The notes under the pieces are model-generated. The model was not told where the DNA came from. It did not search any database and saw only the letters and a list, made by a program, of their open reading frames with translations. The position numbers were made by a program, and so were the translations under genes. A stretch of DNA of 64,000 nt from Terriglobia bacterium. Lineage in GTDB: Bacteria > Acidobacteriota > Polarisedimenticolia > Polarisedimenticolales > JAIQFR01. Below, piece after piece: positions 1-64,000 of the stretch. Within the stretch, counting starts at the first letter, position 1, and every line of letters begins with the position of its first letter. The stretch is from contig CAVVHE010000009.1 in the NCBI GenBank assembly GCA_963748015.1, positions 448,001-512,000 on the forward strand, in the 5' to 3' direction.

Positions 1-529
1 CGCCGAGGGTGTTCGCCGTCCAATAGAACAGCCCGCAGCCGAGCACCATGAGCAGCCAGATCGACAGCAGGCCCGCGACCGACCGGCCGGTGACGAAATC
101 CACGAGCGCGCCTGGCGAGACGCTTCGCGACGCGGCCTGGCGCCGCTTCGCCGGCGCCGCACCGGCGATCGAGGACGACTCCAGCGCCCCGCCGTTCTCC
201 GTCCAATCTTGGAGGCCGCCGTGGTAGTGGCGCACGCGTGCGTAACCGAGTTCGCCGAGCAGGCCGACCGCCTGCTCGCCGAGCGGTCAGGTGAAGCCGC
301 CGCAGTAGACCGCGATCTCCCGATCGAGGTCCGGCAGGACCTCGCGGGCGCGGCCGGTCACCTCGGCGAGGGGCAGGCTGATCGCGCCCGGGAGGTGCCC
401 GCCCGCGAAGGACTCGGCGGGCAGCACGTCCACGATCGCGAGCCTTCGGTCGCCGATGCGGCCGGAGATTTCCTCACGGGAGATCTCGCGACCGGCGACG
501 GGAGCGAGGGAGGCGCTCGACGAGGTCAT
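1..529 (-). CDS. Rhodanese-domain putative selenoprotein (in-frame UGA 289-287) fused to a membrane domain; runs off the window edge
   Basis: Rhodanese motifs (IVDV...GHLPGAISLP...IAVYCGGFT) continue in frame past the TGA as PLGEQAVGLLGELGYARVRHYHGGLQDW, then a hydrophobic helix LLSIWLLMVLGCGLFYW. Confidence 0.85.
256..286 (-). promoter_or_regulatory. Putative bacterial SECIS element
   Basis: Perfect 9-bp stem CGAGCAGGC/GCCTGCTCG with a GGUCG loop; loop begins 17 nt after the UGA. Confidence 0.75.
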
Positions 530-536
530 TCCCGGG

Positions 537-1166
537 TTACTTCTTTCGCTTGTACACGATCTCCATCGACTTGAATTCCTTCCCGTCCGGTCCCTTGTCG
601 AACATCTCGGACTTCCAGTTGTCGGCGTCGATGATGGTGTCCAAGCCGCGAAGGGTCTTGACCTTGCCGGTCATCAGGTCCGGCCCCTCGCTGACGGAGG
701 CGAAGGACCGCGTCTTCGGGTTGTACGTGCCCTTCCCGACCATGATCCCCGTGCCCATGTTGTCGATCCAGGCGAAGACGAACTTCTTCTTCAGGGTGTC
801 GTATCCCGAGATCCCGCGCCCCTCGAACGGCATCCCGTTGAAGGTGCTGGTCGTCATGTCCTCGAGGTAGCGGCCGCCCATGATCATTCGCATCTCGGAC
901 GTGCCATCGGAGACCTGGGGAGGCGCGCCCGGCGCCATCCAGAGCGTTACCTTCGCGCTCCAGGACCCGGCCCTCTGCGCGAGCAGCTTGTGCTCTTCCC
1001 CCGGCGTCATGTAGACGTTCCAATTTTCCATCATCGCCTGCTCCTCGGCGCTCATGGCGGGCTCTTTCTGCCCCTCCGCCGCTGCGCGAGCGAGAACGGA
1101 CGCGAGAGAAAGGGTGAAGACGGCCACGGCCACACCGAGCTGCAACGCACGGGTTGTCGATCTCAT
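537..1166 (-). CDS. DUF1579-family secreted protein
   Basis: Signal peptide; PGEEHKLL...GSW, MGGRYL, GYD...WIDNMGTG motifs. Confidence 0.85.
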   Translation of the reverse strand: MRSTTRALQLGVAVAVFTLSLASVLARAAAEGQKEPAMSAEEQAMMENWNVYMTPGEEHKLLAQRAGSWSAKVTLWMAPGAPPQVSDGTSEMRMIMGGRYLEDMTTSTFNGMPFEGRGISGYDTLKKKFVFAWIDNMGTGIMVGKGTYNPKTRSFASVSEGPDLMTGKVKTLRGLDTIIDADNWKSEMFDKGPDGKEFKSMEIVYKRKK

Positions 1167-1233
1167 CGAATACCTCCACCGGAAGACGCCTCGACGCCAG
1201 TCGGGGTCCTCGGGGCTGCTTTCCCAGGTGCTG

Positions 1234-1284
1234 ATTTAGGACTCATTTGGTCCTTATTATGGGGAAGGAGAGCCCCGCGGTCAA
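1234..1284 (-). promoter_or_regulatory. sigma70 promoter with GGAC-N7-GTCC operator
   Basis: TTGACC (1284-1279)-N17-CATAAT (1261-1256); palindrome at 1239-1253 just downstream. Confidence 0.65.
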
Positions 1285-1360
1285 GTGGGGCCCTTCCGGC
1301 CGGAGGGCGGCGGCGGGAGGAACGATCCTCGCCGCCGCCGGGAAGAAGATGTGCCGCCGG

Positions 1361-2695
1361 CTAGCCCAGCTTCGCCAACCGGTTCTTGAGGGACTCGATG
1401 CCGCGGGCGGAGACCTGCGACTTGGGCAGCGTTTCGGCGTAGGCGAGCGCATCCTGGAGCGCGGTCTTCGCCGAAGCGGTGTCCCCCTTCTTGTCGTAGA
1501 TCCTGGACTTCGTCACGAAAACCTGGATCTTGCGCGGGCCGTACACGAGCTTCATCGCGCGGTCGGCGGCGGCGAGGGCCTCGTCGTAGCGGCCCAGCTC
1601 GTTGAGAGCGATCGCGAGCCGCGCCGGCGGGTTGTAGTCCAGCGGGAGGTCCTTCTCGGACTGCTCCAGCATCGGGATCGCGTGCGCCGGATCACCGGAC
1701 TCGATCGACGCGTTGAGCCGGCCGGAGTCGAAGACCGCCCGGCCTTCGGGGGTCGTCGCGCGCGCCGCCTCGCCGTCGAGGAAGGCGAGCCACTCGGCCG
1801 CGACCTTCCTGGCGCCCTCCTTGTCGTCCGCGTCCTTCCGCGAACCCAGAAGCGTCGCGTAGAGCCCCGAGATGTCGTCCCCGGGGATGTCGATGCGAGG
1901 CGGGGCGAGAGCGTTCCGCACCGCGGCCTCGAACTCCGCGACGGCCGCCGCCTTCGCGGGCCCCTCGAGGCTCGTGGCGCAGTCGAGCCCGGAGAGCGCG
2001 ACGTTGGCGTAGTGCTGGTTCCTCTCCTTCGGCAGCTCCGCGCGGGCGAGGTCCACGCACTCCTGCGCGGTTTCCTTCTTGCCGAGGAGTCCGAGCAGCG
2101 ACTCGACGGCGCGGTCGCGCGGAGCCCATCCCTGCGGGGCCTTCGCGAGCGCGTCCTTGAACGCCGCGATCGCTTCTTCCTTCTTGCCCGCGCCCTGGAG
2201 CCGGTCGGCCGAGGCGAGAACCGCTTCCGCGCCGCTCCCCTTGTTCGCGTAGGCGCTCTCGCCGTCGTCGAACAGCTTCTCGAGCTGCGGCACGTTGGCG
2301 CTGCCGACCCAGCGCAGGACCGCCTGCTCGCTCTCGGGATCGATCACGAGCAGGGTGGGATAGGCCTCGATCGGGTACTTCTCGAGGAACGCCGCGTTAG
2401 CTTCTTTCTCGGTGTTGACGGTCAGCCAGACGAACCGCCCGGCTTGCCTTTCGAGCGCGCGATCGGTGAACACGAACGCGCGCATCGACTGGCAGCTGTG
2501 TCACCAGGGGGCCCAGGCGTCGACGAAGATCGGCAGCTTCTTGGTCCTCGCGTCGGTCAAGGCGCGCGCGTAGTCGTCCTCGACGAAGGGAAGGACCTCG
2601 GCGCGCTTCGCGCCCGGGGAGCCCGCGCAGGACGCGGCGAGCATGCCCGCGGACGCGATCGCCAGTCCGGCGGCGATGGCGTGAACGATTCGCAA
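1361..2695 (-). CDS. Thioredoxin-like (UxxC) + TPR lipoprotein, putative selenoprotein (in-frame UGA 2503-2501)
   Basis: GAGGAGG RBS and TTG start; lipobox LAASC; FVDAWAPW-TGA-HSCQSM reads in frame into the 374-aa ORF with a Trx-fold remainder (YPT) and TPR-like helices. Confidence 0.88.
2451..2500 (-). promoter_or_regulatory. Putative bacterial SECIS element
   Basis: Hairpin TCGA-T-GCGCGCG...CGCGCGC-TCGA with an apical GUUC-type loop about 29 nt after the UGA. Confidence 0.55.
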
Positions 2696-2918
2696 CGGAG
2701 CCTCCTCTCGCGGGCGGTCTGAACCGCGACCGCCCGAACCCATGCCGGGGGAGATGATCCCACGAATCCCGCGAGGACGGCAACCGAGCGGGGGTACAAA
2801 AACCGACGCGGATTGCCGTCCCCTTCGGCCCGACGGGAGTTGCGACAACGGGGCTCGGATGCGGTCCCGTTTGGGGTATGCTCTGCCGGCGTCGGGAGCG
2901 GAGGGCGTCGGGACGGCG

Positions 2919-3512
2919 ATGGCTAAGCTCAGGGACCGGGTGAGCGTCGCGTGCGTCGTGCTCGCGGCCGCGCTGGCGGCGACGGGCGCGGCGGCGGCCC
3001 CCGTTTCTCCGGCGTCCGCGAAGCGGGCGGAGGAGCGGCTCGTCCAGGCGAAGGCGCCCCCCTTCTCGGAAGGGATCTTCCCCTGCAAGGAATGCCACGA
3101 CAAGCCGGGGGACAAGACGCGGCGCGAGCTGAGCTTCCACGAGGACATCCAGGGGATGTTCGACCACGACGCCGAGCACCGGTGGTGCCTCGACTGCCAC
3201 GACAACGCCGACCGCGACCTGCTGCACCTCTCGAGCGGCGACACGCTCCCGTTCACCGAGTCGTACCGCCTGTGCGGCCAGTGCCACGGCGACAAGTACC
3301 GCGACTGGCGCGCCGGGGTCCACGGCAAGAGGGTCGGCCACTGGGACGGCGAGAAGACCTACTTCCTGTGCGTCAACTGCCACAACCCGCACTCGCCGCG
3401 CTTCAAGGGAGTCGCCGAGATCGAGGAGGCGGGTCAGAAGACCACCGCCCCGACCCAGGAGCTCCTGAAGCCGGAGCCGCGCCCCCGGCGGCCCGAGGAG
3501 CAGCGGAAATGA
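2919..3512 (+). CDS. Periplasmic tetraheme c-type cytochrome
   Basis: Signal peptide; four CxxCH motifs (CKECH, CLDCH, CGQCH, CVNCH). Confidence 0.9.
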   Translation: MAKLRDRVSVACVVLAAALAATGAAAAPVSPASAKRAEERLVQAKAPPFSEGIFPCKECHDKPGDKTRRELSFHEDIQGMFDHDAEHRWCLDCHDNADRDLLHLSSGDTLPFTESYRLCGQCHGDKYRDWRAGVHGKRVGHWDGEKTYFLCVNCHNPHSPRFKGVAEIEEAGQKTTAPTQELLKPEPRPRRPEEQRK

Positions 3513-4426
3513 GCGCGCGAGGCGGCGGCAAGAGCGGCCCCCGCGGTCTCCCCGACACGGGGCGGCGAGACTTCCTGCGCATGGCGGCGGTCAGCACCGC
3601 CGCAACCGCCCTGACGGGGTGCGGGATCGAGGGGTTCCTCCGCAAGCACTTCCGCGAGCTGTCGAAGGACGAGCTGGACGCGGTCCTGAGGGGCGTCGAG
3701 AAGAGCAACCTCGCGCGGTTCGGGAAGGCGACGACGGTGGACGCGACGGGGCCGCGCGCGGGGGTGGAGTTCGGCTACGGGCTCGATCTCTCCCGCTGTG
3801 TCGGCTGCCGCCGCTGCGTGTATTCCTGCGTGAAGGAGAACAACCAGTCTCGCGAGCACCCGCAGGTCCAGTGGATCCGCGTGCTGGAGATGGACAAGGA
3901 GCACGGCGTTGATCTCGCGCACTCCGAGGTCTACTACGAGCCCGACCGCGTCCCGCAGCCCGGCAAGTTCTACTTCCCGGTGCAGTGCCAGCAGTGTCGC
4001 AATCCGCCGTGCGTGAAGACCTGTCCCACGGGAGCGACCTGGCAGGAGCCGGACGGGCTCGTCGTCATCGACTACGACTGGTGCATCGGCTGCCGCTGCT
4101 GCATGTCGGCCTGTCCTTACGGCGCGCGGCACTTCAACTGGGCGCCCCCGACGCTTCCCGCCGAGGAGTTGAACCCGGACCAGCACTTCCTCGGAAACCG
4201 CCCGCGTCCGAAGGGGGTCGTCGAGAAGTGCACCTTCTGCATCCAGAGGACCCGGAAGGGGCGCTACCCGGCCTGCGTCGAGATCTGTCCCGTCGGCGCG
4301 CGCAAGTTCGGGAACCTGCTCGATCCGGAGAGCGAGATACGCAGGGTGATCGAGACCAAGCGCGTTTTCGTCTTCAAGCAGGATCTCGCCACGGACCCGC
4401 ACTTCTACTATTTCTACGCGACGTAG
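3509..4426 (+). CDS. Tat-exported 4Fe-4S dicluster protein (NrfC/DsrO/QrcC-like)
   Basis: GRRDFL Tat motif; CVGCRRC, CQQCRNPPC, CIGCRCCMSACP, EKCTFC...PACVEICP; ATGA overlap with the upstream gene. Confidence 0.92.
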   Translation: MSARGGGKSGPRGLPDTGRRDFLRMAAVSTAATALTGCGIEGFLRKHFRELSKDELDAVLRGVEKSNLARFGKATTVDATGPRAGVEFGYGLDLSRCVGCRRCVYSCVKENNQSREHPQVQWIRVLEMDKEHGVDLAHSEVYYEPDRVPQPGKFYFPVQCQQCRNPPCVKTCPTGATWQEPDGLVVIDYDWCIGCRCCMSACPYGARHFNWAPPTLPAEELNPDQHFLGNRPRPKGVVEKCTFCIQRTRKGRYPACVEICPVGARKFGNLLDPESEIRRVIETKRVFVFKQDLATDPHFYYFYAT

Positions 4427-4439
4427 CGGGGAAGGGGCC

Positions 4440-5669
4440 ATGCGCGGAGTGCTCGAGTTCCTGAGAGGCTGCGTCCGCCAGGTCCTGCGCGGCGGCGCGG
4501 CCTACTGGGCGTGGCTCGCGACGCTCGGCGTCCTGATCGCGATCGGGGCGTTCTCCTACGCGAACCAGTTCCGGCAGGGTCTCATCGCGACCAACATGCG
4601 GGACCAGGTCTCGTGGGCGTTCTACGTCGGCAACTTCACCTTCCTCGTGGGGGTCGCGGCGGCCGCGGTGCTCCTCGTGATACCCGCGTACGTCTACCAG
4701 TGGAAGCCGATCAAGGAGGTCGTGCTCCTCGGCGAGCTCCTCGCGATCTCGGCGCTCGCCATGTGCCTGCTGTTCATCATGGTGGACGTGGGACAGCCGG
4801 GCCGCGTCCTGCACATGGCCCCGTTCGTGGGGACCCCCAACTGGCCGGCGTCGCTCCTCGCGTGGGACGCCCTCGTCCTAAACCTCTACCTCCTGCTGAA
4901 CCTCGTGGTCGTCTCCTACATCATCTTCAAGTCGTACCGGGGCGAGGCGATCAACAACCGCATCCTGGTGCCGCTCGTGCTCCTCTCGATCCCGGTCGCC
5001 ATCTCGACGCACACCGTGACCGCGTTCCTCTACAACGGCATGGTGGCGCGGCCGTACTGGAACGCGTCCATCCTGGCGCCGCGCTTCATCGCGTCCGCCT
5101 TCTGCTCGGGGCCGGCGGTGATGCTGATCCTGTTCCAGATCCTCCGCCGAACGGTGAAGCTGCCGATCAAGGACGAGGCGATCTGGAAGATCGCGGAGCT
5201 GATGGCGTACGCGATGTTCCTGAACCTGTTCCTCCTCGGCGCCGAGGTGTTCAAGGAGTTCTACTCCGCCTCCGAGCACACCCTCTACACCCGGTACCTG
5301 TGGTTCGGGCTCGGCGGGCACAAGGCGCTCGTGCCCTACGCGTGGCTCTCCCTCGCCTGCAGCGTCGTGGCCTTCGTCCTCTTCCTGGTGCCGCGGACGC
5401 GCCGGAACTTCGCGACCCTGAACCTCGGCTGCGTCCTCATCTATGCGGGTGTCTACATCGAGAAGGGGATGGGCCTCGTCATCCCGGGGATGACGCCGGA
5501 CACGCTGGGGGAGATCTACGAGTACCGGCCGACGCTCACCGAGTGGGGCGTGGCCGCGGGGATCTTCGGCGTCGGCTTCCTCGTCTTCACGCTCCTCGTG
5601 AAGATCGCCGTCTCGGTCTATTACGGGACCTTCCGCTCGCCCGAGAGCGCGACCGGCGCGACGCACTGA
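4440..5669 (+). CDS. NrfD/PsrC-family membrane anchor (DsrP/QrcD-like)
   Basis: About 10 TM helices; TNMRDQVSW, DVGQPGR and APRFIASAF motifs. Confidence 0.9.
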   Translation: MRGVLEFLRGCVRQVLRGGAAYWAWLATLGVLIAIGAFSYANQFRQGLIATNMRDQVSWAFYVGNFTFLVGVAAAAVLLVIPAYVYQWKPIKEVVLLGELLAISALAMCLLFIMVDVGQPGRVLHMAPFVGTPNWPASLLAWDALVLNLYLLLNLVVVSYIIFKSYRGEAINNRILVPLVLLSIPVAISTHTVTAFLYNGMVARPYWNASILAPRFIASAFCSGPAVMLILFQILRRTVKLPIKDEAIWKIAELMAYAMFLNLFLLGAEVFKEFYSASEHTLYTRYLWFGLGGHKALVPYAWLSLACSVVAFVLFLVPRTRRNFATLNLGCVLIYAGVYIEKGMGLVIPGMTPDTLGEIYEYRPTLTEWGVAAGIFGVGFLVFTLLVKIAVSVYYGTFRSPESATGATH

Positions 5670-5812
5670 ACCGCTCCGGCGGACCCGGCTGTCACAGAGT
5701 GGCTCCCCCGCGGATTGATCCGGTGAACGCCTCCGGAGCGGCCCGGGCGACATTCGAACCCGGTCACGCTCTCCCGCGGAAGGGATGACGGAGGCGGCAG
5801 GGAGGACCGACA

Positions 5813-8185
5813 ATGCCGACCACCGGATCGCCCCAGCTTCTCGAGACCAGGGCCCGCGCGGGCCTCGTCGCGGTCGACGGCCGCGCGTTCCCGCTGAAGG
5901 GTGCCAAGATCGAGGCCCGCGCCGAGGGGGGCCTCGCCTCGACGACGCTCTTCCAGGAGTACGAGAACCCCCACGCCGAGCCCCTCGAGGTCCTCTACAC
6001 GCTACCGCTCCCGGCCGACGGCGCCGTCCTCGGCTACACGATTCGCCTCGGCGAGCGGACCATCACGGGACAGATCGAGAAGCGCGAGGTCGCGCGCGAG
6101 AAGTACCTCAGGGCCCTCGAGGAAGGGCGCGCCGCGGGGCTGCTCGAGCAGGACCGGGCGGACACGTTCACGCAGCAGCTCGGCAGCCTGCCGCCCGGCG
6201 TCCCGGTCCGGGTGGAGATCGAGGTCCTGCACCCGCTGGCCTTCCGGGTCGAGGCGGGGACGGACGGGCCGCGCTGGGAGTACCGATTCCCGACCGTCGT
6301 CGGCGTTCGCTACGAGGGGGCGCCCGGGCGCGTTCCCGACGCGGGCCGACTGGATGTGGACCGGGCGGACGGTCCCGGCACGCCGGTGCGGCTCGAGGTC
6401 GGGCTGGTCATCGCGGACGGGACGCCCGAAGGCGTAGCACCGCTCTCTCCCGGCCACGAGCTGGCCGTGTCGGGCCAGGACGGGGCGACCCGCATCGCCC
6501 TAGCGTCCCCCTCGCGCCTCGACCGCGACGTGGTCGTGCGCTGGCGGGCCGCGGGGTCCGAGGCCGGCGCCCGCCTCGTCGAGGGGCGAGGGCTCGCCGG
6601 GGACGACGGCCGCTACGCGGTCGTCACCCTGACCCCGCCGGCCGCGCCGTCCGCGAGTTTCGCGCAGGACGTGACGATCCTGATCGACGCGAGCGGCTCG
6701 ATGAGCGGGGAGCCGATCGAGCAGGCCAAGCGCATCGCCGAGGCGCTCGTCGCTTCCTTGAAGCCGGCGGACCGCTTCGAGCTCCTCGCGTTCGCCAGCA
6801 CGGTCACGCCGCTGACGCGGGGATGGGTCCAGGCCACCGAGAGCGGGATCCACGCGGCCGTGTGCCAGCTTCGCAAGCTGCAGGCCTCCGGGGCGACGGA
6901 AATGAGGGAGGCGATCCTCCGCGCTCTCGAGCCGCTCCGGTCCGAGGCGCAGCGGCAGGTGGTGCTGATCACCGACGGCGAGGTCGGCTTCGAGCAAGAG
7001 GTCGTGGCCGAGGTGCTCACGAAGCTCCCCGCCGGCGCGAGGCTCCACGTCGTCGGCATCGGCAGCGCTCCCAATCGCACCCTGACCCGCGGCGCGTCGC
7101 GCGCGGGACGCGGGATCGAGCTGCTCGTGGGGAACCACGAGGACGCGAACGAAGCGGCCGCGCGGCTCCGGCGCGCGACCGAGGCGCCCGTCCTGGCCGA
7201 CGTCGCCGTGCGCGGCTCCGCCGTCGCCGGCGTGGCGCCCGAGCGGCCCCGCGACGTGTTCGCGGGCCAGCCCGCGCTGATCGCCGTCGAGCTGAAGCCC
7301 GAGGGGGGAACGGTCGAGATCGAGGGGAGGCTCGCGGGGCAGGCCGCGCCGTGGATCGAGCGCATCGAGGTCCCGGCGCTCGCCGAGGCCCGGCCGGCGT
7401 CTTCGCTTCCGGCCGGCGCGTTCTACGGACGCGAGGCGGTCGAGGACTGCGAGATGCGGCTCGCGGCCGCCGACGCCGGCAAGGGATCGCGGGCGATGCT
7501 CGAGCGGATCGAGGCCGTCGCTCTCCGCCATCGCATCGTGAGCCGAAGCACGAGCCTCGTCGCGGTCTCCGAGGACCCGACCGTGGATCCTCGCGATCCT
7601 CGCCGCCGCCAGCGCCTCGCGGTCGAGCTTCCCGCCGAGGTTTCGGCGGAGGGGGTGGGGCTGGCGTGCGCTACCGGGATGCCGCGGTTCGCCGCCTCCA
7701 TGTTGACGTTGGGTGGTGGCATGGACGAGGAGCCCCTGAGGGAACGCCTCATGGTGGATTTCGATACGACAGGCGCGGAAGAAAAGGGCACCTACGCGTG
7801 CCAATCGTCGCCGCCGGCCTGGCGCGCAAAGAGCCTGCGGATGCTCTCCGGGTTGTTCCGCCGAGGGACTTCTGGCCAGCCTCTTCATCTCACGATCGAG
7901 GGCCGGGTCGTCCGCGTGGAGCCCGACCTCCTCGTCCTCGAGTTCGAGGTGCCGGACGGCGGGATCCAGCTTCCGCCCGACGGCTCCGAGGTCCACTTCA
8001 ACTGGGACACGCGGGAGACCACTGCCGCCATCGTCGTCGAGCAGCTCGGCACGAGGGCGGGGGAGCACGCCGAGGGGCTCACCGTGCGCCTGGCGCTACG
8101 CGGCGACCTCCGCAGTTCCGGCGGCTTCGTCACCTGGGACGACCCCGGGCGCGGCACGGTCATCCTCGGGTTCGAAGAGCCCTGA
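5813..8185 (+). CDS. VIT + von Willebrand factor A domain protein
   Basis: VIT motif (QEYENP...EVLYTLPLPADGAV); MIDAS LIDASGSMSG, GATEM, LITDGEV. Confidence 0.9.
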   Translation: MPTTGSPQLLETRARAGLVAVDGRAFPLKGAKIEARAEGGLASTTLFQEYENPHAEPLEVLYTLPLPADGAVLGYTIRLGERTITGQIEKREVAREKYLRALEEGRAAGLLEQDRADTFTQQLGSLPPGVPVRVEIEVLHPLAFRVEAGTDGPRWEYRFPTVVGVRYEGAPGRVPDAGRLDVDRADGPGTPVRLEVGLVIADGTPEGVAPLSPGHELAVSGQDGATRIALASPSRLDRDVVVRWRAAGSEAGARLVEGRGLAGDDGRYAVVTLTPPAAPSASFAQDVTILIDASGSMSGEPIEQAKRIAEALVASLKPADRFELLAFASTVTPLTRGWVQATESGIHAAVCQLRKLQASGATEMREAILRALEPLRSEAQRQVVLITDGEVGFEQEVVAEVLTKLPAGARLHVVGIGSAPNRTLTRGASRAGRGIELLVGNHEDANEAAARLRRATEAPVLADVAVRGSAVAGVAPERPRDVFAGQPALIAVELKPEGGTVEIEGRLAGQAAPWIERIEVPALAEARPASSLPAGAFYGREAVEDCEMRLAAADAGKGSRAMLERIEAVALRHRIVSRSTSLVAVSEDPTVDPRDPRRRQRLAVELPAEVSAEGVGLACATGMPRFAASMLTLGGGMDEEPLRERLMVDFDTTGAEEKGTYACQSSPPAWRAKSLRMLSGLFRRGTSGQPLHLTIEGRVVRVEPDLLVLEFEVPDGGIQLPPDGSEVHFNWDTRETTAAIVVEQLGTRAGEHAEGLTVRLALRGDLRSSGGFVTWDDPGRGTVILGFEEP

Positions 8186-8206
8186 GAGCGAGGAAGGAGC
8201 TCTTCG

Positions 8207-8776
8207 GTGACTCCGATCGACGCTGCGTTCGCGCGGGCCCGGTACGGCGACCACGAGGGATTCGCCGACTGGGTCCGCGCGGCCGAGCGTCCGCTCCGGT
8301 CGAGCCTGCGGAGCTTCGCGCGGCAGGTGGACGTCGAGGCGATCGTCCAGGAAGGGCTCACGAGGATGTGGGTGCTTGCATCGAGGGTCGCGCTCGATGG
8401 TGAGAACGCTTCGCTCCGCTACGCGCTCAAGCTCGTGCGGAACTTAGCCCTCCGCGAGATCGAGCGGTCGGGCCGCTTCGAGCCGCTCGACCCGGGCGGG
8501 TCCGTCGCCGATCCCGGCCCTGCGGTCCAGCCCGAGCCGCCCCCCGACCCCGGCCTGCGCCGGGCGATCCTCGACTGCATCGGCCGCCTCTCGCGCAAGC
8601 CGGCGGACGCCCTCGCGGCGAGACTACGGGGCGACGGGATCGAGCCCGACCGCGTCCTCGCCGAGCGGCTCGGCATGACCCTCAACACGTTCCTCCAGAA
8701 CATCGTGCGCGCGAGGCGCTCGCTCGCCGGGTGCCTCGAGTCGAAGGGGATCTCGACCCGGGAGTACACGGCATGA
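8207..8776 (+). CDS. ECF-type RNA polymerase sigma factor
   Basis: DVEAIVQE region 2, VRNLA; region 4 HTH (LAERLGMTLNT...RARRSLAGCLE). Confidence 0.75.
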   Translation: MTPIDAAFARARYGDHEGFADWVRAAERPLRSSLRSFARQVDVEAIVQEGLTRMWVLASRVALDGENASLRYALKLVRNLALREIERSGRFEPLDPGGSVADPGPAVQPEPPPDPGLRRAILDCIGRLSRKPADALAARLRGDGIEPDRVLAERLGMTLNTFLQNIVRARRSLAGCLESKGISTREYTA

Positions 8777-9018
8777 GCACCCCGGAACGCGACGCGCTCA
8801 TCGAGGCCGCGGCATCCTCGTTCCGCGCGCGGGAGGTGTCGGGGCGCATCCTCCCGTCGCCGGACTGGGCCGACCTCCAGCCTGAAGACCGCGACGCCCT
8901 GTTCGACCTCCAGCTCGCCTCGCGCCGCCTCGAGCGCGCCGCGCACCGGCGGGGCCTCAGCTCGACCGCCCGCGCGGTGCTCGCGCGGATCGAGCTCCTC
9001 GGGCAGGCGGGGGAGTGA
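8773..9018 (+). CDS. Small hypothetical protein
   Basis: ATGA-coupled to the sigma gene, 81 aa, host-like codon usage. Confidence 0.65.
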   Translation: MSTPERDALIEAAASSFRAREVSGRILPSPDWADLQPEDRDALFDLQLASRRLERAAHRRGLSSTARAVLARIELLGQAGE

Positions 9019-9058
9019 CGGAGAAGCTCGTAAAAAGGCCCGGTGCTCGGCGCCGTCC

Positions 9059-10678
9059 TCACTCGTAATGCTTCACCTCCGGCCAGAGGTCCTTGATCTT
9101 CACCTTCGGGCCGCGGACGATCCAGATCGGCATCCGGTTGCGCCAGGGCATGCACATCCCGCATTCGTGGATGCCCGCCGGCTCCACTTGCTCGAACAGC
9201 TCGCCGAGGCGGCGCTCGTCGTCGCCGAGGACGATCGCGACGTCCACCGGGCCGGGCGGCGGGCCCCAGAGGTAGTAGTTGTTCTGGCCGCAGTAGACCG
9301 GCGGGATCCCGCGCCCCCGGCCGAGCCACTCGAGCGCCCCGGCCGGGCCGTACTCTTGCGCGAACGCCACCGCGCGCTGCCGCTCTCCCGGCGTCAGCCT
9401 CGCCGCCGCCGCGGCGACGTCGTCCACGAGCCGCTCCCAGCCGAGGCGGTCGGCGAAGTACTGCGGGATCGGCGTGCGCTTCCCCTCGCCGCGCTCGAGC
9501 TGCGGCGTGCCGCCGATGAGCGTCATGTAGCGCGCGAGCGTCTCGGGAGGGAGGATCGGGAGCCCCATCGGCGCCAAAGCGAGCCCCCACGCCGCGAGCC
9601 ACGCCGGTACCGCCACGCGTGCCCATCTCCATCGAGGGGCACGTAACGCGGCGTCCAGCGCCGCGCCGCCCGCGGCGAAGAGGACCGGGTAGATCGCGGC
9701 GATCCGGTCCGGCCGGCTCTTCTGCCCCACGATCATCAGCGCGAGGAGCGCGACGAAGATCCAAGCGACGTGGCGCAGGGAGGCACCGTCGCGCCGCCGC
9801 CAGAGGAGGACGAGCCCCGCGAGCCAGACCGGCAAGGTGCCCGGGCTCGTGACCTGGAGCTGCTGGAACAGCACTCGCAGCGGGGGTGTCGGGACGTTCT
9901 TGTAGATGTCCGCGTTCCGGTAGAACTCGAGCGACGGCCAGCCGTGCGCCGCCTGCCAGATCACGTTCGGCAGCAGCAGCAGCGCGGCGATCGAAGCACC
10001 CAGCCACAGCCACCGGCCCGCGAGATGCCTCCGCGCCGGCGTCAGCACGAGCCCGACGGCGAGCCCCACGCCGAACAGCACGGTCGTGTGCTTGTTCTGG
10101 AGGCCGATCCCGGCGACGAGGCCGAAGAGGAGCCACAGGCGCGGCTCGCCGCGCAGCTCGATCTCGACGAGGATCGCGGCGAGGGCGAGCCAGACCAGCG
10201 GCTCGAAGGCGTTCATCGAGTAGAAGGTGAACAGGACGCCGAAGATCGGCGCCGCCAGGAGGGCCCCGCCGGCGAGCGCCTGCCCGAGCGGTCCCGCGCC
10301 GAGGCGCCGCGCGAGGCGGGCCGCGAGCCAGACCGTGAGCCCGCCCGCGAGCGCGGCGGGGATTCGCAGGGCCAGCCGGCCGTCTCCCAGCAGCGCGCGC
10401 GCGATGCGCAGGAGGAGGATGGACAGCGGCGGGTGGTCGACGTATCCCCAGTCGAGGCGGTTCGAGCACGCGACGTAGTACAGCTCGTCGATGAAGAACC
10501 CGTAGAACGGAGCGAGGGCCGCGCCCAGCCACACCGCGAACGCCGCGACGCCCGCGACCTCGGGCACACCGATGCGGCGCACGCTCGTCCCCGCCCCGCC
10601 GTCCCCCCACCTCATATCGGAATCATACCTCGCAACGCCGGGGCTTCGGCCGGGGGCGGGATCGCTCTCGGCGGCCAT
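9059..10678 (-). CDS. Glycosyltransferase family 39 (ArnT/PMT-like) membrane protein
   Basis: DELYY...LDWGYVDHPPL motif, multiple TM helices, GLQNKHT; start uncertain. Confidence 0.85.
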   Translation of the reverse strand: MAAESDPAPGRSPGVARYDSDMRWGDGGAGTSVRRIGVPEVAGVAAFAVWLGAALAPFYGFFIDELYYVACSNRLDWGYVDHPPLSILLLRIARALLGDGRLALRIPAALAGGLTVWLAARLARRLGAGPLGQALAGGALLAAPIFGVLFTFYSMNAFEPLVWLALAAILVEIELRGEPRLWLLFGLVAGIGLQNKHTTVLFGVGLAVGLVLTPARRHLAGRWLWLGASIAALLLLPNVIWQAAHGWPSLEFYRNADIYKNVPTPPLRVLFQQLQVTSPGTLPVWLAGLVLLWRRRDGASLRHVAWIFVALLALMIVGQKSRPDRIAAIYPVLFAAGGAALDAALRAPRWRWARVAVPAWLAAWGLALAPMGLPILPPETLARYMTLIGGTPQLERGEGKRTPIPQYFADRLGWERLVDDVAAAAARLTPGERQRAVAFAQEYGPAGALEWLGRGRGIPPVYCGQNNYYLWGPPPGPVDVAIVLGDDERRLGELFEQVEPAGIHECGMCMPWRNRMPIWIVRGPKVKIKDLWPEVKHYE

Positions 10679-10812
10679 GAACGCCGCCCACGAGCGATCC
10701 CGCCCCGGCCTTTCGGTCGAGCGAGCCGCATGCGGCTTCTCGCGCGGGGACCCGAGGATCGGCGGTCGTGCCCGTATAATCGCCGCGGGTCCGAACCGCG
10801 CGGGGGCGAGTC

Positions 10813-11613
10813 ATGAGCACACGGGGTGACGACGGCATCGTGGCGAGGGTGGAGCGTCTCGAGCGCGAGAACCGCCGGCTGAAGCGGGTCCTGCTGGTTG
10901 GAGCCGTCGTCGCAGCCGCCGGGCTGATGCTGGCGCCGAGCCCGCCCAAGAAGAAGCCCCTCGAGACGGTGAAGGCGCGCGAGGTGCAGATCTTGGACGA
11001 TCAGGGAAACGCCCGCATCTCGATGAAGCTCGAGGCGAACGGCGACCCGGTCCTCGCGCTGACGGGCACGAAGGGGAGCGGGGCGCGCCTCGCGCTGATC
11101 GGGGACCGGCCGGTGCTGGCGCTGAGCGACGAGACGCGCGTGCGAGCGTCTCTTGAGATCACGAAGGACGGCGCGGGGCTCGATCTCGAGGACGCGGAGG
11201 GGAAGCGCAGCGCCAGCATGCAGGCGGGCGGCACGCTCGGGTTCCTGCTCGAGGACACGGGCGTCGGCAGGGCCGAGGGAGGGCTGGTGATCGGCGCCAT
11301 CGGGCCGGCGGTGGTCCTCTCGACGCCCGACGAGGCGGGGGTGACGGAGGTGTTGCTGCAGGCGTCGCGGGGAAGCGAGCCTCTCATCACGGCGAGCAGG
11401 GGACTGGCTGCCGCGAAGCTCGACGTCACTCGCGACGGCGGCCCCAGCGTCACCCTCTCCGACGCCGAGGGGCGCGATCGCGCGGTGCTCGGCGTGACGA
11501 AGCTCCAGGTCGAGAGGAAGAAGCGGGGGAAGGTCGTCGAGAAACAGCGCACCGATCCGTCGTCGCTCGTCCTGTTCGACGCCGAGGAAACGGTGATCTG
11601 GCGCGCTCCGTAG
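10813..11613 (+). CDS. Hypothetical membrane-anchored protein
   Basis: N-terminal coiled coil (RVERLERENRRLK), one TM helix, repeated L.D..G..R beta units. Confidence 0.75.
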   Translation: MSTRGDDGIVARVERLERENRRLKRVLLVGAVVAAAGLMLAPSPPKKKPLETVKAREVQILDDQGNARISMKLEANGDPVLALTGTKGSGARLALIGDRPVLALSDETRVRASLEITKDGAGLDLEDAEGKRSASMQAGGTLGFLLEDTGVGRAEGGLVIGAIGPAVVLSTPDEAGVTEVLLQASRGSEPLITASRGLAAAKLDVTRDGGPSVTLSDAEGRDRAVLGVTKLQVERKKRGKVVEKQRTDPSSLVLFDAEETVIWRAP

Positions 11614-11625
11614 ACTTAGCGAGCG

Positions 11626-11821
11626 GCACGAGGGCCGATGGTGGGGTCGCCCACGACGGCCAGAAAAGGCCGTCTACGGGCGACCCCACCATCGGCCCTC
11701 GTGCGGGATCGCTTCGACCGCCGGAAAAGACCGACCAGGGGCAAGTCCAATAGCGGTCCTCGTGCGAGATCGCCCTCGGCGGCCAGAAGAGGCCGCCTAC
11801 GGGCGATCGTGCACGAGGACC
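11626..11821. repeat. Three tandem ~61-nt palindromic units (GTAG-REP-like)
   Basis: Hairpins 11626-11704 and 11755-11821 share the core G(A/G)CGGCC-AGAA(A/G)A-GGCCG(T/C)C-TAC; the middle copy is degenerate. Confidence 0.75.
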
Positions 11822-11832
11822 TTACGCGAGGC

Positions 11833-12852
11833 TCACGCCACTTCGGAGCCCCGGTTGCGCGAGAAGCGGCGCCGCATCAGGTACGAGGCCATGCGCGACT
11901 GGGTCGAGTCGCCCGCGCCGTGGCCGAGGTCCTCGGCGAGGCGGAACGCGCTGAGGTGCACGACGCGCCCGCTCTCGACGAGCGCCGCGCCGACGAGCCG
12001 CCTCCCCGAGATCCGCACGTCCTCTCCCATGGCGAGAGCCGGGAACGCCTCCATCCTAGCGTCGGCCAGCTCGTCCAGGAACGCGCGCGCCGCCTCGGAC
12101 GGCGGGACGGCGCTCGGCGCCTCCGCCGTCTCGACCGCGTCGAGGGCGTAGCTGCGGACGAGCTTGGCCATGAGGATGCCGAGCGTCTCGGGGTGGTCGA
12201 ACAGCTCCACCCCGGCGACGCGGCCGTCGAGCACGAACACCGCCCCCGCCTGCGCCTCCACGGGCCGCAGCGCGGCGACGTATCCCTCGAGATCGGCCGA
12301 CCTCTGGTGGTAGGCCTCCGCCATCGCGCTCGTCGGGCTCGAGACCCCCATCCTCGCGTGCTTCGCGTGGATGTCGCTCCAGATCGCGCCCTGGTCGGCG
12401 CGGCGCCCCTGCCCGCTCGACAGCGACGCGCTGACCTGCTCCACCTTGCGCGCGCGCCCCGAGTAGTAGATGAAGTCGGAGGAGCACTCGAACGCCCTCG
12501 AGCGCCCGGCCCACCGCCCCGCCTCGACGCACGAGACCGGGATGACGAGCGTCTTCCCTCCGGCGACCAGCAAAGTGAGGTTGAGGACGCGGTTCTGCTT
12601 CGCCCCCTTCAGCTCCTCGCCGTCCACGAGGAGCACCGGGTCGGACCCGTCGTTGGCGAACATCAGGTTGGGGACGCTTCCGGCTTCGCTGACCTCGGTG
12701 ACGCGCGCCGAGCCCGCCTTCAGCGCCTCCTCGAGCGTGCGGTACCCCCTCTCCCCCGGCGGCTTCCCGATGAGGGGGAAGACGGTCAGGTTGCGGTGGG
12801 TGACCGCGGGTCCGATGGTGAACGACCGAATCGCCTCACGAAGGGTCTCCAT
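11833..12852 (-). CDS. ARPP-1/DUF6569-family protein
   Basis: NLTVFPL, GEELKGAKQNRVLN, IPVSCVEAGRW, SYALDA motifs. Confidence 0.8.
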   Translation of the reverse strand: METLREAIRSFTIGPAVTHRNLTVFPLIGKPPGERGYRTLEEALKAGSARVTEVSEAGSVPNLMFANDGSDPVLLVDGEELKGAKQNRVLNLTLLVAGGKTLVIPVSCVEAGRWAGRSRAFECSSDFIYYSGRARKVEQVSASLSSGQGRRADQGAIWSDIHAKHARMGVSSPTSAMAEAYHQRSADLEGYVAALRPVEAQAGAVFVLDGRVAGVELFDHPETLGILMAKLVRSYALDAVETAEAPSAVPPSEAARAFLDELADARMEAFPALAMGEDVRISGRRLVGAALVESGRVVHLSAFRLAEDLGHGAGDSTQSRMASYLMRRRFSRNRGSEVA

Positions 12853-12897
12853 ATCGAGCCTCCTCCTCGGGGCGGGATCTCCACAAAGGTGACCGAA

Positions 12898-13018
12898 TTA
12901 ACCCCGAGGTAAAAAGACCGGGAACACCACCGGCGGGCCCCAAGCGAAAAGCCGCCGAAAATGTTTGACTTTCGTCCCCCGTCGATGCAAATTTACAGTG
13001 GAGTTAAGAATGTGTCAA
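12898..13018 (-). promoter_or_regulatory. Promoter of the ARPP-1 gene with two TTAAC-N6-GTAAA boxes
   Basis: TTGACA (13018-13013)-N17-TAAATT (12995-12990); boxes at 12898-12913 and 12992-13007. Confidence 0.6.
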
Positions 13019-13070
13019 GTCGGCGCGGTCCTTTTTTTTACCGGTTAAGTCGACCGGATAGCCGCATACA

Positions 13071-14045
13071 ATGGCCCGGATGGACCCCGGTCAACCCAGA
13101 TCTCCTCGCAGGAGATCGTTCTCCGAGAGCAGCCTCCCGCTGCCCGAGCGAATTCGCCGCAGGCGCCTCTCGCTGAACCTCGCGGGACAGGAGCTGGCCG
13201 AGCGGGCGGGGGTGTCGCCGGCCTACATCTCGCTGATCGAGAAGGGCGTCAAGATCCCGAGCCAGGATGTCGCGGCGGCGATCGCGAAGGCGCTCAAGGA
13301 CGAGCCCGAGTTGTACCGCGCGTGGGCGCAGTCCGGGCGGACCGGGGACATGGAGACGGCCTGGGCGCAGCTGCACAACGCGCGGCGCTATTACCGGGAC
13401 GCGTCGCTGCGCCAAAGGCTGGCGAGCGGAGCGGATCTCCCGGAGAACGAACTGCCGCATGACGAATCCGCTCTCGAGAGCAACCGGCTCGAGGCCGAGC
13501 AGGACCGGGTAGAGCGAGTACGGATGGAGTCTGCGGACCGAGCCTTCCCGTCCACGGTTGGATCCTGGTTGGCCAAGGTCACCGGTATGCACGCGCGGCC
13601 GAGGCAGGAGACGGCACTCCTCGAGATCCCGGTGCTCGAGGACGGCGACGACCCCGGTCCCGGGCCGATCCATCCCGACGTCGTCGTGGACGTGCTGCGT
13701 CTCGACCCTCGACTCGTCGGCCGCGGCCTGCCCCTGCGTCCGTTCGCCTATCGCCTGGGCGAGGACACGATCGAGCGGGTGCGCGACCTGTTCCGGCCCG
13801 GGGACTGGGTCGTGCTCGACTCGCGCCCGGGAGAGTTGACCGCCGACCGGGTTCACGCGGTGCGGTTCATGGGCCGGGTCGTCCTGAGCCGCGTTCTCGC
13901 CAAGCGCGACTCGCTGCTGCTGCTCCCGAGCGAGGGGCGCAGCGACGTCCGCGTGCTGGACCTCGAGCCGGGAGAACTCGCGGACCGGTTCATCGTAGGA
14001 AATGTCGTGCTGACCGTCCGCGGGGAAGGCCCGCCGACCGACTGA
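13071..14045 (+). CDS. XRE-HTH repressor with C-terminal S24-like domain
   Basis: IRRRRLSLNLAGQELAERAGVSPAYISLIEKG HTH; C-terminal IPVL...FAYRL...PGDWVVLD...IVGNVV. Confidence 0.8.
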   Translation: MARMDPGQPRSPRRRSFSESSLPLPERIRRRRLSLNLAGQELAERAGVSPAYISLIEKGVKIPSQDVAAAIAKALKDEPELYRAWAQSGRTGDMETAWAQLHNARRYYRDASLRQRLASGADLPENELPHDESALESNRLEAEQDRVERVRMESADRAFPSTVGSWLAKVTGMHARPRQETALLEIPVLEDGDDPGPGPIHPDVVVDVLRLDPRLVGRGLPLRPFAYRLGEDTIERVRDLFRPGDWVVLDSRPGELTADRVHAVRFMGRVVLSRVLAKRDSLLLLPSEGRSDVRVLDLEPGELADRFIVGNVVLTVRGEGPPTD

Positions 14046-14068
14046 TCGCGGAAACGAGGAGGGGGAAG

Positions 14069-16141
14069 ATGCGAAGAGGAGCCGCCGTCGTCGCCGTTCT
14101 GCTGATGCTCGCGCCCGTCGCCGCCCTGGCGCAGGAGGCCGACCCGTACCTCTGGCTCGAGGAGGTGGACGGCGCCAAGGCCATCGCGTGGGTCAAGGAG
14201 CAGAACGCGAAGTCGCAGGCCGAGCTGCAGAAGGTCAAGGAGTACAAGGGCATCTTCGACAAGAGCCTCGAGATCTACGACTCGAAGGAGCGCATTCCCT
14301 CCCCCGACCTGATGGGGAAGTACGTCTACAACTTCTGGCAGGACAAGGTGCACGAGCGCGGGATCTGGCGCCGCACGACGGTCGCGTCGTATCGCGCGAA
14401 GGACCCCGCGTGGGAGACGGTCCTCGACCTCGACGCGCTGTCGAAGGCCGACAACGAGAAGTGGGTGTTCAAGGGAGCGGACTGCCTCGAGCCCGAGTAC
14501 AAGCGGTGCCTGATCGGCCTCTCGCGCGGCGGCGGCGACGCCGTCGTGACGCGCGAGTTCGACACCGAGGCGAAGGACTTCGTGAAGGGCGGCTTCACCC
14601 TCCCCGAGGCCAAGAGCAACGCGAGCTTCAAGGACCTCGACACGCTGTGGGTCGGGACCGACTTCGGCGCCGGCTCCCTGACCGCCTCCGGCTACCCGCG
14701 GATCGTCAAGCTGTGGAAGCGCGGCACGCCGCTTGCCGAAGCGCGCACGGTGTTCGAGGGGAAGAAGGAGGACGTCAACTCGCGCGGCGGCACCACGTTC
14801 ACCCCCGAGGGGCGCTACGACGTCGTCACGCAGACCCCCACGTTCTTCACCACGCGGGTCTTCCTGATGCTCGACAACCGCCTGGTGCGCCTGCCGATTC
14901 CCGAGGACGCCACGCTGCGGGGCATGTTCCGCGACCACGTCCTGTTCTCGCTGCGCACCGACTGGAAGGCGGGCGGGACGGCGTACCGACAGGGCTCGCT
15001 GCTGGCCGCGAAGCTCGACGACCTCCTCCAGAACCGCGAGGCCTTCACGGTCGTCTTCGAGCCGACCGACCGCGTGTCGCTGGGCGGGGTCGCGCGGACC
15101 AAGAACCTGATGCTGATGTCCACCCTCGACAACGTGCGCGGCAAGCTCTACCGCCTGACGCTGGACGGCGGCGCGTGGAAGAAGGAGGAGCTCCCTCTGC
15201 CCGGAGACGGCACCGTGCGCGTCGCCTCCACGAGCGACGAGACCGACCTGTTCTTCTTCGGCTACCAGGACTTCCTGACGCCGTCCTCGCTGTTCCTGGT
15301 GGACGGCGGCAAGTCCGAGATGGTGAAGTCGCTGCCGGCGTTCTTCAAGACGGAGGGGATGCGCACCGAGCAGTACGAGGCGACGTCGAAGGACGGCACC
15401 AAGATCCCGTACTTCGTCGTGCTCCCCAAGTCGTTCAAGGCCGACGGCAACGCCCCTACCCTGCTGTACGCGTACGGCGGCTTCGAGGCGCCCTCTCTGC
15501 CGAACTACAACGGCGCCCGCGGCGCGGCGTGGCAGGAGCGCGGCGGCGTCTTCGTCCTGGCCAACATCCGGGGCGGCGGCGAGTTCGGCCCGCGCTGGCA
15601 CCTGGCCGCGATGAAGGAGAACCGGATCAAGACCCACGAGGACTTCGTCGCGGTGGCCGAGGACCTGATCGCGCGCAAGATCACGACGCCGCGCCATCTC
15701 GGGATCATGGGCGGCTCGAACGGCGGCCTCCTCGTCGGCACCGCGTTCACGCTGCGCCCCGACCTCTTCGGCGCGGTCGTCTGCCAGGTGCCGCTCCTCG
15801 ACATGAAGCGCTACTCGCACCTGCTCGCCGGCGCGAGCTGGGTCGGCGAGTACGGCGACCCCGACAAGCCCGAGGACTGGGCCTACATGCAGACCTGGTC
15901 GCCCTACCAGGTCGTCAAGAAGGGCGAGAAGTACCCGAGGGTGTTCTTCTGGACGACCACGCGCGACGACCGCGTCCACCCCGGCCACGCCCGCAAGATG
16001 GTCGCGAAGATGGAGGGGATGGGCTACCCCGTCCTCTACTTCGAGAACATCGAGGGCGGCCACGGCAGCGGCGCCGTGAACACCCAGCGCGCGACCACGA
16101 CCGCGCTCGAGTACAGCTATCTGTGGATGATGTTGAGGTAG
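14069..16141 (+). CDS. Prolyl oligopeptidase (S9A)
   Basis: Signal peptide, DPYLWLEE, YGGF, NIRGGGEFG, GGSNGGLL, DDRVHP, GGHG. Confidence 0.95.
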   Translation: MRRGAAVVAVLLMLAPVAALAQEADPYLWLEEVDGAKAIAWVKEQNAKSQAELQKVKEYKGIFDKSLEIYDSKERIPSPDLMGKYVYNFWQDKVHERGIWRRTTVASYRAKDPAWETVLDLDALSKADNEKWVFKGADCLEPEYKRCLIGLSRGGGDAVVTREFDTEAKDFVKGGFTLPEAKSNASFKDLDTLWVGTDFGAGSLTASGYPRIVKLWKRGTPLAEARTVFEGKKEDVNSRGGTTFTPEGRYDVVTQTPTFFTTRVFLMLDNRLVRLPIPEDATLRGMFRDHVLFSLRTDWKAGGTAYRQGSLLAAKLDDLLQNREAFTVVFEPTDRVSLGGVARTKNLMLMSTLDNVRGKLYRLTLDGGAWKKEELPLPGDGTVRVASTSDETDLFFFGYQDFLTPSSLFLVDGGKSEMVKSLPAFFKTEGMRTEQYEATSKDGTKIPYFVVLPKSFKADGNAPTLLYAYGGFEAPSLPNYNGARGAAWQERGGVFVLANIRGGGEFGPRWHLAAMKENRIKTHEDFVAVAEDLIARKITTPRHLGIMGGSNGGLLVGTAFTLRPDLFGAVVCQVPLLDMKRYSHLLAGASWVGEYGDPDKPEDWAYMQTWSPYQVVKKGEKYPRVFFWTTTRDDRVHPGHARKMVAKMEGMGYPVLYFENIEGGHGSGAVNTQRATTTALEYSYLWMMLR

Positions 16142-16332
16142 GGGAGAGGCGGCCCGGTCCCTGGCGGGTCGGGCCGCGCCGCGTTCCATCCGCTCGATAG
16201 ACGGCCGCGCTCACCGGCCGGGGTTCCCTCCGCGCAACCCGGATGTGTGCGCCGACTGGTCGCGTTCGGGCGTTTCCGTCGATATTCGATCTCCGTGGCG
16301 CGCGAGGCCGCCGGGGCCTCCCGGCGGCGGTG

Positions 16333-16369
16333 TTGACGGAGGGACGCGACGTGAGTACATTGTGCTTAC
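16333..16369 (+). promoter_or_regulatory. TA operon promoter with palindromic operator
   Basis: TTGACG (16333)-N17-TACATT (16356), overlapped by the imperfect palindrome GTGAGTACA-T-TGTGCTTAC. Confidence 0.7.
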
Positions 16370-16386
16370 ACCCGGAGACAGGATCC

Positions 16387-16638
16387 ATGAGGGCGCGTCT
16401 CGTCCGCATCGGAAACTCGCGAGGCGTCCGGCTCCCCAAGCCGGTGATCGAAGAGGCTGGGCTCTCGGAGGACGTGGAGATCCGCGTGAAGGACGGCGCG
16501 GTGGTCATCACGCCGGCCGCCCGCCCGCGCGCCGGCTGGGCCGACGCCGCCCGGCGGGCTCGCTCGCGTGAGGACGATCTCCCGCTCGAGGCTCCGACCC
16601 CGACCCGGTTCGACGACGAGGAATGGCGGTGGAGGTAG
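16387..16638 (+). CDS. mazE: AbrB/MazE-family antitoxin
   Basis: RIGNSRGVRLPK motif, acidic C-terminus FDDEEW. Confidence 0.9.
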   Translation: MRARLVRIGNSRGVRLPKPVIEEAGLSEDVEIRVKDGAVVITPAARPRAGWADAARRARSREDDLPLEAPTPTRFDDEEWRWR

Positions 16639-16964
16639 GAACGGGCGTCCGCCGCGGCGAGGTGTTCCTCGTGAACCTCGCTCCCGCCCGCGGCGGCGAG
16701 ATCCGCAAGGCGCGGCCGTGCGTGGTCGTGTCCCCCGACGAGCTGAACGCCCACCTGCGCACGTTCCTCGTCGCCCCGATGACGACGGGCGGCCACCCTT
16801 ATCCGTTCAGGATCTCGTGCCGCTTCCAGGGGAAGGCCGGCGCCGTCGTCCTCGACCAGCTCCGCGCCGTGGACCGGGAGAGGCTGGCCAGGCGCCTCGG
16901 GAGGATCTCGCCCTCGACCCTCGCGCGGGCGCTCGCCGTGCTTCAGGAGATGTTCGCTCCCTAG
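16623..16964 (+). CDS. mazF: PemK/MazF endoribonuclease toxin
   Basis: RGEVFLVNL.P..GGEIRKARPCVVVSPDELN, DQLRAVDRERL. Confidence 0.92.
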   Translation: MAVEVGTGVRRGEVFLVNLAPARGGEIRKARPCVVVSPDELNAHLRTFLVAPMTTGGHPYPFRISCRFQGKAGAVVLDQLRAVDRERLARRLGRISPSTLARALAVLQEMFAP

Positions 16965-17034
16965 TCCGACGGCGAGCCCCGCCTCGAGGAGGTCCGCCGG
17001 CGGCTCGATCCTGCCGTGAACCCGGAGGTCGCCC

Positions 17035-17790
17035 ATGAGTGACGAAGCGAGCGCGCAGCGTCGATCGGGACGGACGCGAGCGATCCAATCCCTTCGCCGA
17101 ATCGTCAGGCTCTTCCGGAACAAGACGAAGCCCCACTACCCGAGGCTTCATCGCTGGCGGCGCGTGAGCGACGACGACGTCTGGAACCTCGTGATCGGCC
17201 AGGTGAGCGTGGTCGGAAGCGCCGCGTCCGGAGAGCGGCTGCTGTCGTCGAGGACGGCGATGAGCGCGCTCCGGTACCGGCGGCTCCTCCGGCTGAACGC
17301 CGCGGCGCGCACGCGCGAGATCCACCGCTTGCTCCGCGCCCACGGCGTGCGCTACGTGACCCTCGAGCCGGCGAAGTGCGCAAAGACCCGAGCCCTGGTC
17401 CGGAATTTCGCGCTCCTCGAGGAATACCCGGGCGGGCCGGCCGGTTACATCCGCCATCTAGCGGCCCTGCCCGGCGAGGAAGACCGTATCGCCCGCGTCT
17501 CGAAGGACCTCGCCTTCATCAAGCTCAAGGGCTCCCGCGACTTCCTGGCCGAGCTCGGTCTCGCGACGGACGTCATCGCGTTCGACGTCCGCGTGCTGGG
17601 GATCCTCCGGGCGCTGGGGTTGAAGCTCGCGCCGAACACGACGTCCAGCCGCAAGAGCTACGAGCGGCTGCAGGCGATGCTGCTGCGCGAGGTGTGCGCG
17701 CCCGAGGGCGTCACCGGCGTGGTCCTGGACCGCATCCTGTTCTGGAACGCGGCCGAGATTCATCGGGCGATCGAGCGCGGGGCGCTTTAG
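17035..17790 (+). CDS. HhH N-glycosylase/AP-lyase-like protein (OGG2-like)
   Basis: IKLKGSRDFLAELG...IAFDVRVL and YERLQ...LDRILFW resemble the OGG2 HhH Lys/Asp region. Confidence 0.55.
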   Translation: MSDEASAQRRSGRTRAIQSLRRIVRLFRNKTKPHYPRLHRWRRVSDDDVWNLVIGQVSVVGSAASGERLLSSRTAMSALRYRRLLRLNAAARTREIHRLLRAHGVRYVTLEPAKCAKTRALVRNFALLEEYPGGPAGYIRHLAALPGEEDRIARVSKDLAFIKLKGSRDFLAELGLATDVIAFDVRVLGILRALGLKLAPNTTSSRKSYERLQAMLLREVCAPEGVTGVVLDRILFWNAAEIHRAIERGAL

Positions 17791-17791
17791 G

Positions 17792-17881
17792 AAAACCCGG
17801 TACCTCGCCGGCAAACGCGGGGACGACTTGGCGCCGGGCACGCTCAAGAGTATCTTCAGGCGCACGAGGCTGAAGCCGTGA
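17792..17881 (+). pseudogene. hicA: hicA toxin C-terminal remnant
   Basis: LAGKRGDDLAPGTLKSIFRRTRLKP* matches the HicA C-terminus; GTGA overlap with hicB; N-terminus with GSH motif absent. Confidence 0.75.
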
Positions 17882-18090
17882 GATACCTCATCGTCATCGA
17901 AAAGAGCAAGGCCGGGTTTTCGGCGTACTCGCCCGACCTACCAGGCTGCGTCGCGACGGGGTCCACCAAGACTCGGGCCGAGAGGGCGATGCGAGAGGCG
18001 ATCAAGTTCCACCTGGAAGGGCTTCGGGCCGAAGGGCGGAGGGTCCCATCTCCTCGAAGCTCCTCGGCCTACGTCGAGTTTCCAGCCTGA
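17878..18090 (+). CDS. hicB: HicB-family antitoxin
   Basis: YLIVIEK...FSAYSPDLPGCVATG...REAIKFHLEGL. Confidence 0.92.
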   Translation: MRYLIVIEKSKAGFSAYSPDLPGCVATGSTKTRAERAMREAIKFHLEGLRAEGRRVPSPRSSSAYVEFPA

Positions 18091-18151
18091 CCTTCGGGTG
18101 TATTGGCCTGGCCGCGAGCGCGGCCCGCTCACCGCGCCGATCCAGCGCGAA

Positions 18152-18556
18152 TCATGTCCCAGAGAATTCTCCGATCGAGACGGCGAGCTTCGGAAACGCG
18201 GCGAGGACCTCGGCGTCCGAGGTGACGAGCGGGACGCCGAGCTGCTCGGCGAGGGCCACGAACTCGCAGTCGTAGGCCGAGCACCGGGACGCCGCGGCGA
18301 GTGCGAGCACACGCTCGGACTCGACGAGGTACTCCGACCCCGCGAGAAGCGTCTCGGCCTCCCGCATCACGAGAAGAGCGTCCGCGAGGGCCAGCCGCTT
18401 GCGCCTGAGGTGCGCGGCGAGCACGCTGCGAAACTCGCTGCGCCAAAGCAGGGGCGCCGCCCACGCGGGGTCCTTCAGGAACGCCGCGCGCGCCTGGGGG
18501 GTCGCGTCGCCGCCCAGCAGCAGGTACGCGAGGGCGTTAGTGTCCACGACGATCAC
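18152..18556 (-). CDS. vapC: VapC PIN-domain toxin
   Basis: IVVDTN, SEF, SAYDCEFVALA, LVTSD PIN motifs. Confidence 0.9.
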   Translation of the reverse strand: MIVVDTNALAYLLLGGDATPQARAAFLKDPAWAAPLLWRSEFRSVLAAHLRRKRLALADALLVMREAETLLAGSEYLVESERVLALAAASRCSAYDCEFVALAEQLGVPLVTSDAEVLAAFPKLAVSIGEFSGT

Positions 18557-18796
18557 GGCCGCCCCGCCTCCCTGGCCTTTTTCAGGGTCCTCGCGGTGAA
18601 CGGCGGCAGCGCCAGCCGCTCGCGCAGGGCGTCGGCCCTCGCCAGGAACTCCGCGGGATCCACCGGCCGCGCCGCCGAGCGAGGTCTCCAGCCGCTCGAG
18701 GATCTCGCTGTTGAGGCTCCGCCGCTGTGCCGCCGCGATCCGCTTCAACCGCGCATAGAGCGGGCCCGGGATGTTCTTGAGGGTCAGGGTCGGCAT
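18553..18796 (-). pseudogene. Arc/RHH (FitA-like) antitoxin, frameshifted near 18670
   Basis: MPTLTLKNIP...RRSLNSEI in one frame and PVDPAEFLARADALRERL...AGRP* in another; span 244 nt (3n+1). Confidence 0.75.
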
Positions 18797-19113
18797 GGTC
18801 CCGTGCTCTCCGGATGGTTCCAAAATGGAACCATTCCGGAGTCTACCGCTGCCCGCCAGTCCGGTCAACCGCGGCATGTTGGCTCTCGGGAGGAGGGCCC
18901 GCTGTGTGTCGCCGCCTGCGCGGCGGACGCCCGGGAGGGACCGTTCGAAATGTAGTTTTCCGGGATCCCAGCCGCCAGGGGAAGCACCGAATCATGGGAA
19001 GCTCTATTGCGGTGGCGCAACGACGGGGAATCCCGCTGTAGCATTCCCCCTTCAGGGCCGTTCCCGGCTGCGTCGCCAGGCGAAGCGAAACCTCGAGCCC
19101 GACCGGAGGCCCC

Positions 19114-20415
19114 ATGAACCGCAAGTGCCGCGTGTACCTCGCCGGCCCGATCTCGGGCTGCAACGACGACCAGCGCCGCCGGTGGCGCGACAAGTTCAAG
19201 AGCATGTTCGGCCGCGAGGTGGGGTTCGAGGACCCGGCGTCGTGGGGGGACAACTGGGAGCCCGAGCGGGAAGTCGGCGCGCTCGAGATCAGCGACGTGG
19301 TGGTCGCGAACATGTGGCGCGAGTCGATCGGGACCACGATCGGCGTCATCCACGCGCGCCTGCGCGGGATCCCCGTCGTCCTCGTGGACCCGAACTACCT
19401 CAAGAACCGGATCGTCCAGGGCTGGATCGCGCCCGAGACCCCCGTCCACTCGCTGGACGAGGCCAAGGCGCGGGTCCAGGCCATCCTGGCGACCCTCGAG
19501 CCGGTCCGCGAGGTGGTCAAGAAGAACGGGACCACCGTGCCGTTCTCGCGGCAGAAGCTCGTCCGCTCGATCCGCACCGCCTGCGCCGCCGCCGGCGTCG
19601 AGGATCCGTACCTCCCCACGCTCCTCGTCAACGACGTGATGCGGCGGCTGCGGCCGGAGCCCGGGAGCGCCGCCGTCAGGACCGAGGACGTCAAGGAGGC
19701 GATCCACCGCACCCTCGACGAGGTCGGGCGGAGCACGATCTACCGGCGCACGATGAAGGACGAGGCGGCGGCCGTGCGCGAGGCGTGGAAGAAGCGCGAG
19801 GAGTACAAGACCGCCGAGGAGCTGTTCGACGAGGCGGTCTCGCGCGTCAAGGCGCTCGAGGCCGAGAACGAATTGCTCCGCGCGAACCAGTCCGCGATGG
19901 CGGCCGCTGTTCCCGCCGCGGAGCCTCCCGCCGAGCCCCCGCACGCGAAGTGGACGTGCCTCGCCGACGCCGTCCGCGCGGCGGAGGGGCAGTTCGGGGC
20001 CGAGCTGGAGTTCCTCCCGCGGGCGCTGCGCTCCGCCGAGGACTCCCCGTTCGCCCAGCCCGCCCGCGCGTTCCAGGCCCTCAAGGCGCTCGCCGCCTGC
20101 GCTCGCGACCGGAGGGCCGCCCGCTCCACCGGCCGCCAGGTCCCCGGCATGCGAACTTGGTTCGCGCGGCACCGGTCGGCGGCCCCCTGGCTCGAGTACA
20201 AGGCCGGCGAGAGCGAGGTGACCATGAACAAGTGGGGCGACGAGCGCGAGTTCACCCACGACGGCCGCAAGGTCGAGATGCAGCAGCACCTCGCCATCGG
20301 CGCCGGCAAGCCCGAAAGCACGCTCCGGATCTACTTCTGCCCCCACCCCGACCCCGCGCGGGCGGAGTTCCTGATCGGGCACGTGGGGCGGCATCCCAGG
20401 AATACGAAGAAGTAG
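19114..20415 (+). CDS. Multidomain protein: deoxyribosyltransferase-like fold + ATP-cone + coiled coil + toxin-like C-terminal domain
   Basis: VYLAGPISG...SDVVVAN...GTT; VVKKNGTTVPFSRQKL...VRTEDVKEAI; C-terminal HLAIG...LRIYF...IGHVGRH. Confidence 0.75.
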   Translation: MNRKCRVYLAGPISGCNDDQRRRWRDKFKSMFGREVGFEDPASWGDNWEPEREVGALEISDVVVANMWRESIGTTIGVIHARLRGIPVVLVDPNYLKNRIVQGWIAPETPVHSLDEAKARVQAILATLEPVREVVKKNGTTVPFSRQKLVRSIRTACAAAGVEDPYLPTLLVNDVMRRLRPEPGSAAVRTEDVKEAIHRTLDEVGRSTIYRRTMKDEAAAVREAWKKREEYKTAEELFDEAVSRVKALEAENELLRANQSAMAAAVPAAEPPAEPPHAKWTCLADAVRAAEGQFGAELEFLPRALRSAEDSPFAQPARAFQALKALAACARDRRAARSTGRQVPGMRTWFARHRSAAPWLEYKAGESEVTMNKWGDEREFTHDGRKVEMQQHLAIGAGKPESTLRIYFCPHPDPARAEFLIGHVGRHPRNTKK

Positions 20416-20519
20416 GGCGGAGGGCAAGAAGCCGGTGGGAAGAGGTACGAGCCGCGCCCGACGATGAACGACGATCCGTCGCTGATGGGACCCGGCGACG
20501 AATCCGCGGAGGGACGACT

Positions 20520-21593
20520 CTATCGCGCCCCGGCGGCAAGGACTTCACGCCAACCCGTTAAGAGACGCTCGTAGGTCTTTCCGCCTGCCCACACACGCCC
20601 GCCGGCTCTTTCGACCTGGCCAAACGCCCACGACGCGATTTGTACGGACGCGTCGAGATCATGGGGAGCGCGGATCCGCGAGAACTCCGCTTCTAGGGTC
20701 GGACGGTGATCTTCGTTCCTCCGCACCCAACGCTCCAAGAACGCGATCTGCGGCAGGAAGTCGCTCTTTTGCGCGTTGCATGAAGTGTCGGCTAGCACGA
20801 AGTTGTGCGCGAGGTCGACAGGGTAACGGCTCCAGGGCACCAGATGGTCCACCGGCGCGTCGCGCGAAAGCGTGCGCGCGCAATAGAAGCACTCGCCTTT
20901 CTGGGTTTCGCGTAGCACGGGCCGGATGTCCCCGAGGGTCGAGCGCTCGGTACCGAACAGGAACTCGTGAAGGTCCGTCGCCTGTCCGAGCAATTCCTGA
21001 TTCGCCTTCAGTTTGCGGACGAAGTCCGCCCAGGCGGCGCGTGCCATGCCGGTGACCAGAGGGTGGAATCGCCGAAGATTGAACGCGACACCCGATTTGA
21101 GCGTGATGGAGCGGCCACGACCCTTGTTGTCGTAGAGAAAATCCAGCAATCGCCCGGGCAGGCGTTGAAGCTTCCAGAGTGGCTGATTGCTCGTGCGGGC
21201 TGCGACGAAGGAAACCAGTGATCGCCATTCTCTCGCGTTGCGGCGAACTTCCACCTCGTATCGCGACACGCTCTCCCTGACTTCGAGCACCCGGTGCAGA
21301 ATCGCCGCGGTATTTCCCGTGTTCTGCGCCAGGACGCCGGGCGCCGTTCTCCGACCCGCCGGCGTCCACGGAACGACCTGATCCCAGTAGAGTGAGACGA
21401 ATCTCTCCGCGATGCGACTCACCGGGACCTCGAGAGGCTCGCCGCTGTCGTTCCCCGTCTCGACGGCGATGTCCGCGAGCGCGACGAGCAACGCGAACTT
21501 GTACGTCGCGGTGAACTGACCCTCGTTGAGGAGTGTCTGAAAATTCTCGAGGAACCGGATCTGTTCCTCGGGGGTCGGCGGCGAGTGCGTCAT
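20520..21593 (-). CDS. HNH endonuclease
   Basis: TATYKFALL N-terminal motif; CFYC...VDHLVPWSRY...NFVLADTSCNAQKSD; less GC-biased codons. Confidence 0.88.
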   Translation of the reverse strand: MTHSPPTPEEQIRFLENFQTLLNEGQFTATYKFALLVALADIAVETGNDSGEPLEVPVSRIAERFVSLYWDQVVPWTPAGRRTAPGVLAQNTGNTAAILHRVLEVRESVSRYEVEVRRNAREWRSLVSFVAARTSNQPLWKLQRLPGRLLDFLYDNKGRGRSITLKSGVAFNLRRFHPLVTGMARAAWADFVRKLKANQELLGQATDLHEFLFGTERSTLGDIRPVLRETQKGECFYCARTLSRDAPVDHLVPWSRYPVDLAHNFVLADTSCNAQKSDFLPQIAFLERWVRRNEDHRPTLEAEFSRIRAPHDLDASVQIASWAFGQVERAGGRVWAGGKTYERLLTGWREVLAAGAR

Positions 21594-21976
21594 CGCTTGG
21601 TCCAGTAATCCGCCTTGTGGGGCAGGATCCACCTTACGCCACCGCGGGGATCGTCGCGGTCTCCCTTGAAGCGCGGAACGAGGTGAACGTGCAGATGTGG
21701 AACCGTCTGGCCAGCGGCGGGCCCGTCGTTGACTCCGATGTTGTAGCCGTCGGGGCGATGATCGAGCTCGACGATTCGCTTCGCCTGCTCGAGGGCCGAG
21801 AGGAGAGCCGACCTCTCCGCGAGCGTCGTCTCGAAGAACGACGCGACGTGCCGGCGGGGGATCACGAGAGCGTGCCCGGGCGAGATCGGGAATCCGTCGC
21901 GCAGCACGAAGACGAGGTCGTCCTCGTACAGCACGCGGGCGCGGTCGGGCTCGCAGAAGGGACAACGGTCGCTCAA
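21590..21976 (-). CDS. HIT-family hydrolase
   Basis: CPFC, PGHALVIPRRH, GQTVPHLHVHLVPR; TTG start; overlaps the HNH start. Confidence 0.92.
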   Translation of the reverse strand: MSDRCPFCEPDRARVLYEDDLVFVLRDGFPISPGHALVIPRRHVASFFETTLAERSALLSALEQAKRIVELDHRPDGYNIGVNDGPAAGQTVPHLHVHLVPRFKGDRDDPRGGVRWILPHKADYWTKR

Positions 21977-22130
21977 CGACGGGACCTCTTCGGCCAGCGA
22001 GAGGCGTAATCTACCACTATCGGCGCTCCGTTCTAGCTGCGAACGCTGGCATGATCGGCAGTTCCTCACGGGCCTCGATATGACACACTCCCCCCTAGCC
22101 TCCACCTCCCGCCGGCAGTAAACTCTCCTC

Positions 22131-22275
22131 GACATCCGGAGCGGCCCGCGGGTGCGGGCCCGGCAACCTGGGACGGACATCCCAAGGTGCCTTCCCGGAA
22201 CCGGACTCGGGGCGACCCGGGGACGGGGACGGGAGATGTGGTCCCGGCGAGGCGCCGGGGCAACCAAGTGTCCGG
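22131..22275 (+). ncRNA. SAM-I/IV-type riboswitch
   Basis: P1 ACATC/GATGT; GGCAACC...GGTGCC P3 signature; P5 hairpin 22241-22261; L3 CGGACA pairs with 3' TGTCCG (PK-2); SD-sequestering hairpin before ATG 22325. Confidence 0.8.
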
Positions 22276-22324
22276 CGCGGGAGACCGCGCGCGCCGGGTG
22301 TCTTCTTCGAGAGGAGAAGACGCC

Positions 22325-22893
22325 ATGGGCCCCGAGAACCCCACCGAACCGTTCACGTCACTCCAAGCCGCGAGGAAGAGCGCGATGCGCAAGGTCGTCG
22401 TGCCCGGGCCGCCGCACCCGAGCCTGCTCTGGGAACCTCCGGACGACGGTTCCCGAGTGGAGGCTCCCGCGCCCGATTTTCGAGGCCCTCGCGCTGTCCG
22501 TCCTGGAGCGCATCGAGAGCGCCGCGCACGCCCGGCGGCTCGGCGTGGTCCGCGCGACGTGGCGGCCGACCGGCGCGCGCGCGCCGCTCGTCGTCGAGGC
22601 GCTTCCGCACGTCTCGCTTCGCGAAGGCGCGACCCCGCCAGGCGCGCTGGCCGAGTTGCCGGCGCCGGACGAGGCCGAGGCTCGACTGGGACTGGGCCAA
22701 GGGGAAGCTCGACAGCTCGCATCCGCGGCGCTGCACGGCGAGCTGCGGCTGATGGTCCATGGCCCCGCGCCCGGGATCTGCGAGGGGGACCTCGCCTTCG
22801 CGGCCCGTGCTGCACGCCGGGAAGAGCCTCGAGGTCGACTACCTCGCCAGGCTGTTCGTCCACGAGGAGGAGGCCGCCCCGTGGATCCTCTGA
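22325..22893 (+). pseudogene. Hypothetical protein with about two frameshifts, first gene after the riboswitch
   Basis: GAGGAG RBS and ATG 22325; coding-like frame switches near 22440 and 22810; ends DYLARLFVHEEEAAPWIL*. Confidence 0.5.
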
Positions 22894-23115
22894 CGCCGGG
22901 AGCCTCATCGGACCACCACCTCTGGCGCAACGGACGGTACTGGTGGATCGCGTTCACGGTCCACTTCCCGAACTGGACCAAGGAGCGGGTGAGGATCTCG
23001 CTCGGCACGGACGATCATCGAGGAGGCGCGTCGGCGCCGCGACAGCGTCCTGTGCGACTACCCGCGCCAGCGCGGCTGCACGCTGTCGCTGCGCTTCGCG
23101 CCCGGTTCCCGCTGA
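22881..23115 (+). pseudogene. Small conserved-looking hypothetical protein with +1 frameshift at about 23016
   Basis: GAGGAGG RBS and GTG; HHLWRNGRYWWIAFTVH...TKERVRISLGTDD / IEEARRRRD. Confidence 0.6.
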
Positions 23116-23254
23116 GCGGCCCGCGCCGCCGGTGACGGGCCGCATGCCCGCGATCGGCCGGTCAGGTGAAGCGCCGTGGAGCGGGAACGTAATGGACGAT
23201 CGCGAGGGACGTCGTCGGCGCCCGGACGCCTCCCGCGCCGAGCGGAGGATCACG

Positions 23255-23726
23255 ATGCAAGACAGAAGGGTCTGGACACCGACCTCGACGCCGAGATCGC
23301 GACGACGAGGAGAAGGAAGGCGCGACGAAGAGTACGACGAGAACCGGATGCTACGACGACGACGGCTTCCCGATCGTGAGGGAGATGCCGCCGCCGGCGC
23401 CCGTGGTCCTGCCGCGAGTCGCGGACTGGCAGAAGTTCGGCGAGACGCGCCCGTACGAGTTCATCCCGGCGGACTTCTTCTACATCGCGGCCGCGGTCGT
23501 GAAGGAATTCGGTCCCAGGCTGCGCGACCTGAACGCGTACCAGTGGGAGAACCTGTACGGGTTCCTCGCGCGCCACTACGAGAGGGCCGGTGTGGACGAC
23601 ATCGTGAACGCCTCCCTCAGCGGCATACGGGACCACGTCGAGACCGGCCTGCCGGTCTCCCTCACGGTGCTGCTGGGCGAGTGGCCGCGGGGGAAGAAGA
23701 CCGACTGCTCGGGTGGGAAAAACTAG
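23255..23726 (+). pseudogene. Hypothetical protein with a frameshifted acidic N-terminus
   Basis: GGAGG RBS and ATG 23255; D/E-rich fragments in shifting frames, then a clean ORF 23376-23726. Confidence 0.5.
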
Positions 23727-23824
23727 CGCCGGAACGGCTAGGCGGGAGCGGCGCGTACGGCTTCCCGCGATAGACTCTGCCCTCGGTTCTCTCCCGCGCC
23801 CCGTGGCGCGCGACAGGAGCCCGC

Positions 23825-24655
23825 ATGGCCCTCATGCCCCGCGACCTTGCCGCCCGCCGCGGCCGCGAGACGGTGGAGATCCTGGAAGCTCGCGGCTACA
23901 TCGCACCGTCGGGGAAACGGGTGGACCTCGCCGCCGCGCTGGATCGCGCGGTTCGCGGGACCGAGACGTACCCTCCGGAGCGCGGCGCACCAGCGCCTGG
24001 GACGAGGCATGGCGCCGCCGCCATCACGGTCGAGAACGACGTCGTCCTGGACGTCGCCGCCCGCCTCGCGCGCCACGGCCGGGTGGTCGCGCTCAACTTC
24101 GCGTCGGCGACCAGTCCCGGCGGCGGGTTCCTCACCGGCGCCCGCGCCCAGGAGGAGTCGATCGCTCGGTCCTCGGGTCTCTACGCCTGCCTCGAAGGCA
24201 ACCCGATGTACGACCACCATCGCGGCCGGCTCGATGCGATGTACTCGGATTACGTCATCTACTCGCCGGACGTGCCGGTGTTCCGAACGGACGGCGGCGA
24301 CCTGCTCGAGGAGCCCTATTCCTGCTCCATCCTCACTTCACCGGCGCCGCAGGCCTACGCACTCCGCAAATATCAGCCGGAGCGCCTCCCCCGGATCGAG
24401 GCGGCGCTCCGCTCCCGCATCGCGAAGGTCCTCGCGGCCGGCGCGGCGCACGGCCACGACACGATCATCCTCGGCGCCTGGGGTTGCGGCGCATTCGGCA
24501 ACGACCCCGAGCTGGTGGCGCGGCTCTTCGACGAGGCGATCTCCGGGAACTTCCTCGGTGTGTATCGCGAGATCGTGTTCGCGATCCTGGACCTCTGGCC
24601 GGACAGGCGGACCATCGGGCCGTTCGAGCGGAGGTTCGGCGCGGCGGCGAGCTGA
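23825..24655 (+). CDS. TIGR02452/DUF2263 bacterial PARG-like macrodomain protein
   Basis: LNFASATSPGGGFLTGARAQEE and ILGAWGCGAFGNDP motifs. Confidence 0.92.
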   Translation: MALMPRDLAARRGRETVEILEARGYIAPSGKRVDLAAALDRAVRGTETYPPERGAPAPGTRHGAAAITVENDVVLDVAARLARHGRVVALNFASATSPGGGFLTGARAQEESIARSSGLYACLEGNPMYDHHRGRLDAMYSDYVIYSPDVPVFRTDGGDLLEEPYSCSILTSPAPQAYALRKYQPERLPRIEAALRSRIAKVLAAGAAHGHDTIILGAWGCGAFGNDPELVARLFDEAISGNFLGVYREIVFAILDLWPDRRTIGPFERRFGAAAS

Positions 24656-24702
24656 GCGGCGGCCCGGCCGGCCGCCATAGGAAATTCGGAACAGGGGGCA
24701 CG

Positions 24703-25515
24703 ATGGCTTCCACCTTCAAGCAGAAGACCTGGCGCATCCTGAACGCCCCACACTCGGGCTGGGACCTCACCCGGTTCATCAATCTCGGGCTCGTCGCGCT
24801 GATCCTCGCGAACGTCTTTGCGTTCGCGCTGGGGACGATCCCGGGAATCGCCAAGCGGTATGAGACGCTTCTCTGGAACTTCGAGGTCTTCTCGGTCCTC
24901 GTGTTTTCGGTCGAGTACCTGATTCGCTTCTGGGCCTGCACCGCCGACGAGGCGTTCCGCCGCCCGATCCTCGGCAGGCTCCGCTACGCGCTGACCCCTC
25001 TGGCGCTCATCGACCTGGTCGCGATCCTTCCCTTCTACCTTCCGTGGCTGGGGCTCGACCTTCGAGAGCTTCGAGTCATGAGGCTGGGCCGTCTGTTCCG
25101 CATGCTCAAGCTCGGCCGCTACTCGGAGTCGCTGCACACGGTGGGCCGGGTGTTTCGAAACAAGCGCCCCGAGCTGGTGGCGGCCGTGTTCGTCATGTTC
25201 CTGATCATCGTCGTGGCGGCCTCGCTGCTGCACTTCGCCGAGGGCGAGGCTCAACCGCTCCACTACGGCACGTTCCCCGACAGCATGTGGTGGGCCGCAG
25301 AGACGATGACGACGGTGGGGTACGGGGACGTCGTGCCGAAGACCCCGCTCGGGAAGGTCCTGGCCAGCGTCATCGCGATCGTGGGGATCGGCATGTTCGC
25401 GCTGCCGACGGCGATCCTGGGCGCCGGGTTCCTCGAGGAGGCCAACCGGCGCAGGGACCAGCGGACCCACGTGGGAGGAACCTGCCCGCACTGCGGCCGC
25501 AAGATCGAGAGTTGA
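24703..25515 (+). CDS. Voltage-gated potassium channel (ion transporter)
   Basis: S4 Arg repeats; TTVGYGD filter; C-terminal CPHCG. Confidence 0.93.
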   Translation: MASTFKQKTWRILNAPHSGWDLTRFINLGLVALILANVFAFALGTIPGIAKRYETLLWNFEVFSVLVFSVEYLIRFWACTADEAFRRPILGRLRYALTPLALIDLVAILPFYLPWLGLDLRELRVMRLGRLFRMLKLGRYSESLHTVGRVFRNKRPELVAAVFVMFLIIVVAASLLHFAEGEAQPLHYGTFPDSMWWAAETMTTVGYGDVVPKTPLGKVLASVIAIVGIGMFALPTAILGAGFLEEANRRRDQRTHVGGTCPHCGRKIES

Positions 25516-25542
25516 ACCGCGCGCAGGAGCCGGAAGGAGCGG

Positions 25543-25577
25543 GAGGGACGGCAACGGGGCACCGGTCGCCGTCCCTC
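25543..25577. repeat. GGGAC(A/G)GCAAC palindromic element, copy 1
   Basis: GAGGGACGGCAAC...GTCGCCGTCCCTC. Confidence 0.7.
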
Positions 25578-25585
25578 TCGCGCGG

Positions 25586-25780
25586 TTATCGGCTCTGTTC
25601 TCGATGCAGGACCCACATCCTGACCACCCGGTGGGTGGCGACCGCCAGCAGGCGGCGCGCGAGACCGTACTCGCGGGAGTCGTCGATGTAGGGGGCGAGA
25701 CACCAGAGGATGACGTCGAGCACACCGTTGACGAGCACCCAGTAGGCGTACAGGTTGAACTGCAGAAACGACTCGCCCAT
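25586..25780 (-). CDS. Small hypothetical membrane protein
   Basis: GGGGAG RBS, 64 aa with a hydrophobic stretch. Confidence 0.4.
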   Translation of the reverse strand: MGESFLQFNLYAYWVLVNGVLDVILWCLAPYIDDSREYGLARRLLAVATHRVVRMWVLHREQSR

Positions 25781-25939
25781 CCTCGCTCCCCTTGACTCAG
25801 ATGTACGCCGAACACACTGCGGGAGCTAGACAAATCGCCGCGTGAAACGCGCGGCCGGGCGCGGCGCGCGAACGGTTCCGCAAGGGCCGCCGCTCGCGGC
25901 GCGGTTGGCGTTATTATTCGGGTTTTCGGGGGTGCCGCG

Positions 25940-28885
25940 GTGGCCGAGCGGGACGGGCAAGACGCGAGTGCCGAGGGGGGAGCCGGCCGGGCGGCTTGGC
26001 CGCCGGCGCCGCTAGCCGCCGCGTTCTTCCTGTCGGGGGCGTCGGCGCTCGTCTACGAGCTGCTCTGGTTTCGCCTGCTCGGGCACGTCCTCGGCTCGAC
26101 GGCGACCGCGACCTCGACCCTCCTCGCGGCCTACCTCTTCGGCCTCGGCCTCGGCGCCTGGATCTTCGGGCGCCTCTCGGACCGGGCGGGGAGGCGGCTC
26201 GCCGTCCTCTACGTCGCGATCGAGATCGGGATCGGCCTCTACGGCGTCGCCTCGAGCTGGCTCCTGGAGCGCGGCAGCGCCCTCTACGCCCTCGGGCACG
26301 CCTGGGCAGGGGAATCGCCCGGCAAGCTCCTGCTCGCGCGCTTCGCGGTCTCGTTCGTGCTGGTGGCGATACCGACGACGCTGATGGGCGGGACGTTCCC
26401 GCTGATGGTCCACCTGCTGCGCGCGCGGCGCGTGGACGTGGGGCGCGCCGCCGGGCGGGCCTACGCGATCAACACGGCCGGGGCCGCCGCCGGCGTCCTG
26501 GGGCTTCCCTTCGCCCTGCTGCCCGCCCTGGGCGTGACCCTCTCGCTCGCCGCGGCCGCCGCCGGCAACCTCGCGGCCGCCGCCTGCGCCTGGCTCTACG
26601 CCAGGGGAGCGGGGCTGCTCGGCGCCGCCGCGGGGGCGGGCGATGCCGCGCCGGCCGAGGGGACCGACGCGACGGGGCCCGCGCCGGCCCTCACGGGCCG
26701 CGCCTGGCTCGTCCTCCTCGGCTTCTTCCTCTCGTCCGCCGCCTCGCTCGCCCTCGAGACGGTCTGGACCCGCCACCTCGGCTTCTTCTTCGGCTCGCAG
26801 ATCTACACCTTCGCGTTCGTGCTCCTCGCCTACCTCGCGGGGCTGTTCCTCGGCGGCGCCCTCTACGCGCGCGCCTCGGCCCGCGGCCGGCAGCCCGCGT
26901 CCGTCCTCGTCGCGGGGCTGCTCCTCGCCGCGGCTTCCGTCGCGCTGCCGCTGCCGTTCCTCGACCGCTTCCCGATCCCGCAGATCCGGCTGATGATCGC
27001 GGTCGGGGTCTCGCACGGCTCGTTCCTCTGGACGAGCGCCCTCGCGACCGTCGTGCTGATCCTCCCCGCGGCAATCGGCTTCGGCCTCGTCTTCCCCGCG
27101 GTCGTGGACCTCCTCGCGCGCACCGGGCGCCGCGCGGGGGAAAGCGTCGGGGCCGCGTACGTCGTGAACACGCTGGGGACGACGCTCGGCGCCCTCGCGG
27201 CCGGCTTCGTCCTCGTGCCGCGCCTCGGCACGCAGCGCACCCTCGAGCTCTCGGTTCTCCTCGTCGCCGCCGCCGCGGCGCTGACCTGGGCCGCCGCCGC
27301 CGGCCCGTCCCGCCCGCGCCCCGCGCTCCGCTGGGGGCTGCCCGCCGTGTTCCTGGCCGTGCTGTTCCTGCCGCGCTGGGACTGGAGGTTCGCGCACGCC
27401 TCGTACGCGAAGAACCCGCTCCTCTTCGTCCAGCGGTGGACGGACGGCTCGATCTGGCGCGAGGTCGCGGCGCGCAGGATCCTCTACTTCGCCGAGGGGA
27501 CCGAGGCGACGGTCACGGTCGCCGAGGGCGGCGGCGGTTCGCGGGCGCTGTTCGTCAACGGCAAGGTGGACGCCTCGAACAGCCCCGGCGACATGGTGGC
27601 GCAGCGCCTGCTGGCGCTGGTCCCGGCGCTCTTCCACCCGGATCCCAAGCGCGCGCTCGTCATCGGGGTCGGCTCGGGGACCACGGTCGCGACCCTCGCG
27701 CGGTTCCCGCTCGAGTCGATCGACGCCGCGGAGATCTCCCCCGAGGTCTCCGACGCGGCGAAGGGCTACTTCGCCGACGTCAACGAGAAGATCTTCTCGG
27801 ACCCGCGCGTGAGGCTGCGCCTCGACGACGGGCGGAACTTCCTCCATTTCCAGCCGCCGGCGTCGTACGACCTCATCATCAGCGAGCCGTCGAACCCGTG
27901 GATGGCCGGCGCGTCGGGGCTCTTCACCGACGAGTTCTTCCGCGACGCGAAGGACAAGCTCGAGCCCGGCGGCGTCTTCTGCCAGTGGTTCCACTTCTAC
28001 AACATGTCGTGGGAGCACATCCGGCTGCTGATGCGCACGTTCGTGCGGCACTTCCCCGAGACCGCCGTCTTCGCGCTGCGCGGCGGCAGCGTGACCGGCG
28101 ACATCCTGGTGATCGGCACGAACGGTCCGATGCGGATGCACCGCCTCCCCGGCGACCCGTCGCTGCCGAAGGCCGTGCGGGAGGGGTTCGCCGAGGTGAA
28201 CAACGGCTCGCCGCAGCAGCTCCTGAGCGGCCTCGTCGCGGTGCCCGCCGACGTCGCGGCGATCGGCGGCGACGGCCCGATCAACACGGACGACCGGCCG
28301 ATCCTCGAGCTCGAGGCCCCCGGCGACCGCTTCACCGCCCCGCTCATGGCGAACCTCGATCAGCTGTTGAAGCGGGCCGAGCGGTCGTTCCTGCCCGCGC
28401 GCCTCGCTCCCGAGGTCGTGCCCGCGGAGATCGAGCTCGCGGCGGACGGCTTCGCGCTGCCGCGCGGGCTCCCGCCCGGGAGCGAGGCGCGTCGCGGCGT
28501 CATGGTCCTCCGGTACGCGCGCCCGGGCGGGCGCGACGCGAGCCGTTTCCTGCTGCTCGGGCGGGAGTTCGAGGACGGACCGGCCGCGACCGGCATCTGG
28601 CGGCTCGGCCGCTCGGCGCAGGGGATGGACGAGGTCGCCGACGTGGCGGCGGCGCTCGCCGGTCCCGCGCGGATCGAAGCGTCGGGGGCCGTGACGGTCG
28701 AGGGCCACCCGGGAGCGTGGGTCGCCTCGACGGACGGCTCGAGCCGGATCGTGGCGGTGGGGTGGATCTGCCCGGCGCGCGGCGGCGTCTACCTGCTCAC
28801 GCGCCGCCTCCCGTCCGCCGGGGCGCCCTCGCCGCAGGAGCTCGCCGCGGACCTGGCGGCCCGCTTCCCCTGCGCTCATCGGTAG
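25940..28885 (+). CDS. Fused MFS-like membrane domain / spermidine synthase
   Basis: SGASALVYE...W.R, YAINTAG repeats; LVIGVGSGTT, DDGRNFL, YDLIISEPSNPW. Confidence 0.9.
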   Translation: MAERDGQDASAEGGAGRAAWPPAPLAAAFFLSGASALVYELLWFRLLGHVLGSTATATSTLLAAYLFGLGLGAWIFGRLSDRAGRRLAVLYVAIEIGIGLYGVASSWLLERGSALYALGHAWAGESPGKLLLARFAVSFVLVAIPTTLMGGTFPLMVHLLRARRVDVGRAAGRAYAINTAGAAAGVLGLPFALLPALGVTLSLAAAAAGNLAAAACAWLYARGAGLLGAAAGAGDAAPAEGTDATGPAPALTGRAWLVLLGFFLSSAASLALETVWTRHLGFFFGSQIYTFAFVLLAYLAGLFLGGALYARASARGRQPASVLVAGLLLAAASVALPLPFLDRFPIPQIRLMIAVGVSHGSFLWTSALATVVLILPAAIGFGLVFPAVVDLLARTGRRAGESVGAAYVVNTLGTTLGALAAGFVLVPRLGTQRTLELSVLLVAAAAALTWAAAAGPSRPRPALRWGLPAVFLAVLFLPRWDWRFAHASYAKNPLLFVQRWTDGSIWREVAARRILYFAEGTEATVTVAEGGGGSRALFVNGKVDASNSPGDMVAQRLLALVPALFHPDPKRALVIGVGSGTTVATLARFPLESIDAAEISPEVSDAAKGYFADVNEKIFSDPRVRLRLDDGRNFLHFQPPASYDLIISEPSNPWMAGASGLFTDEFFRDAKDKLEPGGVFCQWFHFYNMSWEHIRLLMRTFVRHFPETAVFALRGGSVTGDILVIGTNGPMRMHRLPGDPSLPKAVREGFAEVNNGSPQQLLSGLVAVPADVAAIGGDGPINTDDRPILELEAPGDRFTAPLMANLDQLLKRAERSFLPARLAPEVVPAEIELAADGFALPRGLPPGSEARRGVMVLRYARPGGRDASRFLLLGREFEDGPAATGIWRLGRSAQGMDEVADVAAALAGPARIEASGAVTVEGHPGAWVASTDGSSRIVAVGWICPARGGVYLLTRRLPSAGAPSPQELAADLAARFPCAHR

Positions 28886-28894
28886 AAACGAAAA

Positions 28895-28926
28895 AGGGAC
28901 AGCAACCGGCGAAGGTTGCTGTCCCT
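28895..28926. terminator. Palindromic element copy 2 between convergent genes, probable terminator
   Basis: Perfect 13-bp stem AGGGACAGCAACC/GGTTGCTGTCCCT preceded by an A run. Confidence 0.75.
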
Positions 28927-28949
28927 CGTTCTAAGTTCTTGAAGCGGAA

Positions 28950-29411
28950 TCAGGCCTTGGTGGCCTTCGCGCCGGCCTTGTGGTTGCAGCCGCCGGCCTC
29001 GCCGGTCTTCATGCAGCCGCCCTTGGCCATCTCGGCCACGGCGGTCTGCAGCTTCGCGACGTCGTCCTTGGAGCTGGCGGTCAGCGTCACGACCACGCCC
29101 TTGTCGGTGTTCTCGACCTTGTGGCTCCACGCGGCATTCGCCATGGGGCAGTCGGGGCCGCAGCCCTTCTTGGACTCGTCGGCGACGTGGGCCTGAAGGG
29201 TCTTCACCATCTCGGGATCGCCGGCCGTCATCTCGATCCGCGCGCCATTGTCCGTGTTGGTGACCGTCTTCTCGACGCCCTTCATCATGGCGGAGCAGTC
29301 ATGGCCCGAGGAAGCGGCCATCGCGCCGTGCTTGCCGCAACCCTCGCAGGCCGAGGCAACCGGGGCGGCGATCAAAGCGGCCAGAACGAAAAGCAGCAGG
29401 AAACGCTTCAT
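28950..29411 (-). CDS. Secreted Cys/His/Met-rich protein with an internal duplication
   Basis: Signal peptide; two V.NTD.G..I..T.....V..LQ repeats. Confidence 0.75.
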   Translation of the reverse strand: MKRFLLLFVLAALIAAPVASACEGCGKHGAMAASSGHDCSAMMKGVEKTVTNTDNGARIEMTAGDPEMVKTLQAHVADESKKGCGPDCPMANAAWSHKVENTDKGVVVTLTASSKDDVAKLQTAVAEMAKGGCMKTGEAGGCNHKAGAKATKA

Positions 29412-29572
29412 GGAAAATTCCTCCCCATCGACCTTGCGTTCGCGCTTTCAGGTTTCACGCCGGGCCGGGAGCGCGACGTTTCCACGGCCGGTCGTCAAAT
29501 CGACAACCCGTTACTTGTACCACGGGATGCCGCCGGGGGCCACCCGATGGCGGCCGCCTACTGGCGCCTCGA

Positions 29573-29606
29573 TTGACACGGCTCCTATTGAGGACCATAC
29601 TTGTCC
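29573..29606 (+). promoter_or_regulatory. sigma70 promoter with GGAC-N7-GTCC operator
   Basis: TTGACA (29573)-N17-CATACT (29596) inside GGAC-CATACTT-GTCC. Confidence 0.7.
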
Positions 29607-29702
29607 TGTTTGCGAAAGGCGCCCCGGCGGGCCGGGCGTTCGGCGGCCGCGTTCGTGCACCGTGGAAGGACAACTCGATGAGCCACACACCTCGGAGCCA
29701 CC

Positions 29703-32393
29703 ATGTCTCCTGACAACCGCTCGATAACCCTGGTACCCGGAACGCGCCTCGGCCCCTACGAGATCCACTCGCCGCTGGGCGCCGGGGGGATGGGGGAGGT
29801 CTACCGGGCGAAGGACACACGGCTCGGGCGCGACGTCGCGGTCAAGGTCTTGCCCTCGCACCGGGCGGGGAGCCCCGAGATGCGCGAGCGCTTCGATCGC
29901 GAGGCGCGGGCGATCTCGAGCCTGAACCATCCCCACATCTGCACGCTCCACGACATCGGGTCTCACGACGGCACCGACTACCTCGTCATGGAGGTCGTGG
30001 ACGGCGAGACGCTCGCTTCGCGCCTGGAGCGCGGACCGCTGAAGCTCGACGAGGCGCTCCGGGTCGCCGTCCAGGTCGCCGGCGGCCTCGCCGCCGCCCA
30101 TCGCCAGGGGATCGTCCACCGCGACCTCAAGCCCGCGAACGTGATGCTCACCCGGACGGGTGCCAAGATCCTCGACTTCGGCGTGGCGAAGCTGCGCGAC
30201 GAGGCCGCGTCGGACCAGACCGCCCCGGGCTCGCTTCCCGCCGCCATCCCGACCCGGACGACGCCGCTCACGACCCAGGGCGCGCTCATCGGCACGATGC
30301 AGTACATGTCTCCCGAGCAGCTCGAGGGGAAGCCGGCGGACCATCGGGCCGACCTGTTCGCGTTCGGGGCGGTGCTGTACGAGGCGCTCACCGGCAAGCC
30401 CGCGTTCGAGGGATCGAGCCAGGCGAGCGTGATCGCCGCGATCCTGGGGCGCGAGCCGCGGCCCCTCTCCGAGCTCGTGCCCACGAGCCCCGCCGCACTC
30501 GACCGCGCGATCCGGCGCTGCCTGGCCAAGGACCCCGACGAGCGCTGGCAGAGCGCGCTCGATCTCCAGAGCGAGCTGGAGTGGCTGTCCGGCGGGAGCG
30601 TGTCATCGGGCGCGCCGGCGGCAACGGCACCGGCGATCTCGCGGCGCTCGAGGTCCCTCCCGGCGATCTGGGCGGCCACGCTGATCGCCGTCGCCGCCGC
30701 GATGCTCGGCCTCGGCTGGAAGCTGAATCGCCCCGCCGCCCCGCCGGTGCTCCGATCGAGCATCGTGCTGCCGGCCGGGACCCTCCTCGACAGCGACAAC
30801 GCCTCGATCGCGCTCTCGCACGACGGGAGCCGGCTGGCCTACGTCGCGCGGGAAGCGGGGGGGCCGACGAGAATCTGGGTGCGTCCGCTCAACGGCCTCG
30901 TCGCCCAGCCGCTCGCCGGGACCGAGGGGGCGACCTATCCGACCTGGTCGCCCGACGGAATCCACCTCGCGTTCTTCGCGGACAAGAAGCTCAAGAAGGT
31001 CCCGGCGTCCGGCGGCCCGGTGCAGGCGATCTGCCCGGCCGAGGAGGGCCGCGGCGCGAGCTGGGGCGACGGAGACGTGATCGTCTTCGCCCCGTCCGTC
31101 TTCGGGGGCCTGATGAAGGTGCCGGCCTCCGGCGGCACCCCCACCCCGCTGACGACTGCCGCGGGGGACACGATCTCGCATCGCAATCCGCACTTCCTTC
31201 CCGGCGGCAAGCAGGTGCTCTATTTCGCCGGCAAGCCAGGACCCGATCCCGAGAACGGCGTCTTCCGCGTGGACCTCGCCACCCAGCGATCCGAGCTGGT
31301 CCTGCGCGCGGAGAGCGCGGCGACGTACGTCGAGCCCGGCTACCTGGTGTTCGTGCGAGACCTCAACCTCCTGGCCCAGCCGTTCGATTCCTCCTCGCTG
31401 CGCCTCTCCGGCGAGGCGGTGCCGATCGCGGAGAAGGTCCAGTACAACGCGTTCCGGCGGACCGGCACCTACGCCCTGTCCGACACCGGCCTGCTCCTCT
31501 CGCTGAGCGACTCGATCCAGCGCGAGACGCAGCTCACGTGGTTCGACCTCGACGGCAAGGTCGTCAGCACGGTCGGCCAGCCGGCGATGTTCTGGAATCA
31601 GCTCAGCATGTCCCCCGACGACCGCCGGGCGGTCGCGAGCGTGCGTCAGCCCGAGGGGAGGAGCGATCTCTGGACGTACGACCTGGGACGCGGCGTCGGG
31701 AGCAAGATCACGTTCGGCGAGACGAACGGCGTGACGGCGGTCTGGTCGCCCGACGGTCGTCAGGTGGCGTACGACGACGGCGCGGGCTTCCTGTGGATCA
31801 AGTCCGCAGACGGGACATCCGCTCCGCGCAAGCTGAACCAGCAAACCCTCGGAACGGCCACACCCGCCGCCTGGACTCCCGACGGCTCCCGGATCGTCTT
31901 CAGCATCAACTCGGGCAAGACGGGCCAGGACGTGCTCGTCATGCCCGTCAACGGAGACGGCAAGCCCTCGCCGCTCCTCGTCACGGCGGCCAACGAGTTC
32001 GCCTCGTCGTTCTCGGCTGACGGTCGCTGGATGACCTATGTCTCGGACGAATCGGGCCGGAGCGAGCTCTACGTCACGTCGTATCCCGGTCCCGCCGGGA
32101 AATGGCAGGTTTCGACCGGCGGCGCCACCGCCGGCGGCTGGCTCGGCGCCGGGAAAGAGGTCTGGTACTCCGATACCGACGGGAGATACTTCGCGGTCCC
32201 GATCGAGGCGATCGCCGGGAGCGTCGAGGTGGGCACGCGCCGCGCTCTCTTCGGAGGCCAGATCCTGCCCGTCGAGGTCGGGGACTTCACCCGCGACGGC
32301 AAGCGCTTCCTCGGGGCGGTGCAGAAGGTGGGGACGACGGGACCGATCCTGACGCTCGTGACGCACTGGTCGTCCGAGCTCGAGAAGAAATGA
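29703..32393 (+). CDS. Ser/Thr protein kinase with TM and TolB/PD40 beta-propeller
   Basis: LGAGGMGEVY, HRDLKPAN, DFG, YMSPEQ; WSPDG repeats. Confidence 0.95.
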   Translation: MSPDNRSITLVPGTRLGPYEIHSPLGAGGMGEVYRAKDTRLGRDVAVKVLPSHRAGSPEMRERFDREARAISSLNHPHICTLHDIGSHDGTDYLVMEVVDGETLASRLERGPLKLDEALRVAVQVAGGLAAAHRQGIVHRDLKPANVMLTRTGAKILDFGVAKLRDEAASDQTAPGSLPAAIPTRTTPLTTQGALIGTMQYMSPEQLEGKPADHRADLFAFGAVLYEALTGKPAFEGSSQASVIAAILGREPRPLSELVPTSPAALDRAIRRCLAKDPDERWQSALDLQSELEWLSGGSVSSGAPAATAPAISRRSRSLPAIWAATLIAVAAAMLGLGWKLNRPAAPPVLRSSIVLPAGTLLDSDNASIALSHDGSRLAYVAREAGGPTRIWVRPLNGLVAQPLAGTEGATYPTWSPDGIHLAFFADKKLKKVPASGGPVQAICPAEEGRGASWGDGDVIVFAPSVFGGLMKVPASGGTPTPLTTAAGDTISHRNPHFLPGGKQVLYFAGKPGPDPENGVFRVDLATQRSELVLRAESAATYVEPGYLVFVRDLNLLAQPFDSSSLRLSGEAVPIAEKVQYNAFRRTGTYALSDTGLLLSLSDSIQRETQLTWFDLDGKVVSTVGQPAMFWNQLSMSPDDRRAVASVRQPEGRSDLWTYDLGRGVGSKITFGETNGVTAVWSPDGRQVAYDDGAGFLWIKSADGTSAPRKLNQQTLGTATPAAWTPDGSRIVFSINSGKTGQDVLVMPVNGDGKPSPLLVTAANEFASSFSADGRWMTYVSDESGRSELYVTSYPGPAGKWQVSTGGATAGGWLGAGKEVWYSDTDGRYFAVPIEAIAGSVEVGTRRALFGGQILPVEVGDFTRDGKRFLGAVQKVGTTGPILTLVTHWSSELEKK

Positions 32394-34975
32394 GCGTGGT
32401 CCCCGGCACGCGCCTCGGCCCCTACGAGATCCTCTCGCCGCTCGGCGCCGGCGGGATGGGCGAGGTCTGGCGCGCTCGCGACACCAAGCTCGACCGCGAG
32501 GTGGCGCTCAAGTTCCTCCCGGCGTCGTTCGCGGAGAATCCGGAGCGCCTCGCGCGCTTCGAGCGCGAGGCGAGGGTCCTCGCGTCGCTCAACCACCCGA
32601 GCATCGCGGGCATCTACGGGCTGCACGAGCACGAGGGGCTTCGCTTCCTCGCGATGGAGCTCGCCCCCGGCGCGGACCTCGCGGAGCGACTGAAGCGGGG
32701 GAAGCTCCCCGTGGAGGAAGCGCTGGACGTCGCGCGCCAGATCGCGGAGGCGGTCGAGGCGGCGCACGAGCAGGGGATCGTCCATCGCGATCTCAAGCCC
32801 GCCAACATCCAGCTCACCCCCGAGGGCCGGGTGAAGGTGCTCGACTTCGGTCTCGCGAAGGCGCTCGAGTCCGCGGCGATGTCGGGGCCGTCCCGCGATG
32901 CCGTGATGTCGCCCACGATCACGTCGATGGGGACGGTCGCGGGGGTCATCCTCGGCACGGCGGCGTACATGAGCCCCGAGCAGGCGCGCGGGAAGAGTGT
33001 CGACAAGCGCGCCGACATCTGGGCGTTCGGGTGCGTGCTCTACGAGATGCTCTCCGGGAAGCTCGCCTTCGCGGGAGAGACCATCTCGGACACGATGGCC
33101 GCCGTGCTCACGCGCGACCCGGACTGGAGCGCGCTGCCGCCGGGCGTCCCCCCGCGGGTACGCGAGCTGATGGAGCGCTGCCTCCGGAAGGACGCCAAGG
33201 ACCGACTGCGCGACATCGGCGACGCGCGCATCGAGCTAGCGGGCGCGCGCGGGGCGGTCTCCGGGTCCCCCGCGGCGGGACTCGAGAAGGTCGCGCGGCC
33301 GCGGCGCGCCCTGGCGCTGCTCCTGTCCGCGGCCGCGGTCGTCGCCGCCCTGGCGGGCGGGACGATCGTCGGCCGCCGGACCGCCCGGACGGAGCCCCCG
33401 GCGTTTCGTCCGCTGACCTTCGAGCGCGGCTTCGTCCACTCGGCGCGGTTCGGGCCGGACGGGCAGACGGTGATCTACGGCGCGGCGTTCGAGGGCCAGC
33501 CGGTGACCCTCATGTCCACGCGCACGGACGGCTTCGAGTCGCGCCGTCTCGATCTCCCTAGCGCCGACATCGCGGGGATCTCGAGGAACGGCCAGATGGC
33601 GCTTCTCCTCGGGCGCCACCACATCGGCAGCTGGTTGCGCATCGGCACGCTCGCCCAGGTGGCCCTCTCGGGGGGCGAGCCGCGGGAGATCCAGAACGAC
33701 GTCTTCGACGCCGACATCTCTCCCGACGGCAAGCAGTTCGCGGTCGTCGTCGAGGAGGGGGACGACCAGGTGCTGCAGTATCCGATCGGCAAGGAGATCT
33801 TCCGCACGCGCGGCTGGATCAGCCAGCCCCGGATCGCCCCCGACGGGAAGCGCATCGCGTTCGTCCACCATCGCGTCCGGGGGGACGATCTCGGGGAGCC
33901 CACGCTGGCCGACGATTCCGGGAAGGCGACTCTCCTCGGCGGCGAGCAGCAGTACCAGCAGGGCCTCGCCTGGTCCCCCGCCGGCGACACGGTGTGGTTC
34001 ACGGAGACCGATGACGCCGCGGGCGGAACCCTCTGGAAGGTATCTCCCGGCGGGGCGCCGCGGATGGTTCTGCGGGTTCCGTCGAACATCCGGGTCCAGG
34101 ACGTCGCCGCCGACGGGAGCATCCTCCTCGACGTGGATGAGTCCCGCGCCGTGATCGCCGGTCAGCTCGCCGGGGACACGGCCGAGCGAACGTACTCGTG
34201 GTGGGACAACGACACCCCCGCGGCGATCTCGAACGACGGGACGATCTACGCGGGCGACAACTCGAGCATCGTCGTGAACGGAGAATACGCGGTCTTCTTC
34301 CGCCGCGGCGGCGCGCCCCCCGTCCAGATGGGCATGGGTCTCGCCGCCGGCCTGACGCCGGACGGGAAATTCGTCTTCACCTCCATGCTGACCGCGGACC
34401 GCTCGAAGCTCACGATGCGTCCCGTCGGTCCGGGTCAGCCCCGCACGTTCGATCTCGGGGGAGTCCTGCCGGACTTCAGCCTCGGCAACCGCGCCACGTG
34501 CTCGGAAGACGGCCGGCGGATCGCGTTCCTCGGCGACCGGAAGGGCACGGGTCGCGTGGCGTGGGTGCTCGACCTCGCCGGCGGCGCGCCCCGCCCCGTG
34601 TCGCCGGACGGGGCGGCCGCCGTGATCCTCTCTCCCGACGGCAGCTCGGTCGCGGTGGGCGATCCGAAGCGCGGCCTCTACGTCGTCCCGGCGGCGGGCG
34701 GGCAGCCGAAGCCGATCCAGGGCGCCGAGAAGAACGAGATTCCGCTCGCGTGGTCCTCGGACGGCCGGAGCGTCTTTGCGTGGAACCAGACCCTGCCGCC
34801 GAAAATCTACCGGATCGCGCTCGACGGCGGCCGCCGCGAGTTGGCCAGGGAGCTGATGCCGCCCGATCCCGCGGGGATCCTCTACGGCTGGCTCACGCTC
34901 ACGACCGACGGCCGGTTCTACATGCACCGGTACCGGCGCGCGCTCAGCAGCGTCTGCGTCGTGAAGCCGAGCTGA
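32390..34975 (+). CDS. Ser/Thr protein kinase with TM and beta-propeller
   Basis: Same Hanks motifs; ATGA-coupled to the first kinase; SPDG repeats. Confidence 0.95.
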   Translation: MSVVPGTRLGPYEILSPLGAGGMGEVWRARDTKLDREVALKFLPASFAENPERLARFEREARVLASLNHPSIAGIYGLHEHEGLRFLAMELAPGADLAERLKRGKLPVEEALDVARQIAEAVEAAHEQGIVHRDLKPANIQLTPEGRVKVLDFGLAKALESAAMSGPSRDAVMSPTITSMGTVAGVILGTAAYMSPEQARGKSVDKRADIWAFGCVLYEMLSGKLAFAGETISDTMAAVLTRDPDWSALPPGVPPRVRELMERCLRKDAKDRLRDIGDARIELAGARGAVSGSPAAGLEKVARPRRALALLLSAAAVVAALAGGTIVGRRTARTEPPAFRPLTFERGFVHSARFGPDGQTVIYGAAFEGQPVTLMSTRTDGFESRRLDLPSADIAGISRNGQMALLLGRHHIGSWLRIGTLAQVALSGGEPREIQNDVFDADISPDGKQFAVVVEEGDDQVLQYPIGKEIFRTRGWISQPRIAPDGKRIAFVHHRVRGDDLGEPTLADDSGKATLLGGEQQYQQGLAWSPAGDTVWFTETDDAAGGTLWKVSPGGAPRMVLRVPSNIRVQDVAADGSILLDVDESRAVIAGQLAGDTAERTYSWWDNDTPAAISNDGTIYAGDNSSIVVNGEYAVFFRRGGAPPVQMGMGLAAGLTPDGKFVFTSMLTADRSKLTMRPVGPGQPRTFDLGGVLPDFSLGNRATCSEDGRRIAFLGDRKGTGRVAWVLDLAGGAPRPVSPDGAAAVILSPDGSSVAVGDPKRGLYVVPAAGGQPKPIQGAEKNEIPLAWSSDGRSVFAWNQTLPPKIYRIALDGGRRELARELMPPDPAGILYGWLTLTTDGRFYMHRYRRALSSVCVVKPS

Positions 34976-34982
34976 GGAACAA

Positions 34983-35013
34983 GGGGACGGCAGGCCGAGC
35001 GGTCGCTGTCCCC
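34983..35013. repeat. Palindromic element copy 3
   Basis: GGGGACGGC...GCTGTCCCC. Confidence 0.6.
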
Positions 35014-35016
35014 GCT

Positions 35017-35061
35017 CTACATCAGCACCCGCAGCTTCGCGTACCCGGCGCGGCTGACGGG
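35017..35061 (-). repeat. Orphan duplicate of the lytTR 3' end
   Basis: Encodes PVSRAGYAKLRVLM*; 39/45 nt identical to 38024-38068. Confidence 0.85.
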
Positions 35062-35137
35062 ATTCACCAAGTAGCCCACCGCGTGCACCACCAACGCGCG
35101 CCGCGCCCGTTACCGCGGAGATGGGCGAGTCCCATGG

Positions 35138-37073
35138 CTACTTCGCCCGTTTCCTCCGCCTCTCCACCAGGTTGCGGTCGGCGTAGGCGGCGACCTCGAC
35201 GAGTTGCTCGAGGGGGCGGTCGAGGCGCGGGTCCTGGCTGCTCTTGAGGACGATCTCCTTCGAGAAGAGCATCGCGAGGTAACGGAGCTTGAGCGCCGGA
35301 CGGTCCGAGATCGCCCGGTAGTCGCGGTGGCCGGCGTTGACCTGCCACCTGCCGTCCACCACGCGCGAGCGCCAGCCCGCGCCGGGGTCGGTCACGAATT
35401 CGGGGTCGGGGATCCCCTCGTCGGACCTCGCGGATCGGATCTCCTCGACGATTTCCACGGCGGACTCGGCGGCCGCCTCCCTGCCTTCCGAACGAGCGGT
35501 GACGCGAAGCACCCCCTCGTTTTCCTCGGATGAGGCGCGCAGGACCGCGGCACGTCCGTCGGCCTCCTCCTCGAGTTTCCCGACCGGCCCGGTCAGTTCC
35601 CACGTGAAGGTCACCGGCTCCTCGACGGCTCGCCCGGTCGCATCGAGCGCGTGCGCTCGGATGCGACGCGCTCCCGAGCACTCGACCCGGACGGGGGAAG
35701 GGGTGATGCGCACGGAGTCCAAAGGGCCCGGCGGCAGCAGGTGGCCGATCGGCGCCCGCTCCTTGTCCGGTCCGGCCAGACGCTCGTCCGGCGGCCCGGA
35801 AGCGGCGCCGCCCGCGGGCCCCGCTCCTCCGGGCTCGGTGAGCTCCGAGTCGCCCGCCGGGCCCGCGCCCCGGTCGCCGCGGGAGCGGACCGGGAGCATC
35901 TCGTATCGCGGGCGATGACGGTAGAAGTCCCGGAAGGCGCGCTGCAGGTCGCGAACCAGCGCGCGATCGGTTTCTTCCTCGCGCTTGCGCTCCAGGCTCA
36001 GGAGCGCAGCGGCCAGCAACGGCTCGATCGAGGCGAGCGCCCGCGCGAACGCACCGGCCGCCTCGTCCGGTACGATCCCCCGACGGCTGCCGGGGGCGAC
36101 GCGGAGAGCGGGGTAGTCGAGCAGTCCCGTCAGCCGGGGATCGGTCCACGGGTGGCGGTCGAGACCGAGCGCGCCGAGCTCGTGGAAGCTCTCGGCCGCG
36201 AGCGTACCCGCGGAGTACAACGCGAGCCCGCGCCCCTCCGATCCGTCCTCGGGCGCGGCGGCCAGGTAAACCTCGAGCCGGACGGGTGGGCTTCCGGGGA
36301 TCTCGAGGCTCGAAAGCCCGGCAACGCGCTCGCCGAGGAAACGGGGCGGGCGAACCGGGATGATCTTCTGCGCGCGCCCGCGGGACATCCGGTCCTCGAC
36401 CCGCAGGTCCACCTCGCGCGCCAGGAGCTGGCCTCGCAGCTCCGACGCCAGGTAATCGGCCGCCCTCCGCCCCACGAGCGCGTTCAGCGCTTCGCGGTGG
36501 AGCCCGACCACCACGATCTCGGTCCATCGCTCGTCGAGGGCGAGGCGCGAGCGGAGCGGCTCCACGAGGAAATTCGGGGCGATCGCGGTGCAAGACGAGA
36601 CGGTGCGGCCGGTCGCCCGGGACCGCGCTGCGCATCTCGAGCAGCTCGCCGAGGCACCAGAACCCGAGCAGTCCGATGCCGTACTGCCCCTGCGTCATCA
36701 GCGCCAGCCGCTCTTGGGGCGAAAGCTGGCGCTTCCTGCTGTGGCCGATGTGCGTCGCGATGTACTGGAGGGCTTCGAGACGCGTCAGCTCCGGGATCAC
36801 GCCGGCGCCGTCGTCGAGGATCCGCAGGCACGGGCGGCCGCGGTCACGGACGCGCGTGACGCGGATGCTCCGCGCGCCGGCGTCGAGACTGTTCTGGACC
36901 AGCTCCGCCAGGGCCTTGCGCGGGTCGGGCTGGCTCATCGCGAGCCAGCGGATCAGCTCGAACGGATCGTGCGCCCGGACCTTGCCTCGCAGAACGTCCG
37001 CGGGTTTCCGCGGCCTGCCGCGGCGGCGGATCCCTACGGATCCCGGCTCACGAGGCCCCTTCTCGTCGGTCAC
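35138..37073 (-). pseudogene. GHKL (HSP90/MORC-like) ATPase protein, frameshift near 36570
   Basis: ELVQNSLDA, DDGAG, GQYGIG motifs; after HRDRPEF the frame switches to LVEPLRSR; could be a sequencing error. Confidence 0.75.
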
Positions 37074-37217
37074 GGGGCAAACGCTACCAGAATCCGGGGA
37101 GGACTTTCAAAGCTGTTTCGCGCGCATGGAGAGCCCCGCTTCCTCGATCCTACAACGCCCACCACCGGGGTGCGCCCCACTTGTCTCCCTCCCGCAATCC
37201 GATCGCATACCGATAGG

Positions 37218-37246
37218 TTGACTCCGAGCGCCCGCCGATGTACTGT
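37218..37246 (+). promoter_or_regulatory. sigma70 promoter for the NYN gene leader
   Basis: TTGACT (37218)-N17-TACTGT (37241). Confidence 0.6.
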
Positions 37247-37265
37247 TACGCCGGTTGCTCTTGAT

Positions 37266-37340
37266 AGAAGAACCACCCCTCCGTTACGCCCCTGATTCAA
37301 GTAGGCGCAAGCCTCGCGTGATGGAGGGGCGCTTTTCTCT
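37266..37340 (+). ncRNA. Structured leader RNA upstream of the NYN gene
   Basis: 14-bp stem CCCCTCCGTTACGC/GCGTGATGGAGGGG enclosing an AGGC-GCAA-GCCT GNRA hairpin, followed by a U-rich tract. Confidence 0.55.
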
Positions 37341-37378
37341 CCGGTCCCATCGGAACCGCCTTCTCCCCTGAGGCGCAG

Positions 37379-37993
37379 GTGTGTGACCGAGTCGCCATCC
37401 TCTTGGATGGCGGGTTCGTCAAGAAGAAACTCACGCAGACGTTACGCCGATTCCCCCGCCCGGTGGACGTCGTGGATCTCTGCCAGCGAATCATGGCGTC
37501 GCCCAGACTGACCGAATCGAGACTCTTGCGAATCTACTTCTGCGACGCGCCGCCCTACGAGGGGCGATCCTCGAACCCGATGAGTGGCGAGGTGCTGGAC
37601 TTCTCCGGTACTGTCGAGGCAAAACGCAACCGAGCGCTGTTCGATGCCCTGGAGATGCAAGCCGACTTCGCCGTGCGACGGGGCACGATCCTCCATGTCG
37701 GGTGGAAGCTGGGCAGCGCCGCGCTGAGGAATCTCTCGCGGAACCCTCGCGCGATCACCGCCAGCGACTTCGTCCCCAACATGGTCCAGAAGGGTGTCGA
37801 CCTCCGCATGGGGCTCGACATCTCGGCGATGGCTCTGAAGCGAATTGCGGAGACGCTCGTGCTCGTCAGCGGCGACTCGGATCTCGTTCCCGCGATGAAG
37901 ACGGCACGCCGCGAAGGACTGCGGGTCTACCTCGAGACGCTCGGACATCACGTCCGGCCCGAACTCAAGGTCCACGCCGACCTCGTGCTGTAG
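37379..37993 (+). CDS. NYN-domain (LabA/DUF88, PIN-like) ribonuclease
   Basis: AILLDGGF, RIYF.D, QKGVD, LVSGDSDLVP. Confidence 0.9.
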   Translation: MCDRVAILLDGGFVKKKLTQTLRRFPRPVDVVDLCQRIMASPRLTESRLLRIYFCDAPPYEGRSSNPMSGEVLDFSGTVEAKRNRALFDALEMQADFAVRRGTILHVGWKLGSAALRNLSRNPRAITASDFVPNMVQKGVDLRMGLDISAMALKRIAETLVLVSGDSDLVPAMKTARREGLRVYLETLGHHVRPELKVHADLVL

Positions 37994-38023
37994 GGCGGTA
38001 CAGGGCCGCTGGACAAACCCGGC

Positions 38024-38779
38024 CTACATCAGCTCCCGCAACTTCGCGTATCCCGCCCGGCTGACCGGAAGCTCCTTCCCGTCCTTCAGGATCGCGATCC
38101 GGCTGTCCTTGGCCATGAGCTCCAGGCGGGCGAGCCGGTCGAGGTTGATCAGGTAGGAGCGGTGGATGCGGACGAAGCGGGCCGGGTCGAGCAGGTCCGC
38201 GAGGTCGGCGAGCGCCTGGTTCTTGAGGTGCGAGCGCCCCTCGGCGTGAATCGCCACGTAGTCGTCCTGGGCCTCGATCCAGTCGATGCGGGCGACGGGG
38301 ATCACGTGGACGTTCGCGCCGTCCTTCACCAGGACGCGCGCGAGGTGCTCGCCGGGCGGGCGGGCCGAGGCGGCCAGCGCCGCCGCCCGCGGCGCCGGGG
38401 CCGCGGCCTCGAGGCGCTCCCTCGCCCTCGCGAGCGCCTTGTCGAGCCGCTCGCGGCCGACGGGCTTGAGCACGTAGTCCACCGCGTGCACCTCGAAGGC
38501 GCGCAGCGCGTACTCGTCGTACGCGGTCACGAACACGACGACCGGCGGGCGGTCGAGCAGCTCGAGCACCTCGAAACCGTCGAGCTTGGGCATCTGGACG
38601 TCGAGCAGCACGACGTCGGGTGCCTTCTCGCCGATCGCGCGCACCGCCTCGAAGCCGTTCTCGCACTCGCCGACGACCTCGACGTCGCGGTGGGCCTCGC
38701 AGTACTCGCGCAGCAGCGCCCGTGCGGGCGCCTCGTCGTCCACGATCACGACACGGATCGCGCGGGCGTCAGGCTTCAT
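38024..38779 (-). CDS. LytTR-family response regulator
   Basis: IVDDE, LLDVQMP, FVTAYD, FVRIHRSYLIN. Confidence 0.95.
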   Translation of the reverse strand: MKPDARAIRVVIVDDEAPARALLREYCEAHRDVEVVGECENGFEAVRAIGEKAPDVVLLDVQMPKLDGFEVLELLDRPPVVVFVTAYDEYALRAFEVHAVDYVLKPVGRERLDKALARARERLEAAAPAPRAAALAASARPPGEHLARVLVKDGANVHVIPVARIDWIEAQDDYVAIHAEGRSHLKNQALADLADLLDPARFVRIHRSYLINLDRLARLELMAKDSRIAILKDGKELPVSRAGYAKLRELM

Positions 38780-39857
38780 GACGGCCGTTCTCCCCGTCCT
38801 CCCGCTCGAGCGCGGGAAGGTAGAGCATCGCCTTGAACCGCCCGTCCTCGCGAGAGACCTCGAGCCCCGCCGAGCCTGGATCGAGCGCCTCGAGGCGGCG
38901 CCTCACGTTCTCGAGGCCGAGACCCTGCCCTCGGCGGGGGGGCGCGTCGGGGTCGAACGGGTTCTCGACCGACACCTCGAGCCGGCCGGTCCGGCGGCGC
39001 GCGGCGATGCGGATCGTGCCCCCCTCGATGCGGCTCGCGACGCCGTGCTTCACCGCGTTCTCGACGAGCGGCTGGAGGAGCAGCGGGGGAACGAGGCAGC
39101 GCTCCGCGGCGGCCTCCACGTCGCGCGTGACCGAAAGCCGCTTTCCGAACCGGACCTGCTCCACCGAGAGGTAGTGGTCCGCAAGCCGGAGTTCCTCCCC
39201 GAGGGCCACGCGCGGGCGGGCGCCCAGGGCCAGGCTCGTGCGGAGGAAGTCGCCGAGGAGCTGGCACATGCGCCGCGCCGCCTCGGGATCGGATCCGACG
39301 AGGGCGTTGATCGAGTTCAAGGAGTTGAACAGGAAGTGCGGGTTGAGCTGCGCGCGGAGGGCCTTGAGCTCCGCCTCGCGAGCCGACAGCTGCGACTCCA
39401 GCATCCGCCGCTCGGCGGCGCGCGCCGTCTCGAAGGCCAGCGCGAGGTAGTGGGCGACGATGGACTGCGCGTAGAGGATCACGCCGGCGACGAACAGCGC
39501 CAGCAGGTCGCGCAGCATCCCGGCGCGGTCGGGCCCGATTCCCGCGCGGCTCTTGAGCAGCACGGCCCACGCCGCGCCCGCGGCGGTCCAGATGGCCGCG
39601 GACTGGAGCGCGGCGCCGGCGAGGAAGGCGGCGAGGCGCAGCGGCGGCGCGCTGCCGAGAGGGCGCGAGCGGCAGACCCACCACGCGGAGAGGCACGCGA
39701 AGGCGTAGATCGCGGTGAGCGGCCCGGCGAAGACCGCGGCGTGCGCGACCGGCCGCGGCCGGAGCAGCACGAAGAGGCCGGTCAGGAGGAGGCCGATGCC
39801 CACCCATGCGACGAGGTAGAGGAGAATCCGGATCCTTCGAGCGAGTAGAGGGTGCAC
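38769..39857 (-). CDS. LytS-like sensor histidine kinase
   Basis: LRAQLNPHFLFNSLN, QPLVENAVKHG, GLGLENVRRRL. Confidence 0.95.
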   Translation of the reverse strand: MHPLLARRIRILLYLVAWVGIGLLLTGLFVLLRPRPVAHAAVFAGPLTAIYAFACLSAWWVCRSRPLGSAPPLRLAAFLAGAALQSAAIWTAAGAAWAVLLKSRAGIGPDRAGMLRDLLALFVAGVILYAQSIVAHYLALAFETARAAERRMLESQLSAREAELKALRAQLNPHFLFNSLNSINALVGSDPEAARRMCQLLGDFLRTSLALGARPRVALGEELRLADHYLSVEQVRFGKRLSVTRDVEAAAERCLVPPLLLQPLVENAVKHGVASRIEGGTIRIAARRRTGRLEVSVENPFDPDAPPRRGQGLGLENVRRRLEALDPGSAGLEVSREDGRFKAMLYLPALEREDGENGRHEA

Positions 39858-39860
39858 GGC

Positions 39861-40616
39861 TCAGTTCTTCACTTCCATGCCGCCCATGACGATGAAGCCC
39901 TTGATCACCAGGTGGCCCGTCGCCTCGCCCTCGGGGGCCCGGGTCTTGTCGTCCACGCCGCCGAGCAGCGCCAGCGCCTCGTTCGTGACCTTCCAGCCCG
40001 GCGGCACGCGAAGGTCGACGCCTCCCCACCAGATGAACACGTCGATCACCGCCGGCCCGCCCGCGATCTTGGCGGGACGCAGGTCGATGTCGTGCCCGCC
40101 CATGATGGCCGTGATCTCGCCGCCGCGGAAGTCCTCCGACACGACCTTCCGTCCCGCGCCCGACCAGAGCGCGAACGCGCGAAGCGTCCCGGCCCCCTCC
40201 TCGAGCGCGGCGGTCGTGGCCCGGCCGCGCAGGGAGGCGATCACCATCGAGCCGCCCAGGACGACGAGTGCCAAGGGCCAGAGGCTCCAGGGGCTGTGGT
40301 GCACGATGCCGGCCCTCTGGAGGAGCATCCAGCCCGCGAAGAACGACACCAGGATGCCCCCGGTGACCTGGCGCCGGCAGCAGATTCCCGTCAGCATCAT
40401 CAGGCCCCAGGCCAGCGCGAGCGCCGGCCACCACCTCAGGACCTGCGATGCGTCCATGACGTCCAGCTCGTCGAGCAGGAAGACGAACCCCAGCGCGATG
40501 ACGAGAGCGCCGATGATCAGCCGCCCCGTCATCCCGCGGACGACGACGCCGTAGACGACGTGCTTCCCCTCGACGACCCGGCCGACTTGCAGTGTTCCCT
40601 TGTCGCCGTCACTCAT
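39861..40616 (-). CDS. LiaF-like membrane protein
   Basis: Four TM helices with WP motifs; FRGGEITAIMGG.DIDLR, GGVDLRVP. Confidence 0.85.
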   Translation of the reverse strand: MSDGDKGTLQVGRVVEGKHVVYGVVVRGMTGRLIIGALVIALGFVFLLDELDVMDASQVLRWWPALALAWGLMMLTGICCRRQVTGGILVSFFAGWMLLQRAGIVHHSPWSLWPLALVVLGGSMVIASLRGRATTAALEEGAGTLRAFALWSGAGRKVVSEDFRGGEITAIMGGHDIDLRPAKIAGGPAVIDVFIWWGGVDLRVPPGWKVTNEALALLGGVDDKTRAPEGEATGHLVIKGFIVMGGMEVKN

Positions 40617-40761
40617 CGGATGCCTCCTCGTGCGCCCGCCGGTCGCTCTTGCCGGCGAGGATCCCGATCACGATCCCGGCGCCGAACACGACCAGCAGCA
40701 TCGGCCAGAAGCCGTAGCTCGACAGGGCCGCCCAGTCCACCTCCGCGGCCAATTCAATCAC
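40609..40761 (-). CDS. 50-aa single-TM protein resembling a LiaF TM repeat (not in the ORF track)
   Basis: MIELAAEVDWAALSSYGFWPMLLVVFGAGIVIGILAGKSDRRAHEEASDE; overlaps both neighbours. Confidence 0.65.
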   Translation of the reverse strand: MIELAAEVDWAALSSYGFWPMLLVVFGAGIVIGILAGKSDRRAHEEASDE

Positions 40762-41116
40762 GGGAGGGCTCCTGCTCGCAGCAGCGCTCGTCCTCCCGAC
40801 TGAAGGCGCGGATCACGATCCCGACGCCGACCGCGAGCAGCAGGAGCGGCCAGAACGTCGACCAGGTCAGCCCCAGCCAGTGGAACTCCGCGGCGAAGAA
40901 CGCCAGCCCCATGAGGGCGAGCATCACGCCGGACCCGGGGCGCCCCTCGAACAGCTTGAACGCGCCCAGGATCAGGAGGACCGCCGGCCAGAGCTTCGAC
41001 AGGGACGGGATGTCGACGACTCCCAACCTGTCCAGGAGGAAGGCGCCGCCGATCGTCATGAGAAGGACCCCCCAGAGGGCCTGCCGGTGGGGCCGGGTTC
41101 TTTCCTCGAGTTCCAT
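40754..41116 (-). CDS. LiaF/DUF5668-like TM protein
   Basis: GGAGG RBS; two LWP/FWP TM hairpin repeats. Confidence 0.8.
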   Translation of the reverse strand: MELEERTRPHRQALWGVLLMTIGGAFLLDRLGVVDIPSLSKLWPAVLLILGAFKLFEGRPGSGVMLALMGLAFFAAEFHWLGLTWSTFWPLLLLAVGVGIVIRAFSREDERCCEQEPSRD

Positions 41117-41259
41117 CGCCGCCTCCGTCGGGTTCATTCCCGCCTTGCACCTGGACTCTACGGCCCGCCGGGCCCCGTCGCTCCGTCTTTTCGGCGAATG
41201 CGCGCCTTCCTCCGGCGAACGCCGCCGTAGTACCATTCCCCCCAATTTCCCCGGAACGA

Positions 41260-41297
41260 GGGACGGCAACCGGCCGCCGGTCGTTGCCCCCCGTCCC
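41260..41297. repeat. Palindromic element copy 4 (imperfect)
   Basis: GGGACGGCAAC...GTTGC-CCC-CCGTCCC. Confidence 0.6.
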
Positions 41298-41320
41298 GGG
41301 ACCCCGAGGAGGTCTCGCCG

Positions 41321-43435
41321 ATGTCGAAGATGCTGCTGATCGCAGGGCTCCTGTGCCTCGCGGTGCCCGCTCTCGCCGAGGCGCCGCAGGCGCCCGCGAA
41401 GGACGGCAACCCGCTCCTCATGGAGTGGACCACGCCGTTCGGCGTGCCCCCGTTCGACAAAATCAAGGAGGAGCACTACCTCCCCGCGTTCAAGGAGGCG
41501 ATCGCGGAGCAGCGCAGGGAAGCGCAGGCCATATCGAAGAGCGAGGCCGCTCCCACCTTCGCGAACACGATCGAGGCGCTCGAACGGTCGGGGCGCGCGC
41601 TCGAGCGGGTGCGCGCCGTGTTCTTCGGGCTGCAATCGGCCGAGACCAACGAGCGGCACCAGGCGACGGCGAAGGAGGTCGCGCCGCTGCTGTCGGCTCT
41701 TCGCGACGACATCGCCCTCGACGAGAGCCTGTTCAAGCGCGTGAAGACGCTCCAGGAGAAGCGCGACGCCCTCGAACTCGACACCGAGCAGAAGATGTTG
41801 CTCAAGAACACCCACCGCGACTTCGTGCGCGGGGGCGCCAACCTCGATGCGAAGGGGAAGGAGCGGCTGCGCGCGATCAACACGGAGCTGTCGGTGCTCG
41901 GCGTGAAGTTCGGCGAGAACGTCCTCGCCGAGACGAACGCCTACAAGCTCGTGATCGAGAAGCGCGAGGACCTCGCGGGGCTGCCCGACCGCGTGGTGGC
42001 CGGGGCGGCCGACGCGGCCAAGGCGGCGAAGCTCGAGGGGAAGTGGGTCTTCACGCTGCAGGCGCCGAGCATCTGGCCGTTCCTGCAGTACGCGGACAAC
42101 CGCGAGCTGCGCAAGCAGCTCCTGACCGCGTACATCACTCGCGGCGACCACGGCGACAAGAGCGACAACAAGACCGCGCTCTCGAAAATCGCGGCGCTCA
42201 GGGCGGAGAAGGCGACGCTGCTCGGCTACCCGACCTTCGCGAACTACATCCTCGAGGAGAACATGGCCGAGAAGCCCGAGAGGGTGTACGGCCTCCTCAA
42301 CCAGCTCTGGACCCCTGCGCTCGCGGTGGCGAACAAGGAGGCCGCGGCGATCACGGAGGAGATCAAGAAGGAAGGGAAGGAGTTCGCGCTCGAGCCGTGG
42401 GACTGGCGCTACTACGCCGAGAAGATCAAGAAGGCCCGGTACGACGTGGACGAGCAGGCGGTGCGGCCGTACTTCGAGCTGGACCACGTCCGCGACGGCG
42501 CGTTCTACGTCGCGACCAAGCTCTATGGGATCACGTTCGTCGAGCGGAAGGACATCCCGGTCTACAACCCCGAGGTGCGCACCTACGAGGTGAAGGACGC
42601 CGACGGCTCGCACCTCGGCGTCCTGATGCTCGACTACCACCCGAGGCCCGGGAAGCGCAGCGGCGCGTGGAGCGGCCGCTACCGCGACCAGTGGGTGGAG
42701 AACGGCAAGGACGTGCGGCCGATCGTCAACAACGTCGGCAACTTCTCGCGGCCGGCGGGCGGGGCCCCGGCGCTCCTGAGCCTCGAGGAGACGGAGACGC
42801 TATTCCACGAGTTCGGCCACGGCCTGCACTCGCTGCTGTCGAGGTGCCACTACAGCAGCCTCGCGGCCACCTCGGTGCCGCGCGACTTCGTCGAGCTGCC
42901 GTCGCAGATCATGGAGAACTGGCTGCTCGAGCCCGAGGTCCTCAAGGTCTACGCCAAGCACTACAAGACCGGCGAGACGATCCCCGACGAGCTGGTCGCG
43001 AAGATCAAGAAGGCGAGACAGTTCAACGAGGGGTTCAATACGGTGGAGTACCTCGCCGCGTCGTTCCTCGACATGGACTGGCACACGCTGGCCGACCCGA
43101 AGGAGCGCGATGCGGTCGCGTTCGAGAAGGCGTCGCTCGGCAAGATCGGCCTGATCCCCGAGATCGTCGTGCGCTACCGCAGCCCGTACTTCAGCCACAT
43201 CTTCAGCGGCGGCTACGCGGCCGGCTACTACGGGTACGTCTGGGCCGAGGTGCTCGACGCCGATGCCTTCCAGGCGTTCAAGGAGAAGGGACTGTTCGAC
43301 CCGGCCACCGCGAAGTCGTTCCGCACGAACATCCTCGAGCGCGGCGGCACCGAGGAGCCGATGGTCCTCTACAAGCGCTTCCGCGGGCGGGAGCCGAGCG
43401 TCGAGCCGCTCCTCGTCCGCCGCGGCTTGAAGTAA
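41321..43435 (+). CDS. dcp: M3 metallopeptidase (peptidyl-dipeptidase Dcp-like)
   Basis: HEFGH zincin motif, DFVELPSQIMENW, YAAGYYGY. Confidence 0.9.
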   Translation: MSKMLLIAGLLCLAVPALAEAPQAPAKDGNPLLMEWTTPFGVPPFDKIKEEHYLPAFKEAIAEQRREAQAISKSEAAPTFANTIEALERSGRALERVRAVFFGLQSAETNERHQATAKEVAPLLSALRDDIALDESLFKRVKTLQEKRDALELDTEQKMLLKNTHRDFVRGGANLDAKGKERLRAINTELSVLGVKFGENVLAETNAYKLVIEKREDLAGLPDRVVAGAADAAKAAKLEGKWVFTLQAPSIWPFLQYADNRELRKQLLTAYITRGDHGDKSDNKTALSKIAALRAEKATLLGYPTFANYILEENMAEKPERVYGLLNQLWTPALAVANKEAAAITEEIKKEGKEFALEPWDWRYYAEKIKKARYDVDEQAVRPYFELDHVRDGAFYVATKLYGITFVERKDIPVYNPEVRTYEVKDADGSHLGVLMLDYHPRPGKRSGAWSGRYRDQWVENGKDVRPIVNNVGNFSRPAGGAPALLSLEETETLFHEFGHGLHSLLSRCHYSSLAATSVPRDFVELPSQIMENWLLEPEVLKVYAKHYKTGETIPDELVAKIKKARQFNEGFNTVEYLAASFLDMDWHTLADPKERDAVAFEKASLGKIGLIPEIVVRYRSPYFSHIFSGGYAAGYYGYVWAEVLDADAFQAFKEKGLFDPATAKSFRTNILERGGTEEPMVLYKRFRGREPSVEPLLVRRGLK

Positions 43436-43442
43436 TCGAGCC

Positions 43443-43492
43443 GGGGACGGCAACCTGCGATGGGGACGGCAACCGCGCGCGGTTGCCGTCCC
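43443..43492. repeat. Palindromic element copy 5 with a duplicated left arm
   Basis: GGGGACGGCAACC twice, then GGTTGCCGTCCC. Confidence 0.75.
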
Positions 43493-43532
43493 TGCTTTCG
43501 AAGGTCCCAAGGTCCCAGGGACGGAGGTGCCG

Positions 43533-46500
43533 ATGCGCGCGAGGGTGACGGTGTCCGCATTCCTGCTGATCGCGCTCGCAGGTTCGGGAGCGGCACCGGG
43601 CGCTCCGGCCCCCGCGCCGGCCGACGTCCCGGTCGCCCGCTTCGACCTGATCGTCCGGAACGGCACGGTGTACGACGGCACGGGCTCTCCCGGCAGGCGC
43701 GCCGACGTGGGCGTGCGCGGGGACAGGGTGGCGGCCGTGGGGGATCTCTCCCGCGCCGAGGCGTCCCGCGCGATCGACGCCGCGGGGATGGCCGTCTCGC
43801 CCGGCTTCATCAACATGCTCTCGTGGGCGAACGAGTCGCTGATCGTGGACGGCCGCTCGATGAGCGACGTCAAGCAGGGGGTCACCCTCGAGGTGTTCGG
43901 CGAGGGCTGGTCCATGGGGCCCTACACCGCCAAGATGAAGGCCGAGGCGAAGGAGCAGCAGGGCGACATCCGGTACGACGTCACGTGGACCACGCTGGGG
44001 GAGTACCTCGACGGCCTGGTCGCGCGCGGCGTGTCCCCGAACGTCGCCAGCTTCGTGGGCGCCACGACCCTCCGCATCCACGAGCTGGGGTACGCCGACC
44101 GCGCGCCGTCCCCCGAGGAGCTGGCGCGCATGCAGGATCTCGCCCGCGAGGCGATGCGCGAGGGCGCGCTCGGCATCGGCGCGGCGCTGATCTACGCTCC
44201 GGGGTTCTTCGCCAAGACGCCCGAGCTGCTCGCGCTGGTCCGCGCGGCCTCCGAGTACGGCGGCGGGTACGTGGCGCACATGCGCAGCGAGGCGGGCCGG
44301 TTCCTCGAGGCGCTGGACGAGACGATCGGCATCGCGCGCGACGCCGGCGTGCACGGCGAGGTCTACCACCTGAAGGCCGCGGGAGAGGCCAACTGGCCGA
44401 AGATGGCGCAGGCCGTCGCGCGCATCGAGGCGGCGCGGTCGCAGAAGCTCTCCGTCGGCGCGAACATGTACCCGTACGTGGCGGGCGCGACCGGTCTCGA
44501 CGCGGCCATGCCGCCTTGGGTCCAGGAGGGCGGCCTCGACGCCTGGATCGAACGCCTGAAGAAGCCCGCGGTCCGGGCCCGCGTGCTCAAGGAGATGCGC
44601 ACGCCGAGCGACGCGTGGGAGAACCTCCTGCTCGCCGCCGGCTCCCCGACGCGGGTCAAGTTCATCGGGTTCAGGAGCGAGAAGCTGAAGCCGCTCACCG
44701 GGAAGACGCTCGAGGAGGTGGCGCGCCAGAGGGGCACCTCGCCCGAGGACACCGCGATCGACCTCGTCATCGAGGACCATTCGCGGGTCGACACCGCGTA
44801 CTTCCTGATGAGCGAGGAGAACGTGGAGCAGGCGTTAAGGCAGCCCTGGGTCGGCTTCGGCTCCGACGCGGAGTCGTCCGCCCCCGAGGGGGTGTTCCTG
44901 AAGTCGAGCACGCACCCGCGCGCCTACGGCACCTTCGCGCGGGTGCTCGGTCACTACGTCCGCGACCGAAAGGTCCTGCCTCTCGAGGAGGCCGTCCGCC
45001 GGATGACGCGCCTCCCGGCGGAGAGCTGGAAACTGAAGGACCGGGGCTGCCTCGAAGCCGGCTGCTTCGCCGACCTCGTGGTCTTCGATCCCGCGACGAT
45101 CGCGGACCGCTCGACCTACGACCAGCCGCGGCAATACGCCGTCGGCGTGCGGCACGTCCTCGTGAACGGCGTGCAGGTGCTCCGGGACGGCGAGCACACG
45201 GGGGCGAAGCCCGGGCGCGTCGTGCGCGGGCCGGGCTGGTGCGGTTGGCAGCCGGAGCGGTGCGGGATGGGAGCGACGCGCGCCGCGAGCGGCGCCGCGC
45301 CGATGCCCGGGACGCCCCCGCCGATACCGGCGGTCGACGTGCGGTGGGGCGTCAAGATCCCGATGCGCGACGGGGTCGAGCTGAACGCGACGCTCTACCT
45401 CGGACGCCAGTCGGCGGGACCCGAGCCCTGCGTCTTCACGCTGACGCCGTACGTCGCACAGAGCTACCACGACCGCGGCATGTACTTCGCGTCGAACGGC
45501 TACGCCTTCTTGACCGTCGACGTGCGAGGGCGGGGGAACTCCGGCGGCGAGTTCACACCGCTGCTGCAAGAGGCGAAGGACGGCCACGACGTCGTCGAGT
45601 GGCTGGCGAAGCAGCCCTACTGCAACGGCAAGGTCGCGATGTGGGGAGGCTCGTACGCCGGGTACGACCAGTGGGCCACGGCCAAGGAGCTCCCGCCGCA
45701 CCTCGCCACGATCGTTCCGGTCGCGTCGCCCTACGCCGGCGTGGATTTCCCGATGGACCGGGGGATGTTCGGAAGCTACGACATCCAGTGGCTGACGTTC
45801 GTCGCCGGGCACACCAGCCAGGAGAGGATCTTCGGCGACCAGCCGCTGTGGGTGTCGGTGTTCAAGAAGATGTACCTCGAGCACCGCCCGTTCCGTGAGC
45901 TCGACCGGCTCGCGGGCATGCCCTCGAAGGTGTTCCAGACGTGGGTCTCCCACCCGGCGCCTGACGCGTACTGGGATTCCTACAATCCGACCCCCGAGCA
46001 GTACGCGAAGCTCGACCTGCCGATCCTCACCATCACCGGGCAATACGACGGCGACCAGCCCGGCGCGCTAACGCACTACCGGCTGCACCTTCGCAACGCG
46101 GAGCCTTCGGCGAGGGCGAAGCATTTCCTCGTGATCGGGCCCTGGGACCACGCGGGGACGCGCACCCCGCGCGCGGAGTTCGGAGGGCTCGAGTTCGGGC
46201 CGGCGAGCCTCGTGGACCTGAACGCGCTCCACAGGGACTGGTACGACTGGACGATGAAGTCCGGCCCGAGACCGGCGTTCCTCGAGGCGCCGGTGGTCTA
46301 CTACGTCGCCGGGGCGGACAGGTGGCGCCACGCGGAGACGCTCGACTCGATCGGCGCGGAGTCGCGGCCGTTCTACCTCGATTCGACCGCGGCCGGCGCG
46401 AACGACGTCTTCCGCAGCGGCACGCTAGGCTCCGGAAAGGGAAAGGGAGGGCCCGACGCCTACGTGTACGACCCGCTCGACACGTGGGCGGCCGAGCTCG

Positions 46501-47039
46501 CCGACGACACGACGGCGCCCGAGCTCGCCGACCAGCGCGGCGCGCTGCTCAACCGCGGCCGCAGCTTGATCTACCACTCGGCGCCGCTCGAGCGCGACAC
46601 CGAGCTCGGCGGCTTCTTCAAGCTGACCGCCTACGTCTCCCTCGACCAGCCCGACACCGACCTTGCGGTCGCGGTGTACGACATCGCGCCCGACGGGAGC
46701 GCCATCTTCCTGTGCGGCGACGCGCGGCGCGCCCGCTACAGGGCGGGCCCGCGGGCGCCGAAGCTCGCGACGCCCGGCCGGATCGAGCTCTACGATTTCG
46801 ACCGCTTCGGCTTCGTCGCGCGCGTCATCCCGAAGGGCCACCGCCTGCGTCTCACGATCGGCCCGGCCGATTCACCCTTCGAGGAGAAGAACTACAACGC
46901 CGGCGGCGTGGTCGCCGAGGAGAGCGGCAAGGACGCGCGCACGGTCAAGGTGAAGCTGTACCACGACCCCGCCCGTCCCAGCGCGCTGTACGTGCCGATC
47001 CAGAAATTCGACGCGGCGGCCGGGGAGCGGCAGCGGTAG
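43533..47039 (+). CDS. Fusion of N-acyl-D-amino-acid deacylase and CocE/NonD hydrolase
   Basis: PGFIN, HMRSE, HPRAYGTF in the N-half; IPMRDGV, DVRGRG.SGG, GGSYAG, IGPWDH in the C-half. Confidence 0.85.
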   Translation: MRARVTVSAFLLIALAGSGAAPGAPAPAPADVPVARFDLIVRNGTVYDGTGSPGRRADVGVRGDRVAAVGDLSRAEASRAIDAAGMAVSPGFINMLSWANESLIVDGRSMSDVKQGVTLEVFGEGWSMGPYTAKMKAEAKEQQGDIRYDVTWTTLGEYLDGLVARGVSPNVASFVGATTLRIHELGYADRAPSPEELARMQDLAREAMREGALGIGAALIYAPGFFAKTPELLALVRAASEYGGGYVAHMRSEAGRFLEALDETIGIARDAGVHGEVYHLKAAGEANWPKMAQAVARIEAARSQKLSVGANMYPYVAGATGLDAAMPPWVQEGGLDAWIERLKKPAVRARVLKEMRTPSDAWENLLLAAGSPTRVKFIGFRSEKLKPLTGKTLEEVARQRGTSPEDTAIDLVIEDHSRVDTAYFLMSEENVEQALRQPWVGFGSDAESSAPEGVFLKSSTHPRAYGTFARVLGHYVRDRKVLPLEEAVRRMTRLPAESWKLKDRGCLEAGCFADLVVFDPATIADRSTYDQPRQYAVGVRHVLVNGVQVLRDGEHTGAKPGRVVRGPGWCGWQPERCGMGATRAASGAAPMPGTPPPIPAVDVRWGVKIPMRDGVELNATLYLGRQSAGPEPCVFTLTPYVAQSYHDRGMYFASNGYAFLTVDVRGRGNSGGEFTPLLQEAKDGHDVVEWLAKQPYCNGKVAMWGGSYAGYDQWATAKELPPHLATIVPVASPYAGVDFPMDRGMFGSYDIQWLTFVAGHTSQERIFGDQPLWVSVFKKMYLEHRPFRELDRLAGMPSKVFQTWVSHPAPDAYWDSYNPTPEQYAKLDLPILTITGQYDGDQPGALTHYRLHLRNAEPSARAKHFLVIGPWDHAGTRTPRAEFGGLEFGPASLVDLNALHRDWYDWTMKSGPRPAFLEAPVVYYVAGADRWRHAETLDSIGAESRPFYLDSTAAGANDVFRSGTLGSGKGKGGPDAYVYDPLDTWAAELADDTTAPELADQRGALLNRGRSLIYHSAPLERDTELGGFFKLTAYVSLDQPDTDLAVAVYDIAPDGSAIFLCGDARRARYRAGPRAPKLATPGRIELYDFDRFGFVARVIPKGHRLRLTIGPADSPFEEKNYNAGGVVAEESGKDARTVKVKLYHDPARPSALYVPIQKFDAAAGERQR

Positions 47040-47085
47040 AGCGCAGGGTGGGCGCGCGTTCGCGGGAGGTCGCCCGCGAGGCGGC

Positions 47086-48168
47086 TCAGTCCTCTTCGCT
47101 TCCCTGGAGGGGCTTCGCGGGGGCGAACCCCTTGCTCTCCTCCGCGGCGATGTCGCCCGCGACGAAGTAGAGCTGCAGGGTCTGTCCGTCGCCCACGGGC
47201 GCGGATCGCACGTGATAGACCCCGCCCGGCTCGAGCTCCGCGACGAGCGTGTCACGGGACGCGAAGAGCTTGTCTCCGAGGCCGGTCGCAAACATCTTGA
47301 ACTTGACCTTGGTCGTGAGCTCGTGCCGGCCGGCGGGCAGGGTGGTCTCGTAGACGGTGCCTTTCGCGAGCACCGCCCGGGCGGCTCCATCGATGCGAAG
47401 GGTGAACTTCCGAAGCGAGGGGTCCGCCCGGTACACGCGCACGAGCGCCGTGCCGCTCGGCACGGGCGCGGCGGCGACCGCCGCGGCGGGCTCCGCCGCG
47501 GGCAACTCGACGATCTTCTCGAGAAGGGTGGCGTGAAGGATCGAGTCGATCTTCGGGAAGTCCTTACGGACGCTCGCGTCGCCGTCGCTCATCAAGGTCC
47601 GGATCATCTTCGACCACTTACGGGTGTCCTTCATGTGGGACGAATCCAGCGACGCTAGCACCTCGGCTCCCTCGACGATTCGGCCGAGCGCGGCGGCTCC
47701 GGACCGGCTTGCGGCGCTCCCGTCGGCGCCCGTCTGAATCCGCATCTCCGTGGCCGCGCCCTCGCCGAGCCCGTTGTTCAGGAGGAAGACGTCTCCGGCT
47801 CGGATCTTCCGTCGGGGCGGGTCACACGGGATGGGGGACTTTCCCCAGGCCTTCGTCGTCTTCGGGTCGCCGTTGATTCCGAAGTCCGCCCCGTTCTCCG
47901 CCGTGACGCGGATGAAGAGGTTGCCGTCCAGATAGCCGGAACGGACGAGGTTGTAGAAACGGTCCACCGCGAGCGGCGCCCAGGTCCGGTACGCCTCGAT
48001 CACGAAGGCGCCCTTCGTCGTTTCGAACCGCACGGCGAAGGCAGCCGGCGCCGTGTCGGAAGCGACCGCCGGGGCCGCGGCCTCGGGCTCCGCGCGCAAG
48101 GGAGCCGCCGAGACGAGCGCGGTGACGATGACGATCGCCGAGAGCCTGATCCGACTACTCGTTGCCAT
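47086..48168 (-). CDS. Cyclophilin-like peptidyl-prolyl isomerase with an extra C-terminal beta domain
   Basis: FETTKG.F...WAPLAVDRFYNLV, GRIVEG; C-terminal VRVYR...LPAGRH. Confidence 0.7.
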   Translation of the reverse strand: MATSSRIRLSAIVIVTALVSAAPLRAEPEAAAPAVASDTAPAAFAVRFETTKGAFVIEAYRTWAPLAVDRFYNLVRSGYLDGNLFIRVTAENGADFGINGDPKTTKAWGKSPIPCDPPRRKIRAGDVFLLNNGLGEGAATEMRIQTGADGSAASRSGAAALGRIVEGAEVLASLDSSHMKDTRKWSKMIRTLMSDGDASVRKDFPKIDSILHATLLEKIVELPAAEPAAAVAAAPVPSGTALVRVYRADPSLRKFTLRIDGAARAVLAKGTVYETTLPAGRHELTTKVKFKMFATGLGDKLFASRDTLVAELEPGGVYHVRSAPVGDGQTLQLYFVAGDIAAEESKGFAPAKPLQGSEED

Positions 48169-48349
48169 GGGCGACCTCCCAGCGGGTGACGACCTCCTAC
48201 CCGCACGGATGGCCCGAGTCTGCGCCCGTCATTGGGTCGAATCAAGTCTGACGGAGCGACGGTACTCTTAAGCGTTGCAGTCAAACAACTTAAGCAGGCG
48301 CTAGTGGGTGGCGGACGGGACGGGTTGCCGCTCCTCCGGAACCTCTCCT

Positions 48350-48376
48350 TGAAACGGCGGGGTGCTCCCGTTCGTC
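48350..48376 (+). promoter_or_regulatory. Candidate ECF sigma promoter
   Basis: TGAAAC-N17-CGTC upstream of the Spy-like gene, next to an ECF gene. Confidence 0.45.
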
Positions 48377-48414
48377 CCCAAAGCGAGGGAACAACGACCC
48401 CCACGGAGGACTCG

Positions 48415-48909
48415 ATGAAGACGACTTGGATGGCGAAGACGGCTCTCGGCGTCGCGATGCTCGCCCTGAGCCTCGGCGTGGTTTACGCGCAGGCGGGACC
48501 CGGCCCCGGGCCGCACGGCCCCGGACACGGGCCGGGCATGGGACCCGGGATGATGGGGAAGATGGCGGACGCTCTCGATCTCACCGCCGACCAGCGCGCG
48601 AAGCTCCGCCAGATCCGCGCGAAGTACATGGCCGGCGCGCTCGGGGACCACATGGACGCGATGCGCGAGGCGCGCGCGAATCTCCGCGTCGTGGTCCACG
48701 ACGTGGCCTCGACGGACGAGCAGGTTCAGGCCGCGGCCAACGCCGTGGCGAAGGAGATCCCGGTCCTCGCCGTCGAGGGACGCCGCATGGCGGCGGAGAT
48801 CTCCGCGGTCCTGACCCCCGAGCAGCGCGCGAAGGCGGCCGAGCTGCGGAAGCAGCACCGCGGGCAGCGCCGCGGCGATTCGCCGCTCGAAGAAGTGGAC
48901 GAGTTCTGA
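48415..48909 (+). CDS. Spy/CpxP-family periplasmic chaperone
   Basis: Signal peptide, G/P/M/H-rich linker, two LTxxQ motifs. Confidence 0.9.
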   Translation: MKTTWMAKTALGVAMLALSLGVVYAQAGPGPGPHGPGHGPGMGPGMMGKMADALDLTADQRAKLRQIRAKYMAGALGDHMDAMREARANLRVVVHDVASTDEQVQAAANAVAKEIPVLAVEGRRMAAEISAVLTPEQRAKAAELRKQHRGQRRGDSPLEEVDEF

Positions 48910-49031
48910 GCGACCGGGGCGGCGGATCCGCTCCGCCGCCCCGATCCTCCGATTCCCCGCGCGATGCTGCTATCCTCCCGAACGACGGAGCGAGCGCCTT
49001 CCGGACGCACGAACGGATGGATGCGAATTAG

Positions 49032-49622
49032 GTGGCCGAACTCCCCGAAACGGAACTCGACCTCCTGTCCGCCGCGAGAGAGGGCAGCCAGGATGCGGGC
49101 CGGCGCCTGATGGCGGCGCACGGCCCCTCGATGGTTCGAACCGCCCGCAACGTGCTCGGCCGCTACGGCGGCAACGAGGCGGACGACGTGGTCCAGGAAG
49201 CCTTCATCGCGGCGCTGACGACGGCGGCACTCCCGACGGGCGATCTGGGAGCGTGGCTGCGGGCCGTCACCGTGCGCAAGGCGCTCGATTCGATCCGGAC
49301 CGCCCGGAGGCGCGGCGAGCAGCCGCTCCCCGAGTCGGGCGCCGGGGTGGCGGAGCTCGAGCGGCAGGGGAGCGCATCCTTGCCGCTCGACGTCCTGGCC
49401 GTTCGCGAAGGGCTGCGGCTCCTGTCGCCCAAGGACCGGGCCGTGCTGACGCTCGTGGATCTCGAGGGACGCTCGATGGCCGAGACCGCGGCCGCCCTGG
49501 GGCTCACGAACGTCGCGGTGAGGCTCCGCGCCGTGCGGGCCCGCCGCAAGCTCGCCGGCGTGCTGCGGCGCCGGCTGCCGCGGGACGCGGCGGCGCTCGA
49601 CGCGCGAGGAGGAACACCATGA
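49032..49622 (+). CDS. ECF sigma factor
   Basis: ADDVVQEAF, AWL, region 4 AETAAALG...RARRKL. Confidence 0.88.
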   Translation: MAELPETELDLLSAAREGSQDAGRRLMAAHGPSMVRTARNVLGRYGGNEADDVVQEAFIAALTTAALPTGDLGAWLRAVTVRKALDSIRTARRRGEQPLPESGAGVAELERQGSASLPLDVLAVREGLRLLSPKDRAVLTLVDLEGRSMAETAAALGLTNVAVRLRAVRARRKLAGVLRRRLPRDAAALDARGGTP

Positions 49623-50008
49623 GCCGACACCCTCGAGAGCGCGACGACGACCGCGCGCTCGTCCGCGACGCGCTTCGGCGGGCCGCGGGCGAGGACGAGC
49701 CCGACTTGGCCCGCCTTCTCGACGCGGTCCCGGATCTCATGGCCGAGGCTCGGCGCAGGCGCGCCGCGGCCGTCGCGATCGCGCCCACGCTCTCCGACCG
49801 CGCCCGGCAGGCGATCCCGAGGCTCGCCGTCGCGACCGCGGTCGTCGTCGTCCTCGCCACGACCGTGACGTTCCTCGACCGCGACGCGGCAGCCGCCGAC
49901 TCGACGAGCTTCGACTCCCTGGTCCTCACCGGCCCGGAGAACGGCACCACCGATACCGGCGACATCCTGCTCGACGCCGTGACGAAGGGGGAGGAGAGCG
50001 ATGGGTGA
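49619..50008 (+). CDS. Putative membrane anti-sigma factor
   Basis: ATGA-coupled to the sigma gene, single TM helix. Confidence 0.6.
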   Translation: MSRHPRERDDDRALVRDALRRAAGEDEPDLARLLDAVPDLMAEARRRRAAAVAIAPTLSDRARQAIPRLAVATAVVVVLATTVTFLDRDAAAADSTSFDSLVLTGPENGTTDTGDILLDAVTKGEESDG

Positions 50009-50390
50009 GGCGCAGTCACCGGCCCGGCGCCCCGGCGGCATCCTTGCCGTCATCGGCGTGTTCGCGCTCGGCCTGATCTGCGGCGCCGCGCTGCACTTCG
50101 CCGGCGCGCGCCTGATGCGAAGCCACTCTCTCCCCTTCGGCCCGCGCTCCTCCGACCGCGCCGGCCGCTACGCGATCGCGCACATGACCCGCGAACTCGA
50201 CCTCGACGCCGAGCAGCAGGAGAAGGTGCGCGCCGTGATCGAGCGCACGCGCACGAACGTCCACGAAGCCCTCGAGCAGAGCCGCGCGGAGATCCGCGCC
50301 CTCCTCCGTCCCGGCCAGCAGGAGAAGTTCGACCGCATGCGCCCCGCCGGCCCCCACCGCCCGGGCCGAGGCCGCCCCCCCACCCCGTAA
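50001..50390 (+). CDS. LTxxQ-like periplasmic protein
   Basis: TM anchor; LDLDAEQ and LLRPGQ motifs. Confidence 0.7.
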   Translation: MGEAQSPARRPGGILAVIGVFALGLICGAALHFAGARLMRSHSLPFGPRSSDRAGRYAIAHMTRELDLDAEQQEKVRAVIERTRTNVHEALEQSRAEIRALLRPGQQEKFDRMRPAGPHRPGRGRPPTP

Positions 50391-50458
50391 CCTCGGGTCG
50401 CGGCGACGGCTCGAAACCCGCTACAATGGCCGTTTACCGAGCGGACAGGAGCCCAGCC

Positions 50459-51922
50459 ATGCCCCAAGACGACGAGCGTCCCGATCCGAGCGCATCTCCG
50501 GACGACGAGGACTTCGCCTCGATGCTCGAGGACTCGCTGAAGCCCCGCTTCTTCGAGGAGGGGCAGGCGGTCGAGGGGGTCGTGGTCGCGGTGGGGGACG
50601 AGGTCGCGTTCGTGGACATCGGCGGCAAGGGGGAGGCGACGATCGACCTCTCGGAGCTGATGGGCGAGGACGGCGCGATCGAGGTCGAGGTGGGCGACCG
50701 GATCACGGCGCTCGTGGTCTCGACCCAGGGCGGCCTTCTGCTCTCGAGGAAGCTCGCGCGCGGCGCCGCCCTGCAGCAGCAGCTCGAGGACGCGTTCCGC
50801 GCGGGGCTCCCGGTCGAGGGGAAGGTCGAGCGCTCGATCAAGGGGGGCTACGACGTCAAGATCGCCGGGCAGCGCGCGTTCTGCCCTATCTCGCAGATGG
50901 ACACGGCGTTCACGGCCGATCCGGCGGTGCACGAGGGGAAGGTCTACACCTTCCGGATCACCGAGTACCGCGAGGGGGGGAAGAACCTCGTCGTCTCCCG
51001 CCGCGTCCTCCTCGCGGAGGAGGAGGCCGAGCGCGCCGAGGAGGTCCGGCTCTCGATCGTGCCGGGCGCCGTGCTGAGCGGCCGGGTCGTTTCGGTGCGC
51101 GAGTACGGCGCGTTCGTGGAGCTCGGCGCCGGCGTGCAGGGGCTGCTCCACGTGTCCGAGATGGGCTGGTCGCGCGTCTCGAACCCCGAGGAGGTCGTGA
51201 AGCCGGGGGACGAGATTCGCGTCAAGGTGCTGAGGGTGGACGAGGCGAAGAAGCAGATCGCGCTCGGCCTCAAGCAGCTCCTGGCGGACCCGTGGACGAA
51301 CCTCGGCGAGACCTACGCCGTGGGCCGGGTCAAGGAGGGGCGCGTCACGCGGCTCATGGACTTCGGCGCGTTCGTCGAGCTTGCGCCCGGAATCGAGGCG
51401 CTCGCCCACGCGTCCACCTTCCCGCCCACCGGCACCGCGGACGGGTGGAAGAAGCTCGCGCCGCCGGGGACCACGGGGTCGTTCGAGATCCTGAGCGTGG
51501 AGCTCGAGCGGAAGCGGATCGGCGTGGCGATGCTCGAGGAGGGCTCGTCGCGCGCCGCGGACGCGGCGCCGCGCGCCGAGATCGCGGCGGGGGCGCGCCT
51601 CAAGGGGAAGGTCGAGCGGCACGAGAAGTTCGGCGTGTTCGTCTACCTCGCTCCGGGCCGCACCGGCCTCGTCCCGCTCTCCGAGACGGGGGTCGAGAAG
51701 GAAGCCGACCTCAGGAAGGTCTTCCCCGTCGGGGGGGAGGTGGAGGTCGTCGTCCTCGAGGTGGACTCGGCGAGCCGCCGCATCCGTCTCAGCCGGAAGG
51801 CGGTCCTGGACGCCCAGGAAAAGGGCGAGGCCAGGGAGTACGCCGAGCGCCAGGACGGGCCGACGGGCGGATCCTTCGGCTCCTCGCTGGCCGACAAGCT
51901 CCGGGACGCCATGAAGAAGTGA
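50459..51922 (+). CDS. Ribosomal protein S1-like protein (five S1 domains), probable rpsA paralog
   Basis: RAFCPISQ, YGAFVEL...GLLHVSEMGW, FGAFVEL, FGVFV repeats. Confidence 0.85.
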   Translation: MPQDDERPDPSASPDDEDFASMLEDSLKPRFFEEGQAVEGVVVAVGDEVAFVDIGGKGEATIDLSELMGEDGAIEVEVGDRITALVVSTQGGLLLSRKLARGAALQQQLEDAFRAGLPVEGKVERSIKGGYDVKIAGQRAFCPISQMDTAFTADPAVHEGKVYTFRITEYREGGKNLVVSRRVLLAEEEAERAEEVRLSIVPGAVLSGRVVSVREYGAFVELGAGVQGLLHVSEMGWSRVSNPEEVVKPGDEIRVKVLRVDEAKKQIALGLKQLLADPWTNLGETYAVGRVKEGRVTRLMDFGAFVELAPGIEALAHASTFPPTGTADGWKKLAPPGTTGSFEILSVELERKRIGVAMLEEGSSRAADAAPRAEIAAGARLKGKVERHEKFGVFVYLAPGRTGLVPLSETGVEKEADLRKVFPVGGEVEVVVLEVDSASRRIRLSRKAVLDAQEKGEAREYAERQDGPTGGSFGSSLADKLRDAMKK

Positions 51923-52033
51923 GACGAGAAGGGACCCCTTTACTCCTCCGTCCCGCCGAAACACGAGAGAGCTTGCATCCGTATCCATTCGGGTGTAGAA
52001 GCAAGGTACAGCTTCCAGAAGGAGGGGCAGGCC

Positions 52034-52591
52034 ATGTCGAAACGCCTGGTTGTGTCCCTGATCGTCGCGGGATTTCTGGTTCCGAGCATGGCGGCGGAGC
52101 CCGCGAAGCCGGCCCTACCCGACCAGGTGCTCCGTCCCTCCGCCGAGGAGTGGTGCGCGGAAGGGACGGCGTCCACGCCGGACACGGACTGCGTGACCTT
52201 GCCCGTGCTGATCTCCGCGGCCCCGCCTGCGTATCCGGAGCTGGCGCTGAAGGGCCGCATCTCGGGGCAGGTCGAGCTCGAGGTCATCGTGGACGCAAAG
52301 GGCAAGGTCGTGGACGCGAAGGTCACGAGGCCCAATCGCGTCTTCACGGACGCGGCCCTGGTGGCCGCGAAGCAGAGGACCTACAGGCCGTCGCTCCGGC
52401 GCGGCGTGGCCGTCGCGACGGCGTTTCCGGTCATCGTGAAGTTCGATTTCGCCCCGCCGAGCGACGGTCCGAGGCAGACCCAGAAGACCGGGGCCGGAGA
52501 GGTCGTCACGGTGACGCCGTACGACACGAAGAGCTACTCCACTCCCACGGACCGCACCACGACGCGCGACGTGCAGAGCGGCAAGAAGTAG
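52034..52591 (+). CDS. TonB C-terminal domain protein
   Basis: Signal peptide; PAYPELA...GQVELEVIVD..G.V. Confidence 0.8.
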   Translation: MSKRLVVSLIVAGFLVPSMAAEPAKPALPDQVLRPSAEEWCAEGTASTPDTDCVTLPVLISAAPPAYPELALKGRISGQVELEVIVDAKGKVVDAKVTRPNRVFTDAALVAAKQRTYRPSLRRGVAVATAFPVIVKFDFAPPSDGPRQTQKTGAGEVVTVTPYDTKSYSTPTDRTTTRDVQSGKK

Positions 52592-52869
52592 GACCCCGGG
52601 ACGCCCCGCCGGTTTCCGAGTCCCGTCCCGGCTCGCTCGGCGCGGCCTCGTATCGGCGCGCCCCCGCATCTCCCCCCGATTCCCACCCCGATTTCGCCCC
52701 GGCTTCGCCCGCTCTCGTGGCGGCACGCGTGAAAGCGAGGCCGCGGATGGACGCAAACTTAAAAAAAGGTCAGAATGCCGCACGCGGTGACGCTTCACGG
52801 GAAGACTCTCGACAGGGAAGTAAGGGGCGGCCGCCCGAGCGGGCGCGGAGAAGCCGGGGAGGATTGCGG

Positions 52870-53991
52870 GTGAACAAGGCGACGAGGCTGCTGGTCCTGA
52901 TGCTCGTCGCGGCGCTGCCCGTGGCGTGCAAGAGCGGTGCGGAGACGGGCGGCGGCGGTGCGGGTGGATCGCGCGCGCTCAAGGTGCGAATGGCTCCCGT
53001 GGCCGCGCGCGACGTGGTCTACAAGGTACAGGCGCTCGGCTCGCTCGAGGCCGAGGAGCTCGTGCAGATCACCTCCGAGGTGAGCGGCGCCGTCTCGGAG
53101 GTGCGGTTCCACGAAGGGGATCGCGTGACCCCCGATACGGTCCTGCTGCGCATCGACCCCGACCGGTATCGCCTGGAGGCCGAGCGGGCCGAGGCGGCGT
53201 ACCGGCGCTCGCAGGCCGACTGGAGGCGGGCGGAGTCCGACATGCGGCGCCGCGAGGCGCTCGAGAAGGACCAGCTCGTCGCGGCCGAGGAGCTGAACCG
53301 CGTGCGCCAGGAGACCGAGCGCCTCGCCGCGGACACCGCCGCGGCCAAGGCGGCGATGGAGATCGCCCTGCAGAACCAGAAGCGCTCCGCCGTGAGGGCC
53401 CCGCGCGCCGGGGTGATCAACACCCGCAGCGTGGACACGGGGCAGTTCGTGCAGGCGGGGACCGTCCTCGGAACGTTGGTGGACATCGGCCGGCTGCGCC
53501 TGCGCTTCAAGGTCTCCGCGAGCGAATCCCTCAAGGCCGCGGTGGGACAGACCGTGACGTTCCGCGTCGCGTCGATCGGCGACCGGAAGTTCGACGCCCA
53601 GGTTTACCACGTCGGCGACATGGCCGACACCGCGACCCGCCAGGTCGAAGTCCTGGCGTGGGTGAAGAACCCCGGCGTGCTCAAGCCCGGTTTCTTCGCC
53701 GAGGTGGCGCTCGAGACCGAGGCTCACAAGAACGCCGTGGTCGTCCCCGAGGGGGCCGTGCAGGCGAGCGAGCGCGGCTTCGTCGCCTACGTCGTGGACG
53801 GCGGCGGCAAGGCCCGCCAGAAGCCGATCCAGCTCGGCCTCCGGACCGGCGACGGATCGGTCGAGATCCTCAATGGACTCGAGATCGGCGAGATGGTCGT
53901 GACGCAGGGCTCGGACCGGCTGGCCGACGGCATGGCCGTCGAGGCCGTGGCCGGCGGGCCGGCCCGCACGGACGCCGCGGAGAAGCCATGA
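52870..53991 (+). CDS. RND efflux periplasmic adaptor lipoprotein
   Basis: Lipobox PVAC, SEVSG.V, RAP.AG, LKPGFF. Confidence 0.92.
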   Translation: MNKATRLLVLMLVAALPVACKSGAETGGGGAGGSRALKVRMAPVAARDVVYKVQALGSLEAEELVQITSEVSGAVSEVRFHEGDRVTPDTVLLRIDPDRYRLEAERAEAAYRRSQADWRRAESDMRRREALEKDQLVAAEELNRVRQETERLAADTAAAKAAMEIALQNQKRSAVRAPRAGVINTRSVDTGQFVQAGTVLGTLVDIGRLRLRFKVSASESLKAAVGQTVTFRVASIGDRKFDAQVYHVGDMADTATRQVEVLAWVKNPGVLKPGFFAEVALETEAHKNAVVVPEGAVQASERGFVAYVVDGGGKARQKPIQLGLRTGDGSVEILNGLEIGEMVVTQGSDRLADGMAVEAVAGGPARTDAAEKP

Positions 53992-56900
53992 GCGACACGA
54001 GGACCGGCGGTGCCCCCGAGCCGGCGGAAGATCCCAAGGCGATCGCCACCGGGATGACCCTCGCGGACATCTCGATCCGCAACCACGTCTTCGCCTGGGT
54101 GTTGATGTTCGCGCTGATCGGATTCGGCGTGATCTGCTACACCGGTTTCGGCAGCGTCTTCCGGGGGCTCGGGATCAGCCAGAACCCCGACGTGGATTTC
54201 CCGATCGTGAGCGTCTCCGTCTCGTGGGAGGGCGCGTCCCCCGAGATCATGGAGACGGACGTCGTGGACGTCCTCGAGGACGCGGTCAGCACCGTCGAGG
54301 GCGTCCAGCAGATGTCGTCGACGGCGCGCCAAGGGTCGGCGAGCGTCACATTGGAGTTCGACCTCGCGCGGAACATCGACGCCGCCCTGCAGGACGTCCA
54401 GACGAAGGTCTCCGAGGCGGCGCGGCACCTGCCCCGCGAGATCGACCCGCCGACGATCACGAAAACCAACCCCGAGGACCAGCCGATCATCCGTTTGTCG
54501 CTCTCGGGCGACCGGCCGGCGACCTTCCTCGCCGACTACGTCCGCAACGTTCTCCGCCCGCAATTGCAGACGATCGAGGGAGTCGGCGACATCCACGTCA
54601 TGGGGTTCCGGGACCGGAACGTCCGGGTCTGGTACGACGCGCCGAGGCTCGAGGCCTACGGCCTGACGGTGATCGACGTGAACCGCGCCATCGCGCGGGA
54701 GCACCAGGAGGTTCCGGCCGGACGGATCGAGGGGGCCGAGCGCGAGATGAACGTGCGCGCGGAGGGGGAGGCGATCGACATCGCCTCCTTCCGCGACCTC
54801 GTGGTCACCTACCGGAACGGCGCGCCGGTGCGGCTCAAGGACCTGGCCATCGTCGAGGACGGTCTCGAGGATCGGCGGCGTGTAGGCCGCGCGATGGGCG
54901 AGCCGGCCGTCGGGTTCGGCATCACCAAGCTGCGCGGGGCGAACGCGGTCCAGGTCGGCCGTGCCGTCAAGGCCAAGATGGAGCTGATGAAGAAGCAGCT
55001 CCCGGAGGGGCTGAGGCTCGACGTCAACTGGGACACGACCACGTTCATCGAGCGGAGCATCCGCGAGATCCTGTTCACGCTGCTGATGGCGGCGCTGCTC
55101 ACGGGCGTCGTGTGCTGGCTGTTCCTCGGGTCCTGGTCCACGACGGTCAACATCTTGCTGGCGATCCCCACCTCGATCCTGGGGACCTTCATCGTCATCT
55201 ACTTCCTGGGCTTCACCCTCAACACGTTCACCGTTCTCGGGCTGACGCTCGTCGTCGGCATCGTCGTGGACGACGCGATCATGGTGCTGGAGAACATCTA
55301 CCGGCACCGCGAGATGCGGGAGGGGAAGGTCAAGGCCGCCTCCGTCGGGGCGCGGGAGATCACCTTCGCGGCCGCGGCCGCGACGCTCGCCATCGTGGCG
55401 ATCTTCCTCCCCGTGGCGTTCATGAAGGGGATCATCGGCAAGTTCTTCTTCCAGTTCGGGGTGACGATCTCGGTCGCCGTGCTGCTTTCCCTGCTCGAGG
55501 CGCTGACGCTGGCGCCGATGCGCTGCTCGCGATTCCTCGAGGTGGAGCACCGGGGCCGCCTCGGCCGGACGATGGACCGCATGTTCAAGCGCCTGGCGGA
55601 AACCTACCTCCGCGTGCTCGCCCCCGCGCTCCAGCACAGGGGCTGGGTGCTGGTCGGCGCCGTCGTTTTCTTCGCGCTGTCGCTCCTGATCGTCCGCCTG
55701 CTGCCGCAGGAGTTCGTCCCGAGCCAGGACATGAGCCGGTTCACGCTGCGCTTCAACACACCCGTCGGCACGAGCCTCGACGTGACCGACCGCTACTTCA
55801 GCCAGATCGAGAAATTCCTCATCGCGCGTCCGGAAGTCGCACTGTTCTCGGGCTCGGTCGGCGGCATGGGCGGCGGCGAGGTCAACAGCGGCAACGCGTT
55901 CGTCAACATGAAGGAGCCGGGCAACCGGCCGGACGATCCCAAGCTGGGTAGACCGCTCACGCAGCGCGAGTTCATGGACGTCGTCCGGAGCTACGCGAAC
56001 TCGATCCCCGGCGGGCGCGTGGTGCTGCAGGACATCTCGCTCGTCGGGTTCAGCCCGTCGCGGGGCGGCGGCTACCCGATCGAGTTCAACATCCGCGGCC
56101 CGGACTGGAACAAGCTGGCGGATTCGGCGCGCGAGATCATGGAGCGGATGCGGCAGTCGGGAGACGTCACCGACGTGGACAGCGACTACCGGGTGGGAAT
56201 GCCCGAGGTGCAGGTGGTTCCGGACCGGAACAAGGCCGCGGACCTCGGCGTGAGCATGGCCACGATCGGCGAGACGATCAACGCGGCGATCGGCGGGATG
56301 CGCGTCGGGCGGTTCAAGGACAAGGGGCGGCGCTTCGACATCCGCGTCCGCCTCCTCGCCCCGCAGCGGGAACGGCCCGAGGACATCTCGGGCCTGCTGG
56401 TGCGGACCGGCGGCGGCGGGCTCGTGCGGCTGGGCGACCTGATCCGCATCAACCAGGAGCCGACCCTCCAGACGATCACCCGCCGCGACCGCGAGCGGGC
56501 GATCACGATCTACGCGAACATGGCGTCGGGAGTCTCGCAGGAGGACGCGGTGAACCGCTCGCTCGACATCGCGGCGTCGGTCCTGCCCGACGGCTACCGC
56601 TCGGTGCTGTCCGGAAGCACGAAGGCCTACCGCGAGTCGTTCCAGTCGCTCTGGTTCGCATTCGGCCTCGGACTGCTGGTCGCGTACATGGTCCTCGCGT
56701 CGCAGTTCAACGCCTTCTCGCACCCGTTCACGGTCCTGCTCGCCCTTCCCTTCAGCATCAGCGGCGCGCTGATCGCGCTGTGGATCGCGGGACAGAGCTT
56801 GAACGTCTACAGCATGCTCGGGCTCATCCTGCTGATGGGGATCGCGAAAAAGAACTCGATCATGCTGGTGGACTTCACCAACCAGATCCGCGACCGCGGG

Positions 56901-57191
56901 GTGGACCGGCACCGGGCGCTGCTCGACGCCTGCCCGATCCGGCTGCGGCCGATCCTGATGACCTCGGTCGCCACGATCGCGGGCGCGCTGCCGCCGGCCC
57001 TGGCCATCGGACCGGGGGCCGAGGTGCAGCGGCCGATGGCGCTGGCCCTCGTCGGCGGGATGGTGGTCTCGACGGCGCTCACGCTCTTCGTCGTTCCCGC
57101 GGCGTACAGCGTGCTCGGCGACGCGCTCGAGTGGAACGAGAAGCGCCGGACCGAGAGCGCCGGCTTCTTCGCCGCTTTCCGCAAGCGGTAA
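53988..57191 (+). CDS. RND efflux transporter (AcrB family)
   Basis: PDVDFP, GIVVDDAIMVLENI, GIAKKNSIMLVDF, RLRPILMT. Confidence 0.95.
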   Translation: MSDTRTGGAPEPAEDPKAIATGMTLADISIRNHVFAWVLMFALIGFGVICYTGFGSVFRGLGISQNPDVDFPIVSVSVSWEGASPEIMETDVVDVLEDAVSTVEGVQQMSSTARQGSASVTLEFDLARNIDAALQDVQTKVSEAARHLPREIDPPTITKTNPEDQPIIRLSLSGDRPATFLADYVRNVLRPQLQTIEGVGDIHVMGFRDRNVRVWYDAPRLEAYGLTVIDVNRAIAREHQEVPAGRIEGAEREMNVRAEGEAIDIASFRDLVVTYRNGAPVRLKDLAIVEDGLEDRRRVGRAMGEPAVGFGITKLRGANAVQVGRAVKAKMELMKKQLPEGLRLDVNWDTTTFIERSIREILFTLLMAALLTGVVCWLFLGSWSTTVNILLAIPTSILGTFIVIYFLGFTLNTFTVLGLTLVVGIVVDDAIMVLENIYRHREMREGKVKAASVGAREITFAAAAATLAIVAIFLPVAFMKGIIGKFFFQFGVTISVAVLLSLLEALTLAPMRCSRFLEVEHRGRLGRTMDRMFKRLAETYLRVLAPALQHRGWVLVGAVVFFALSLLIVRLLPQEFVPSQDMSRFTLRFNTPVGTSLDVTDRYFSQIEKFLIARPEVALFSGSVGGMGGGEVNSGNAFVNMKEPGNRPDDPKLGRPLTQREFMDVVRSYANSIPGGRVVLQDISLVGFSPSRGGGYPIEFNIRGPDWNKLADSAREIMERMRQSGDVTDVDSDYRVGMPEVQVVPDRNKAADLGVSMATIGETINAAIGGMRVGRFKDKGRRFDIRVRLLAPQRERPEDISGLLVRTGGGGLVRLGDLIRINQEPTLQTITRRDRERAITIYANMASGVSQEDAVNRSLDIAASVLPDGYRSVLSGSTKAYRESFQSLWFAFGLGLLVAYMVLASQFNAFSHPFTVLLALPFSISGALIALWIAGQSLNVYSMLGLILLMGIAKKNSIMLVDFTNQIRDRGVDRHRALLDACPIRLRPILMTSVATIAGALPPALAIGPGAEVQRPMALALVGGMVVSTALTLFVVPAAYSVLGDALEWNEKRRTESAGFFAAFRKR

Positions 57192-57201
57192 GAGGCGCAC
57201 G

Positions 57202-57423
57202 ATGCCGATCTACGAATACGAGTGCCGCGCCTGCGGCGAGCGATTCGAGAAGATCGTCGTGAACGTATCCGCCCGCCCCTCCTGCCCCGCGTGCGACGGC
57301 CGCAAGGTCAAGCGGCTCCCCTCGGCGTTCGGCATCGGGGGAGGCGGCAAGGCCGCCTCCGGCGCCCGCGGCGGCGGCGGCTGCTCCGGCTGCAAGCGGG
57401 GCTCCTGCTCCACCTGCCACTGA
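57202..57423 (+). CDS. FmdB-family zinc ribbon protein
   Basis: MPIYEYEC..CG..FE, CPAC. Confidence 0.9.
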   Translation: MPIYEYECRACGERFEKIVVNVSARPSCPACDGRKVKRLPSAFGIGGGGKAASGARGGGGCSGCKRGSCSTCH

Positions 57424-57435
57424 AAGAACTGTAAC

Positions 57436-57469
57436 GAGGGACAGCAACCGAGGATGGGTGCTGTCCCTC
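57436..57469. terminator. Palindromic element copy 6, probable terminator
   Basis: GAGGGACAGCA...TGCTGTCCCTC followed by CTTT. Confidence 0.7.
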
Positions 57470-57486
57470 CTTTCATTACTTCCCGT

Positions 57487-57525
57487 TTGACTGCCCCTTG
57501 ATATCGGACTATAATAGTCCTTTAT
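57487..57525 (+). promoter_or_regulatory. Near-consensus sigma70 promoter with GGAC-N7-GTCC operator
   Basis: TTGACT (57487)-N17-TATAAT (57510) inside the palindrome GGACTAT-A-ATAGTCC. Confidence 0.8.
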
Positions 57526-57621
57526 AGATCGGCGGTTCCTACGGGGGCGCTCTTCGGTTCACGAGTCCCCGGAGGCCTTCGAAACAAGACGGCGCCATGC
57601 CGGGTTGGCGAGGAGGATAGC

Positions 57622-58572
57622 GTGGAGAACAAGAAGATCATCGCCGTCGTCGGCGCGACCGGCTCGCAGGGGAGCGGATTGGTCCGCGCGATCGCGAGCG
57701 ACCCCAATTGCGGTTTCACCGCGCGAGCGCTCACGAGGGACGTCAACTCGGCAAAGGCCAAGGAGCTGGCGGCGCTCGGCGCCGAGGTCGTCGCGGCCGA
57801 CGTGAACGATCCGGCGAGTCTCGAGAGGGTGTTTCGCGGCGCGCACGGGGCGTACTGCGTCACCTTCTTCTGGGAGCACTTCTCGCCCGAGACCGAGCTG
57901 GCGCAGGCCCGCGCGATGGCCGAGGCCGCGAAGCAGGCCGGGGTCCGGCACGTGATCTGGTCCACCCTCGAGGACACCCGCAAGTGGGTGCCGCTGACCG
58001 ACGACCGAATGCCCACCCTTCAGGGCAAGTACAAGGTCCCGCACTTCGACGCCAAGGGGGAGGCCGACGGGATCTTCCGCGAGCTCGGCGTGCCGACGAC
58101 CTTCCTGGCGACGTCGTTCTACTGGGACAACCTGATCCACTTCGGCATGGGCCCCAAGAAGGGGCCTGACGGGACGCTCGCGTTCACGCTGCCGATGGGC
58201 GACAAGAAGCTCCCCGGCATCGCCGCCGAGGACATCGGCAAGTGCGCTCTCGGCGTCTTCAAGAAGGGCGCGGAGCTCGCGGGCAAGACCGTGGGAATCG
58301 CCGGCGAGAACCTGACCGGCGCGCAGATGGCGGCCGCGCTCACCCGCGCCCTCGGCAAGGAGGTGCGGTACCGCGTCGTGACGCCCGAGGCGTACCGCGG
58401 CTTCGGCTTCCCCGGCGCCGACGACCTCGGCAACATGTTCCAGTTCAAGCGGGACTTCGAGGCGGACTTCTGCGGCGCGCGCAACCCCGAGGTGGCCCGC
58501 TCGCTGAACCCCGCGCTCCAGAGCTTCGACACCTGGCTCGCCCGCAACAAGACCCGCATTCCCATCGAGTAA
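57622..58572 (+). CDS. NmrA/HSCARG-family NAD(P)-binding protein
   Basis: VVGATGSQG, VPHFDAK. Confidence 0.92.
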   Translation: MENKKIIAVVGATGSQGSGLVRAIASDPNCGFTARALTRDVNSAKAKELAALGAEVVAADVNDPASLERVFRGAHGAYCVTFFWEHFSPETELAQARAMAEAAKQAGVRHVIWSTLEDTRKWVPLTDDRMPTLQGKYKVPHFDAKGEADGIFRELGVPTTFLATSFYWDNLIHFGMGPKKGPDGTLAFTLPMGDKKLPGIAAEDIGKCALGVFKKGAELAGKTVGIAGENLTGAQMAAALTRALGKEVRYRVVTPEAYRGFGFPGADDLGNMFQFKRDFEADFCGARNPEVARSLNPALQSFDTWLARNKTRIPIE

Positions 58573-58592
58573 CGCATCGAGGAGGTGGTCCC

Positions 58593-59594
58593 ATGCGCGC
58601 AGCGGTGATGACACGGTACAAGCAGCCCTGGGAGCTCGAGACGCTCCCCGACCCTCGCCCCGGCGACGGCCAGGTCCTGATCAAGGTCGAGGCGAGCGGG
58701 ATGTGCTACACGGACATCCATTGCCACCACGGCCACCTGCCGGTCGAGCTGCCGAAGGTACTCGGCCACGAGCCGGTCGGCAAGATCGTCGAGCTGGGGC
58801 CGGGCGTGACGGGGTTGAGCGTCGGCGACAGGGTCGGCGTGTCGTGGATGCAGAAGGGATGCGGTCGCTGCAAGTTCTGCCTGGAGCGGCGGGAGAAGTA
58901 CTGCGAGGGGCAGGTGACCTGGATGCAGCTCGGCGGGGGCAACTCGGAGCTGATGGTCGCCCACGCTTCGGGGTGCACGCTCGTCCCCGAGGGACTCTCT
59001 CCCGAGGAGGCCGCCCCGATCTTCTGCGCCGGCTTCACCGTCTTCAGCGGCCTGCGCAACGCGGCGCCGCGTCCCGGCGAGAGGGTGGCGGTGCTGGGCC
59101 TCGGCGGCCTCGGCCACCTCGCGCTCCAGTACGCGAAGGCCCTCGGCCTGGAGACCTTCGCGGTCACCAGCACGGAGGGGAAGCGGAGGGACCTCATGGC
59201 GCTCGGCGCCGACGAGGTCGTGGTGGCCGGCCAGGACGCGGGAAAAGCGCTGGCGGACGCGGGTGGCGCCGACGTGGTTCTCGCGACCTCCAACGCCGCC
59301 GCGCCGACCGCGCAGATCGTGAAGGGCCTGCGGCCGGAAGGCAGGCTCGTCCTGATGGGGCTCGTGGACGGCCCGCTCCAGCTCTCCGTGCTGGACGTGA
59401 TGCTCAGCCAGTGCCGGGTGATCGGCAGCACGCAGAACGATCGCCGGGACCTCGTCGAGGCCCTCGACCTCGTCGCGTCGGGCAAGGTCAAGCCGATCCT
59501 CGAGGAGTACCCGCTCGATCGCGTGAACGACGTCCGCCAGCGCCTCGAGGCGGGAAAAGTCCGCTTCCGCGCGGTCCTGAGACACGCCCCGTAG
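58593..59594 (+). CDS. Zn-dependent alcohol dehydrogenase
   Basis: GMCYTD, GHE, C..C..C.......C, GLGGLG. Confidence 0.93.
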   Translation: MRAAVMTRYKQPWELETLPDPRPGDGQVLIKVEASGMCYTDIHCHHGHLPVELPKVLGHEPVGKIVELGPGVTGLSVGDRVGVSWMQKGCGRCKFCLERREKYCEGQVTWMQLGGGNSELMVAHASGCTLVPEGLSPEEAAPIFCAGFTVFSGLRNAAPRPGERVAVLGLGGLGHLALQYAKALGLETFAVTSTEGKRRDLMALGADEVVVAGQDAGKALADAGGADVVLATSNAAAPTAQIVKGLRPEGRLVLMGLVDGPLQLSVLDVMLSQCRVIGSTQNDRRDLVEALDLVASGKVKPILEEYPLDRVNDVRQRLEAGKVRFRAVLRHAP

Positions 59595-59709
59595 TCGCGC
59601 GCGCCCCCCTCGGGGGGGAGAGATTGCCCGCGTCCGGCCGGGAACCTACATTCCAACGTGGGGCGGGCCGCTCCAGGGAGGGGCCTGCCGCGCTTCAAAG
59701 GAGGTTCCG

Positions 59710-60378
59710 ATGCTGGGCCTGGGCGTGCTCCTCCTCGTGCTCTCGGCCATCGTCTCGCTGGTCGGCTCCGTCATGTTCGCGGTGGCGGCGTTCCGCGTCA
59801 GCGTCGTGTGGGGCCTGCTCGTGCTCTTCGTCCCCTTCGCGGGGCTGTTCTTCCTCGTCAAGTACTGGGCGCAGGCCAAGCGGGGATTCCTGGTCGGCCT
59901 GGCGGGGTCGGCCGTCGCGCTGGTCGGTTTCCTCGCGTTCAGCGCCGGCGTCGCCGCCCGAGCCCAGGGCCAGCTCGGGGCGGTCGCTTCCCAGATGAAG
60001 TCCGAGCTCGAGCGCCAGCAGAAGGTGGCGTTGCCGGCGCCCTCCGGGGAGGAGCCCCCGGCCGCGCCCGCCGAGGCCGCACCCGCGCCCTCGAGCCCGT
60101 CGTCCGGCGGGAGCCTACCGGCATTGCAGGCCCGCACCCCGCGCGCGCTCCCGGACCTCCCGCTCGACGCCGGCGATCCCAGGGAGATCCGCCCCAAGGA
60201 CTTCGCCCGCCACGTCGGCGAGGACCTGCTGTTCGTGGACAGGGACGGCGACTCGGTCTGGGGCAGGCTGGTCTCGGTCGGCCCGCGCGCCCTCAAGATC
60301 GAGCGGCGCCTCCACGGCGGCTCGGTCCAGTACGACCTCCCCCTCGCCGACGTCCGCACCGTGCGCACCGACAGCTAA
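59710..60378 (+). CDS. Hypothetical membrane protein
   Basis: Three N-terminal TM helices, Pro-rich linker, small C-terminal beta domain. Confidence 0.75.
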   Translation: MLGLGVLLLVLSAIVSLVGSVMFAVAAFRVSVVWGLLVLFVPFAGLFFLVKYWAQAKRGFLVGLAGSAVALVGFLAFSAGVAARAQGQLGAVASQMKSELERQQKVALPAPSGEEPPAAPAEAAPAPSSPSSGGSLPALQARTPRALPDLPLDAGDPREIRPKDFARHVGEDLLFVDRDGDSVWGRLVSVGPRALKIERRLHGGSVQYDLPLADVRTVRTDS

Positions 60379-60572
60379 GGACATTTCTTCCAGCGAATAC
60401 GGCGAGGCCGGGCTGGCGCCCGGCCTTCACCGTTGTTCTAGGGGACCGTGAGGGGGGAGGGCTCAGTGCTCCTCGGCTCTCGAGCCCCGGAACGTCGTCC
60501 GGAGCACGGGGTGGCCGCCGAGCACGTGGGTCAGGGGCATGTTCGCGTTCCTCCCGGGGAGGCCCAGGAGTA

Positions 60573-61652
60573 TTAGTACGCACGGCGACCGGCGAGGTTG
60601 CGACGGTCTTTTCGCTCGAGGTCGAGTAGCCACCGCTTTCGCCAGAGGCCGCCGCCGTAGCCCGTGAGCTTGCCGTCGGACCCGACGACCCGGTGGCAGG
60701 GGATCACGATCGCGATGCGGTTGTCGCCGTTGGCCCGGGCGACCGCGCGGACCGCCCCCGGCCTCCCGATCAGGCGGGCCTGCTCTCCGTACGAGCGCGT
60801 CTCGCCGTAAGGGATCGTCCTCAGCATCGTCCACACCTCGCGCTGGAACTCCGTGCCCGCGACGTCGAGCGGGACGGTGAAGTCCAGGAGCGCGCCCCGA
60901 AAGTAGCGGTCGAGCTCGTCCGAGAGCGGCCCGAAGAAGGGGCTGGTTCCCGGCAGGAGCGCTGCCGCGTGCCGCTTCCGGACTCGATCGAGCTGCGTCG
61001 GCAGCATCGGGCGGTCCACGAACTCGAGCAGGCAGACTCCCTTGCCGGTGGCCCCAGCGAGCATCGGGCCGAGCGGTGTCGGGATCCGGGTCACCGTGAC
61101 CAGAGCGCCGTCGCGGGCGCGGGATGGGGCCATGCCGGCGAGCTTCTTGAACGCCTCGTTGAACGCGCTCGCGGACTCCCAGCCCGCGTCGAGGGCCGCG
61201 TCGATCGTCCTGTCGCCGTGCGCGATCCGGCCGAACGCCGCGCCGATGCGGATCGCCCTCAGGTAGGCCTGGAACGTGAGTCCGTGCTCCTTCTTGAACC
61301 AGCGCCTCAGGGCCACGGGATCCACCCCCCGGTCGCGCAGCTCCGAGTCGCGGAGGCGAAGAGACGGGTCGCGCTCGATCTCCTCGAGGAGAGCCTTGAC
61401 CGCCGCGGGCGGAACGCCGCGGGCCTCGAGCGGGCGGCAGACGCGGCACGGGCGGTAGCCCGAGAGGAGAGCCTGCTTCGCGTCGGCGAAGAAGGTCACG
61501 TTCTCCCGCCTCGGCTTCCTGGCCGTGCAAACGGAGCGGCAGAAGATGCCGGTCGTGCGAACCCCCGTGAAGAAGACGCCGTCGTACTCGGGGTCTTTCT
61601 CCAGCAGGGCGCGGTACATCGTCTCGTCGTCGGGCAGAGCGTGCGTGTTCAT
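60573..61652 (-). CDS. ada: Ada-like transcriptional activator / O6-methylguanine-DNA methyltransferase
   Basis: TTGIFCR..C, RPCRVC Zn site, AraC HTH, IPCHRV. Confidence 0.92.
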   Translation of the reverse strand: MNTHALPDDETMYRALLEKDPEYDGVFFTGVRTTGIFCRSVCTARKPRRENVTFFADAKQALLSGYRPCRVCRPLEARGVPPAAVKALLEEIERDPSLRLRDSELRDRGVDPVALRRWFKKEHGLTFQAYLRAIRIGAAFGRIAHGDRTIDAALDAGWESASAFNEAFKKLAGMAPSRARDGALVTVTRIPTPLGPMLAGATGKGVCLLEFVDRPMLPTQLDRVRKRHAAALLPGTSPFFGPLSDELDRYFRGALLDFTVPLDVAGTEFQREVWTMLRTIPYGETRSYGEQARLIGRPGAVRAVARANGDNRIAIVIPCHRVVGSDGKLTGYGGGLWRKRWLLDLERKDRRNLAGRRAY

Positions 61653-61730
61653 GAACGGAGTAGATACCGATCCCGCGCGCCGCGGCAACCGGGATTTGGA
61701 CGGGCAATTCCCGCCGGGGAACCGACCGGA

Positions 61731-63428
61731 TCAGGGCTCGCGAAGCGCCCGCTTCCGCGCCGCCTCGAACTCGTCCCCCGGGTACCAGGCGGGGCGCTCT
61801 TTCCCGTCCGCGACGGCGAGCCCCACGAGGAATCCGAGGCGCGCGTCCTCGGCCAGCCCCTCGATGTCCCAGTCGGCCGCGACCTGATCGCTCGGCCGGT
61901 GGTAGCGCGTCGAGATCCAGGCGTTCCAGGCCGCGTCGCCCCAGCCGGCCGGCTTGTCCCGCACATCCGTGCCGGAGCGGAACCAGAGCGCCGGGATGCC
62001 TCCCTTCGCGAAGCTGAACTGGTCGGAGCGGTAGTACCAGCCGGCCCGCGCGTCGCGCTCCTCGGTGATGACCCGATCCTGCGCGCGAGCGATCCCGGCG
62101 AGGAGATCCTCCAGGCTCGACTTTCCCTTCCCGTAGACCACGACGTCGCGCGTCCGCCCCCAGACGTTTCCCAGCTCGAAGTTGACGTTCGCGGCGATCC
62201 GGTCCGGGGAAAGGGCGCCGCTGCGGACGAAATACCACGATCCGAGGGTGCCCTGCTCCTCGGCCGCGGGGAACAGGAACATCAGGCTGCGCGCGGGACG
62301 GGCGGGCAGCGCCGCGAATCGCCTCGCGATCGCGAGCACCTGCGCCATCGCGACGCCGTTGTCCAGGGCGCCGTTGTAGATCCTGTCGCCGCCCGCGTCG
62401 GGCTGGCCGACCCCGAGGTGGTCGTGGTGGGCGGTGAGCACCACGAACTCGCCGGCGCGCGCGGGATCGCCGCCCCGCAGGATCCCCGCCACGTTGGCGG
62501 TCCGCGTCCTCCGTACGCCGTTCTCGAGCGCGATCGACGTGCGGATTCCGAGGGGGACGGGGCGGAAGTCCCGGGACCGGGCCTGCGCGATCAGCGCGGC
62601 GAGCTCGTGCCCGCCGAGCGCGGCGAGCCGCTTCGCCGCGTCCTCGGTCAGCCACGTCTCGAGCGGGGTGCGGGGCTCCGTCCCCGACGGGAGCTGGAAC
62701 TGCTCGCCGCTCCACGAGTTCAAGACGACTTCCCAGGGATACCCGGCCGACGGTGTCGTGTGGACGATGATCGCTCCCGCCGCCCCCTCGCGCGCCGCGC
62801 TCTCGTACTTGTAGGTCCAGCGGCCGTAGTAGAGCTTCCGCGGCCCGGCGAAGAGCTTGGGGTCCCAGTCGGGATCGTCGTTGAGCATCAGGAGGACCTT
62901 GCCCCGCAGGTCGGCCCCCTTGAAGTCGTCCCAGCGCTGCTCCGGCGCCCGGATGCCGTACCCGACGAACACGACCTCGGCATCCTCGATCGCGACGCGG
63001 GGCTCGGCGACGCCGGCGCCGCCCATGTAGTCCGCTCGAAGGCGGAAGGACGCCTCCGTCCCCCCGGCCGAGCGAAACGCCCAGCGCTCCGGGAGCTTCG
63101 CGGTCACCCCCACGATCTCGACCGGCTGCTCCCACGCTCCGCCTTCGAACCCGGGCTCGCACCCGATCTCCCGGAGGCGCCGCGCGAGGTATTCCCTCGC
63201 GAGCTGGTCGCCGCGGCTCCCGGGCGCGCGCCCCTCGAACGCATCGGCCGAGAGCGCCTTCGTGTCCTCGAGCAGCTCGGACGTCCCCAGAGCTGCCGCG
63301 GCCTGGATTGCGCCGTCCGGCAGGCCCGGCGGCAGGGTTGACGGCACCGTCGTGCCAGGAGTCCCGGCGCAAGCCGCCATCAGTACCAGGACGGTGGCCA
63401 CGAGCCCCAACCGCCAATTCACCATCAT
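61731..63428 (-). CDS. M28-family peptidase lipoprotein with PA domain
   Basis: Lipobox MAAC, AHHDHLG, NGALDN, AEEQG, RSDQFSF, YH.PSD. Confidence 0.92.
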   Translation of the reverse strand: MMVNWRLGLVATVLVLMAACAGTPGTTVPSTLPPGLPDGAIQAAAALGTSELLEDTKALSADAFEGRAPGSRGDQLAREYLARRLREIGCEPGFEGGAWEQPVEIVGVTAKLPERWAFRSAGGTEASFRLRADYMGGAGVAEPRVAIEDAEVVFVGYGIRAPEQRWDDFKGADLRGKVLLMLNDDPDWDPKLFAGPRKLYYGRWTYKYESAAREGAAGAIIVHTTPSAGYPWEVVLNSWSGEQFQLPSGTEPRTPLETWLTEDAAKRLAALGGHELAALIAQARSRDFRPVPLGIRTSIALENGVRRTRTANVAGILRGGDPARAGEFVVLTAHHDHLGVGQPDAGGDRIYNGALDNGVAMAQVLAIARRFAALPARPARSLMFLFPAAEEQGTLGSWYFVRSGALSPDRIAANVNFELGNVWGRTRDVVVYGKGKSSLEDLLAGIARAQDRVITEERDARAGWYYRSDQFSFAKGGIPALWFRSGTDVRDKPAGWGDAAWNAWISTRYHRPSDQVAADWDIEGLAEDARLGFLVGLAVADGKERPAWYPGDEFEAARKRALREP

Positions 63429-63471
63429 GTCTCCTCCCGCAGGATCTGCGCGTGTACGGCGACTCAGTTGG

Positions 63472-63660
63472 CCGTCGTGGGTCGGGAGGACATACCCTTC
63501 CGCCGCCGACCTCCGTCGCGACCCACATCGGCCGCGCTAGGACCTCGCAAGCGCGATGGGGGCCCCCATCCCCATCGCGCTCGGCCCGTCGCGCGGCCGT
63601 GTGGGGCCCCGCTCCTCCGGCCACTGCGGCGGAAGGGTATGTCCTCCCGACCCGCGACGG
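63472..63660. repeat. 189-bp element with 35-bp terminal inverted repeats and nested internal stems
   Basis: 63472-63506 versus 63626-63660: 34/35 complementary. Confidence 0.8.
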
Positions 63661-63690
63661 GCTGCATTCTCTAAGGACTACCGCGTCCGA

Positions 63691-64000
63691 TCACGGCACG
63701 AGGAGCACCTTGCCGAAGTTCTTGCGGTCGTGGATGTGCTCGTGCGCCCGCGCCGCCTCCGCGAACGGGAAGGTCGCGCCGATGACCGGCGCGACCTGGC
63801 CCGAGGCGGCAAGGTCGAGGATCTCCTTCATGCCCACGGCCAGCTCGTCGGCGCGGCTCCAGAGGTGGCCCACGTTCACCCCGAACACGCCGCGATTCTG
63901 GCCCATCATCCGGAGCGGGTTGAAGCGCGGGGTCCGGAGCAGCCCGGCGAGGACGGAGATCATGCGGCGGCGCCTTCCCCGGGCGAAGCTCGACGCGCCG
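63691..64000 (-). CDS. MDR-family (VAT-1/quinone oxidoreductase-like) protein, 3' part only
   Basis: NRGVFGVN.G.L, FPFAEAARAH...RKNFGKVLL. Confidence 0.85.
   Translation of the reverse strand, partial: GASSFARGRRRRMISVLAGLLRTPRFNPLRMMGQNRGVFGVNVGHLWSRADELAVGMKEILDLAASGQVAPVIGATFPFAEAARAHEHIHDRKNFGKVLLVP

Follow-up and report, generated by a model that had tools for sequence, protein, structure and literature searches.

The locus lies at the start of the window, by which we mean the whole stretch of 64,000 nucleotides of contig CAVVHE010000009.1 from a Terriglobia bacterium that was analysed here, and its features are summarized in Table 1. On the minus strand, an 80-residue open reading frame (287..529) closes with ...VYCGGFT followed by TGA at codon 81. 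The frame continues after this codon as PLGEQAVGLLGELGYARVRHYHGGLQDW..., completes the rhodanese domain PF00581 and passes the window start, so that the frame stopping in mid-domain and carrying on with the rhodanese C-terminus, as described in an earlier sequence-only reading of this DNA, was recovered on this strand. The residues around codon 81 read ...VYCGGFT-U-PLGEQAVGLLGELGYAR, and those after U81 are PLGEQAVGLL. From ATG to TAG, the minus-strand frame comprises 402 codons with one in-frame TGA, and a search of the whole genome returned one match that covers residues 1–402 with "1 TGA" inside. Orthologues start 72–82 codons ahead of the Sec codon. We consider it highly probable that the locus is a single gene for a 402-residue selenoprotein and that its Sec codon makes gene callers cut the gene in two. 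Such a split had been anticipated by the sequence-only reading, and it is seen in P0003, which is 99% identical to the gene product and begins with VRHY....

Table 1. Features of the selenoprotein locus (window positions unless the contig is named)
Feature	Position	Strand	Basis or remark
Predicted selenoprotein gene, 5' part (codons 1–176)	1..529	-	Translation with TGA = U
Gene remainder, before window position 1	contig 447324-448000	-	Ends with TAG
Gene part outside the window	before position 1	-	Pore helix, filter TATSLGYGD (aa 204–212), TM2, C-terminal helical domain with C373/C376
Start codon ATG	527..529	-	7 nt past the TAA that ends the upstream DUF1579 gene
Rhodanese homology domain (aa 18–111), split by TGA	197..478	-	Pfam PF00581, PDB matches, Foldseek
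TGC, Cys76, canonical catalytic position of the rhodanese loop	302..304	-	Alignment to 1yt8 domain 2 and 6mxv
TGA, predicted to be read as U81 (CxxxxU), five residues past Cys76	287..289	-	Column conservation, Cys homologues
Putative SECIS hairpin, 9-bp stem 278-270 / 264-256, loop GGUCG 269-265	256..278	-	Folding and orthologue pairing
Conserved hairpin core, 6 bp + 5 nt + 6 bp	275-259	-	Begins 11 nt past the UGA
First TM helix of the channel (aa 151–174)	8..79	-	AlphaFold2 model; KirBac3.1 PDB sequence match
Short helix before TM1 (aa 139–147)	89-115	-	AlphaFold2 model
Upstream neighbour, secreted DUF1579 protein, 209 aa	537..1166	-	Pfam PF07617, E 3.2e-44

A conserved operon of the DUF1579 and channel genes was considered and rejected, since tblastn found the two adjacent in only 1 of 24 loci, that of this genome. 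When the neighbouring ORFs at 21 orthologue loci were clustered, no universal partner was detected and one upstream gene was common to 6 of the 21.

The rhodanese part matched Pfam PF00581 with an E-value of 3.4e-14 (51.3–53.5 bits vs a cut-off of 22.2), its PDB sequence matches were 1yt8 and 6mxv, and Foldseek superimposed 3nhv and 3ilm with rmsd values of 1.3–1.5 Å (3nhv: probability 1.00, 1.3 Å). Cys76 aligned with the loop cysteines in domain 2 of 1yt8 (CAGRTRS) and in 6mxv (YCGsGFRS), and position 76 was Cys in all 96 Sec forms and all 55 Cys forms compared. The active-site loop reads C76-G-G-F-T-U81 in our protein, the intervening residues in the family being GGFT, ASPT or GGPT, and U81 is followed by PLG, HLG or DAG with neither Ser nor Gly at U+3. 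Where the sequence-only reading had proposed a Sec-rhodanese, the Sec held up, but it is not the catalytic residue of the rhodanese; it lies five residues further on in the active-site loop, past a catalytic Cys that is retained.

At the codon-81 column, TGA was found in 21 of 21 orthologues, which come from different genomes and share 47–72% identity with the query. Fourteen of them originate from 41 related genomes, six from a phylum sample and one from a named MAG; in the 41 related genomes each of the 14 full-length matches carried exactly one in-frame TGA, always in the same column. A search of genome contigs with a single protein query yielded one true orthologue, in a MAG labelled Acidobacteriota. 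Of 414 confirmed metagenome loci, the 80 best were compared; 77 of these carried TGA and three TGT or TGC at this column. Since these 80 loci are the ones closest to the query, Sec forms make up a smaller part of the family than the 77/80 ratio suggests. When we inspected 62 full-length database homologues, the column was occupied by Cys (52), Ser (7), Trp (2) or Gly (1). The prevalence of Cys, with Trp in just two proteins, agrees with the Sec reading of the UGA put forward earlier, and the seven Ser forms and the Gly form show that the family can exist without a second redox residue. Short forms of 252–366 residues, truncated proteins named "potassium channel" or "hypothetical", accounted for 58 of the best 120 database matches. 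Most of them start within the rhodanese domain directly past column 81, which is the pattern expected of a Sec gene split by a gene caller.

The hairpin noted in the sequence-only reading (9 bp, perfect, G-initiated loop, 17 nt downstream) is present as described, with a 5-nt GGUCG loop that starts 17 nt past the UGA. The 71-nt fold had an MFE of -35.9 kcal/mol (z = -2.68), a stability also reached by two of the 200 shuffled sequences. By itself, the hairpin is only mildly unusual given a genome with 70% G+C. It is because of its conservation among orthologues that it exceeds chance. In 14 orthologues, the 6-bp core stem, which closes an N-G-U-N-N loop, was paired in 84 of 84 cells, and it was kept via eight wobble changes (six AU-to-GU, two GC-to-GU) and one compensatory change (a CG-to-AU double change). 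For the 9-bp stem, 80% of the cells were paired vs 25–51% with the 3' partners slid. Six of six pairs were retained in 67 of the 77 TGA metagenome loci and at least five in 76; the loop carried a G at position 1 or 2 in all 77, and the mean MFE over +10..+40 was -14.4. A parallel is fdhF, in which a 17-nt hairpin lies 11 nt from the UGA. The constraints for bSECIS elements quoted in a 2026 review (Fig. 2 legend, PMC13188914) are a loop of 3–9 nt, an upper stem of 4–16 bp, a G in the first two loop positions, a UGA-to-loop distance of 16–37 nt and an MFE of -7.5 kcal/mol or below, and our hairpin lies within these quoted limits in loop (5 nt), stem (6–9 bp), spacing (17 nt) and MFE.

The hairpin overlaps the codons for the conserved QAVGLL residues and may, therefore, owe part of its conservation to the protein. 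Hairpin-encoded residues were much more fixed among Sec than among Cys forms: Val88 was present in 72 of 77 Sec forms vs 11 of 52 Cys forms, and Leu90 in 75 of 77 vs 18 of 52. The DNA control on Cys forms was underpowered, with only three loci, of which one retained 6/6 stem pairs, without the G-U loop. The only matches in an Rfam scan of window positions 1–700 at E-values up to 10 were three chance miRNA rows, and a SECIS family was not among them.

The sequence-only reading had pointed to selA, selB, selC and selD, and all components are present in the host genome: a tRNA-Sec with the anticodon tca, and selB (302.6 bits), selA (506.8 bits) and selD (361.6 bits), each above its NCBIfam cut-off. 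The host selD is itself Sec-containing (SCAG-U-ASK), with a hairpin that starts 11 nt past its own UGA. The context of UGA-81 is built for SelB-dependent Sec insertion, and actual incorporation of selenium is predicted.

If the TGA were a true stop, the locus would encode an 80-residue rhodanese fragment and a channel whose translation begins at a GTG or ATG further downstream, which is how annotation pipelines call it. Public gene calls match this arrangement, P0003 and dozens of relatives starting in mid-domain. However, the rhodanese fold would be halved, the called starts vary from sequence to sequence (MGEQAV, MQAVGLL, MGLL, VSLL, MGY), the TGA column is Cys in uninterrupted homologues, and both the frame and the residue conservation run across the TGA in 21 genomes. 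We regard a true stop as very improbable. Even less credible, and close to refuted, is the idea that the locus is a pseudogene, that faulty sequencing or assembly produced the TGA, or that an alternative code assigns it to Trp or Gly. The Trp at this column in the database homologues P0042 and P0046 could be cited in its favour, but their nearest DNA relatives (L101, L111, L123, L126) carry TGA and, thus, the Trp may be a gene caller's reading of this codon. Neither an error nor a recent nonsense mutation can explain a TGA that recurs at this column in 21 genomes and in 77 contigs from metagenomes. Reads with TGC or TGG would have counted against a Sec codon, but the contigs of metagenome run X1 over this codon, one of them spanning 268–584, list no difference at 287–289. 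Against an alternative code, TGA is the commonest stop of the host genome, where it closes 2993 of 4984 long frames, and tRNA-Sec is the only tRNA found with the anticodon tca. TGA also serves as true stop in 7 of the 14 orthologues. We are confident that the locus carries a real Sec codon within a single rhodanese–K+ channel protein and that the stop codon is only apparent.

The order of domains is a cytoplasmic rhodanese, a basic linker, a 2-TM pore, a long helix and a C-terminal bundle of five helices. The AlphaFold2 model had a mean pLDDT of 90.7 and a pTM of 0.58, the arrangement of the domains relative to each other being uncertain. Pfam at E-values up to 1 returned Rhodanese, Ion_trans_2 and Ion_trans only, with Ion_trans_2 (PF07885) at 1.1e-14 (54.4 bits vs a cut-off of 22.5). 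In the model, the hydrophobic helix at residues 151–174 corresponds to the TM helix expected after the rhodanese domain, and together with a helix from residue 219 onward it flanks a pore helix (residues 191–206). The selectivity filter reads T-S-L-G-Y-G-D, and G209, G211 and D212 were present in 151 of 151 sequences, with Tyr or Phe at position 210. From these data, the membrane part is judged to be a complete KcsA/KirBac-like 2-TM pore, and tetrameric assembly and K+-selective conduction are predicted. The earlier suggestion of a membrane tether, possibly channel-like, was right about the channel (Ion_trans_2), but "tethered" understates what is a complete 2-TM GYGD pore with a CxxC domain. 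In this C-terminal bundle, C373-x-x-C376 was conserved in 149 of 151 sequences and both exceptions are truncated. Folded alone, the C-terminal domain reached a pLDDT of 93.5; Foldseek found no match for it in the PDB at E ≤ 0.001, and the best VIA-align Z-score was 11.4, which is under the value of about 13 advised for helical bundles. No informative relative of known structure emerged, and the domain was assigned to no fold.

With KcsA and KirBac3.1 (3eff, 1f6g, 7n9l), our protein shares the pore helix, the GYGD filter and Ion_trans_2, and the PDB sequence matches covered residues 160–276 with E-values of about 2e-6 to 5e-6 (KirBac3.1: query residues 160–244). KirBac channels have a short helix ahead of TM1, as modelled here. 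The cytoplasmic domains of the two channels are unrelated to those of our protein and include no rhodanese, Sec or CxxC bundle; their gating cues are pH for KcsA and lipids for KirBac. KefC/KefB are glutathione-gated efflux systems and MthK is RCK-gated. The likeness to them is a functional analogy only, in that a cytoplasmic domain responding to a ligand, or to thiol or electrophile status, sets the opening of a K+ pathway; unlike in these systems, Pfam at E-values up to 1 gave no RCK/TrkA-N, KTN or Kef domain here. The Cys-form orthologues (for example P0013, P0020 and P0052) have the same three domains, share 42–53% identity and carry the same CxxC and filter. They differ in having CxxxxC instead of CxxxxU, and the residues past the motif are freer. 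Their database names are "rhodanese-like domain-containing protein" and "rhodanese-related sulfurtransferase", and a literature search on them returned no paper.

Five forms of rhodanese selenoproteins appear in the catalogue passages of the 2026 review (PMC13188914), and neither a CxxxxU motif nor a channel is found among them there. Forms 1, 2 and 4 are given as UxxS/UxxG and form 3 as "LYCAU" (CxU, NF041203) (PMC13188914); rhodanese-related sulfurtransferase selenoproteins are also listed in a Sargasso Sea paper (PMC1088965) and in an Olavius symbiont paper (PMC1976440). In common with the forms in these passages, our protein has a putative Sec within or adjacent to the active-site loop, an origin from Sec-decoding bacteria and Cys-containing homologues. 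Compared by the motifs given there, it differs from forms 1, 2 and 4 in its CxxxxU with Cys at the catalytic position and from form 3 in its CxxxxU instead of CxU (NF041203: 17.9 bits vs a cut-off of 115), and it carries a channel, whereas forms 1–4 are listed without a membrane or channel domain. TsoB is entered in the review's table as "rhodanese form 5" (NCBIfam NF045694, motif UxxxxU, DsbD fusion-like; PMC13188914). As tabulated, TsoB resembles our protein in a loop Sec at x4 spacing from the first redox residue, a likeness by motif and not by residue alignment, and in the fusion of a rhodanese domain to a membrane protein. Unlike TsoB, for which the table gives Sec at both positions and a DsbD-like partner, our protein keeps a Cys at the catalytic position and has a K+ pore as partner. 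NF045694 was the second-best NCBIfam match of the rhodanese part (E 9e-8, 30.6 bits vs a cut-off of 805), no TsoB was found in the host genome, and none of the NCBIfam models covers a rhodanese–channel selenoprotein. The source for TsoB is reportedly Haft and Tolstoy 2025 (mSystems). A selenoprotein ion channel was found neither in the literature search nor in the catalogue passages of the review. Among the rhodanese selenoproteins in these passages, a Sec that acts as second, putatively resolving residue beside a retained catalytic Cys is not known and would be new.

As to the function of this architecture, we tentatively infer that the rhodanese domain may be a sensor that gates the pore by redox or sulfane sulfur, which we hold to be possible rather than probable. 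In such a scheme, the domain would act as sensor rather than as bulk enzyme. Cys76 would be oxidized or loaded with sulfane sulfur, and the adjacent selenolate of U81 would resolve the modified Cys76 to form an intraloop S-Se bond. The change of the loop would reach the gate via the linker and the slide helix or via the CxxC bundle, and K+ flux would then track the thiol or reactive-sulfur state of the cell. Somewhat more doubtful is the specific proposal that the protein would be the first selenium-dependent ion channel, in which a Cys-S/Se-Sec switch in the rhodanese domain sets the opening and is possibly relayed to the CxxC bundle.

An alternative that accepts a true selenoprotein takes the rhodanese domain for an enzyme of sulfur or selenium transfer or of small-substrate reduction, which is membrane-anchored or flux-coupled but does not gate, with the CxxC as electron or sulfur partner. 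Rhodanese domains are usually catalytic, Cys76 is at the catalytic position, and the pairing of CxxxxU with CxxC is reminiscent of a thiol/selenol relay. In canonical rhodaneses, basic loop residues bind thiosulfate, but the GGFT, ASPT and GGPT loops are without such residues. The filter is intact in all 151 sequences, from which we argue that conduction matters. Versions with channel and CxxC domain occur without a rhodanese (L048, L050), so that the rhodanese resembles an accessory module with a regulatory role. On the other hand, the closest catalogued form, TsoB, has a UxxxxU rhodanese whose fusion partner is a membrane electron transporter resembling DsbD, according to the review's table (PMC13188914). 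Taken together, we consider a purely enzymatic role rather unlikely. If the rhodanese sensor gates the pore, the protein would be a simple and testable model of how redox state or sulfane sulfur controls a K+ channel. Soil and sediment bacteria could then link their K+ flux and membrane potential to oxidants or reactive sulfur species, and selenium availability would modulate an electrical property of these cells.

The combination of rhodanese and K+ channel in a selenoprotein is common among soil and sediment bacteria. Since public gene calls split the gene, they misrepresent which selenoproteins and which channels many bacteria of soils, sediments and wetlands encode. On a tree of 161 rows, at least 16 changes between Sec and Cys were forced, and this frequent switching supplies natural U/C pairs for asking what selenium adds to the sensor.

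When read through the in-frame TGA (codon 81, U81), the frame of the 80-codon ORF stays open beyond window position 1 and is closed by TAG after 402 codons in the adjoining DNA (L001:821-2029), which shows that the rhodanese and the channel parts form one single gene. The sequence-only reading had described an ORF that stops mid-domain at a TGA followed by a hairpin, and this description proved right in every particular, including the stem. In Pfam searches, a Rhodanese domain (aa 18-111), which is interrupted mid-domain by the TGA, and an Ion_trans_2 domain (aa 194-243) scored above the gathering threshold. The gene of a secreted DUF1579 protein stops 7 nt ahead of the channel ATG and this suggests that both genes are co-transcribed in the source genome. 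The same pairing was absent from the 23 other loci searched.

Coordinates of genes, RNA elements and predicted structural elements (G000, source genome; window, G000:C9:448001-512000; aa, residues of the read-through product)
Feature	Position	Strand	Description
80-codon ORF	start ATG window 529-527	minus	ends ...VYCGGFT-TGA
In-frame TGA	window 289-287	minus	closes the 80-codon ORF
Hairpin	window 278-270 / 264-256	minus	9-bp perfect stem, loop GGUCG, loop start 17 nt after UGA
DUF1579 protein gene	window 537-1166	minus	secreted; Pfam E 3.2e-44
Candidate selenoprotein gene	window 1361-3328, TGA at 2503-2501	minus	lipoprotein-like N-terminal ORF and TPR ORF joined by in-frame TGA
selD	G000:C4:2112236-2113171 (L012)	minus	itself a selenoprotein gene, SCAG-U-ASKMG
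Alpha/beta rhodanese fold	N-terminal part		AlphaFold2 model
Basic linker	aa 122-134		AlphaFold2 model; disordered, short helix comes next
TM1	aa 151-174		AlphaFold2 model
Pore helix	aa 191-206		AlphaFold2 model; followed by filter T-S-L-G-Y-G-D
Very long helix	from aa 219		AlphaFold2 model; TM2, running on into a five-helix C-terminal bundle

Five independent lines of sequence evidence agree that TGA-81 is very probably a real Sec codon of a single rhodanese-channel protein. When 41 related genomes were searched in six frames, 14 full-length matches were obtained (48-72% identity, the source genome included), and each of them carries exactly one in-frame TGA, always at the same column (VYC[GA]xxT-U). 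When a phylum sample of 401 genomes was searched, 12 genomes had a match at E <= 1e-40 and one TGA was found in all 10 places covering the rhodanese part. TGA occupied column 81 in 21/21 genomes, one named MAG included. Metagenomes gave 414 confirmed loci. Among the best 80 of them, which are those closest to the query so that Sec forms are over-represented, the codon at column 81 was TGA in 77 and TGT or TGC in 3; the catalytic-Cys column (C76) held a Cys codon in all 79 of these loci that cover it. The 120 best database proteins included 62 full-length two-domain proteins, all of them with Cys at column 76; at column 81, 52 had Cys, 7 Ser, 2 Trp and 1 Gly. The remaining 58 were short forms (252-366 aa), most of which begin at various Met, Val or Leu codons right after column 81 (MGEQAVGLL..., MQAVGLL..., MGLL...). 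Such truncated proteins are what gene callers would make of a Sec gene. The two proteins with Trp at the Sec column (P0042 and P0046, CGKFT-W-P/Q) have TGA at this column in their nearest relatives with DNA (L101, L111, L123, L126; 67-77% identity), and thus the Trp may be a TGA translated by the gene caller under another code.

Taken alone, the hairpin is modestly unusual (z = -2.68; 2 of 200 shuffles were as stable). When the 14 orthologues were aligned from the TGA, RNAalifold returned a stem of 6 bp (columns 15-20 / 26-31), paired in 84/84 cells, with one CG-to-AU double change, six AU-to-GU and two GC-to-GU substitutions. This stem closes a 5-nt loop (N-G-U-N-N), the G and U of which are invariant in the orthologues. 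For the 9-bp stem, 80% of the cells were paired vs 25-51% with the 3' partners slid. Of the 77 Sec loci from metagenomes, 67 had 6/6 pairs, 76 had at least 5, and all had G as the first or second loop nucleotide. The bSECIS passages of a 2026 selenoprotein review give a loop of 3-9 nt with G in its first two positions, a stem of 4-16 bp, a UGA-to-loop distance of 16-37 nt and an MFE <= -7.5 kcal/mol (PMC13188914), and the values of the rhodanese-channel hairpin lie within these limits. When Sec and Cys forms of similar divergence were compared, the residues encoded by the hairpin were far more fixed in the former (Gly84, 64/77 vs 7/52; Val88, 72/77 vs 11/52; Leu90, 75/77 vs 18/52), a pattern that would be expected of an RNA constraint over the coding sequence. 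The Cys-form DNA control is weak, with three loci only, one of which keeps the stem but lacks the G-U loop. Taken together, these data show that the context of UGA-81 is made for SelB.

The source genome encodes a tRNA-Sec with anticodon tca (aragorn) as well as selB (302.6 bits), selA (506.8 bits) and selD (361.6 bits), all above the NCBIfam cut-offs. The G+C-rich hairpin of selD begins 11 nt past its UGA, and the rhodanese-channel gene has the same spacing. TGA is the stop of 2993 of the 4984 long frames in this genome and the terminator of 7 of 14 orthologous genes. Contigs from another metagenome run covering window positions 72-279 and 268-584 showed 3 and 8 differences, none of them at 287-289 or in the hairpin; the depth was low and the support is minor.

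PDB sequence searches matched the single-domain rhodaneses 1yt8, 6mxv and Alr3790, and aa 160 to 276 matched KirBac3.1 and KcsA. In the alignment with rhodaneses of solved structure, C76 falls on the loop cysteine, and U81, five residues on in this loop, corresponds to an Arg of 1yt8 (domain 2) and a Ser of 6mxv. The protein thus retains the catalytic Cys and has Sec as an additional neighbour in this loop (C-x4-U). The intervening residues (GGFT, ASPT, GGPT) are uncharged. An AlphaFold2 model built from 39 aligned homologues had a mean pLDDT of 90.7 and a pTM of 0.58, so the relative placement of its domains is unreliable. C76 and the filter residues G209, G211 and D212 are kept in 151/151 Sec and Cys forms, and the C-terminal C373-x-x-C376-V-P in 149/151, the two exceptions being truncated contigs. 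These data show that the protein combines a rhodanese fold, the loop of which reads CxxxxU, with a pore of the K+ type and a conserved helical CxxC domain. KcsA-type 2-TM channels have their two termini in the cytoplasm. Since basic residues also border both TM helices on their N- and C-terminal sides, the rhodanese and the CxxC bundle would both be cytoplasmic.

Rhodanese selenoproteins appear in the literature from 2005 onwards (PMC1088965; PMC1976440). The rhodanese passages of the 2026 review list five forms, UxxS, UxxG, CxU (NF041203), a further UxxG and TsoB UxxxxU (NF045694), and contain no CxxxxU form; the word 'channel' is absent from its main text (PMC13188914). No model of NCBIfam release 20 reached its cut-off (TsoB, 30.6 vs 805; NF041203, 17.9 vs 115). 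None of the words 'rhodanese', 'potassium' and 'channel' appears in the main text of the deep-Sep paper, and full-text searches of the main texts of papers turned up no work on a selenoprotein channel or on a fusion of rhodanese and channel. Compared by motif, TsoB is the closest relative in kind, with the same x4 spacing and fusion to a membrane protein, but its partner is a DsbD-like transporter.

We tentatively consider redox or persulfide gating a possible mechanism. Cys76 would be oxidised or persulfidated, the U81 selenolate would resolve it to form an S-Se bond inside the loop, and the loop change would be passed to the gate, possibly via thiol/selenol exchange with the CxxC. Members with Ser or Gly at column 81 show that a second redox residue at this position is not required for the family to function. 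In the main rival reading, which we regard as somewhat less likely, the rhodanese would act as a membrane-placed enzyme, as in the fusion of TsoB. However, two paralogues without internal stop match residues 123-400 (L048, G259:C174) and 136-399 (L050, G131:C428) only, and these rhodanese-less copies of channel and CxxC domain point to the rhodanese as an additional, regulatory module. Genome G131 carries both the rhodanese-less form and the Sec-rhodanese form.

Names on the database members include Acidobacteria, Vicinamibacterales, NC10, Deltaproteobacteria, Binataceae and Methylococcaceae, and the best named genome match is an Acidobacteriota MAG. Parts of the stretch are present in sediment and wetland metagenome runs, and contigs of one sediment run (X1) align to it at >=95% identity. 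A FastTree phylogeny with column 81 masked, built from 161 rows (96 Sec, 55 Cys, 7 Ser, 2 Trp, 1 Gly), needed 24 state changes, at least 16 Sec changes being forced by well-supported branches; the method is quick and the sample biased, and the direction of change was left unassigned. In this tree, the Ser forms make up one clade.

Shorter rhodanese-only matches with one in-frame TGA each were seen in relatives (e.g. G006:C153:4609-4980, G037:C65:32671-33000, G023:C1:276126-276482) and may be other rhodanese selenoprotein forms. A second candidate selenoprotein gene lies about 830 nt upstream of the rhodanese-channel gene on the same strand (candidate stop 1361; ATG 529). Read through, it would encode a thioredoxin-like UxxC motif (...FVDAWAPW-U-HS-C...); a Pfam Thioredoxin_7 domain (aa 74-155, E 1.2e-9) spans its TGA, which is followed by a stable hairpin (MFE -32 kcal/mol, z -3.0).

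Follow-up and report, generated by a model that had tools for sequence, protein, structure and literature searches.

What does a single gene do that joins two nucleotide-binding folds to a toxin-like domain? The question is raised by a 433-codon open reading frame without a stop in the 64-kb stretch of DNA analysed here, hereafter called the window. A first, sequence-only reading of the letters had taken it for a one-gene defence protein in which two nucleotide sensors gate a RelE-like nuclease. Below we follow the protein from its N-terminus to its C-terminal tail, then across its family and its genomic surroundings, and weigh what it might do.

Two nucleotide-binding folds in front of a toxin-like tail

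The structure of the 433-aa protein was predicted with AlphaFold2 from a 53-row alignment (pLDDT 91.4, pTM 0.58). The model divides into an alpha/beta part (residues 4–128), an ATP-cone (residues ∼131–206), a single helix (residues 212–265), a linker of low confidence and a C-domain (residues 283–425). Together with the fold searches and Pfam it bears out the order of parts read from the letters: nucleoside deoxyribosyltransferase (NDT) fold, ATP-cone, long helix and C-domain. A homodimer prediction with ATP scored 0.06 and carries no weight either way. The coordinates of all features are collected in Table 1.

Table 1. Features of the 433-aa gene and its surroundings, in positions of the window
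Feature	Position	Strand	Basis
Single gene of 433 aa: NDT-like domain, ATP-cone, long helix, HEC-07/NsnC-type C-domain	19114..20415	+	
Shine-Dalgarno-like GGAGG, ATG 4 nt downstream; also upstream of the L081 homologue	19105..19109	+	sequence
NDT/DNPH1/MilB-fold domain, residues 4–128	19123..19497	+	fold, alignment register, conservation in 162 homologues
Nucleophile position, G77	codon 19342–19344	+	alignment register
ATP-cone, residues 131–206	19504..19731	+	Pfam, fold, residue conservation
Long helix, predicted coiled coil, residues 212–265, then Pro/Ala linker (low confidence)	19747..19908	+	model
Predicted BECR/RelE-like RNase domain, residues 281–433, common to HEC-07 and NsnC	19954..20412	+	
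C-domain residues H392, R405, H427	20287–89, 20326–28, 20392–94	+	
MazE/MazF, unassigned 251-aa ORF (17035–17790), HicB, HNH_4 nuclease, HIT hydrolase cluster	16243–18090 and 20520–22267		
PIN-toxin gene (Pfam PIN)	18152–18796	-	
ARPP-1 gene divergent from XRE/HTH regulator	11833–14045		
Microbial-type PARG gene	23825–24655		

A promoter scan returned one site, on the opposite strand, and none for the 433-aa gene; no tRNA is encoded in the window. Three RNA runs yielded only short contigs, the best of 263 nt at 99%, which is not proof of transcription. Compared with the L081 homologue the gene carries 9 synonymous and 8 non-synonymous substitutions, a count from which we draw no inference.

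By PDB fold search the N-terminal domain has the flavodoxin-like NDT fold. The enzymes NDT, DNPH1 (Rcl) and MilB and the retron effector Ec86 have a nucleophilic glutamate (E104 in DNPH1, E103 in MilB, E106 in Ec86), which in DNPH1 lies six residues past the phosphate-binding serine (S98). Here this position is occupied by G77, and glycine is found in 150 of 162 homologues, confirming the loss of the GTxxE glutamate that had been noticed in the sequence. All 19 viral relatives of the stand-alone kind, by contrast, have Glu here. Position 77 is Glu in four homologues and Asp in two, and the site is therefore not dead in every member. The pocket triad of a tyrosine, an acid and the phosphate serine, placed in register by a weak alignment (E 0.09), is kept as Y8 (158/162), D/E53 (146/162) and S71 (162/162), with Y8, E53 and S71 all present in this protein. 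W24 and R25 are found in all 162 homologues and E70 in 149. The alignment shows the NDT-like domain as a glycosidase fold without its nucleophile and with its pocket residues retained.

The second domain scores above the curated cut-off of Pfam PF03477, its fold agrees, and its closest likeness is the cone of NrdR. Three of four nucleotide contacts are kept: V134, K136 and K148 correspond to NrdR V48, K50 and K62, residues reported as required for nucleotide binding (PMC9110341), and are conserved in 149, 147 and 142 of the 162 homologues, respectively. The fourth, NrdR E56, is replaced by V142; Glu is present at this position in 115 of the 162 relatives, and the ribonucleotide reductase chain 5IM3 also has Val.

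The tail is a predicted RelE-like RNase

PADLOC matches were confined to the C-terminal half of the protein. The HEC-07 model PDLC04161 matched residues 215–430 over profile positions 339–550 of 553 (E 7e-14) and the NsnC models matched residues 282–427 (E 1e-10), substantiating the toxin-like character first given to this domain. The HEC-07 C-domain is described as having a conserved His and resembling HP0892, an RNase of the RelE family, and seven HEC systems including HEC-07, that is all except HEC-01 and HEC-09, are reported to reduce plaquing (Payne et al., 2024, bioRxiv 10.1101/2024.01.29.577857). Nine of 15 NsnC tails are reported as assigned to BECR RNases (Li et al., PMC12065111). A region search with the C-domain returned nine proteins, among them the HEC-07-like P0025 (HEC-07 E 3e-45), which is 44% identical over the domain. 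In two proteins, P0030 and P0031, the HEC-07-type C-domain is joined to yet another kind of front end, the third, which includes a long coiled coil.

In a set of 49 C-domain sequences (40 family tails and 9 other proteins carrying the domain), H427 is present in 49, H392 in 48 and R405 in 44; H423 is present in 28 only. H392 and H427 are 35 residues apart, compared with 37 for the catalytic pair H50/H87 of YafQ (PMC4652777), an equivalence drawn by eye. The modelled order of strand-helix-helix followed by three C-terminal strands likewise fits a BECR domain by eye.

Direct comparisons were negative. Against 13 YafQ proteins this tail type had no match by hhalign (probability 0.5%), tail-only searches of PDB sequences, Pfam, PHROGs and NCBIfam gave none for this tail class, and the ESM Atlas gave no usable match for P0001. 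The lists of five PDB fold searches and a BFVD search with full-length queries were filled by matches to the N-domain and the cone, so that the per-domain fold check that had been proposed bears on these two domains. Nothing connects this tail directly, by sequence or by structure, with a RelE-family protein of solved structure; a weak hhalign link (prob 29–31%, E 5–6e-4) joins it to a RelE/ParE-like class of ten tails described below. Because the YafQ alignment and the tail-only database searches were negative, the RelE assignment is indirect: the tail is predicted to be a RelE-like RNase from HEC-07 homology and the motif pattern. The RelE-like nuclease of the sequence-only reading remains a prediction that draws on the homology and on the arrangement, judged by eye, of its histidines, and it finds no counterpart in the YafQ profile comparison.

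A fixed front end with exchangeable tails

A profile run against 1.84 billion representatives brought up 136 proteins at E<=1e-30. In named genomes we found 58 family loci, from Acidobacteriota, Gemmatimonadota, Planctomycetota, Nitrospirota, Pseudomonadota, Armatimonadota and Actinomycetota, and a further 80 metagenome loci were kept. Among the carriers is a cultured, named species, Parvivirga hydrogeniphila (WP_267192888.1). A census of 205 tails of at least 80 residues, redundancy included, gave six multi-member classes: 110 tails of a type named KSH..IEGK, 50 of the HEC-07 type, 22 named GLRH and classes of 10, 3 and 2. The other 8 are singletons, one of which shows, by eye, a HEPN-like motif, RNxxxH. 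The family therefore extends beyond what could be read from the one gene: it is multi-phylum, and its commonest tail, KSH, differs from that of this protein.

The KSH domain is ∼115 aa long (e.g., L027:8718–9092), with conserved H262, W266, G326 and Q338 in P0033 numbering. It is modelled with a confident fold of helix, four strands and helix, whose BECR-like order is judged by eye alone. All 20 matches of a KSH-domain search are 358–391 aa in length, i.e., the length class of this family, and Pfam labels 15 of them as NDT or cone. No family match was found for this tail, and the ESM Atlas gave only scores under 0.8. The GLRH tail (e.g., L106:3009–3368) is conserved and alpha/beta-looking with an invariant RH motif, and had no match in PDB or Pfam. 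All three tested members of the ten-member class match the RelE/ParE family TIGR02683 (E 2e-5 to 4e-3) and two of the three match phrog_3445 ‘toxin’. Otherwise, tail-only profiles gave chance matches or none against PDB sequences, Pfam found nothing meaningful in 24 tail fragments, and when the tail classes were aligned by hhalign with YafQ, with a HigB neighbour and with one another, the only link was the weak one already given for this tail and the RelE/ParE-like class.

Exchange of tails was assessed on a tree of the front end only, built from 117 of 194 rows after dereplication by a quick search under LG+G4. Five singletons that appeared frameshifted or cut were excluded, and tail classes were fixed before the tree was made. 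The tree has 15 changes of tail class against a minimum of 8, and sister pairs with different tails are strongly supported. AU tests, which were chosen once the tree was seen, rejected monophyly of the HEC-07 type (p 0.0005) and of the GLRH type (p 0.0002) in a subset of 54 rows that included 29 HEC-07-type and 6 KSH members, with one long branch dropped. These results show a fixed front end that has repeatedly been combined with at least six tail types, across several phyla.

The family is also patchy in its spread. Across the phylum, 5 of 401 genomes carry the gene; among close relatives it was found in 3 of 41, own genome included, and one of these matches (G002) covers residues 1–77 only. 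Two partial matches were found on plasmids and none in the phage collection. Synteny among close kin aside, the 58 loci and the window share no conserved neighbouring gene, and no conserved small neighbour that could serve as an adjacent cognate antitoxin gene was found.

In the window the gene is flanked by MazEF, HicB and PIN on one side and by an HNH gene on the other. The HNH gene is common to locus L038, with 70% DNA identity. In that locus (L038:8001–11186) the allele ends after codon 76 and is followed, on the opposite strand, by Schlafen-AlbA/RecG-C and HNH_2 genes. As the allele is broken off and these genes intervene between it and the shared HNH gene, the arrangement suggests a site of turnover. 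We also observed an antitoxin-like ORF (starting MPTLTLKN) upstream of the PIN gene that runs into it in frame; what is left of the antitoxin-like stretch seems to be placed in a different frame, which may reflect a frameshift or a sequencing error. Two ADP-ribose-related families, ARPP-1 and PARG, are encoded near the locus.

Defence, toxin-antitoxin or nuclease Pfam labels were given to 16 of 97 adjacent genes and to 5 of 90 distal genes at least 4 kb away (Fisher p 0.02); the loci are mostly of the KSH type, gene calls and labels were our own with labels given after matches were seen, and related genomes are not independent. RmuC, UvrD, AAA_5 and Lhr were omitted from the defence counts as ambiguous. 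For the other tail types we chose 25 non-KSH loci from the 80 metagenome loci and scanned 86 of 118 listed neighbours (24 loci) with PADLOC. Nine of these 24 loci have a defence neighbour at E<=1e-20, a figure that stands without a control set; PDC-S41, HEC-05, AbiU/Uzume, PDC-M61 and type I RM were among those found. For the tail type of this protein the count is 2 of 11 loci. PADLOC also matched mad2/mad3 on L091 and L095; we set these matches aside as due to housekeeping ABC and methyltransferase proteins. The neighbours in L001 and L002 are transport and housekeeping genes. In L018 (4979–6679) a HEC-07-like gene lies directly 3′ of a GLRH-tail member and is followed by a helicase-like gene.

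The earlier view of a sensor-effector defence gene is thus favoured by the swapped tails, the patchy spread, the lack of a partner gene and some enrichment near defence genes, and it is weakened by the few PADLOC neighbours of this tail type.

A possible nucleotide-gated guard and its relation to known systems

Our main reading, to which we give a probability of roughly 0.6, is that the gene encodes a two-input nucleotide sensor gating the predicted RelE-like RNase tail, likely in abortive phage defence. The pseudo-NDT pocket would bind a nucleoside 5′-monophosphate without cleaving it. A 5′-monophosphate is proposed because the phosphate serine is kept as in DNPH1 and MilB, and its deoxy form because Y8 is present. 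The cone would distinguish ATP from dATP in the manner of NrdR and ribonucleotide reductases. Upon infection, degradation of host DNA or dNTP synthesis would raise dNMP and dATP and thereby change the oligomeric state of the sensor; the long helix would relay this change to the tail, which would cut RNA using H392 and H427 and so halt translation. Since the tails are unrelated folds, a specific contact of the fold-back antitoxin kind is less probable than gating through geometry or oligomeric state. The wider proposal, that this is a family of one-gene metabolic guards in which an ATP-cone, co-opted from its role as ribonucleotide reductase's master switch, and a disarmed dNMP glycosidase detect a phage dATP/dNMP surge on behalf of at least six interchangeable effectors, is a tentative one.

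The same parts could serve a self-contained dormancy toxin, similar to a fused toxin-antitoxin system, that is triggered by general nucleotide or energy stress such as ATP/ADP/dATP imbalance or oxidised or modified dNMPs. The many toxin-antitoxin neighbours, those of the window and Fic, HigB and DUF433/DUF5615 elsewhere, would agree with such a role, as would the scarcity of PADLOC neighbours noted above and the reported binding of ADP by NrdR cones (PMC9110341). However, tail exchange, rarity and the sharing of a tail with HEC-07 and NsnC would be more typical of conflict systems, and we regard a stress toxin as unlikely. We are equally sceptical of the idea that the NDT-like domain is an enzyme with an altered site, using the carboxylates E70 and E53/D to make or destroy a nucleotide signal, or a sensor of a phage protein, with the cone only tuning its activity. 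The conservation of E70 and of an acid at position 53, the few members with E/D77 and the Ec86 retron effector, an NDT fold reported as active in defence, speak for it. On the other hand, E70 and position 77 do not covary, E70 being present in each of the four E77 members, and E70 aligns beside the phosphate serine, away from the nucleophile position. An effector role of the NDT domain is also less necessary where a separate toxin tail is present.

An orphan receptor-effector of the SLOG/CARF kind, responding to an immune second messenger made by another system (TIR-derived ADP-ribose isomers or cyclic oligonucleotides), is improbable: none of the 58 loci shares a conserved partner gene, and searches of the 100%-complete own genome for the three families SMODS, ThsB-TIR and Cmr2-type Cas10 gave no match. 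It is more doubtful still that the protein is an NrdR-like or metabolic regulator. Its cone is most like that of NrdR and JGI source names include ‘NrdR family protein’, but the Zn-ribbon is absent, the TIGR00244 score is 17 against a cut-off of 125 bits, the genome has a separate gene for a true NrdR (G000:C4), and the distribution is patchy.

The two-input sensor can be set beside several known systems. HEC-07 is likewise a single gene with a long helix and shares the RelE/HP0892-like C-domain, conserved C-terminal His included, but its front end is AdoMetDC-like and thioredoxin-like, whereas here a pseudo-NDT domain and an ATP-cone precede an exchangeable tail. Menshen NsnC matches in the C-domain and is described as joining an inactive enzyme-fold N-terminus to polymorphic, mostly BECR C-terminal effectors (PMC12065111). 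Its inactive fold is a PIN domain and it requires NsnA and NsnB; the present protein has nucleotide-binding folds instead of PIN and no conserved partner. Retron Ec86 uses its NDT domain as effector, in contrast to the present protein, where the NDT domain forms the sensor part of a toxin fusion, with no conserved retron RT neighbour. In NrdR and ribonucleotide reductases, with which the V/K/K contacts are shared, the cone sits on a Zn-ribbon or a reductase rather than a toxin-like tail, and the E56 equivalent differs as described above. Gabija and the m6-dAMP-sensing PUA-Cal-HAD system (bioRxiv 10.64898/2026.01.15.699771) are reported to treat a change in the nucleotide pool or in dNMP as a danger signal, with sensor folds and effectors unlike those found here.

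PADLOC 2.0.0 contains no full-length model for this architecture, and we found no description of it in the full-text literature covered, mostly the main texts of papers outside subscription. This agrees with the initial impression that the architecture is not a named system. Single-gene sensor-effector defence is a known kind; the NDT-cone sensor module is apparently undescribed.

The triggers of most abortive-infection systems are still open, and this family offers two concrete candidate signals: a (d)NMP in the pocket of a pseudo-enzyme and, in a cone whose nucleotide contacts can be read from NrdR, the ratio of ATP to dATP. The two inputs could be told apart by single point mutants. Through the fixed sensor, new candidate effector domains, KSH and GLRH, also come to light. 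If the proposed role is true, this would be the first use of an ATP-cone as an immune sensor found in the literature covered.
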